Assembly: GCA_023231475.1 (NCBI GenBank)
Contig: JALJEE010000232.1
Span: 1 to 64,000 of the forward strand
Direction: 5' to 3'
Length of the DNA: 64,000 bases
Source: Seison nebaliae
Taxonomy: Eukaryota
The notes under the pieces are model-generated. The model worked only from the letters and a program-made list of their open reading frames with translations. It made no database searches and was not told where the DNA came from. Both the position numbers and the translations under genes were made by a program. This document shows, piece after piece, positions 1 to 64,000 of the stretch; position 1 is the stretch's first letter; each line of letters begins with the position of its first letter.

Positions 1-919
1 TTAATAAAAAAAGTATTTTAAGTATATAACATCAAAATGTAAAGCTTTTGGACTGTATACTTTTTTTAAAAATTAATGTGTTTTGACTATGCACCTTAGC
101 AAAAATCATTTTCGTCGGAATACCTCCTACGCGGGAAGTTATTCTTTCGCGACGAGTTTTTCCGTTTGCGCTGAAAGTTCGTTCTTTTGTAAGTTGAGTT
201 CGTAATACGATCATTATAAATATTTACCAAAAGAATCTTAAGTAGAGATAGATTGTATCGATTACAATATTTAGAGGCGAAATAAAAAATAACAGAAATT
301 GTCCTTACATCTTCTCTTCCCCGACAATTCCAAAACATTCGATTCTGTCAACATTATTTTTGTCGTTGATCATCTTCTATTTCAAGGCGTCCAATCGTCA
401 ATCGTTAAGTTTCGTCCCTATCTTCCGTTGAACTCACACTTACTCACAGTTGTCAGTTTCTGAGGTTTTTTAGGAAATACGTTTTGTATTTTCGTTCGTA
501 TTTTCATTCCACATTTGTTCCAAAATGAAAGAAAATTCAAAAAATAATCAAATTAAAAACGGCACCATAAAAACAAACTAACTGAATAACTTTAATTTAC
601 TGAAAAGAACTGTCTGTAAATTTCTCTTAATTTCTTCCTATTCTTAATATTACCTTTTCTGATTTTTATAGTCATTGATAGATCATTTACCGGAATGTGT
701 TTATGGGAAATGAAAATGGAGAACGTTCACTCTTATTTTGGTTTTCATGAAAGGTGTTTTTCTACTGGGAAAGTAGAGAAGTTTGAAAAATTTAAGTTGT
801 TTTGGCTAAGAAGTTTAATTGATGATTTGGAAAAAAAATTCGATTATTATTTTCTTAGAGATGATGATGAAAGTTAGTGAAGAAATAGTTTAAATTCTTT
901 CACGTAACTGTCATATTGA

Positions 920-2506
920 ATGGATGAATTAATAGAATTGTTAGAGAATGAGCCGAATAGTTCTACGGACGATGAATCGATGAAAGAGACGAAGGAGGAA
1001 GAGGAAGGAGATGGAAACGGGGATGATGAGGAATTTGACAATTGTGTCATTTGTATGTGTCCGTTCACTGTGAATGGAAAGCATAAAATGTGTTCATTGA
1101 ATTGTGGCCATGTGTTCGGACAGAGTTGTATTCTTGAATGGAATAAACAGACGATAGGAGGACATTGCACATGTCCAACATGTAAAAAGAAATCGCATGT
1201 TCTCGATTTTAGGTTAATTTATTTCGGGAAGAACCGTATCAGTGATAAGAGTGAGAGGGATGGATTAATAAATCAAATCAACGAGACGAAAGAGGAATAT
1301 GATCGATTGATGAATGATTTCAATACGTTGAAGGAAGAGAAATTTTGTTATACTAAATTATATGAAGCGGAATTGTTAAAGAATCGGAAAGCGATGAAAT
1401 TGGATAGTGAAACTTGTGGGAATTTCATTCGACATCACTCCACCGTCAATCTTTGTGGTGACGGTTCGTCCAATTCCAAATATATTCAATTCGATCGACA
1501 AAGAAAGAAGTTGCTGATATCACAAAAATTGCCCAAAAAAGATGGATGGGGCATCAAATGTTTAGACCCGACACGACCAATATCGGTCAGTTTGACGCCC
1601 ATCGGTTATTCCATCATTCGCGATATGAAATTGAACGAATCTTTCCGAAATGAATTGTTGTCGATTAGTGTTGATAATTCGATTTATATCTCGTCACCTG
1701 TCGACCATCGAGAGAAGTTAAGTGTCGACACTTCGATGTTCACTCGATCAGCCTCGGCCTGTTGTTGGTCGAATGTGAATGAAAATTTATTTATGGTGGG
1801 AGATGAGTCGGGTGCTCTCCATTTATATGATAAGAAGAATACTAGTCGTCCAGTTCATACTCTTTCTTCGAATGACAACAACCCCATCATTCGACTGATC
1901 AACGGGAAAGTGAAAGATAAAAATTTATTTTTAGCCACATCCTTCACCGGTCACATTAATTCTATAAACGATTTAACAACAGCCGCGACCGTTGTCGCAT
2001 ATCCGATAAAACAAACAGAGAAAGAATTGGAGAGAAATCGATATAACATCACATCGACTATTTTTGCGGAAAATAATATTTTCGTTTCATATCGTGCCAT
2101 CGAAAACCGACCGATGGTAGATCAGTGCCATTATCAATTAGTGGAGAATTCTTCAAATCCATCAATCGAACCATATCATCTCAACGGCGTCTCAATCAAA
2201 GCGTCAACTCCGAAGAATATTTTCATCACACGATCCAAAGCGTCTCTCGTTTATCCGTCATCAACGGCGTCAGGTGTTTACGCTTTTACTGACGAAACGA
2301 AAAATAATTTCCAAATCGTCTCCTTTAACAATTTACTCGTCGATCATACATGGGAATTCAACACGAAAACGTTCGTTCGAGATTTCACTATGCTTCACTC
2401 ACAATCTAGTAAATTAGAGAAGATTTATGCTCTCACTGATTCTGATCTCTATATATACGATTTCGTCCACACCAGCAAATGGAATTATTTAGTCCCAGAT
2501 TTATGA
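920..2506 (+). CDS. RFWD3: RING finger and WD40 E3 ubiquitin ligase, RFWD3-like
   Basis: Intronless 528-aa ORF. Acidic N-terminus, RING 'CVICMCPF...SLNCGHVFGQSCILEW...CPTCKKK', coiled coil, then WD40-like repeats ('IIRDMKLN', 'CCWSNVNENLFMVGDESGALHLYD'). This matches the RFWD3 architecture. Confidence 0.85.
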   Translation: MDELIELLENEPNSSTDDESMKETKEEEEGDGNGDDEEFDNCVICMCPFTVNGKHKMCSLNCGHVFGQSCILEWNKQTIGGHCTCPTCKKKSHVLDFRLIYFGKNRISDKSERDGLINQINETKEEYDRLMNDFNTLKEEKFCYTKLYEAELLKNRKAMKLDSETCGNFIRHHSTVNLCGDGSSNSKYIQFDRQRKKLLISQKLPKKDGWGIKCLDPTRPISVSLTPIGYSIIRDMKLNESFRNELLSISVDNSIYISSPVDHREKLSVDTSMFTRSASACCWSNVNENLFMVGDESGALHLYDKKNTSRPVHTLSSNDNNPIIRLINGKVKDKNLFLATSFTGHINSINDLTTAATVVAYPIKQTEKELERNRYNITSTIFAENNIFVSYRAIENRPMVDQCHYQLVENSSNPSIEPYHLNGVSIKASTPKNIFITRSKASLVYPSSTASGVYAFTDETKNNFQIVSFNNLLVDHTWEFNTKTFVRDFTMLHSQSSKLEKIYALTDSDLYIYDFVHTSKWNYLVPDL

Positions 2507-3552
2507 TTTTCGTTTTATCCTGCATAACTAATATTATGTGAAACTGATTTGTTTATCAAAAATAATTGTCTAGAAATTCTGCAATTCTGAATTATGAAAA
2601 TAAAAATTTTTTGGAAATTTTTATATTTTTTAATATTAAAAAACTTTTCAAACCATTCAACAATAACGATTTCTGTGTCACAGAAAATCACATACAAATT
2701 CCTGAGAGACGACGAAAAAAATAAAATATTTGAAGAAACTTATATCGTATCTTTCTTTAATTTATTTTTAGCAGAACGATATTAAAATATTCAAATATTT
2801 TTCAAACTGAAAAAAAGAAAATTTTTTTTGACATGTCTAAAATGAATAATAATTAATTTAATCATTGAATGATTATCATTCAGTTGTTTGGGGAATGACA
2901 TCTTCTTCCAAGTTAATAAGGATGATGAACAATTCTTGAATTTGTACGAAACAATGACAACCATTAACGAGGAAATTAGAATAGTCCTTAAAATATAATG
3001 AACTATAGACAGAAGAGAATAAGCGTCGGAAAAAATAGATTTCTGTGTGCTCCTACTAGAACTTCTCAATTTGTTCCTATCTCTTTATTACAAGTTTGGG
3101 ACACCGTTATGTTTCCCGATGTAAGTAGATTCATGAACTAGATAACATGTATCCGTTGCAATGTTTAATTATGATATTATTAGAATCCTATTGGAAGACT
3201 GTCTCTCCATCAGTTTTGTTCTCCTTGTATTGTTTTTTATTAAAGAATAGACCAAATGAAAAATTTCATACAACATTGTTAGTAATGGACTGTCTTTTTT
3301 TAATAACTTTTAATACCAAAATTTTTTTGAATCAGGATGAGTTCAACACTAGAATTTTTGCATCAAAAATTTCTTCATGAAAAATGATGTCATTTAACTT
3401 TGTAAATTCTCAGCTTTATCTCAATTGGACCACAAGTGAAGTGGCTGCGCTCAGGATTTATTTAATTCAAATTAAAATAAACAAATAATACATAAAATTA
3501 AGAAGTATTTTCTTGACGACGATGGAAAGAAGTATGAGACTGAAAGAAGTTA

Positions 3553-4031
3553 TGTAGTACTATGCTTAATGGCACCAATATTTTATCGTTACTCTAACTT
3601 CAATGGGCTATTCGCCCAGTACACCCATAATATTCGCAAGAATGAATTCGCTTATTCGCTAGTAGGTTGATAAATTATTGTATTTTAATCTCTTCTTAAA
3701 TTGTTGAATTCTGGTCGTCGATCATTTATGGTCTGGTGAACGTAACTTATGCGTAGTTGTGGTTAGGTGGTGAAAATATGTGGGGATAGTTTAGGGGGAA
3801 TCTCTTGGTATGTGCGAGAATGTGCGAAGACTATATAATGATATCGATAATTCGTCTGGAACGTATCGATATTATTAATGATATTTTGATAGTTCTTATC
3901 GCTTCCACAGATGGTGATGGTTAACTGATGGTTGTGGTTGATAGCTTGATAGAGTCTGTTAATAAATGATTAATAGCCCATTGAACTTAGAATAACGATA
4001 AAATATTGGGGTCATTAAGCACAGCACTACA
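3553..4031. mobile_element. Non-autonomous TIR element (MITE-like), about 480 bp
   Basis: 3550-3612 (ttatgtagtactatgcttaatggcaccaatattttatcgttactctaacttcaatgggctatt) is the reverse complement of 3972-4034 with only a handful of mismatches. Termini TGTAGT...ACTACA are flanked by TA on both sides. No internal ORF. Confidence 0.8.
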
Positions 4032-4514
4032 TAAGTGTAGTTTCCTTGTCAGATAAATTTCCACCGACTTCCAGACTAATAATTTTATTCATTTGATTGT
4101 TACAAGTATTAGAATTTCGAGTGAATGATGAATTTTTCGGACTAATTTTATTTTCGGCTCATTCGCTGACTTTCGGCATTCTTCGCCATCAACAATTTTC
4201 CCGTTCTTGCTAATTATTTTGCGAAATTAACTTCTTTTTTATACTTTATCCAAATTGAAATTATACTTACAATTTGTTAAATAAATAATTATAATAAAAT
4301 GGATAAGTTGATTTTATTCAATGTTTTCGTTTCAATGTTTACAATAGAATTTTGAAGAAAACACGCGAAAAATTGAAAATGTTAATTTTCGATATAATTA
4401 AATTTGGTGCAAGAAGAAAAGATGTTAACTTCCGTATGGTTAATAGAAAATGTTGGTGAAAAAATAAATGTGCAATCAGAGAAAAACATGGAGAAAGGAA
4501 AAGAGAAGTTCCAT

Positions 4515-7500
4515 TTAACGTTTTCGACAATCACGTCGAAGAATACGTAGGAAAGTTTTTCGAAATTGATTGTTAGCGAGTGCATAGCAAAAAGGATTAA
4601 TTGGTGAATTAAGATAACAGAGCCAGTAGGAGACATTATATAAATCTTCGTTGACCAAATCGATTCGATAGCCTCGAATGACACTCAGTATATGCCACGG
4701 CGTCCAACAGAAGAGGAAAGCGCCCATAATAATCGTTATTGTCCTCAAAGCCTTTCTGGCCCGATTCTCTGAACTCCTCGATCTTGGTTGTTGTCGATGT
4801 TTCATGTTCGTCACTGCATGTGATATCGTTCCACTGATGAAGTCGCGATTCTTTCTCTTGTTATGTCGATGTCGACTACTCCCCGTTCGCGATACGTTAA
4901 AAACTCGATTACGGAGATTCCTTTTCTCATTCGTATTGGGATGACCATCGATAGCGGAGGCCATACCTATACAACTGTCGTCGGTGGGTGTTGGTGGATG
5001 GTCGAAACTGTCATAACTGTCCTTATGATGAGCTTTCATTAGAGAGCCAGAATTATCTTTCTTAGAAAGACTACTGTCATTCTTGCTTAATGTTTGAGGG
5101 ACGGCCGTCAAACGATTCAAAGTACTAATTGAACAATCGATTAATGACGACGAAGTTTTTCGTTGTCCAATCGAATATCGTATCATCGGTGTGGATAATG
5201 CGTCCTGATTATTCGTCATAGATGTACCGAAATTATTCGTGGTAAGAGAATTAGTTTCGATGAAGGTTCGATATGAATCGTTATTTAATTCCGATGTCGT
5301 CAATTGATCGGTTTGTTGTTGGAATAATAATTTCTTCGTTTCACCAGTTCTCAACATCTTCTTTATGTAATCTTTAAATGATACCGGTTTCTTATTCATC
5401 GTTTCCGTTCTTTTATCTTCTTCTTCTTCTTCTTCTTCTTCTTCTTCTTCTTCTTCTTCTTCTTCATGCGGCAATTCACATGATGGACTACTGAATAATC
5501 TCTTGGGATTATGTCCTTTCTCACTCATGAGAATCTCTTGAGAACAAAGTTCGTTATTCGGCTGCAAATAAGGTAAATTCTGGTTGGAAATTTGTTCATT
5601 CTCTCGATTGAGACTACCAGTGTCTTTGCGAATCAAATTGTTCGGATGATACGTGGTAGGCGACGGAATGAGTACGGAAACTGTGGAATTAACGACGGAT
5701 TCGGGACATGTCGTCCGTTTCTTTATTTTCAAGTTCTTCTGCAACGGACTCTTAGACAAATTCATTTGTCGTTCATGACGTTTCTGTCTCTTACGACAAA
5801 CGTAATAGAATGATGTGGGAGTGAGACAATGGTCGAATTTGGTCGTATGACGATTCTTTAACGTCGATGATTTATTTTCCTGATTCTGATTTTTCTCATG
5901 AACTTGATAACGTCGATGACGGTTCTTTTTCGGTTTGCTCTTACTCTTCCGTCCAATCACGTCACTATCACTATGAATACTGATCTTTCTCGATTTGTTT
6001 TTTCTTTTCTTCTCCATCTCATTCAACATTTCACTATCGTCGTTCGATTGATACAAATTTTTGTAAAGGAAATGGAACTGCTCCGTTTGAGACAATAACA
6101 TTGTCGACGAGGTGTTACGAATTTGACAGACACGTTCCGTTGATTTGGCTGATCGAGTAGTTTTCAAATAATTTTGATTTCGTCGTTTTCTTATCGACAT
6201 TTTCTTCTCATGCGATTTCCGTTTTTTCGATAATGTTGAAATGTTCTTCGTCGGTGTAGTTGTAGCATGGAGATTAGATGGAACGATTCGGTTCACTTTC
6301 GACGTCTCATGTTTCACGTCGCCAGTCTGTGAACGATTTTTATGTTTGGAATTATGTCGATTTCGATGTATCAATGGCAATTGATCGTCGGATGAATATT
6401 GTGATTTTCGATTGAATCTCTGACGTCGTTTATGATCTTTCAATCGTTGATTGATATCGATCGAATGAATCTTTTCGACGGACGATAATAAAGATTTCAT
6501 TTGATCATTATTAAATTTCTTCATGTTCAACGACGTAATCTGACAAATTCGAGGAGTTGTTTGACGTTTTAATGAATAATTTTTATTCTTCTTACTAGAA
6601 TTATTCATTTCGATATTCAGTTTACAAGTTTTTGCCGAACAGGTCCGAGTGAATTCAATGGGGACAGCAGACAAGGCGGTTTGAGTGGACGCCGCTATTC
6701 TTTTGTTAGTTGAAGTGATTTTTCCTTTTTTCATATTTCTCTTCTTCAACTCGGAAGAAAGAGGTGAATTATCTTTTGTTATATGATGAACGGGCAACGA
6801 TTCGATTTGTTTAAGAATAATTTCATCTGTATTTCGTTGAAAATCCAAATCGTGTTGAGCTGGTGAAGACAATAAAGATTTCCGTTTCGTTCCTAAATCT
6901 GACGGTTTTTCCGGTTTGATTTCTGGTCCCAATTTCGAGATTGATGAGAAAGTTGAGAAAGAATCTTGAGGTTTTTCAACAACTTCCAATGAATCGATTT
7001 GTTTATCATCCACTCGCACTAATGACGATTGTGACGGGGATAAGGAGGATGATAACGATCTCTCCTCCAACTTCAATGATGGTGATGATGAATTTGAAAT
7101 GGTTTTCGTTTTCAATTCTTGTCTCATCTGCTTCATTCGTGCCGTCCAATCTTCAGCATCCACATCGACTAATGTTTGAGGTTTGGGTGGAACTTCACTA
7201 ATGATTGCCTGATGCATTTTATATGGATTTTTGTTATTGGTTGTGTTATTTGTATCAAAATTATTAGTGGTTGTAGTAGCGGTGACGGTGGATGTTGGTA
7301 CGACACCTTTCCGACCAAATCGAGTAATTTTTATCATATTTGTCGGAGTGAAAACATTCGAATGATTTTTAGTCACTCCAACATTTTCCTTCTTTTTCAA
7401 TTTCTTATTTTTCCGTTCTGTCGAAATCATTCGAGCATAAACGATCGATGAATTGGATGTTTGACTAATGTTGGACGAATAATCGAAATCATCGACATTT

Positions 7501-8157
7501 CCTGCGTATTCTTCCGCTTCGTCCGAATCGTTTACGTCGTTATAGAATGATCGCTTCATGGAATCCTTATTGTAAGTGTGTTCGGAGATTTGAGAGACGT
7601 CATTGGAAATCATTCGATGTCGTAATGGATTCCAACTACGATTCTTCTTATTCACTAGAATTTTTCCTTTCAACTCTTCACTCTTCATCGATTCTCGATC
7701 CATCATTCTTTTGGACGACATTTCCTGTTTCTTCCGATTGCGATCTTTTATCAACACGTTCGATATTGGAGTGATTTTCGTCTGATTCTTCTCACTCTTC
7801 ATGGCGATGGTCGTTATCATATTCGTCGATTTATTGTGAACGGACGACGTATCAGTTTGTGTGATGATTACCGCGTTTGTCGACGGTATTGATATGGTAC
7901 CGAATGTTGTTGTTGTTGTTGCTATTGTTGATGCTTTCGATGAAACGGGTAATAATGAGGTTGACGAATTGATGTTATTCTGATTATGATCTTGATCATC
8001 ATCCATTAAATCTCCTTCATTCAAATCGATAATTAAAGAATCTTCTCTTGATTTATCTTTCAATTTCCTCGAAGTATCTTCCGATGTTAATTGTTTGAAA
8101 TCGGAACGACTATCCTTATTCTTGGTAACCAATAACGTTCCCGAAACATTCACTCCT

Positions 8158-8189
<32 letters not shown>

Positions 8190-8963
8190 GTTATTATTGT
8201 TATTGTTTGTTGCATTATTATTATTTGCATAACGTGTACTCTTACCGCCCACTAATCGATTAACTTTTCGTTGTTTCAATCTTGATCGCTTCTCCAGACT
8301 ACTTGCAACACGATAAATGAAAACGTAGAGAACGATCATGACGATTAACGTCGACCAGAAATAGCAGCAAATTAGAACGAAATTAAATTGAGCATTCTTC
8401 ACAAATTTCGCTTCGCATTGATTGTCATCATTTTGGTCTTCTCGTACGAAATAACGCCAACCAAGAATGGTGGTGAAGAAGATAACGGCGGGTAAGAACC
8501 ATGTCGTCATGATAATGATGACGACTTTTCGCTGAGTTCTCCATTTGCGATATTTTGCCGGAATCTTCACAGAACAATACCGATCGACTGTTATGGCCAA
8601 GACAGTATAAATGGAGGTCAAACAAACGGTGTAGTCCAATGAGAGCCACAATTCACAAATGATTCTACCGAAGCTCCATTGACCCATCAGGATGTAGGTT
8701 GAGAAGAGTGGCATTGAGAAGAGTCCGAGAAGACAATCACTCACAGCCAAAGAAAAGATAAAATAATTAGTGGCATGACGGATTTGTCGTTCGAGAAAGA
8801 AACTGAGTAATACAAGAACGTTACCCGCCACCGTTATGAAGCTCGTAATTCCTGCGAGCAATCCTAAGAAAATGATGAGTGGCAACGGATATTTAGAGGA
8901 AGTAGCCGCCACTACCACATCAGTATGACTGGTCGTCCACAATCGATTACTGCTCACATTCAT
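4515..8963 (-). CDS. Muscarinic acetylcholine receptor, B-type/GAR-2-like (minimal model from the first ATG; the frame is open far upstream)
   Basis: 7TM motifs: TM1 'ITVAGNVLV', TM2 'NYFIFSLAVSD', TM3 'LWLSLDYTVC' with amine-binding Asp3.32, 'DRYCSVKIPAKYRKWRT' (B-type-like), TM6 'KALRTITIIMGAFLFCWTPWHI', TM7 'SYWLCYLNSPINPFCYALAN'. ICL3 is about 1,190 aa. First in-frame ATG is at 8963. Confidence 0.92.
5416..5465. repeat. (TTC)n microsatellite encoding poly-Glu in receptor ICL3
   Basis: About 16 tandem TTC units (GAA on the minus strand). Confidence 0.9.
8161..8225. repeat. (ATT/GTT)n repeat encoding poly-Asn in receptor ICL3
   Basis: Translates as NNNNATNNNNNNNNNNNNNNNN on the minus strand. 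Confidence 0.9.
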
Positions 8964-11900
8964 GAATGGGTTGAGTGGAAGCAATGGCGATTGAGTTCCA
9001 TACTCGATGAAAATTGAATGATTGAAATGGTTTCGAAATTGCGGCAGATAATACTTTCGCTTGCTAAAGTTATCTGATTTATCTGGTTGTTTCGGTGTGG
9101 TGGATGAGAAGTTGCTTGATGGAACGGTATAATAAGATAAAGGTGAAAATCGTGGAAATTTATGAGATTCCGATGTCGGTGATGGTCGTTGTTGATGATA
9201 ATCCAATGTAACGTTATTCAAAGGTGAATCGGTTGTGTGAGCGTTACTAAATTTCACTTCATTCAAAATACGATAAAGATGCTCTGAAAATTTATCAGAT
9301 TTCTTCGAATTATCGATTAGATTTGTATCAATATTCTTATCGTCAAACAAGATGGCACGACTATGTTTCTGAGACGGTTGCGTATGGATCGATTTGTTGA
9401 ATAACAAATTCTGACAATGAATACAAATATCATTCAAGAACGTATGTAATTGATCGTTGGTTGTAGTTCGTCTGTGTAATTGAAGACAATATTGAGCCAA
9501 TAATGATCGATCGATAGTGATGATGGTTCGTAATCGATTCGATAGTTCGATGTGAATATTAGCGGTCGAATTGGACGAGCAATTATATGTTTGATTGAAA
9601 GTGGACAGAACGTTCTCGACTAATTCGACGTGAATAGCCTTCCCACTACCCAACGTTAATAGAAGGAAGATGGAAATCAGATTTCTGCGGTTGTTTGGTA
9701 GGAAAACGGGAAAATAACTTTCACTTATTCGAGAATTATGTTCACGTTTTGTCGACGAATAATGAAATGGTTTTATTCGATTCTCTCGAAAATATCTCTC
9801 GTTCTCTAAATTCTTTCCATTACTCTTCTGATTCTCATGAGATGACGTATAGAGTTGACATGCACTTGTAAAATTTATCGAATAATCTTTCTCACTCAAA
9901 TAAGTCGAATTGGAGATTGACCCATAATCAAATAATTGTCGATATAGTAATGAAAAATCATAAAATGACACAGAAGGAAGTGAATGGAGAGCATTGAATT
10001 GACTCGATCGAATTCGGTTGGATTTATTTTGGATGATTAGTTTGAAAATCGATTCAATATCATTCTCAATTGTGGTTCTTTTTGTTGTTGTTGTTGTTGT
10101 TGTGATGATTGAGGGTTGTGGAGGAACTGAAGAAAGACAATTTACAAGTCGATTAAAAAGAAAAATTGCCGATGAAGTTGGAGGAGGATGTTGTGTTGAT
10201 GATTTGGATAATAATCGAAATGGTTCTATATGTATTGAATGTTCAGAATTGTAATGATGGAAGAAAATGAAACAATGGAATTGGATAAACTTGCAAATCG
10301 ATTGTAAAGGATATGATAATGATGATGATGATGATGATAATAATGATGATAATATACAATTTTTCAAAGATGTTAATTCATACACGTATTGATATATCCT
10401 ATCTGATCGGAACGTTCGAGATGTTAATGCTACTATTAGAGATGGAGGAAAAGTTCGTCCTTTTCTTCTTATCTGATCACTATAATCGAATAGATCGACT
10501 AGGATCTCCTTTATCTGATGTTGTTGGTGAGTGTGGGAACGTTGGAAGAAATGAGAGACGGTGCCAATACGTGTGAAATTGATGGAAGTTGTTAATAATA
10601 GAATTATGCGACAATCCCAATACAATTTTGTAGCATAAGTCAATTTTTGAATAATTGTCCGAAAGATGGTGGAGGATTCGATGGCATCGACTATGTTCAC
10701 CGTATCGACATAATCTGATGAATAATAATTATCATAAGGATGATGATGATGATGGTAATGATGACGGTGATTGTGAAGGTGATAAAAGCGAGTATTCTGA
10801 TTGTGATTAGGTGTGAGTGAGTTATTGTGAATGTATTGATGAGGAAGATCGATAATCGATAGATAGATGAATAAGAGGATGAATAGAATGCCTATCTGCC
10901 TCCTAGCATGAAATCTACTTTTCCATTGAAATATTGAATAGAGTTCATCATCAGTTCTACTGATTAGACAATGACAATAGTAGTATTTCCACCTCCTTCT
11001 CAAATGTCGATTGTCTATGAAACTATTTTCACAATTTACATATATTATTGAATTAAGAATAAATGCATCGCAATTATGAAAATATTTTACATCATTCCAT
11101 CTATCCAAATTATTCTCCTTCGATATATTACATGGATTTCTCCTCCTTCTCTTCCTCTTCCTCCTTCTCAAATATTCTTCTTGGTATTTTTGTTGATAAT
11201 ATTCCTCCTGCTCGTCTTCTTCTTCTTGCTCTTGTTGTTCTTGTTGTTGTTGTTGACGCGAAAACTTATTGGCACGTTCTTCTTTTTTAATGTTTCGTTG
11301 ATATTTATGAGGTCCTCCCGAATAATGTTCACGTTCAATTGTCTGAAGTGAATTGTTCTTTTGCTCCTTTTCCCACTTTTCTTTTTCTTCATTTAATCCA
11401 TTCCTCCATACTAGCACAATAATTATTGCAATTAGTCTTCTGATTGGAAGGATGATGAAGAGACATGACGATAAGAAGAAGAAGATGAATATTGCTAATG
11501 TTCTTAATTTTATTGGGAGAGTTCGAACATTTCTTGATTTTGTCAGGAATTCCTTCGATTCGACTTTCTCTCTCGTTAATGCGACGATAGTGGAGTGGTT
11601 GAGAGAAACGATATTAGTGAGAACGATTATTGATTGTGATGATCGAGCAATAAATTGAATTATCAATAATTCATTACAACATAACACATCGGTAACTGGT
11701 CGTCGTATGTGCAGACGAGTTTGCTTGATATGAAACGAATAAGATGAGAAATGGAAAAGCGTCAATTCCCATTCACGAAACGGTTTTGAGAAAGTTCTAT
11801 TTGGTGTTAATTCCGAATATTTCTGAGGTGATCGTTGCAAGCGAATGCAGGATGAATGTAAAACCGAAGAAATATGAAAACGATTTGAATGGTTTTCGTT

Positions 11901-12656
11901 CTGATGATTTATTAATGATGTCAATTTAACGATATCTTCAAAATCATCAAACTGATTACGTGTGAATAGAGAATGTTCTAATAAGATGGTATGATTAGAA
12001 GGAGTCGTTGAATGTTTATTGCTCGATATTCTCTGTCCCACTGATTTGATCTCTTCTCTTCTTCTTTCATCAGTTACGGCTCGTCTCTTCTCATTTATTC
12101 CTCGTCTGTCTTTTACACCAAACGATTCTGACGCAATACAATTACACAATGGCTTAATCGATTTATGACATCGATCTTGTATCTTCAGGCACTTCTCATA
12201 AGATTGTGAGGAGGATGAGAATTTATGAAAATCGTCAGCAAAAGTATAAGAATCATCAAATTCAGATAATGACGAATAAGAAGAACAATTGGAACAGCAG
12301 CAACAACAACAACAATAATAATAATAATAATAAATTAATTGAATCGATTGTTGTCGTCCTTTACGGTTGTGATGAGGAGAATCGAACGAATTGATATGAT
12401 TTCTGATATGTTTTTCTAGACTAGTGAGAGTTCGTTGGAGGATATGTCGAAGGAGAATAATCCGTAATAGAATCGTCTGAAAGAAATTATTGGTAGTGGT
12501 AGAACGAATTGGTCGTTCATTCTCCTTTCTTCGTACCTTCTTCCAATAATTTCCTCGTCTTCTTCCAGTAGAATTGGTGGGAATGGAAGGAAAAACTAGT
12601 CTGAAATATTCGAAGTTTAACCGATTACCATTCGGGAATAAGTAGACTAAAAGTGA
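8964..12656 (-). other. Stop-free, Met-free in-frame upstream extension of the muscarinic receptor ORF (1,231 codons)
   Basis: The provided 2544-aa ORF starts at TTG (12149) and has no further Met until MNVSS. Manual translation upstream stays open and ATG-free to a TAG at 12659-12657. Confidence 0.85.
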
Positions 12657-15600
12657 CTAACTGGATTTTAATTGATTTCGCCCAATTCTTCTTCTTATTG
12701 ATCGAATATTGCTGAGAAATGTCCCATCTAATAACAAATAGAGAAGACGATGAGTTTAGGATAATTTTCCATTGGAATCATATCATCCTCCCCCCTCCCA
12801 TCCCCCATCACCAGCACCATCGACATGATGACATTCCTATTATTTATGGGGAAAATTTCGTTAAGTAACTTCCTAGTTTATTCATTTCCCTCTCGCCCCT
12901 CCGGTCTACCTGTCTCTCTGCCGTGATCCGACGACGACAAATACCAAATGGGAAATTCAAAAATATATTCACTCAACTTCCAATACTTCATGGAGATAAG
13001 TAATAAGTAAATAGGAATCAAGCGGCCAAGTTCGACGTAAATGGATCTGTTAAGATCTTTTTCAACTCCGTATTCTTCATCGATTGATTACCCTAATGGT
13101 AATGAAGGGAATAAAGAGGAGAAGCATTCGATATGAGTCATAAGGGAAAGAAGATTTATTTATGTCTAACGAAAATCCTTTTAGCACAAACATTTCTTGG
13201 GCAGAAGGAAGACAAAAACCTGAATTAGAGTAATAACTTTCTATTTCCAAATCATTCACCGATATCATCTAAATTACCGTTTTCGATAAGATTACGTATA
13301 ATGTCATATTAATTCTCTAGTTGAAATAAATATTCTTTTCCAACACAATTTCCACTCATCGAAACGCGCGCGGGAAAAACATGATTTGGAAGAAAAGGAA
13401 AAAACAAGAGATATACGATATTCACTCATCGAATGTTTTCGGTTGATTCATTCAATCGATTGAATGTAAACTGGAAATAATTCAATTTATTTCAACTGCT
13501 ATGACAGAACGTATAAATACATCGAACGATAATACTCTCCTCCCAATACTATGCTAATATTCTTATAACTTTCCCGAAAAAATTCAATCACCTTCTCATC
13601 AATTTCATCTGTTCCATCCGACACTACATCGACCAAACTGAATTATTGAGATGTCTCTCTATCTACCATCTCTCATTCCCCATTTTCTTTCGTAATATTC
13701 GCATTTTTTTTTTCATCGTTACAATTGCCAATTCTCGTGTACAATCATCGAAATTCAAATTAATTATCTTTAATTCGAATTAAAAGATAAATTATTATCA
13801 ACTAAATAAAATGAGTTCGATTCATTCAAGAAACAATATCGATGATATTTGGAAAGAATTTCATTTTTTATTTTGTTGTTTGTCAGACAATATAATTCTG
13901 ACAATTCGGCAGGTAAACAACACGTAAACATGATGTCCGTTCTACTACAGCAATTCTCTCTCGTCAGAATTTGTGAAAGGAAGCAATAATTAAAATAAAT
14001 AAATTATTCGGTTTTGGGATAATCCAAAAAGGAAAATAAACAAAACGAATCTTCCAATTGTCAATGAAAATTATTGGGAAAATTTATTGAATAATTGAAG
14101 TGAATTCAATTGAATTATTTAGTTGATTGATATTGTAACGGAAGAGAATATTTCTTTTCAAATTTTTCATTAAATGCATCATTTCGCCTCATACGAAATT
14201 TATCGGAACACATTTTCATTTTGGTGAGTTGATGGAAATAGAAAATGTTTCGCCAATTCCTCCCGATAAATTTACCTAATCCCCACCATCCGAATTAAGT
14301 TAACGAAATAAAATTAATAGCATAATACTATTAGAGCGCATTCCTTCCATTATTTTTCCGACAATGAGATAATCGAAAATTTATAAAAAAACCTTTGTCA
14401 CTTCCTGAAAAAAGTGATTGTACTTCCAATAATTAAATAAAGTGGTAAAGTCGAATTGACTAACGATATTTTAATTCCAGTTAACTTCCATCATTCACCT
14501 CCTCAATCACAGCCAACCTATCTCTAATTCGGATTTTTGGACACATGCAATTCTCCTTTCAATAATCTTATCAGTTGCCAAAGCAACTATTAAAATTAAT
14601 TTTATCTATTTCGATTACATTTTAATGATCGTCAACTTACTCTCATCGAACGCAAGTCCAGAGAACAATTATGTTCTCATCAGACAATTTTCAAGACTTT
14701 CATTCATTCGTCATAACTCCGTGAAGGTTGATGGAATTTAAACGGATTTTCCATTGACAATCTCTCTCAACGTACATTTCTTCCATCGACATGTTATTTC
14801 GATAGGCACGAATTGATAGGAAGTTTTACTTAAAAGAAATTCGATTTCTCCAAAAAGAAGAGAAATAATATGAAATTAAATGGAATTTCTGCCTTATCTC
14901 ATATCGGAATGGTGTCTGCCAATATTACACGGGGCGACAAGTGACGATATGTTAAGATGAAATACTTAAGAAGAAGAAGAAAAAAGGAGGAAGAAAGACG
15001 AATATCAATAAATTTTAGAGAAGAGAGGAATATATGCAACTTCCATCCCTACATGATATGATAAGCAGATGAATAATAAATTTTTCATCAGAAATTTCTT
15101 CCTACAATTATCATTACATTATCTTATAAATGGTTTGTCAATGCCAATTATGGAGACAAGAGAAAGATAAAATTGAAAATTAAAAAATTGTCTTAAAATC
15201 CCAATAAGTAAGTTATCTACTTTCTAATTCTCTAATGATCATTCTGACGCCGTCAACGGAAAATAATTCAACAATTCTCACCAACCGTACAAACCGGTTG
15301 ATGGTGGGGAGAACTCAAGCACGAGCGACAATTCGTCAACGTTTAGACGTCACATATTTGAAGATAAAAAACCGGAATTGTATTACTCGTCCATGCTGAT
15401 TCGTGCGTCTCCTGAGAACGACGAGGGAATGATGGGAATGATATGGATATGGGAGGAGAAGCCTATGATTAGGTAGTCTAATGACAATAATTATGAGGGA
15501 GAATAGTAATTAGAAGGAGGAGGAGAAGGAGAAGGAGAAACGGAGGATGAAATGGGAGAATTGGGAAATGTGTCTTCCGTATTGGGAATTTGGATCTCAA

Positions 15601-18600
15601 TTTACAAGTTTCATGGGCGACTGGACGACGATGATGATGGATGAGAGTCGATCGATTACGCTTATGGAGAACGAGAAATTTCGAATTCGACTTCATGACT
15701 TAGATAAAATTACATCATATTCGTATTTGATATCATTTATCATTTTTTTGTGTTCTAATGGAATTTGATTGAATGTAGTCATTAAGTAGAAATTGGGTAT
15801 AAAGCAATAAAGGAAATGTTCTTTGATATGAAACGATATCGACATCGAATAATTGACATGAACGCAGTTATTTATCTTTTCTTCTAATAAAATTTCAGAA
15901 ATTTACACTAATTCTCTACTCCTCTCGTCATTATGATTATTATGAAATTGAATTGCATTCAACTTATCCAATATGCGCATATTATTTACCATTCAATTGC
16001 ACTACGAAAGGAATTACCTTAACATTTTTATAAACATACCCGACACAGTCATCCACATACCAAATAATTCCACACACACATCGATAGATATATCTTTACC
16101 AAAGATATATAATTTGATAGACGTCAACGAAAATGAACATGGTAATGACATCTGACTGTGAATGAGCATAAAACTTGACGTGACTCATATTGATAATCTT
16201 TCTCATCAAATAAATTTATGAAAATGCAAAAAAAAATTATATGATGGAGAATTCTATTCATCTGACTCCATATTCTCCTCACAATTTCAACTTCTCCAAC
16301 AATGTCAAATATTGGACCATATCTCCACGTATCCATGTCAGTCATACACCTCCTACAACAATTCTTCTACTGGAATTCTTCAATTGTATTTCTATTTCAA
16401 TCCCATCTCAAACAGCTCAAAATTCTATGATATTATGAATTTTATTAAGATACTAAAAAAGTTTCTAATTTCACTTCAGTACATCAGATGTGAGTAGAAA
16501 AATCATAAAGATGAATCTTCAGTAAAATTTTACTCTTCAAAACTTTTCCATTTCATGAGTTGGAAGATGATTTCAATATCGTTGTTTCGGAAGATCTAAT
16601 ATTAACTTTTTTTTTCTTGTTATGATGTCCGTTTGCATGATGTGAAACCTGAATGAGAAATCTGAATATTAAAATGAATCGTTATCTAATGACAGCGCTA
16701 CTAACCACAGACAGTTGAAGAATAGGAACTCGAGGTAGTTTGTCATTGGGGAGACCATTTTCAACATATTCTTCTTCTAATTTTCAGTTTTACAGTTGAT
16801 TATCGTTGCAAGTTTAAATACATTCTTCAACTTAATTTCTCCATCAATTCGCAGTTAACGCTGTGAATGTAACTTGTTGTTTTTGGTGTATTTATGTACT
16901 GAAAACGAATCGATCTACAAAACTATAACAATTTTCTGAAGTGGAATAGGAAAATTAAATTGATTAAGGATATATTTGGCAATAAAATACGTCTTGAGAA
17001 GTTTCTTGATAAATAATAGAAAAGCAACGAAAGAAAATGAGAGAAAAGGAGGTTCGGTAAATCTTATTAATTAATTTCCATATTTGGTAATTGGATTAGT
17101 AAATGAAATTATGCTAAAGGGGAAAGTTGGACAATTATTCGTCCGAACATTATTCCATTTAAATAAGTTTCCTTAGTAATTTTTTGATTTTTCCGGAAAT
17201 GATATGATTCCAAAGCAAAGTGTTAATTTTTAGAATTAATCTCTCAATTGACGTCCAAAGGCAACGTTAACGGTGTCTGCTAATTAAGCCAGACTCATTC
17301 CTTCAATGAGACATATTTTATAAAACCCAAATAAAAATGATGAAAATATCGATCTTTTTGGTATATTTTACTGGTATCTTTTCATCTTTCTTGTTCATGA
17401 CGTAGTTAAACAACTTTCGATGAAATAAACAAATTTTGAAAAGAGAAACCCTTAAGCTTTACTTATCTTTATGGTGGTGTTTTAAACAAATTTTTCAAAA
17501 CTTCCAGTTCTCTTTCAACAGATCATAATTATGTGATGGGAATGTAGGGTTTGAAACGAAGACAACCGAAGTCATTTTACATGAACCGATTTCCACTGGA
17601 TAGTTTGTGGGATAGAAATCATTGCAACTGGAGGTATATATAGTATATTTTTGGCGGGTGCAGCGCATTAATCTACAGAGGTTCCCAATGTACTGACAAG
17701 TGTTGTGAGCACAAGAACTCCTAAGTGTGCATCTCATTTCAGAATACTTGGAGAATGACTATGAAAGCATAGATATTTGTTATCACTGACCGTAATGGAT
17801 GAGATCGATCCACAAAAATTTAAATCGTTTAGACTGGAATTATCAACAATAAAGAATGAATGCACATAACCATCGTAACGGATCGGAAAGCAATTTTAGT
17901 AGTTTAGGAGAAAAAATGGAAGAAAGCGGGAAAAAGAGCCAGTTGACACAGAAAGAAAAGATCGAGGAGGAGGAGGAGGAGATGTTTGGTTAAGTTACAG
18001 ATGATACTAGATCTCCTAGAAAGAATTAGAGAAATTGAAATGAACAATAAAATAATAATGTGGATAATGAAAAGCGAAATGGTTACTCAGTTTGATGATC
18101 CTGCGAAGGAGAAAATAAAAAATATGATTAATCACTATCAAGATATGTAGACATGATGCCATTGAAACTGCATTGGACGAATGAGATATGTAAAAACATG
18201 AGATGTGCGTGTGAAAGCAGAAGAGAAATCGTTGCAATCCAAGTTAATTCAATTAACATTTTTCACTTTTGTTCATATTGATTTTCCCAGATTCCTTACA
18301 AATAATAAGATAAGAAAGAAAATAATATATGTCTCCTGACAATTTGAAAATAATTAGTCATACAATTGGAGAGAGAATCTCCAATCCCTCCAAATTATCT
18401 ACTACATTATTATCTGACCCATTTAACACGAATGTAATCGAACGTTCAAAAATCATTCAATTACCAATATCCATTCCTCTAATATTCGTTTCGTCATCCA
18501 TGACACATGGATATATTGTCATTCTACCGCCAACAGCATCACATAGAGCAACAACTTCTTATTATGAAAGGTAAGGACTCTCATGTCAGATCAGGAACAA

Positions 18601-20038
18601 CTTTAAAATAAAAAAATATTTCAAAAAAAATGTTGAGAACTTTAAGAAATTTGATTTGAAACTTAAAAATTAATTTCATAAATTTCAATATCTCTCATAA
18701 TATTCTTAATATCAGTGATAGAAAAGATGCCAAAAGTTTTGGCATCAGTAATCAGTAATCTGATGATCAGGCATCAATTTTTGGCACAAAACATATGTAT
18801 ACAAAAGTAATAAACTTAGGCGCTCAAACTTAGAAAGTTTATTCCGGACACACACTAAATTGATTGATAGTGACGGCGATCCTGGTCTCCCCAGTCCAGG
18901 AATGACTTTTACGATGTGCTTCGATGGAAACGATTACATTGGACTAAAACGTTGACATAGAAGAAGTCGAAGACTAGAAGTAGACAAGGAAGCTGATGTG
19001 TACGAGGAGGAAGAAATGGAGGAACATTTAATCGAATGACCATCGATTAGAATGTCCCCGTTGTCTTTATAGGAATATCAGATTAGAAGTGAGAAGCGGA
19101 ATTGTGAAGAGAACGTGCCATATCTCGCAAAAGATGATCAGTCGTCCTCGCTGGCGAAAAGTGGTATAAGAAGATTGTGGAAGAGAATTTTATTTGTAAT
19201 AAGAACGAATCAAGAAAGAAGTATAGTGGAATGAATGTAGGAAGAGAACGATAAGGAAAAGAATTAACTTCTTTTTTCTATTCATTTATTCCGGTAATTC
19301 ATTTAACAGCCACTTGCTAACGTCGATGCTAATAATAGATATTTTTGTTAGTATTATGTCGTCATTCATATATTTGCCACTATTCTTATATAATTGTTTG
19401 TTCTCTCATTCTCCCTTCATCTGTCTGTCTATCCATTAAACTGATGACAACGTGTTACAAATGTACAATTATCCTCTAAATTCTTATGTAAATCTTACAG
19501 AAATTCTATAAATCTTCAATTCATTTACTGATCAATCTCTCAATTTTTCCATCACATCATCTTTTCCCATATTCTTCTTCTTATTGTTCCTATTGTTGTT
19601 GTTTTTAGGTGTAATAAGATAAATCAATTATATAAAGAACTTGCCATGTATTTTGGAGAGAATAATGATAATGACGGTATTTATTCAATTAAATTTTCAG
19701 TATAACACTTCAACATCCACACATCTGATTCCATTACATTTTTCCTTTAAGATAGGAACCTGAACTTTGGGGGAAAACATGTGGAAACAGCGAGGATGAG
19801 ATCCGTCAGGCATTCTACCGATCAGGTTCATTGACTACATCAATAATGTGAGAAAAAGTAGTTTATATTCGATTGTTGGACCTTTAGACATATGAGAAGA
19901 TGATTCTGACATAAACATTACACTGCTCGTAAATTATTTATTTCTTTGCACATGAACAATAAGATGAAATTAAATCATTGTTTAAGATGAACTGATGGTA
20001 ACCGGACAGATCGTAACACTATATAAAAATTTTGCAGC

Positions 20039-20973
20039 GGACAGTTTTCAACCCAAAAATCGGGAGTTCTCAACCTAATTTTTTATACTTCCGGACAGTT
20101 TTCAACGTACTATTAAGTTTTCGGACAGTTTTCAACCTCCAAACATAATGAAATATGAACTGGAAAAATAATAACCGGACATAAAAATCCTCCAGAAGAC
20201 CGTTATTAACTCATAATTAGTTCTAAAACTTTTGAGGAAAAGGGACAGTTCTCAACTTCAAAACACACTGAAACTGTAAATTCGCAAAAGGACAACTATT
20301 AAGTCATAATTATGTAATTATATCTTATAAAATTATAAGAATTTATATAATAACTCTTTTTAGCATTTTAAATTGTTCAAATGAAAAATTAAGAAGAGTG
20401 ATATTTATTGTTCGAAATCAAATATGAAATTAACTTTCACAAAATATATTATCGATTTCGATAAAAAAAGAAGGTACATTCTTCTGTCGAAATTTATTAC
20501 TAATCTTTTCAGTTTCTCATCTTTCACCCTATCGGATACTCTTTTTCTTTTTTTCGCCTTTCCGAAAAAGCCTAAGACCGTTATTTTCCCTCTCTATTAG
20601 ATTGTTTATTCTGGGAATATCTTCAATGGTTCGTTGATTATTATTCATTTAGATGTAGATTTTTGGTAGTTTAATGTTGAAGATTTAAAAAATAATAATA
20701 TTAGCAACAATAATCAAATTTATTGCAATATATGTCAATGCAATGTCAATATATTGTATAATATTTATAATACGATTAGTTGTGCCAAATAGAACTCTAT
20801 TTACGTATTAATTGGATGGATTAAACTTCTTTCTTAATCTTTAACTGGGAATCATTGTTCCAGCTAAACCTATAAAGTATATAATGTGGTTGACATGACA
20901 TTTAAAAATCAAACTAAGTATAAAACTGTCCTGATTATGAGTTAAAAGTCCTCTGGAGGATTTTTATGTACGG
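20039..20973. mobile_element. Degenerate DNA-transposon relic, probably Mutator-like (MULE)
   Basis: GGACAGTT(T/C)TCAAC repeats at 20039, 20093, 20123 and 20243. A ~45-bp inverted pair lies at 20175-20220 and 20931-20973. Between them is a frameshifted minus-strand fragment 'RTIEDIPRINNLIERENN...KRKRVSDRVKDEKLKRLVINF' resembling the PRTNNxxE C-terminal region of MULE transposases. Confidence 0.5.
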
Positions 20974-21276
20974 CTGAGAATATTTGACTGTAATGTTATT
21001 TCTGAATTGGCAATACCATCTAGAATACTATCTTTCTGTAATTTGAAATTTTTTTTCGCATATTACTGTTCCGAACTCTACTACTAAATTAGAGAATAGA
21101 AAGAAAATAAGTGAAGCTAAAAGAGTTAACTTAATTTTTGAAAAATGAGAAGGAACTGGAAAATTGAAAGAAAATAAATTTTAAATTGTTAGTTTCTCCC
21201 CAAGAAAATCATTTATCTCAATTTATCATTATTATTTATCAATATTCCTGAAAATTGTTCTTTTCATTGTTATCAG

Positions 21277-24200
21277 ATGCCGATGATTAAACGTTCGGGA
21301 AGTATAAAAAAGACGAAGAAAGAAAAGAGTTAACATATTCGTCATTTCTCCCATTCTTTAACTTCTATTCTATACAGTTATTCCATCAACTTCTGGAGTA
21401 ACTTCAACTTCAACCACTTCTAAAACGACGAAAGACATTCTCTCCTCCACCCGATTGAAGAATGAGACATTCGATTCATTTCAACAAGTCAACTGGTCAG
21501 CAATTCCATCAGTCTCATCCTCATCCATATCATCAAATACGTTAACGAGTAATATCTCCAATTTATCGCTCTATAATCAGGAGAAAATAATGACGTGTGA
21601 AATCTTGAAAGTTCTCAGTGGCATTGAATCTCAATATATTCATATTAAAATGAATGGATATCTCTCTCCATTAACGATAGTGATCAATAAACAGATCGAT
21701 CATAATTTACGATCGACAGCAAAAGATATTCTTATTCTCGCTTCTTATGCTAACGTGTTAATGGAATATTTAGATAATGAGATGGAATCGAAGAAATATT
21801 TAAAAAAATCAAAAATCGTTTCAATTTATCATCAATTCATTTACGCTCTAATTACCATCAAGAAGGAATGGCTCCTATTTTTATGTAATTTAGAATCGTC
21901 AATATTCTCGTCGTCGATCAATCCGTTCGATGTGAAAACATCGAAATATTCTCAACAGAAACTCGTTTATCGTTTCAATAATCTTCGAGAATTGGGCACG
22001 TTGTGTTATGATATCAAAAATCAGATGAATGTTCTCGCTCAAATTATTACCACCGTCCACAAATCCTCATTAATGGGAGTACCACTCTTGTCTTTATTAC
22101 AGGAATTGACGTTAAGAAATACTGGTAATCAGAGTCGATATCAATTGTGTTGTTATGTTTTCCTCCTCTCATCTGAAGGATATATGGGACATCTTTCAAA
22201 TTGGATTTATGAAGGCGAATTAATTTCCATGAATTTTGAGAAAGATGGTGAAATTGATGATATTGGAAATGAGCAGAAATTTATGATAAAACAAATCAAT
22301 GATGAACATTATGAATTGAGTGATGTCAAAGAAAATATTCCTCAATTTCTTCATTCAATTCGAATTCCCATTTATCAAGCTGGTGTTTGTACGGTGGCAA
22401 TGAAACGATTGAAGGAAAGAGAAAAATTTGAATTAGAAGAAAATAAGAAACCACTTCATGTGATGAAGAGAATAAAAGTAATGAATGATTCGAATTATTT
22501 AATTGGAAATAATATGAAATTCGAATGGAATTATGACGAATTAAATAATATCATCAAATCTCGTTATACGGCCATATCTCAGGAATTACTCCAATCTTTA
22601 ACTAAACGTCATTCGATCGATTCGATTTTTCGAATATTCAAAAACATCTTTTTCGTTTCTAATAACGATTGGTTAGTGGCGTTTGTTGATCGAATCCAAT
22701 CGACACTTCATTCACCAGCCATCAAAGTAAATTGTGATATTTTAACAGAACGTCTCTATCATTGTATTTCACAAGAATTAGATGATGGTGCTTATGAATC
22801 GATGAATGATAATTATTTCTCGAAAGCATTCTATTCGAACGAAAACACTTTTCAATCACATACATTCCTCATGGATGAAACGCCAACAATCGATACGAAT
22901 TGGTCATTGAGAAATTTATTAAAATCATTTTTTATTCAAACTTCTTCCATCGATTGTATTGATCATTTGAAATTATTATTAATAAAAAATCGTTTAAACA
23001 ATCAACAACAACAACAAATAACAAATGAGAAAATGAATAATGAATTGATGGAGGAAAAGAAGAAATTTAATGAATTAATTAAGAAAATTGAAGAGAAGAA
23101 ATCGAAAGAAAATCGTTTGACTCTTCTAGAATCCATTCAATTATCAATTAATCTCAATTGGCCATTAACGTTAGTTTTCAATGATAAATCGTTAAGTCAT
23201 TATCAATTATTATTCCAACATATATTCTATGTGAAACAAGTGGAACGAAGTCTCAATAATTTGTGGTTGATGCAAATGAATTATGGGAAATTATTTTCTT
23301 CAGGAAAATTGAAGAAAAGACGACAATCCACACGACCACCCACACCCTCCACAAATTTCAAATTAGATCGAAGTGAAACGAAATTAGTTTGGAGAAGTTT
23401 TAATTCGGCGAATGCTCTCATCAGAAAAATGGTGTCGTTCATTCGCAGTTACATTCTCTTCCTTCATTATGATACGACCGAACCGATTTGGAATGAATTT
23501 TTTGAAAAATTCAAATGTATCAAAACTTTAGACGAATTAGATTATCTACATTTATCCACATTAGATTTGATCATAACGAAAATATTTATGAAATGTTTAT
23601 CAATTCAACGACGACTCTTCAAATTATTTGCGACGATCATCTCATTTTGTAATTATATGAAACGAATTTACAAATCAGTTAATGTGAATAATCGAAAGAT
23701 TGGAATATCTATCGCCATAGCATCAGAAACAATTCATCGACTTCTCCTCCAATTTACCACATCTGAAAATTTCATACGAACAATTAATGAACATGAATCG
23801 AATTTCACAAATGACATCATCGGATTATTGGCTGATGTAAATTTGTATGAAATGGAACAACCAGTAATTACGATTCCAAAACATATGAAGAATGTCAATA
23901 TAATTTTGAGACGATCTCATTTAATCAATATCAAATCATTATCATATCGTATAGATTTTAATTCATATTATCAGAATCATCAAAATGATAATTTATTCTC
24001 TGGTTTAACGAACAAAACTCCACAGAGATCTGCTGACGATGAAATGAATTCATCCACCACTTCTTCCTCCCTCTTATCCCACCATAACACTAACACATCT
24101 ACTCCACGTAACGAAACTGATAAAGTTCATAACGACAAAGAAATATCAAAAAAGGAAAATAATTTGAAAACTTCTCAATCCCATGAAATCAATCAACGAC

Positions 24201-24547
24201 AACGACAACAACAACAAAATGAATTAAAATCAAAACAACAACAACAAAACGAATATAGATCTAAATTGCAACAACAACAACAGCATCAAAATGAATTCTC
24301 ATTAAAATCACAACAACAACAACAACAACAACTTCCGCCAAAATCCAAATTAATGGATAACAAAACCGTTTTGACGGATCATGATGAGAGCGAAATGAGA
24401 CAACCATCATCAAAACCATTCAAGTCGTCGGAAGAGATAAATAATTTGTTGCAAAATTTTCAGGGGAATGCTAATATCTCTAAACTTAATCCGAGCGATA
24501 TGAAGAATCTTAATAAGTTGTTGGATGGAATCCATTTCCCCAACTAA
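21277..24547 (+). CDS. TUBGCP2: Gamma-tubulin complex component 2 (Spc97/GCP2); join(21277..21328,21378..24547)
   Basis: ATG at 21277, then a 49-nt GT-AG intron (21329-21377) joins in frame to the long ORF. GRIP motifs 'EILKVLSGIESQYI' and 'LESIQLSINLNWPLTLVFNDKSLSHYQLLFQHIFYVKQVERSLNNLW' are GCP2-like. Gln-rich C-terminal tail. Confidence 0.85.
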
Positions 24548-26850
24548 TTAACATTTCCTTCTTTTTTATCCAACTGATTTTTTACAATTTCATTTAGCTT
24601 AAAGTAAAGAAATGATCATAATCTGAGCGACGTCGTAAATATTCATGAATGGAAAATTCACATCATAAATTATTTAAACTAAAACTTTCCATTTCTATTA
24701 ACCTAATTTTGATCTTTCACAAAAATTTCTTATACTTTTCCCAGAAATTAACGTAGAAATCTTTCAAAACGTACAATCGTCAGTTGTCTGAAATCCATTA
24801 GTCAGAATCAAATAGAATCGTTCGTTACATAGAAATTATAAGTAGAAAGGTGAATGATATTAAGATTAATTTCTTTTCAACTTTTATGAAGGAAATACAA
24901 ATAGTATTTAATTTGTACTACATTCAAAAATGTACAATCAATTTCTAATCGAATGATCATTCCTTTATAAATATACTTTTCATTCCAATCTGTTTCAATG
25001 CTCATATATTCTAACTGACATTGTATATCATACACACGAATTGTAATTAAGAACATTTCTTAATCGTAACATTTTCTTATTACAAGAAACAATTTTTGTT
25101 GGTTGCGGAACACACAGACCGAATTGATTTACTTCCAAAGTGAATGTATATGTGAAATATTTCCGTTTTCCTTTCTGCATAAAATTCATTTGATGAATAT
25201 AGTTCGATTTGAATAGAATAATGTTGATGGAACGTAATGAATTCTATCCAATTCTTCCATAAAATAATTGAGGAGAAAACTTCTTCCAATTTTCATGTAG
25301 TTCGTCTTTGAACGAAGTTTCTTCGTTCATATCAAAGTCTTATCGTCATCAATGCACAAGGACTTATTCTATCGTTCCAAAAATTGAATGAATCTATTGA
25401 CGACATCATATCAATGAGGTGGAATAATTGACGATGGAGTTTCGATACAAAATCCCACTGAATTCCATTTACTCTATTAGAAATGGGAATTCCACTCAAC
25501 ATCTTTATCTCGTCGCCATTACCTAGATCTTATTGGGAAGATGTTGAGATAGTGAAAAGAAAACAAAATAAATTGAGCAATAAACATTTCTCTTCAATTG
25601 AGAGAGTATAAGAAAAATTTTCTTTTTTCTCAAAATCAATTTCCGTTTGATTTAATTGAATGTGAATATTTTCTCTTGTGTTTGACATGTTAAGTTGTTA
25701 CGTTTTTCTCATAAATATTCTACATCTTCCACTAAATTTCACATTGATAAGAGAAATTGTAAGAGATTTTATATAACGAAATGGTGTGAGAAGGGGAGAC
25801 TGGTGACATATATTTGAAGTAAGAAGTGAATGATGCTTGGCTGCAAATGTAGATAATCATCAAATGCAACAACAAATTTACCAGTTGAGTAACTTTGAAA
25901 TATATTTATTTTTCTTCTTTATTTCTCCTCACTTATTTCGGAGGATGGAATTTTGATTTCGTTCCATTCATCTTCACTCCAAAACAAATCAACATAATTA
26001 TTGAAATTTTCAATGACTCTCCTCAAATATTATTATTCTTCACATTTTATGAATACATATTAATTAAGTTTATGTCAGAAAACTTATTATCGATGAGATA
26101 AAACCAATCGTTTCTTCCAATTACAATCGTCTTACAAACAACTGTTAATGAAATTTGGAAATTTTTATTTCATTGAAACAAAGAGACTCTCAATTATAGA
26201 GGATCGAATTCTTATTTTCTTTTGAGAGAAACGAGTAGAATTCATTTTTACTTATCTCACACTCGATATCGTTCTTCTATTAATTATTCCATATCTCAAT
26301 TTATTATGTTTATTCCTCTCTCATGCTAAATGATAACGGCTTTTAATGTGTTTAGACTAATTGTACATTCTTTTCTCCATAATTCCATCAGTTCCATTAT
26401 TATTCTCACCATTCCATCGAATTCCTGCTGTTAATAGACGTTCTTTCTATAAGTCAATTCGACACAAGAAGAGAATTCGAGTGCAAAATATCTCTAAAAA
26501 TATGTTTTTCATTCCAAGAGATAATTGGAGATTAATCTCAAGTAATTTAAGGTAACTAATCGTTGTAGGTTTTTTAATAATATTTTTCTCCTTAATAAAT
26601 TCGATAAATTTCTTTTGGAGATTCATTTAAATGATGAATTTTCTAGGAGTCGAATGGAGATGAGAAGTGAATAAAATGAAATTTTTAGCTCTCTCGAATT
26701 TTGATCTGAAGGAAATTAAAAAAATTGTTTTTCCAAACAGCATTTACTGTTAGTGAATTTGTTGAAGAAAATTTTTGTCCTTCGAACAATTCTCAAATAG
26801 TTTCAAAAAAAAATTTTAAATTACAATAGTGGAAATAGGAAGAAGTAGTC

Positions 26851-27369
26851 ATGAGTAGTCAAATGATGCTGAAGAAATTCCAATGGTCGATACCACATCG
26901 ATTGATGTCGACAGCCACTTTCAAACAAGAGATGCCACCACCTGGCGGTTTCTCGGCTTTCGAATGGCAAAAGAAACAATTCAAACCGAAGTGGACTTGG
27001 TGGAAATTGTGGACGGCGTACGCGGGTGTCACTATTTTCTCATGGGGAACATATTATTATGCGAGAGATAAAGCGCGCGCTCAACAATTGGAACGTGATG
27101 ATATTCGATGTGCACTCGAACCGTTAATGTTGGCGGAAGCGGATAGAATGTTCTTGAAACAAGTTTGGGAGAATCGAGAAGAAGAGAAAGAGTTGATGAA
27201 AGATGTGGAAGGATGGGAAATTGGGAAACTATATGGAGAGTCGGTGTATCACGACGAATCTGGAGAGAACAAGTTGCCAACTCCGAAAGAATTTTTCCTT
27301 CATTTGGATCCATTCCGTCGATTCCGTCAATTGCACGACGCTCATTTCCGACCCGGATGGACACCATAA
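26851..27369 (+). CDS. NDUFA13: NADH dehydrogenase 1 alpha subcomplex subunit 13 (GRIM-19)
   Basis: Signature 'FKQEMPPPGGF', one TM helix, and 'RCALEPLMLAEADRMFLKQVWENREEEKELMKDVEGWEIG...GESVY'. Confidence 0.95.
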   Translation: MSSQMMLKKFQWSIPHRLMSTATFKQEMPPPGGFSAFEWQKKQFKPKWTWWKLWTAYAGVTIFSWGTYYYARDKARAQQLERDDIRCALEPLMLAEADRMFLKQVWENREEEKELMKDVEGWEIGKLYGESVYHDESGENKLPTPKEFFLHLDPFRRFRQLHDAHFRPGWTP

Positions 27370-27701
27370 AATCTGTCCCTGAAATAAATTTCTTCTTTTT
27401 AATTAACTTAATATTTCTTCGTTCTCTGATGATATAGTAATGAAAATTTTAATGATTTTCTTTCATTTTCATGTAGATGCTGTTCTCTTACAAATTATTG
27501 TAATTATTAAGAAGAATAACAATGTCTCTTCCCAATTAGACGATATCATCACAATTTGATGTGGGAGAGATATTTATGAAATTCCTTTGACAACTATCCA
27601 CCACTTCCATATTAAATTATTTGGTGCGTCAATGAATTGTTTAACGACTTTCACCAACGAACAAATATGAAGAAATCATCATATCGCATTTCTTTCCAGT
27701 G

Positions 27702-28295
27702 ATGCATCCATTCCTTTTTATTCTACTGATTTTCAATCCTACTCCAACACTCCACCTCACTACCGACCATAATAGTCGTGTATCGGGTTTTGATGAGAGA
27801 AAGGAGAATTTCACTCACTTTCACTCACAAGCCAATTGGAGTGAATATGAGACGACTCTTTCTAACTACAGTTGGGAGAGGAATGAATCGTTACTTAATC
27901 GAACGTTTTACAATCCGATGACGAAAGCTGATATTGAATTGGAGAGGAGACGATCGATAGCGGTAATCATAGTTTTATCGATAGTTGCGTTAAGTGGAGT
28001 GTCGTTCGTTGCCATGGCATTGTTTATTCGATCAGCGGCTTACACGCGAGTGCAGAATATGAGATTATTGCAACCCCTTCATCAACGGAGTCCAGCAAAC
28101 GATGAAAATGTAAATAATCCCGGTGGGAATTGTAATAATCCGAACACGAATACAATGGGTGATTGTACGACCGGGAAAGGTGGCGCTTATGCAAGATCGA
28201 ACAATGATCGTACTCCTCAACCTACCGCTACCTGGTTACTATCTGGAGAAGCAATGCATGGTGGTGATGTTGACATGAATGATTATGATTGTTGA
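27702..28295 (+). CDS. Hypothetical type-I single-pass membrane protein
   Basis: ATG at 27702 just after TTTCCAG (a possible 5' UTR acceptor). Signal-like MHPFLFILLIF, ectodomain with five N-glycosylation sequons (NFT, NWS, NYS, NES, NRT), TM 'IAVIIVLSIVALSGVSFVAMALFI', low-complexity tail. Confidence 0.65.
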   Translation: MHPFLFILLIFNPTPTLHLTTDHNSRVSGFDERKENFTHFHSQANWSEYETTLSNYSWERNESLLNRTFYNPMTKADIELERRRSIAVIIVLSIVALSGVSFVAMALFIRSAAYTRVQNMRLLQPLHQRSPANDENVNNPGGNCNNPNTNTMGDCTTGKGGAYARSNNDRTPQPTATWLLSGEAMHGGDVDMNDYDC

Positions 28296-31200
28296 TGTGA
28301 TCTATTTAAATTGCACAGACCGACTACTTACCTACTACTCCATTTTGATACGCATGCACTAACTTAAAATGAAATTTCTTCAAAGAAATCATTTCTCTGG
28401 TATTTCTCAACTATATTTCATTTATTTTCATCATCTCATTCTCAAGTTGATATCTCATTATTGTATAAACATTTAATAAACCCTAAAAAGAATGGCCATC
28501 ACTCGATGATTTTAAACTACGAATGGATCGAACAATTTCAAATTTTATTTAGTCATTATATTATAAATAATCATTCTTCGGATGAACTGCTCCGAAGCAT
28601 AATCTTGTGGACACAAAATGTGACGATTAGTTTTGGTAGAAAAACATAAGAATTATCCATTGGCAATACCAGTAGGCTAGAGTCATTAGTAGTATTAGTA
28701 GGAAAAACGTTTTTCTTTCACTCAACAGATTTGAATTGTTAGGAATATATACAGTTGTTAGTATCTGTCTATATGTCTTACTCCGTGTAGTTTAGGAATT
28801 AGGTATCGTTTAACTGTGACGTGTTAGGAGACATATTGTTTGGTTATTACGAAATTTTTCAAATTAACATTAATGAAGACAAAAAGGTAGATAATACATT
28901 CATCATCCACCAGTGTCTTCTACTATTGCTTCATTTTAATAACAATGCCTCATAGTATCATCGTGATGGTGGTGATGAGGAGGAAGAAATGGATTTTATA
29001 AGATAAATTATTTTCGAGGAAAAAAATGGAGAATGAAATTGTCGATAAATATTCGTAGTTAAGATGATAGAGGAGGAAAGATTTCGTCCATTTTTTCAAA
29101 TGAAGGTCGTGCCAAATTCTTCCCCGGAGGCATCTGATATAAGGAATGAATGTCGTCCAATTCGTTCAATGTTCGTCGAATGTTCGTTCTATACCAATCT
29201 ACAATTCTCATTTGTTTTGTCATCAATATGCTGAGTAATATTCTTTTCTGTGTTTATTGAATGATTGGCTATAAAAAGTCTTGGGATGTGTTCCCAATAT
29301 ATTGATCATATAAACAAATGAATATTTCGTGTGTTTTCGACATGAGAAATGAAGAATTATGATAACTTTTTCAAATTTGTCTTTTCATTCTCTCGCTCCA
29401 CCATTCGACAGTGGAATAATATCTGGAATATTTGTTCCATAATTAGAATATTATTCTTTCTCTTATTTAAGTCTCCCCATCAATTTCCGAAAGTTCGTTT
29501 TTTGGATATGGTTTGTTTCCTTCAAAAATTGTGAGAAAAAATTCCATAATTATCTTCCTCATATAATCATCATGAATTCGAAAGATGAATTCCATAATTT
29601 TCGGAAATCAATTTATTTTGGAAGAAAAACAAAATAATCGCCAATAGTACTAACATCTTCCTCACAAATTAGAAATCTCGTTCTCCAACATGTCCAATGT
29701 ATTCATTCATGGGGCTCATTCATTCTCCAATCTTCGCATGTTCTTTGGCTATTGCCCATGGTCCTACTTATGTAGCACTCTCTCCTCTCATCAACCGAAC
29801 ACAGATAAAATTTACAAATTGTTTATCCTTCTCCATTTTAACATTCTGACGAAAAAATCCCCTTTAATATTTGGAGATACAATTTATTCTCCTTCTAATC
29901 GTATTCCTTTTAACATAATCCATTATGATTGATATATGCATCAATTATATGGGAAGTAAAGTAACCTTCAATTAATGAATGTTGATATTGGATAATGAAG
30001 TTCGTCTGATCTCATTCAGTTCATGTGCTAAGTCGTGATGAAACTCATCCAAATATGTGGAGTAGATGACGACAAAATAAAGTTATGCTAATTGCCAATA
30101 TACAACCCCCAACAACACTTTTCCTCAAAATCAACTCAATTTCATGTTGGGAAGGTAGGAGAGGTAGTTGGAATGGAAAAGGATGAATATAAAATTGGAT
30201 GACCATTATGATTATCTGAAACGATTACTTATTTTCTATTCATCAACCTCACTCTGGTGAATAATAACGAATCATTTAGAATATTCTATCAGAATTAACA
30301 CCAGTTTCCATGTTGATTAAGTACGAGATTATTTCAGAGTATGGAGCAATTTCCAGAATTATGAATTATCAAATAGAGCATTTCTTATAGTCGATGTTAA
30401 GTTAAGTTTAATGGTTTTTAACTTCGGTGTTAGAATGAGTTTCCTTTTTTTTTTTGGAATGAGAAGTAATTTGATGTTTAAGCGATTTTCCTTTAAAACA
30501 TTAATTGCAATATGATAAATAGTGATGATGATAGTCTCCTTATGAACTATCATTTTCTGAGTTATTTTTCTAATCAGATTTATTTGATGAATAATCTCGT
30601 CGGACCGAAAGCGAAGAGGAAACATTAACAGTTTCACTGAAGGAATGACCATTAACTGTATAATTATTATGAGAAAACAAACAGCATAATAATAATCGTT
30701 TGGAATGTTCCATTTTATTTCGAAAACCAGAAAGGAAATTTTCTTTCCAAAAATTGGGTGGTAGTTGATATTTTAATGATTATCGGATCGGATACCGAAC
30801 ATGAAATTTTTGAGAGAAAGAAACTTCAGAAAAATTAGTGGACATAGAATGGAATGGTGAAGCATTAAACGGAAGAATAATTGTTTGCTAATTATTCTGA
30901 TAAATAACAAATAATGCATTGCACAATCTTTTATTAGGAGATGTTCCTTAAGATAATTAAAGATAGGTCCTCCTTCCCCACCCCGAAAAAAAAAATGAAG
31001 AAAAGACATGGGAATGAAGAAGGAATTATGTAATTAATAACAGTGTGCAGTTCAATTAATGAAATGAAAAATATTGTTCGTTTTTATCTGATTAATGTTC
31101 TAATGTTAGGCAAATATGATGATGATAAAAATTTATAGAATTGGAGTCCAATTCGGAGTTATTTCAAGGAACGAGTGAGGAAGTGATGATTGCAAGAATC

Positions 31201-33303
31201 AGTAGCTTCGATGGACAGATAACCGGATACATACATAAATTGATTATTAGCTAATTGTGAATGTAAAGATCAAAATTATTTAGGGAAATCTCCATCTAAC
31301 TAATTACATTCTCTGAACTTATAGATCCTTCTTATCTACGATGTAATCAACGAGTAGACTCTTAACATCGAGTCATTGAACATCATTCCAGTCTAATTCT
31401 TAGTTGGAGATGAGTCGAAATTTCCATTGGCATGGTCAAAAATCTGACATATGTTACTTTAATTTACAGAATTTACATTTGCCATCCTCATTAATTCTCC
31501 ACTCGTGCCCATCATTCTTATTTCTCTGGTGTGTCTGATGACATCAAATGTTGAAATTTTCGGTTAAGTAATTCCTCCAATGAATTCACCGACATTTCGG
31601 CTTTTTTCACATTTGAAATTATTTAATAAATAAATCGTAAATATTAATTTTCCCATTAATCGATTGCCTGTTGATCATCATAACGATTTTGCATGTAATC
31701 TGCCGATTTAACGAATATCAAACAATTCTTTTATGGAACAACAAACTAGATAGAAACTTTATATAATTTTATCAAATTTGAAAGCACACTTGAAAGCACC
31801 ATCTTCTGTACCAACAATTTTAATTCATGACGATAATATCAACACATCAATATTTGTTCGAAATAATTCCTTGAGTTATTCTTATGTAAATGTGCTGAAA
31901 TATTTCCATGTTCATTGTCCAATAATTATTGGAAACTATAAAATTTGTTTAGTCTAAATTCCTTTGAAATTATCAACTTTTTAGTTGACTGGAATTTTTC
32001 CAAGGAAATTTGTTCCAGTGCAAATGTTCTTGAAAGTGATTTAGTAATTTATAAATTCTACCTTCAACTTTTTTGTCGAGGAAAGTGAATAAGTTGTGTG
32101 GAGAAGTTTCTTCTTCTTAAGGATATTTTCGAGAGGAAATAACACCATCAGTTCTGGTTTGCCAGCAACAGAAAGTTAGAGAAAGTTAAGGTGTGGAAGT
32201 TGAAATGTTGTCGAACTTTTATTGGGAATTGTTGTTCAATCTAAGAAATGGTAAAGTAGTTTACCAAAGTAGCAAAGCAATTCTTAATTGTCGGAGCATA
32301 AAACAATAAATAACATCTGTTGATAAGAAGTATAAAATGTATTGTTTCCAGTGATGGCAGTAGTAATCGTCATTTGAGTTGAAAGATGAAAACGTAAAGG
32401 TAAGAAGTGAGTTGTTTGAGGAATTGTTGGATAAATTGGTATTAAATATCCCGATGAATATTCAATATTTCTCCCATACTAATTTACATATGTGTCAGAT
32501 ACAGATGATGTCACAAATGTTGATATCGGTTGGGAGAGAATACGTTATTGGTGATTTATTCCTAATGAAAACATTTAGTCAAATATTCACCTTCATGATG
32601 AGTTGTTAATAAACATAAATCGTTTTACACTATTCGATGGGACATTTGCGAAGTAATTGCTTAATTTTGACGGCGTAGTCGAAGTAAGTGATTCCGAGAA
32701 AAATGTAAATTATTTTCCCGCTTTCCCAAATTTAGAGAAATGTGCAATGATATTCTCTTAAATGATGTCGGTTACGATGTGCGTCATAGATTCTCGCAAA
32801 TTTTATTCGTGATGGAAAGAAACCAGTTCGTTGTTGATCATCTTTTCACACTCATCTTAATTCAAGAGGAAGAATAGACAGGAAGAATCCTAGTAATCTG
32901 TTACCCAAAAATTCATGATCAGAATTTCTCACAAAGAATTATCTAGTTTAATTCTTCATCTCCTTCTTCTTTTTTCTACACATTAGACTTCTATAATTCG
33001 TGTCTACATATGATTGAACTGTCGATTAATCAGAAGAATTGGTACGATTTATTTCGGAATTAAATCGATATCAATACAACATATTTCGAACGATAAACAC
33101 GAATATTAAATGTATTAGCACAAAATTAATATAATCTTAAGAATTGACAAACTTTCGAAAAAGAAAACTTATAACGACGTACAATTCAAATAAGCGATTA
33201 TTGAGCAAATAAACATTTATTTACCAAATGTTCCACAAATAATAGATAGATTGAATAGAAACAAAAAGACATTGAAGGGAGAAAGCTACTTTCACAAACC
33301 AAC

Positions 33304-35592
33304 ATGTATACATGGCCGTGGCTGATTAATAATCTGGGTACTTTACTCTTGTGTCCAATTGGGATTATAGCAAATCTCTTATGTCTCCTTACCTTGGCCA
33401 CTGTCAAAAAGAAACCACCTCGACCTTCAATTCTCGTTAACTCAAGACAATTACCTCTAAAGTTTATGAAGAGATTAAGAAAGAAAGAAAAATTAAATAA
33501 ATATTCGGCTAAGAATGATGGGGAATGTCTTGAAGTTTTTCGACAATCTGGTGAATCGATTCAATTACAATGTACTGGGAAATTAAATAATAATAATAAA
33601 AGATCGAACAACAATCAACATTTAGATATTCCGAATAAGGAAATTTCCCACAAACTCTCACATCAGTCGATGTTGGATGAGAGGTATCGAGAGAAGAAAA
33701 AATTGTCTAACTGTTCGAAACGGTTTTCGTCCATATCATTCGGTTCTATAAATGACGATAGTAAACGTTCATCTAACAACAAAAATATGAATGATCGTAA
33801 ATATAAATTCTCAATGCTACGAAGTATATCGCAGTCAAAACAAGAATCATCAATTGTCAATGGAAAACAGAAAATGTTACGAGCCTCGGGATTCGTCGAG
33901 TATATGAAAGCTGTCGCGTTTTTTGATATGTTATCTGCCATTTGTGAATTCTCCTTATCACTCATCGTCGTTCATCGCTACTATATTGCCAATCGTTACA
34001 TGTACAAAAGTCGACAATTACGGGAGACATATAAAACTTCGTTAAATGATCCCAATATCACAATTCAAAAAATTCAGTTTTTAAAAAATTTTCAAAATTC
34101 TAATTTTACACAAACCGAACCAATTGAGCAGACACATGCAATCTTTAGAAGCTTTTTCCAAACACTCTCAATGAGATATGAGGCATCCGTTTTGGACGAT
34201 ATCTATTGTAGTCTCTCTACATTCTTCCGATACTGGTGTTATAATCTCTCATGTTGGTACGTTGTCGCATTGACAATTGATCGGTTTGTATGTGTTGTAC
34301 TATCGAATTTGGTGATACGGAATCGATCGAAAAATAAAGTGATTTCATGTTTCTCTCGAATATTCTCTCGAGTAGTCACCAATTATGGGAAGATACGTTG
34401 TGCTCGTAAGATAATCGTATTAGTCGCCATCTTCGCTGCCATGTTACATTCATACCGATTAATCTTCTTTCGCTTTATGTGTGATGAGAAGAAAATTCGA
34501 GTAATCACAAATAATATTGAAAAATTATTTTATTCGGATTATATTCGATTTGATCAATTTCCACTAATTTATCAAACGATTGGCAAATTGAGCAAATTAT
34601 CTGCACAAAACAGTTATGTAACTACATTAAATCCAACTGAACAACTCATCCAAAATCAATTGAATGATTTACCTAAATATTTAACGGTGAATGTGACACA
34701 TTGTACATGTAAATGTAAACAACCACGAGTTGAGGTTTATATCGGAGTATATTTATTTCGACTCTGTCTCTACTTTGTCTTACCTTGTGCTACGTTACTC
34801 TTCTGCAATACAGCCATTATGTGCAAATTGAAACTATATAATAAGAATTCAACACAATCCATCAGTTGCAACTATAGATGGTATTGTAGCCGTTTAAGGA
34901 ATTTATTTAAAAAGAAAAACAATGAAACTTCAATAAGTAACTCAGATAAGAAAATGTTGAATTCCCCAGAGAAGAAACAAATGAGCAGTGTATCGGATAA
35001 GAACCGACAAAAGAAAAACCAAATTACAAAAACTTTATTGATCGTTTCATGTATATTTGTCGTGTTGTTTACTCCACAGCCGGTTATCGAAATAATTAAT
35101 TTCCAAATGGTTCGCAACGTCAACAACATGTGTCATTGGTCGTTATTTGGAAATAAAAGAAACGAAACATCTTCGACCTACAGAGAATGTTTCAAGAAGA
35201 AACTTATCGTTCTGAAAGAGTTCAAAGAAAAAATCAAACTGAATCTCTTGATAAGCGAGTTCGTTGATCTGCTGAACAATGTACATTACACCATAAATTT
35301 TTTCCTCTATTTTCTCCAATGTCCTTCATTCAAAGCATTATACATTTATGCGATGAAAAACTATTTTTTCAAATTTTTAAATTTTCTCGATAACATCTTT
35401 TCCTTCATTCATTATTACTGCTCTTATCGCACCTGTAACTGGTGCATGAACCCGGAATCAACTCCACCTCAATCTCCAACCTCATTATCATCTTCATCTC
35501 CAATTTCTCCTGTTTCATCATTCAACTCTTTAGAAGATGTGGATAGTATCCGATACATTTGCGACCACAAAACTAAAGAACAAAGAATATAA
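33304..35592 (+). CDS. Rhodopsin-like (class A) neuropeptide-type GPCR, FMRFamide/myosuppressin-receptor-like group; 5' end uncertain
   Basis: TM1 'CPIGIIANLLCLLTL', TM2 'YMKAVAFFDML', TM3 'SCWYVVALTIDRFVCV', TM5 'YFVLPCATLLFCNTAI', TM6 'ITKTLLIVSCIFVVLFTP', TM7 'HYTINFFLY'. Confidence 0.85.
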   Translation: MYTWPWLINNLGTLLLCPIGIIANLLCLLTLATVKKKPPRPSILVNSRQLPLKFMKRLRKKEKLNKYSAKNDGECLEVFRQSGESIQLQCTGKLNNNNKRSNNNQHLDIPNKEISHKLSHQSMLDERYREKKKLSNCSKRFSSISFGSINDDSKRSSNNKNMNDRKYKFSMLRSISQSKQESSIVNGKQKMLRASGFVEYMKAVAFFDMLSAICEFSLSLIVVHRYYIANRYMYKSRQLRETYKTSLNDPNITIQKIQFLKNFQNSNFTQTEPIEQTHAIFRSFFQTLSMRYEASVLDDIYCSLSTFFRYWCYNLSCWYVVALTIDRFVCVVLSNLVIRNRSKNKVISCFSRIFSRVVTNYGKIRCARKIIVLVAIFAAMLHSYRLIFFRFMCDEKKIRVITNNIEKLFYSDYIRFDQFPLIYQTIGKLSKLSAQNSYVTTLNPTEQLIQNQLNDLPKYLTVNVTHCTCKCKQPRVEVYIGVYLFRLCLYFVLPCATLLFCNTAIMCKLKLYNKNSTQSISCNYRWYCSRLRNLFKKKNNETSISNSDKKMLNSPEKKQMSSVSDKNRQKKNQITKTLLIVSCIFVVLFTPQPVIEIINFQMVRNVNNMCHWSLFGNKRNETSSTYRECFKKKLIVLKEFKEKIKLNLLISEFVDLLNNVHYTINFFLYFLQCPSFKALYIYAMKNYFFKFLNFLDNIFSFIHYYCSYRTCNWCMNPESTPPQSPTSLSSSSPISPVSSFNSLEDVDSIRYICDHKTKEQRI

Positions 35593-36244
35593 TCATTCAA
35601 ATTTTTCCTTTAACAAAATAATCTTTAAAGATTTATCAATTTCTTCTATTTATTATAAATTCGATTCTAGACTAAATAAATTATTTTAATTTAAAATTTT
35701 CAATTTTATGATATAAATCAAATCCAGATTCTTTTCGAAATAAATTTAACAAAAATAAGATAACTACCATCGTGTGGGATTATTTAGGAAAGTGGAGCAA
35801 ATTAGGAAGAAACTTTTAAAACTTGTATGAAAAAGGATTTTTTAAAGTCAATACCTATATGTATATATATCATTAGATAACACATTAAAAGTTCTATAGG
35901 TTAACATTTCTTCTTGGCAATTTTCTTTAAAATAAACAATTTTATTTCAGGCTTGAAAGTATTAATTTTTGAAAATTTATGCTCAATCTAATTTTGGTTT
36001 TTAAAAACTTTCCCTAGAAATGATATTAATACATAATTATTAATGTTGAAAATATTATAATATGTGAAGTAAATTGTTTTGTACACGTTGATATAGCGAA
36101 AAATTTTTAAAATTCATTCCGATTACTTATCAAAAATTTAAAAACAGTGGCTGGGGCAATTTAGGAATGTTGCTTGAGGCACCTTTATTTTTCGATTCAA
36201 TTGTTTACAACTTTTATTTCGATTTTGTTAATTTGTGTTTCTAA

Positions 36245-37585
36245 ATGGAGTTTAGAGAATTTCACCAAAGTTGGATGGATGACAGGCGGGCGTATATGGC
36301 AATGCTATGGGAGAATTCCACTTCGAAAGTAGCCGGATTTTATAATGATGAAATTGGTATTTGTGCAACCAACGTAGTTTTAGCAATGATTATGTCAAGC
36401 CCAGTTTTGATGGATTTACTACGTGTTAAATATAACAATTGTTCACTGTCCGTCAAGAAAGAGATGGAAGCGTTGAGTAATTCTGGTAATGTTTCAGGAA
36501 AAGTGACCGATGTTGTCATATCAAACATCTTAGCTAAAGGTATTTGTGAAACATTCGATAATAAGACATACGATTATGAATTTGGACCTGGTGGTCATTA
36601 TTGTTTAGTAGAAGGGTTACGCGAACATATTAAACCAATTCGTTTACATTCAGTAATGGCAAAAATGATGATAGAGAAAAAAGCACCTCGTCCCATGTCT
36701 CATTTCGCTCGTTTGGAGACCTTCTTAAAAGATTTAGTTGACGAACGTCCGATAACGAAGATAAATGATGATGGTTATATGTATAATTATTATCCAAAAC
36801 TTGAATTATTGAATATTGAGCTATTTTTGGGAAATGTACTTTACAATCCGATTGATATTAAACCATTCCTTCCATCATACTATTTCGAAGTCGGCCATTT
36901 TTTAATGGACGCTCTTCGCCATGATCTGAAGAAAGATAAGGCTGAACCAAAATTAATTCATATGGCTTTCCTAGATATTCCCAATTTGAGAATTCATCAA
37001 ATTACTTATTATCTTTTTTTCCATTATTTACAGGACCTTCTTCCGAATGGGATTGAAAATGCACCACCTCCTGACTTTCCAATATACGTTGAATATCAAC
37101 TTTTCACAGTGCCTTCAATAAGAAAATGGACTACCTTTTTTCCATTTCCATGTTGTCAGATAACTCCCAAATTTCAATTGAAAGGTCTTTCAATTAGATT
37201 ATATGCAGAAGTTGAACTTTCGTTCAGAAACATTCCTAGCCAAAATAACGTTTTTAACGGAGTTGGAGATTGTGTTGAGAACTTTTATTTAAAAATGAAG
37301 GATTATGTTTGGGGTGATCTCGCGGAGTTCCTTCTTTTATATATGAAAAAGTACGCTCTTCGTTTTCGTGGACTTTGTACTGCATTATTGGATGAAAAAG
37401 AATTCTATCCTTTATACGACGAGATGGGTGACTATATGCACACGTTTTCCATCATTCAGAAGAATGATGATTGGTTTTTCATGAACGATCAGCATTCATT
37501 CAGAATTGATGATATTGATAAAATGACTTATTTGTTGAAAAACGAACGAGTTGATGCGGTGGTGTTAGAGGTAACTGAAGAGTGA
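36245..37585 (+). CDS. Divergent ubiquitin-specific-protease-like (peptidase C19 fold) protein
   Basis: Intronless 446 aa. 'GFYNDEIGICATNVVLAMIMSSPVLMDLL' resembles the USP Cys box, and 'MHTFSIIQKNDDWFFMNDQHSFRI' resembles the His/Asp box. Confidence 0.55.
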   Translation: MEFREFHQSWMDDRRAYMAMLWENSTSKVAGFYNDEIGICATNVVLAMIMSSPVLMDLLRVKYNNCSLSVKKEMEALSNSGNVSGKVTDVVISNILAKGICETFDNKTYDYEFGPGGHYCLVEGLREHIKPIRLHSVMAKMMIEKKAPRPMSHFARLETFLKDLVDERPITKINDDGYMYNYYPKLELLNIELFLGNVLYNPIDIKPFLPSYYFEVGHFLMDALRHDLKKDKAEPKLIHMAFLDIPNLRIHQITYYLFFHYLQDLLPNGIENAPPPDFPIYVEYQLFTVPSIRKWTTFFPFPCCQITPKFQLKGLSIRLYAEVELSFRNIPSQNNVFNGVGDCVENFYLKMKDYVWGDLAEFLLLYMKKYALRFRGLCTALLDEKEFYPLYDEMGDYMHTFSIIQKNDDWFFMNDQHSFRIDDIDKMTYLLKNERVDAVVLEVTEE

Positions 37586-38917
37586 AAAAATAAAAAATGT
37601 TTACAGTTTTATTAGAAGATGCCTTTCATGTTTATGTCTTTCATTTCAATAAAAAATTATTCATCACTATGTATTACTCTAGTTTGGTTAATTTTATTTT
37701 TCATCGATCCATCTCATATTCAGGGTAAAACAAGAACGTTAATATTGTACAATATCTAACAAAATTTAGAGTTTTAATTAAAACTTGTAAGCTGAATCCT
37801 TTCTGGTTATTATCATATCGTGGGTATATTGATTTGTGGGTATCATAACTCACAATTGTCATTTTTGAATTAATTGATTGCTAAATCGTAATCGTTCGCT
37901 AAAGTGAGACCTATGTGAGACATTTATACTTTTACTAAAATCTGAGTTTGGGAATAAATTGATCGTATATCAATTTATAAAGGTGAAATGAAAATATTAG
38001 GTCAGAATTTATCAGTTCTCGTTGTTAACTCAGTATATGTTCAAGTTGTTACTACTTCGCTGCTAAACTGTAAGACACTAAATCATAAGCATAAGCAAAT
38101 AAATCGAAGAGTCTAGGTATTTTTTCACCCCCTTTTTTATAAAAAATTAAACATAAGAATTTTGCCCCCTCCTTTTTCACCGTTTTAAACAAATGAACAA
38201 CATTAAGTATATAGCAGACAGTTTTTTTTCATTTTTTTCGTAGATTTTTTCAACAAGATTTACTTTATTAACGTATATTAATTACGTATTACTTAATATT
38301 ATATTTTTGATTATATATATAAAATTAATACTTAAAAATATATAGTTATTTTATTTGGTTCATTCTCATTTATTATAAAATTAAATGAAAGTACCGATAA
38401 ATAAAAAAGAAAATTATACATGGAAAAAAGCAATATAAAGAATTAATGATTGAACGACATGGAAATTTAATTAAAGAAATCGTTTTAATTTCTGATCATT
38501 AATTTTTTATCATATTATTTTCACAGATGTAACCGTTCTCTACTTTTCGCAATAGTTGGTCTCGTGCCGTTGCCAATTCTCTTTTGTCTTCGCGTTTTTA
38601 CTCTTATCGACAAAATCTCGGAGTCGAACTTCTAGACTTCATACATTTCCAAACATGAATCATTTTCATAATCGCTCAATCTTTAGTCATACTATTCGAT
38701 ACTACGATTTATCTCGCTAATTCTTCTCCAAGATTTCAGAAATTTCATTTTTTCTTACGATCTCACAAATTCTATACCAATCGATCGGGATTCTCTTACC
38801 GAATTACACCGATTGATCGAATTATTTTTATCTATTTTTCAAATTTATCCCGACGGGAATTTCTCTGATAAATAATAAGAATAATAATTATATTAAGTAA
38901 ATATCTCTTAAAATTTC

Positions 38918-40942
38918 ATGAGATTGATGACTAGAAAGCCTAAGGATAATCTATGGACTGAATTTGAAGATTACCTAACGTTCGTTAAAAAAGTAAATTT
39001 TTAAATGAAAGCTTAAGAATAATTTAGCAGTTATTAGAGAGTTGTAATACAAATACAGAATCGGGACAGAATGATTGGAGAGAATTTAGTGAAATATTTA
39101 AGAATTTATTTCAATTTAATAGGAAAGTCATCTATCGAAAATTTACGATTGTATTATACTTCAAAAAATGAAAATAATTTATGTTGTTCGAGCGAAGAAG
39201 AATCGAAAAATTGTTCGATTGAGAATGAATTGGTTCAATTGGGAGAACTTCAATTAATTGTGGAGGAGAATGTGAAAATATTAACTGTGAAAGAATTGAA
39301 AGATTTATTTCAATGTTCTCTTCAATTTGAATTGAGAGATTTGAAGCGAGCGATTGAAGAGAAAGTCCATCCAATGAATGAAAATCATTTCCAACGACTT
39401 TATATTTGTTTCTGCATTTCATTGAATGTCGTTATGGTTTCAGAGAATAAAAAGAAAAATCATTTTTATCTCGAACATTTAGAGAATGTGATTCGAGAAT
39501 TATCGAAATATGAAAATAATCTAATTTCCCAATTTCGAAATAATACGGCAAATGTTGATATTTCGAAAAGATATTTATTCTTTGTGGGACAAAAGATGAC
39601 GTGGAAATTGATGAAATGTTTCCAAAAAAGAATCGATTGGACTTCGTGTCAATCGGAACAAATTGGATTTTCCGTTCATTTTCTTCGACATCTAATTCGG
39701 GAATTTGATTTGATGTATAATTTGAAAAAGAGTGGAGGAAATATTGTTATAGAAATCATCAATTTACTCGTCAAATTAGAACGACGTCAATTGAACAAAC
39801 CGATTTGTGGGAAATTCAAAATGAATTTCGATATAATTCTCATGATGTTATTCAAAGCAATTGCTGATATTTTGCTATATACTGATGATTCAACCATCAT
39901 CGCAATAACTTATCGAATTGTGGGAATAATCTTTGTTGATTTACTTCCATTGACACATATTATTTGGAATAAATATATGGAACGGAAACCATCAGGTGCT
40001 ATCAGTTTATTGATGGGTCTTGTGAAAATCAGTTTAGACGAGAAAATATTAGAGAAAATGGATGAGAAGATTTCGAATGATGTTCTTCAAAAAATTCTTC
40101 CGAAATTATTTCGACGATTTGGTTTAATGGATATTCTTATAAATTATGTGGAGAATAAAAAATTAGTGAGATTTATTGGTGAATCATTGGACATATTGAG
40201 CAAGAATGATTTGAGATTAATTGGTAATGATCGATTTAAATTATTTGTACAATTGAATAACGAAGAATTAAATTGGTTGGAGGAAGGAGAGAAAATTGTT
40301 GATGGAAGAAATCAATCGATTGATACATCGTTAAAAATGATGTATGATGAAATGAGATTTGAATATGATCATTCAATTTCCCAATATGAGAATAATCAAT
40401 TAATTCATTCATTTATAATACAATCATCAGAGAATGATGAAATGGAAAGAAAAGAAAATGATAAAGAAAATAATTCTTCGGATGACAACGATGAATTGTA
40501 TAAGACGCCTCCACGAGAAACAAAATATTTTCTTTGTAAACGAATTCTTCAAACTGAAACCAAATTGAGAACGACTCCTCTAAAAATCGATCCGTCACTT
40601 CATGGTTTCGAACCAACCGAAGTACTCTCAACATCTCTTCTTCATCATCCCAATAATACTGGTTCTATTTTGAAGAAAGTTCCTGGGAAATATGAAAGAG
40701 ATGAAGAAAAACCGAGAAATTCTCGAATTAAATTCAGTGATAAGCTTTTTTTTAAAATTTATGATCGAGATGAAAAAAATCTTTTAGGCAATCGAATATT
40801 GACAATGTTTAGCGAAACGGAACGTTCTGATAAACGGAAGACAACGGAAGAATTTGAAAATTGTTTAGGTACTCCGAAACGATCATGTCGTAGAAAATTT
40901 CCCATCGTCTCAATGGAAAAAGAGAATATTGTCGATCAATAA
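38918..40942 (+). CDS. RIF1-like protein (helical N-terminal region plus SILK/RVxF PP1-docking motifs); 5' exon 38918..38992 tentative
   Basis: 623-aa ORF 39071-40942 with a Leu-rich helical N-terminal region and C-terminal 'TGSILKK...SRIKFSD'. A possible intron 38993-39058 joins an upstream ATG in frame. Confidence 0.55.
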
Positions 40943-41232
40943 ATAACTTTCATTTCATTTTTGCGTTAATTCTTTCCATCTGTGTAAATTATTTAAATTT
41001 TCAAATATCATCATCTCAAATAAAATACTCAATTTTCGATGATCAAATTATGGAAATATGAAAATAAATTTTTATTGATTAATAAATAGAATGTGAAATG
41101 TTATTGGAAAAATTGTCGTAAAATGTGCAAAAGAAAATTAATTGAAAAGGAAAAAAGATTGATGAAGAATTTTGAAAATAAATAGAATACATAATTCTAA
41201 ATTCGATAATCTTTTTTGTATATTGGAGAAGT

Positions 41233-41502
41233 TTAATTTGATATAATGAAAGTGTTCAATTCGAGTACTCGTTTCGCCAAATACTCATTTCGTTGTAAGA
41301 GAAATATCGTTCTTTCGGATTGATCGAACGCCAATTGTTTCCAGTAACTAATTTTCTTTGTCAATTTTTCACATTCACTTTGATTTTCGTCTACGAGCAA
41401 TAATGATTGATCATCATCATAAATTTCACGTTCATTAATATGTATGTGTGGAGGAGCGTTCTCATCAGTATATGCATCTGGTCGGATGTTGGATTGATTC
41501 AT
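41233..41502 (-). CDS. Small coiled-coil protein, geminin-family-like
   Basis: 89 aa. 'SYWKQLAFDQSERTIFLLQRNEYLAKRVLEL' resembles the geminin YWKxxA...EN..L coiled coil, and there is an N-terminal 'DENAPP'. Confidence 0.4.
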   Translation of the reverse strand: MNQSNIRPDAYTDENAPPHIHINEREIYDDDQSLLLVDENQSECEKLTKKISYWKQLAFDQSERTIFLLQRNEYLAKRVLELNTFIISN

Positions 41503-42312
41503 ATCTAAAGTTCTTCCTGAAAATTTGAAATAAAATTTTTGAAATTTTTCACTTTAAATTTAAAAGTTTCAAAACTGAAATAAATGATCAAATTATAAAG
41601 AAGTAGAATATTCTCTAAAGTGACGATGAATTGTAGAACGACCAATTGACTAATTTGAACATTTTGATTTTTATGAATGTGAATAGAGAAACAAATTTTA
41701 TTATTGAGCCAATCGGGTGATTGATCATTCTTCCTTACTGTACATAAAGTTGATGTCAATTGAATAACTGCGCAAAGAATGGCTGAAACTATAAATAATA
41801 GAAAGAAAATATAAAGAAATAAAATAGAATAAACTTAAGGAGACAGTATGTAAAGGAAATCGACGGAAAATTCGAGTGTTTCGATAAAATTTCAAATATC
41901 CCAAAATTCGATGTCGTCGATGATGATAATAATAAATTCGATCAAACACAACTGTCATGAACCAATGAACGGTGTGAAGATAGAGGAGTAGAGTGTATGA
42001 ACTCACTTTACCACAAACTGAAGTGGTAGCGATTTGTGGTCGTGGCCATCGTTCACAGATATATGGTAAAAGAAATAAAGAAGATTGATAAAGAAACTAA
42101 AAAGAATTGAAAGAATTTTTTAAAAAAAGAAATATGGAACTATTATAATAATATGAAAAATAATCCAGAAAGGTGTTCTGATATGAGTGTGAGGTAAAGA
42201 ATTCATCGCTAATAATGCCTCAAATCCATCCATGTATCAAGAAAATCACGTTTCCTATGATGAAAATCTATTGAAATTTAAGAGAATTTAAATTAAAAAA
42301 AAAAAAAAATAT

Positions 42313-43396
42313 TTAAATTTTCCAAATCCTCAATTGATTCATATCGCCACAACTCATAAGAAATTTACAATTTTCTTCTTTTATCACTCTCAAAAATTTA
42401 CAACAATTCACTTCAGCAAATTCATGTGCTTTCATCTTTAATATTTGTCGTTCGATTTCATCTTTCTCCTTATCAATTCTCAACAATTCCCACCAACCGT
42501 TACTGCTACAAATGGCGATATTCAATCCCAACACATCGATATGATACAAAACAGATTTTGATGGAAATTCCATCGTTTTCAAATAAATCCATTGATTATT
42601 GTTCGTTTGTTTCTTCCAAATAATCAAAGTGGAATCAGCTGAAACTGAATATATATCCTCCTCAACAAATTGACAAGACCAGACAGTTGATTGATGAGCA
42701 GTCAACGTTTGATGGAATATCCAATCGTCTTCGATATCGTTTTCCGTATCAATATCCACATATCGATAAATATTAATTGTATTGTCATAACTTGCACTAA
42801 GCAACAACAATTTAGATGGATGCCACGACACGAATTTAACATCTTGTGAATGAATATGTTGAACTGAATGAAAATTTAATGGAAATATTTAAAATATTTA
42901 AAAGAGAAAAATAACTAGAGACACATTCGAAGGGAAGATCGACATGTTCATTTTGATCTTCCCAAATCCATACACTTTTATCTCGTGCACATGTCGCAAC
43001 AAAACGATCGTCAAAACTCCATGAACAACATTTAACTTCCGTCGAATGACCATCCAATATGGCATATAATTTGAGGAAATAAATCATCTTCTCATCGTCA
43101 TCATCATCATCATATTCCTTACATAATTCATATACATAAATGTTGGGATAGAATCCACTGACACATATTTTATCTCCTTTATGATTCCAGGAAATACGAC
43201 GTGTCGTCTTCAATTGTCGAACGTCATCGATAGGTGGACGAAATTGAAAATTGATTTTCTTAAATTCTTCTTTTTCATATTTCCAGAGAGATAGATGTAA
43301 TTCCTTCCCACAAACCCCAATCAATTTCTCTTTCTCATTCTCATCACAATCCCACAAAATTGAAGAATCGTTCTCTAATGAACTGACTAAACTCAT
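42313..43396 (-). CDS. CIAO1: Cytosolic iron-sulfur assembly WD40 protein CIAO1/Cia1; exons 43396..42916 and 42863..42313
   Basis: 'LDGHSTEVKCCSWS...VATCARDKSVWIWE...FECVS' spliced through a 52-nt intron (42864-42915) to 'HSQDVKFVSWHPSKLLLLSASYDNTI'. Total 343 aa. Confidence 0.92.
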
Positions 43397-46300
43397 CGAA
43401 GAAGATTTTGAAAAAATTAATTGTTATTTTAAGTAAATAAACAAAACTTTCAAATAAAATAACAAATGAGAAAAGCTTTTTTTTTTTAATTCAAAATTTT
43501 CTTCGTTTCAATTTTATTATTCTCCCATTTTCTATTTGGAAATAAACCGCAAGTTTCATACTATTATCTACCTTGCTAAACCACCATGAGGTTTATTACT
43601 TATATCGCCAATTAAGAACAACACATCATGTGCAATACATCTTATTTTTTATGAATATTTGATATTTTTTCATATCATTTGATACAATTTTTACACTTGA
43701 AACAAGATCGACAAACAATTTTCACATTTTATACATCACGCTTATCTAATTAAAATTCAAATTGAATAATTCAAATTGTGCTCAAGAGAATTCATATGAA
43801 GATAAGGAGATTTATATCTTATCTTATTGGGATTATATCTTTTGAGGTATATTGACATTTAAGTATTAGTTATGAGGTATTAGTTGCTCATCGTAATCAT
43901 AAGCGTCGTAGTCCGTCAATATTGACGTTTATTAATAAGAAGTTATCCTAAAGAACTTTATCAATTTCTTCCATGAGAAGAATAAGTTTCTTCTTGGAGC
44001 GTGTGTTGTATGTGTTGGGATTGGGGAGGGGGAGGTTGAGTTGTTGTGTGTTAACAATGTTGGTTAATGTCTATTTCCTCTTCGACCTTATTTGCCAATG
44101 ATAAAATGTTGAGTCATGAGACCAATGTCAATCCGAGTAGGGAGAATGTCTAGGGAAGTTGGGAGTTTTTGTTCGTTGATTGGAGATGATTTGAATCATC
44201 ATCAATTTTTCTCCTTTCGTTCGCATAAAGTTGCCGTAGGTAAATCAAAGTTTTCTTCGTGGAGAATGGAATGAAATTTTCTGGGAAAATAGTCTATATA
44301 TTTACATATTTATGTACGTACATAGCTATCCTCCCATCGATTCCATCATTCTGTTTCTTCATTTTCATAATTGGAAAGATTCCATGGGAAGAAATATAGA
44401 GGGATCGTTTCGGCTAGTTGTAACTACGATGAGATGATGAGGTAGTAGTCCGTTAGAAGTTTGAGGAGAAGCAATACGGATTCTCGTATATCGAAGCAAT
44501 ACATAATTGATTACAAAGTACATCGCTCGCTGGTGCTATGACAACGGAGATTTATTCTTCTATTCTTTTTTTCTCTTCTTCTATTTTGACTATTCCTTTA
44601 TTATTTCCATTACTCGATTTCTTCTATTTTCTTTTCTTTTCGATGAGCACATCAATGACAACCATTGAACGAGTGAATTCAGTTGGAATTCGTTTTAAAA
44701 TCGTTCCTTCTTTCCTTATATTAATCGAAGACAAATGAAACAAATTCTATTTCTCCATCATGAGAATCGTTTTTTTTAGGTTTTCCCAAAATATGCATCA
44801 TGTGTATCATGTTCTATTCAACTATCGAATCATTAAGTAGAGTTATTAGTAATTTCCTCTCATTATTTCCCTTCATTTCCTGAAGTGACATTATACAGTG
44901 TTACATTGCTCCTCTTGTCCAACTTCGTACTGAATAGAAAGGCACAGTAGCAGATATATGATTTAGCTGTTCATGAAATGAACTTGATATGATATGAGAG
45001 ACTGAGAACTACAAGTGAAAAAGGAAGAATTATCGAACTAGATTGACGAATTGAATTCTCCATACTCGTTCTTGCACTTCAATGTTGCCGAGACATATCA
45101 ATATTCGAAAAAAATTGTCGCTAAGAAGATGAAAACTGAAATTATCCCTTCATACCAACATCTTATTTGTCGTCGATAATTACTGTTCATCTCAGTCATC
45201 TCCTCCTTCTACTTCAACTTTCTCATTCGTCTTCACATCATTCTCTTCTTTTTTCTTCTTCGCATTAGATGTTATTCTTCTTCGTTTCTTCCTATACGAC
45301 TATATGTTCGCCCCAAGTTCTTTTACACATCGCGAAACATCGAGAGATGAAGGAGTACTTGTAAGAATAATTTCTTCTTCTTTTTTTCATCAACTACTTT
45401 TCTTTCTCCTTCAAATTGCTTTAACATCACTTCATCAGTTTCAAAAGTTTTATGTATTCCTTCAACAAGGATATGAATATATTGTGTAATCGAAAATTTA
45501 TATCTTATGCTAATGGTCCAATATTATTCATTTATTCCTTCCGAAAATCCTATTCTTTTCAACTTGCTTTAGGAGACTTTTTCAAGAACTTCCAAACATT
45601 ACTTCGGGAGATAATCTCCATTTTTATCTCTCTATCAATCAAACGAATTTTCTTTCTCTCAAAAATTTCTTTCAAATTGATAACTAACAAACTGTAAATT
45701 CTTTCTTCGATTCATTTAGTTAAGTAGTAGAATTGTTGTTAGAAGAAATTTTCCTTCGATCTTCCACCACGTCCAATTCTAAGTTTAGGTTCAAGCGATA
45801 TTTCACGTAAAGAATTGAATGAGCAAAAGAACTTATCGTTTACCATCTTCAACATTGTCTAAATGAAGAGATGTATGTGAGAAATATGTATATCTCTCTG
45901 TGTGAACATGGTTGCCATAACAACGATGACGACACTTTTATGATATTTAAATGTACGCTTCCCTTTTTCATTTTCATGCTTCCATTGATCATTCATCATT
46001 CCCATAAATAAGTTTTCCATTCTATTCTCCAACTGTCTGTTCTGATGGTGATTCGCCGTTACCTCTTTCCTCATTTTTCCGTTTAATTTCTTTCGAACGA
46101 TCCGGGACAAAATATGTCGATTCGATGTTCATCTGTGTTCTATGTATGAAGACAACCTAGTTTATAATGTTTTCCTTTTTTTTTCATTCTCATCAAATAA
46201 CTGGAGAGCATTCTATTCACGATATGTTCTTTGTCTCGTCTGCACAACCAAATAGAGAAATGGACAAAATTATCGGATAAATCATCATCATTCCTACTTT

Positions 46301-47312
46301 CCCCCCCTCAATTGCAGAGAAGAGCATGAGACTCAACTTTATCCAATAACTTCTCCTTTTCTATCAAATGATGCGAACTGAAGCAATACGGCACCTTATC
46401 GATCTTTGTCATCATCGTAATTCATTCGTTCACTTATTCACCATTAACCAAATATTTTGAATGTAAAGAGAAAACTTTTCTATTCAATCTTCCTTTATCC
46501 ATCACCTTATCATTCATTCCATTTTCTGCATAATTCTATCAATTTACGACCATCATTCCATAATTCCTCCATAAAAATAGTTCTACATTCTCATTATCAT
46601 CATCCTCATCATCATCGTTATACGATACACAATAATTTCACCTCTTTAATAAGTTTCCCAAAGACAATGTTGGAGAAATGTATCAAAACAATTCGTCTAA
46701 CGAGCGAATAAATTGATAAAGGAATTTTTACGAATAGAAATTCGTGATAAAAATTCCGAATGGAATTGATGGCGGGAATGAACGAATGAGAATCTTATCT
46801 GTCTTTGACTATCAATTCTATTCTCCGACTATCTATTTGTACCCCGTCTATCATATCATTGGTCGATGAAAGAATTCTTTCATTTTCATTCTCGTTAGCG
46901 ACTTCGATATTATGCCTTCAATAAATGATTGGTGTCTATTCTCTCGTCCGATCATCATTCAGATTTAATCAAAACATTCGTGCAAGATAATTCCGACATG
47001 CCATCTTTTTCCATCGGTTTCCTGTTCTTTCCCTTCAAATTCATTCGAAGAACAAAGTAAAAATGCCAATTATTATTCTTTTTTGGGTGTTTTTAAGAAG
47101 TTTAAGAAATTTGTATTTCCATATTATTTTCTCACCACGAATAAATGATGTTCCTGAAGAGAAGTCGAAGAATTTTCTTTGAAAGAATTTAACAGATTTT
47201 CATTCGACTCAACAACAATTCAAATTATTCTTATTATTTCCTTATTGAAATTAGATTCATTTTTTACAAATCTATTCAGTCAACTATCGAAGAACAATAG
47301 AGAAAAGAAACT

Positions 47313-50300
47313 ATGCGTGTAAAAGGTTATGCTAGAAAGATTGATACGAATTCTTCAACATCTGGACGCTCGATAAAATGTGTGACGCCTCCACAAACAG
47401 TCAACTACTTGAATAATGCAGAAACGAAGGAAACGAATTGGGAAGATGGTTTCACAAATCAATCGATTATCGAAGACGATCATAATGGAATGGAACAAAT
47501 TTATAACGATACTGCTTCGATCGACTACACGTCAGATGAGAACAACAATGATATTTGTGTGGCAGAAGAAGAAAATCGTTGGTATATTTATTTTTGTGAT
47601 GTCGATCGGCAATTTAACATCGTATGAATATTCTACTAAAAGTTTTTTTAATCGAAAAGTAAGATGTATATTTATGGGAGACATAAATAATATTTATTCT
47701 TCTCCAATTTCGTTTTCGTTAGCACTTCAAATGATAAGAAAGTATGATTCCATTTCATTTCGGAATATGTGCACGAACTTCCATCGTCATTAAGTGAAAC
47801 TTTCCTTCTTAATCAACAATCAAGTAGCACTATTAGGTAGGGAAGGTAGCGGAACTTCAAATAGGAGTATGAAGTTGAGTACATCTAAAATCATCAACAA
47901 AATCATCAACAGGTTTGTTATTATTGTTAAGGTTCTTATTCCTACTAGTCACCAGGTAATAACAGAAAGAGAGAGAGAGAGTGAGAGAGAGAGAGAGAGT
48001 TAGACAACTCATATCGATGGTGAGATCCATTAAAAGTGGAATTATTATACTTGACTTCGTTCATTATACCGATGGACGTTTGATGAGTCGTTCGGATTAG
48101 TATTAGGCACACTCATCTTTATTATTGTTTCGAGTTTTTCTTATCCGGTCTTTATGCATCCTTTCCCCTCTTCCCCAAAATACTTTCAAACGATTCACTT
48201 AAGCCGAAAGTAGTATCATTCTCCTTTCAAACGGAAATTGAAGGAAACGAATGATTCTTTAGAAAACGATTTCCATTCGGATTGAATAGTAGTTTCATTC
48301 GAAAATACATTAGAAGTCAAGAGATATTATGAATTTCGTCAAACTTCCTCTCATTACACCTAACTAATCCTATTCATAAAGCGGAAGAGAATTAGAGAAA
48401 GGAAAATGATGTGGATAATTATTAAGTTTTATCGATTTGCCTTTTCCATTTATCTGGTTGTCCGAAAGTGAATAAACGAATTATTAATATATTCTATTTC
48501 ACACATCTTTTCTCTTCTAATCAATCGAGACAATAATATCCATGAAATTAATTCAGTTTTATTATATTCACTGATGTTCTTTTTCCTCCCTCTTTCTGCC
48601 TCCCAACTTGTTGTCCACGTGATCGAACTAGGTGACTGCACAGTCATTTAGTGACAATAATTTATATTTCCGGATTAAGAACGTGTTAAATATTTGTAGA
48701 GAATACACAAGTTGTCGAGAAGAGAAAGAAGAACGGGATAGAATGAATGTGAATGTCTTCTTATTTATATAACCGACAAATAATTTATTCCATCTTCTTC
48801 TTCCAATGGATTCAATATGGCGAAGTGTTCTTTCGGCATATTTTTCCGATTTCATTCTTACTTTCTTCTCACTAATTCCTCTTCCTTCATCAATCCTCTC
48901 ATCTCCATGGTAACAATGACAACATGAATATTCTTTTCTGATATTCAATTTTCTTCTTGTCTACAAAGTATTCTCTTACAGATACCGATAACATGCTCAC
49001 AGCAATATTGTTGGTAAAGTTGTCGTTATCGCTTCTATTCGATCCAAATTACTCTCTCACTCATTTCCTCTCCATATTCATTCAGTATCGTTCGACAACA
49101 ATTCAAAATGGAATCTTACGTACTTAGGATGCATTCGCTTCACGCTCCCAAAAACTTTCTGTTCATTCTGTTCAATTTATCATCGTTCCTCTCCAAATTG
49201 GCCTTAATTATTTTTCGAATAGAACTTCTCATTCTATTGAGTTTGTTCAAATTCTCCATCGAAACACTACTCAACTCACATATGAAGTGGAATGGAGGTA
49301 ATTTTGTTATTGCAACTCCTCATCCTCCAGTTGTTATTCGATTTAATATTCATATAGTGTCCTTTCTTTCCCAGATTGTACTGATAAGGGATTTAATGGA
49401 ATAACGGATGAAGGAGTTGATAGGCAGACGATTTAATCGTCAAACTTTTTAATCGATAAATGGTCATCAGCCACTTCGTGTTTAGTGAGAATGAAGTACG
49501 TAGAGGAAGAGAAACCTTAAAATCGAGTCACCTTAAACAATTATATACTCAACGAGTACCTTCTCTTCTATCCCATTGTTGTGCGAGAATGGAAGAATAA
49601 CAAATTCTTATTCCATTCCCATCCACTCTATAACAGAACAAATGGCCGATGGCCTTATCATCGTTTTTGAGGGGAAATATTCCATGCATGTTAATATGAC
49701 GAAGTATGTCTCCTCATGATCATCGCTTATTTCCAATCTTCCAATTATTCGCCTCAGTATATTCATTCTTTTAATGAATCAAATTTTAACTCAAGAATGT
49801 CTTCCTGCCGAGCATCAATAATACGATTGAAGACGAAGACATTTCTTTTGTTCTTCAAGTCAAATTTGCAATCCTTCTTTCCCTTCACATTCTATCATTT
49901 ACCTCAATTCGTCAATTCTTCATTCTTGCCATCATTCTTCTTCTTCTTCTTCTTTTTCTTTTTCTTCTTGTCGTCTGATAAGGAGACAATTAATGTACGA
50001 TTGAGAGGACCATTCTCACCAATTATCTTTTGTCTTTTCTCAAACCTTCATATTCCTCTTTCGGACTTTTCTTCATTTTAAACTTTTCCATTTAACTTTA
50101 ATTTTATTCCATATTATCATTCAATAATAACGAAATTGGAAAAATTTTGAAAAAAATGGTAGAAATTATAATCGATTTTAGATGATCAATTACCATAATA
50201 GATCCAGAGTAAACTTTCATTTTGAAATAATTCCTAAGGATTATTTGAAAGATTGACGAAAAAACAAGTGGAAAACGTCGTTTGGGAAGTGTCGTTTTTC

Positions 50301-53300
50301 TTAAAAAGTCCACGAATTCCGAACAGGCCAGATAACTTTAACGACTTGAAATAACTCGAATGATAACAAAATTCTTTCGTCTATCATTCATCTCGAATAA
50401 TTATTCACTCGATTGTTTTCCACATATATTTCCAATCATTATTTCTTCCATACCACCATCATCATCATCGTCTTCATGAACCATTATCATTCAGATAACA
50501 GCTTGATAAGACATTCTAACAAATAGGAAGAGGTGTTTCATCGACCAATTTGTCGAAATACTTCAAATTGTCCAATTATTGAAAGATAACAAGATAGTTG
50601 GAGAGTTCGACGAATAATTAACGGATTGGAAATATCATCATTTGATAAATCCATGAATTGATGAGAGAGAAGAATCATCTCGCATTTAGGAAGAAGACGA
50701 GTTACTTTCGAAATGAGAGACGCGATTAGAGAATGATGTACATCTTCTGCTCATCACTCCCTAAATGAAGCTTAACCCGATGTCAGTATCGAATAACAGA
50801 GAATGATATCATTCTCCTCATTCTCAGCCAATCGAGCAACTCTGATTCAATTACCTCATAAAAATACATTAAGTGAGAGATATAGATGAGAATATCTTCA
50901 TTCTTCCAACGTTTACACCTGTTTCCATTCTTCTCCTGGAAATTATGCCTCCAACTATTGATACTCCTTCCAATATTCTCAAGTATTCGTCAACTAAACA
51001 CTTCTAGCAGCGAAATATCAGTCCAGTCAAACTGTCGACTGAAAATAACTCGAAAATTAAATTCCACTACTCTCGACAACAGTTTGAGTAAGATTAGGAA
51101 ATAATATTTGTTAAAATTTCGATTGAGCTCCTACACACACACACACACACACACCAATCTATTTCTTTCCCAAATTTTATAATGTAACTGGAACAAAATT
51201 ATAAAGTAAATTACTTTAAGAAAAAAATTATGATGATGATGACGAAGAAGAAGAAGAAGAAGAGGAATCTCATTCATGAGAAAGTAAATAGATTGATAAT
51301 GGAAAGAAACAGAACGGAATTGTTAATACAAAGAATAATTCGAATTTCTCTCCAAACCGTCGAATATTGGTCGTGAGAAGAGTGAATGTTTTTATCTTTT
51401 ATTGTTCCGTTCGACGACTGAATGTGAATAATAGATACCAATAATGGAAAATAATCAGTTGGAACGAGAATATTGAAACGTATTTCGGTGATGTTTCATG
51501 ATGAATCATTTGAAATATGAGTTGTTAACATGTCGATAACTATTCGATTGATAACCGAATTGTACATGTTCCCGAAGAATATTCATCTATCTGATCGTTA
51601 GAAAACAAACAAATCGATCGATTCTCTTTCAATTCCTTTTTTGATGAGAATGAAAAATTGATTGCCAGTTGTCCGTTGACGAATTTATTTATGGTATAAT
51701 TCTATCAAATGTGAGAGTTGACTAAACAATTTTCGGATGATGTTAATCGAAAGTATTTACGAGAGAAATATCATCATTTTCAGTTTTAACTCCTGATCTT
51801 ATTCAATCGAGTAATATGTCATTCCTTTCATCTGAACGATAAGAGAGAGAGAGAGAGTTAATCTCATCGAATCCAACACTTTTCTTTTATCATGTTTCTA
51901 TTTGCTTGAATGTTTTATGATTGAAAATTGGTTGTATAAAAACACCAATCTTCACATGCCATTGTTGTCATCGAACTCTATTAATGGCACCATTAACTTC
52001 TTCGGAATATTCGATTATCGTATCCAATTTCTTTTAATATCTCTTCTATTCTCCTCGAAAACATATTTGGAGTCACCTTCATCCAAAAATTCTGACGTTT
52101 TTACATTCTTCATTCTTTTTTTATCAGATAACGACATTCACGACAATTCGGAAGAGTCAGACATCTTAAAAATCGACGAGGTATTCGTCCCGTCACTAAC
52201 AATCGACGACGAAGACATTTCGAATGAGATTTTTATTACAAAACGTTCAATTGCAACTGGAACAAGAATCGGTCCGTTCCCTAACGATTTGGGAGGAGTG
52301 AATACGAACGATATCTCAACAGATCGTCAATCAATTATTGGATATTATGTTAATATAAATACTTTCCTTTGTGAGATGAGAGAATTGTTTTTGAGAGAAA
52401 TATTTCGAATGATTTCTATACAAATTCGAATATTGATGAAATAATTAATTGAATAGAATTTTCTCCTTCCCATTCCAATTATTGTTCTATCAAATTTCTT
52501 TGTTAGAGAGTGATAATTTTCGTTTCATCATTTACCGATTTGACACATGGCTACATGAGAATTCTAATTTTGCTCCTGATACAACATGCAATCACTGTTG
52601 ATTTTTTCTATAATTTTCATTTGTTCATCAATTCTCTCCACTGTCTTCACTTCACGAGAACAACTTTCCCAATTTGCAATGCCTGTTGTGTCAAAGGAAA
52701 TGTGTCAATAGAGAAAAAAAGAAGAACTGACAACGATTCTTTTCTGATTCACACTATAATCGTTATTATTCTTTACCGCTACCATCATCGTTGTCGATGA
52801 ATATGATGGCGACCGATGTTCATCATGACAATCGTTTGACAATTCATTTCGAAGAGACCTATTGATTTATTTGAAGTTGAATAGGCAATGGTATTATTTT
52901 CAGTGGGGAGGACAGTCTAGTTGAAGTCAATTGAATTTTCCTCGTCGTTCAATTTTCATTATTAATACTTTAAATTTTTGGTAGTCCTCTATAGAAGATT
53001 ATCAGTGAAGAGATTCATTATTGATTTTGTCATTTCCATATTTGTATTCGGCCTTCTTGTAAGTTTTCACTCATTTTCCACATCCGGCTCCAAATCGAAT
53101 TAGACAAGTAAATCGTTCTTAGAAGAATCTCAATCGATGCAACTGGAACTCCTGTTAATTGAGTGTTGGATATAGTCAGTTGTGTAAACTTCCGTTTAAG
53201 ACCCCTCCCCTCATGCCTCTATTGTACTCGTTTCTTTTGTTTTCTTTTTTGCTCGAAACTTCTCTTAATGCTCTTGAAGGGAAGAAGTTTTATGCGGAAA

Positions 53301-64000: not shown

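Follow-up and report, generated by a model that had tools for sequence, protein, structure and literature searches.

The window, a stretch of 64,000 nucleotides of Seison nebaliae DNA (assembly GCA_023231475.1, contig JALJEE010000232.1, positions 1 to 64,000), is gene-dense animal DNA with about 32% GC, and its genes are mostly single-exon. Besides the receptor gene described here, it carries genes for RFWD3, a gamma-tubulin complex component, GRIM-19 and a second GPCR, as well as WD40, zinc-finger and Kazal genes. Seven introns were deduced in the window from domain continuity, all of them 44-52 nt long and beginning with GTT. In a protein collection, exact look-up found two neighbouring genes but not the receptor, either as the 1,482-aa or as the 2,713-aa form.

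The receptor locus and its open frame

On sequence grounds, the receptor is muscarinic and gar-2/B-like. It matches PF00001 (rhodopsin-family 7TM) with an E value of 2e-56, its closest matches are gar-2-type receptors of invertebrates and muscarinic receptors of vertebrates, and the best solved structures are those of M2/M4/M1 (E 4.5e-62). Compared with M2/M4, the LDY of TM3 and the YWLCY of TM7 are retained, and TM6 carries WH in place of YN; replacement of the TM6 Tyr-Asn pair of M1-M5 is what we take to be the mark of B-type muscarinic receptors. A quick maximum-likelihood tree of 70 transmembrane cores places the receptor as sister to monogonont and bdelloid rotifers (SH-aLRT 95), on a long branch, so that the animal is probably related to rotifers. 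The features of the locus are collected in Table 1.

Table 1. Positions of the features discussed in the text, with residues numbered from the first codon of the extension.
Feature	Position	Strand	Remarks
Stop-to-stop ORF	12656..4515	minus	2,713 codons
ATG- and stop-free extension, in frame with the receptor	8964..12656	minus	1,231 codons (3,693 nt)
Distal part of the extension, about 989 codons	9690..12656	minus	No homologue; codon bias weak; contains trinucleotide expansions and 39 of the 42 out-of-frame ATGs (12631-9820); putative disposable leader
Hydrophobic stretch, residues 377-416	11409..11528	minus	Kyte-Doolittle peak 2.72; possible membrane anchor or hairpin
Polybasic run, residues 498-506	11139..11165	minus	Three R-x-K/R-R motifs, after a poly-Q/E stretch
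Hydrophobic stretch, residues 588-606	10839..10895	minus	Kyte-Doolittle peak 2.15
Signal-peptide-like stretch, residues 990-1007	9636..9689	minus	Basic pair, hydrophobic core, small residues; crude rule only
Putative ectodomain, residues 1008-1255	8892..9635	minus	Gene-like codon bias, 9 sequons in 1012-1255, only 3 out-of-frame ATGs over the 843 nt preceding 8963
First in-frame ATG, M1232 (codon 1,232)	8961..8963	minus	Overlaps the TGA that ends a 13-codon upstream ORF opening at 9001
Muscarinic acetylcholine receptor, invertebrate gar-2/B-like clade (predicted)	4515..8963	minus	1,482 aa from M1232, third intracellular loop of about 1,150 aa
Candidate ATG-bearing mini-exon	12736..12826	minus	30 codons, 5 in-frame ATGs; rival start source, sequence-predicted
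Candidate intron joining the mini-exon in frame	12647..12735	minus	89 nt, GTT donor, TAG acceptor; longer than all 7 introns deduced in the window (44-52 nt)

The original prediction was that the receptor frame is open from 12656 to 4515, that its first in-frame ATG lies at 8963, and that the codons upstream contain neither Met nor stop. The recomputed coordinates are the same, and a recount gave 0 in-frame ATGs and 0 stops over the 1,231 codons upstream of the receptor ATG. The earlier hand count of about 37 Met downstream agrees with the program count of 37 in the 1,482 residues of the receptor part (about 2.5%). No other stop- and ATG-free run longer than 190 codons was found in the six frames of the window, the next longest being 190 codons, and no comparable ATG-free extension was found on the other genes of the window. 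An antisense gene over the extension was considered and rejected, all three antisense frames carrying 64-114 stops.

DNA contigs of two samples are identical to the window sequence letter for letter outside three microsatellite gaps. Four contig sets were compared, three from one sample (X1, X2 and X3) and one from another (X5), and showed 0 differing letters and 0 gaps in the parts covered (8213-10305, 10358-11135, 11263-12286 and 12342-14000). The parts without coverage consist of trinucleotide repeats, and at one of them the gap is bridged at equal length. No polymorphism (alternative letters, gaps or joints) was found among the four sets between 4450 and 14000. With three of the sets from one sample, and one that may be the window's own source, this agreement is not independent conservation; it does speak against a polishing error as the origin of the open frame.

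Properties of the extension and of related receptors

The probability of finding no ATG in the extension was calculated under six nulls and ranges from about 2.8e-7 to 5e-14. An order-4 Markov chain trained on the extension itself gives 15.0 expected ATGs (P = 2.8e-7), position-specific composition 15.5 (P = 1.8e-7), the xTG ratio 18.5 (P = 9e-9) and the flanking DNA 27.8 (P = 9e-13), while the Met rate of 1.37% in the N-termini of 168 homologues and that of 2.49% in the 13 other ORFs of the window give P values of 4e-8 and 5e-14, respectively. The depletion put forward in the original prediction thus stands, but its size, with P near e^-30, was overestimated, since that value lies at the generous end. 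The probability of no stop in 1,231 codons is 1e-24 (order-4 Markov) to 1e-36. Beyond stop codons, ATG is the sole triplet depleted in frame relative to the other two frames at P<1e-6. Out-of-frame ATGs number 33 and 9 (42 together), against 31.8 ± 4.8 and 13.2 ± 2.9 expected from 1,000 codon shuffles, and near-cognate codons do occur in frame (TTG 21, GTG 7, CTG 6 and ACG 10); the depletion is therefore limited to in-frame ATG, as had been claimed.

Single-base changes able to break the extension are numerous, 675 of them creating a stop and 186 an ATG, so that a relic or an intron would decay fast. The repeat expansions of the extension are of the frame-keeping kind only: its 3,693 nt contain 8 trinucleotide runs, 1 dinucleotide run and 0 mononucleotide runs (of at least 7), as against 4, 10 and 27, respectively, in the 23,806 nt of non-coding DNA of the window. 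At non-coding rates, about 0.6 trinucleotide and 4.2 mononucleotide runs would be expected. The ATG and stop statistics, together with this repeat pattern, back the proposal that the region is under selection both for openness and against in-frame ATG.

The encoded sequence was scored per codon for coding versus non-coding character. Non-coding DNA scores -0.075, nine genes of the window -0.025 to +0.079 and the receptor +0.065; codons 1-991 of the extension score -0.040 and codons 992-1231 score +0.036. One real gene of the window, at -0.025, scores near the distal extension. A split at codon 992, chosen after seeing the codon table, has P=0.0044, and a free change point is best placed at codon 863 (P=0.0095). 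No homologue of residues 1-1200 was found among 1.84 billion representatives (0 matches), and no Pfam family was found in the extension. A single-sequence structure model, made with no alignment, has a mean pLDDT of 37 and is uninformative. The composition is near that of translated AT-rich DNA (Ala 1.7%, Gly 1.5%), and Cys clusters are present. Hydrophobic stretches, which the first reading of the sequence had also mentioned, were located at the two places given in Table 1, and the R-x-K/R-R motifs of the polybasic run presumably represent a furin-type motif. The description of the extension as protein-like is overstated for the first 990 or so codons, which have no homologue, no Pfam match, a pLDDT of 37 and the low score given above; a gene-like score is confined to the last 240 or so. 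As to a transposon or tandem origin, only microsatellites were seen, with no long repeat and no Pfam match. The search for an Rfam or IRES family over the extension gave two sub-threshold matches only, and folding z-scores across it are flat, the lowest of about 93 windows being -2.1.

The signal-peptide-like stretch at residues 990-1007 was identified with a crude rule, which also fires at residue 684 and finds at least one match in 61 of 300 shuffles (20%). Behind this stretch there are 9 N-glycosylation sequons versus 5.1 expected (P=0.04), and in residues 1-991 there are 13 versus 11.7. Among 154 homologues, the same rule picks out 25 with a signal-like stretch at the N-terminus; these include 5 of 10 monogonont-clade rows and several trematodes, and none of the 16 bdelloid-clade rows. 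Three hints, each of them modest, suggest that the true receptor ectodomain probably starts about 225 codons upstream of the first ATG. ATGs in any frame are few in the last 843 nt of the extension, 3 versus 39 in the first 2,850 nt (a boundary set post hoc), a hint of an additional, short transcript that uses M1232. A receptor begun at M1232, from an mRNA whose 5' end lies in the final 0.8 kb or so, may coexist with the long form.

Related receptors were examined in the best 80 of 408 metagenome loci, 78 of which were scored, and none of the 78 shares the feature. In these loci, no more than 87 codons separate the in-frame stop from the first ATG, Met-free runs before TM1 do not exceed 207, and open frames before TM1 reach 592 codons at most, with a Met at position 2 in that longest one. 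Seven of them have no ATG before TM1; their frames are short (19-121 codons) and look like exon or contig starts. The original prediction had named a conserved, open, ATG-free frame in orthologues as something to look for, and in these distant relatives it is absent. As far as seen among the 78 distant receptor loci, the ATG-free extension appears to be lineage-specific. The gar-2/B-type receptors resemble the present one in the 7TM core, the very long third loop and, in some rotifer and trematode members, a signal-like N-terminus, but differ in having their ATG start close to the previous in-frame stop. No receptor homologue of 2,595-5,000 aa was found, which is weak evidence, and the receptor itself did not turn up in any of the length ranges searched.

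Among 172 fetched proteins, the longest Met-free run is 463. It belongs to the homologue P0070, which has an N-terminus of 697 aa with 6 Met; the N-terminus of P0071 has 812 aa, 9 Met and a Met-free run of 402. These two proteins, 48% identical overall, have in common a conserved N-terminus of about 700 aa, in which a hydrophobic stretch lies internally and an RRRRS motif is present. They belong to the same receptor family and are like the Seison nebaliae protein in their very long N-terminus, internal hydrophobic stretch and polybasic motif. Unlike it, they contain Met and are conserved with each other, and the extension resembles neither of them (best E 1.2 against P0071).

Probable translation of the extension and competing explanations

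No near-cognate start stands out in the extension: the first ATT is codon 25, the first ACG is codon 61 (with C at -3) and the first CTG is codon 157, with no GTG or TTG before it. The out-of-frame ATGs open 42 short ORFs with a median of 7.5 codons, and their -3 letters (T 18, C 8, A 8, G 8) lean slightly to weak contexts. Entry by programmed frameshift found no support, as neither an X XXY YYZ motif between 12858 and 11374 nor a stable structure was found (+1 signals were searched by eye only). Small introns within the extension that would connect an out-of-frame ATG with the receptor frame were considered and rejected; the one candidate that passed the filters (9348-9284, ATG 9433) skips the signal-like stretch and leaves the upstream frame unexplained.

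It is likely that the extension is translated. The explanation that we prefer, tentatively and at somewhat short of an even chance, is a translated leader which ribosomes enter at a non-AUG codon near its 5' end, bypassing the 42 out-of-frame AUGs, and whose product is trimmed at an internal signal peptide. The lack of stops and ATGs in this frame goes far beyond chance, with no depletion of out-of-frame ATGs. Openness over 3.7 kb would require elongating ribosomes. The short out-of-frame ORFs would absorb scanning ribosomes, so that receptor output would be set by inefficient and probably regulated entry into the frame; the entry codon would be near-cognate, and frameshifting out of an upstream ORF would have the same effect. 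Any in-frame AUG in the leader would let reinitiating ribosomes in without regulation, and would hence be purged. Since Met costs nothing elsewhere in the protein (2.5% downstream), the cost of an in-frame AUG would most simply lie at initiation. More speculatively, the first 990 or so residues may matter little in sequence, and signal peptidase might cut near residue 1007; the mature receptor would then bear a glycosylated ectodomain of about 250 aa, as in its signal-peptide-bearing rotifer and trematode relatives.

A far-reaching form of this explanation would have the GPCR made only via a 3-kb translated lane indifferent to sequence, with non-AUG entry, some forty decoy AUGs passed and about 1,000 junk residues cut off by signal peptidase. 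We consider it rather doubtful. If true, the leader would be selected for its frame alone and not for its protein, and might represent a genome-wide control device in the lineage. A difficulty for the preferred explanation itself is that dozens of AUGs should thin the scanning ribosomes so strongly that, unless 5' ends vary, an in-frame AUG 2-3 kb further on may hardly be selected against. The two upstream hydrophobic stretches also complicate the membrane topology that this explanation would imply.

In the main rival explanation, the start would be supplied by an ordinary AUG exon, for example 12826-12736, spliced to the acceptor at 12647. This would give a precursor of about 2,740 aa with a fast-evolving giant N-terminus, the Met gap being a rare accident on a Met-poor composition and picked from a scan of very many genes. 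Such an exon, which we hold to be fairly unlikely, would account for the open frame with no need of special initiation. The exon would be joined in frame, its GTTATT donor also occurs at a real intron of the window's WD40 gene, and GTT is used by 7 of the 7 introns deduced. By our estimate, a P of about 2e-7, as under the mildest nulls, could occur once in a scan of millions of genes, and P0070 and P0071 do have AUG-containing N-termini whose Met-free runs reach 463 of 697 aa and 402 of 812 aa, respectively. The intron would, however, be 89 nt long as against 44-52 nt in 7 of 7 others; 17 textbook-type ATG-donor candidates lie within 3.8 kb upstream, so that one candidate is unsurprising; and the Met gap would be left unexplained at about 2.8e-7 to 5e-14, the longest Met-free run in 172 proteins being 463.

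An improbable reading is that the extension is the functional product itself, a membrane-anchored pro-domain or a polyprotein with cleavage at the polybasic site and at the signal-like stretch; in-frame AUGs would be purged since truncated products would evade the control that the extension exerts on the receptor. The hydrophobic stretches, polybasic motif and Cys clusters are consistent with such a product, as is the conserved N-terminus of about 700 aa, with its hydrophobic stretch and RRRRS motif, in P0070 and P0071; the lack of similarity to P0071 (E 1.2), the lack of any homologue or family found in the searches above, the low-confidence model and a composition near that of translated AT-rich DNA (Ala 1.7%, Gly 1.5%) all count against it. 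Still less probable is an untranslated leader or intron, with the receptor starting at M1232 and the frame open by chance, as a relic of lost coding sequence, or as an assembly product. M1232 would give a normal-looking N-terminus of 24-30 aa with an N-V-S sequon directly after it, the 3 ATGs in all frames of the last 843 nt fit a scanned 5' UTR, and there is a donor-like GTTAGT motif at 12661. Chance, however, is opposed by 0 stops in 1,231 codons (1e-24 or less), and a relic by the 675 stop-making and 186 ATG-making changes, under which it would decay fast. The contigs of two samples, with 0 differing letters and 0 gaps over the covered parts, argue against an assembly product, and no transposon family or long repeat was found in the extension.

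Known non-AUG extensions

The open, ATG-free frame is a real and extreme feature, seen in a single genome, and would work like a non-AUG N-terminal extension through the mechanism proposed above. ATG-dependent annotation would miss the likely (predicted) signal peptide and ectodomain of the receptor, and the leader may control the amount of receptor made. If the extension is translated from a non-AUG codon, a frame would be kept over kilobases with little regard to the encoded product. The locus would also be a clean test case for the reach of reinitiating ribosomes and for the origin of long new coding sequence from leader DNA. In a literature search that was thin on subscription papers, nothing of this kind was found for a muscarinic receptor.

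The non-AUG extension of CCDC8 is reportedly about 600 codons long. This gene heads the later human list of non-AUG extensions (10.1101/2022.05.02.490320). In an earlier human survey, extensions conserved across mammals reach up to 300 codons with at most six out-of-frame AUGs, so that the present 1,231 codons are about four times as long as the longest of them (PMC3105428). In R3HCC1, CUG is the sole start and is followed by six out-of-frame AUGs, and in cattle the first in-frame AUG comes eight codons before the stop (PMC3105428). Human R3HCC1 and EIF4G2 (PMC3105428) and CCDC8 (10.1101/2022.05.02.490320) have in common a non-AUG codon as the sole entry and out-of-frame AUGs that block the next in-frame AUG, an arrangement that the receptor extension may share. 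A FlyBase review counts 27 non-AUG genes and shows an example of 48 aa (PMC4528330). If the proposed entry is correct, the receptor extension would be the longest that we found described, and the lengths in the supplement of the 2022 human survey could bear on this claim (10.1101/2022.05.02.490320).

Work on cpc-1 of Neurospora crassa describes a main frame that is likewise open far upstream of the first AUG with out-of-frame AUG uORFs inside it, and near-cognate starts in this AUG-free frame that bypass the inhibitory uORF and abolish uORF2 inhibition (PMC5487733). As described there, the extension in Pezizomycotina spans about 700 nt with two uORFs, is conserved in 100 homologues, has starts proven by experiment and belongs to a transcription factor (PMC5487733). 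The receptor extension, in contrast, has 3,693 nt, 42 out-of-frame ATGs, a predicted start and an internal signal-like stretch, and belongs to a membrane receptor in one lineage so far. If it is translated from a non-AUG codon, the control principle of cpc-1 and R3HCC1 would be stretched four or five times and extended to a neurotransmitter receptor.

The 5' side of the open frame and the first receptor ATG

A short way upstream of the open frame (minus strand, 12656-4515) is a G-rich patch at 12780-12930 of the minus strand, where the sense-strand C/G skew tends to switch sign; the GC content of 12751-13000 is 0.42. This patch may be a promoter or mark the boundary of a transcript. At the receptor's first ATG, a 13-codon upstream ORF (8960-9001, minus strand) ends in a TGA that overlaps the ATG, forming a stop-start overlap, and is directly followed by a one-codon ORF. 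The overlap may be due to chance.

Receptor domains and relatives with long N-termini

The third intracellular loop of the receptor contains poly-N and poly-E runs and is longer than that of most homologues compared. The muscarinic-type homologues P0070 and P0071 possess conserved N-termini of 700-800 aa, which include an internal hydrophobic stretch and an RRRRS motif and in which 463 and 402 consecutive residues, respectively, contain no Met. Among the best 80 of 408 loci, L013 (up to 2224), from a plant-associated metagenome, encodes a muscarinic-type receptor with a 592-codon open frame ahead of TM1, in which Met occurs already at position 2.

Contig depth and introns of the window

A multi-copy repeat at about 20.0-20.9 kb separates two levels of contig depth, 15-16 on the left versus 26 on the right in one sample and 8 versus 13 in the other. 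Depth in 2500-20039 is roughly 0.57-0.6 times that of 20815-22000 in both samples, and no second haplotype was found among the contigs compared with the window. The block is possibly hemizygous or sex-linked, or a collapsed duplicate; depth, however measured, is a poor gauge of copy number.

Coordinates of the receptor loop and of introns placed in the window
Feature	Position	Basis
Third intracellular loop of receptor, about 1,150 aa	4800-8300 (minus strand)	
Inferred intron	21329-21377	domain continuity
Inferred intron	42864-42915	domain continuity
Inferred intron	54243-54293	domain continuity
Inferred intron	55930-55981	domain continuity
Inferred intron	58428-58472	domain continuity
Inferred intron	60069-60120	domain continuity
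Inferred intron	60262-60305	domain continuity

All seven introns placed in this way are 44-52 nt long, and their donors are GTT in 7 of 7 (variants GTTA, GTTT and GTTC), unlike the usual GTA or GTG.
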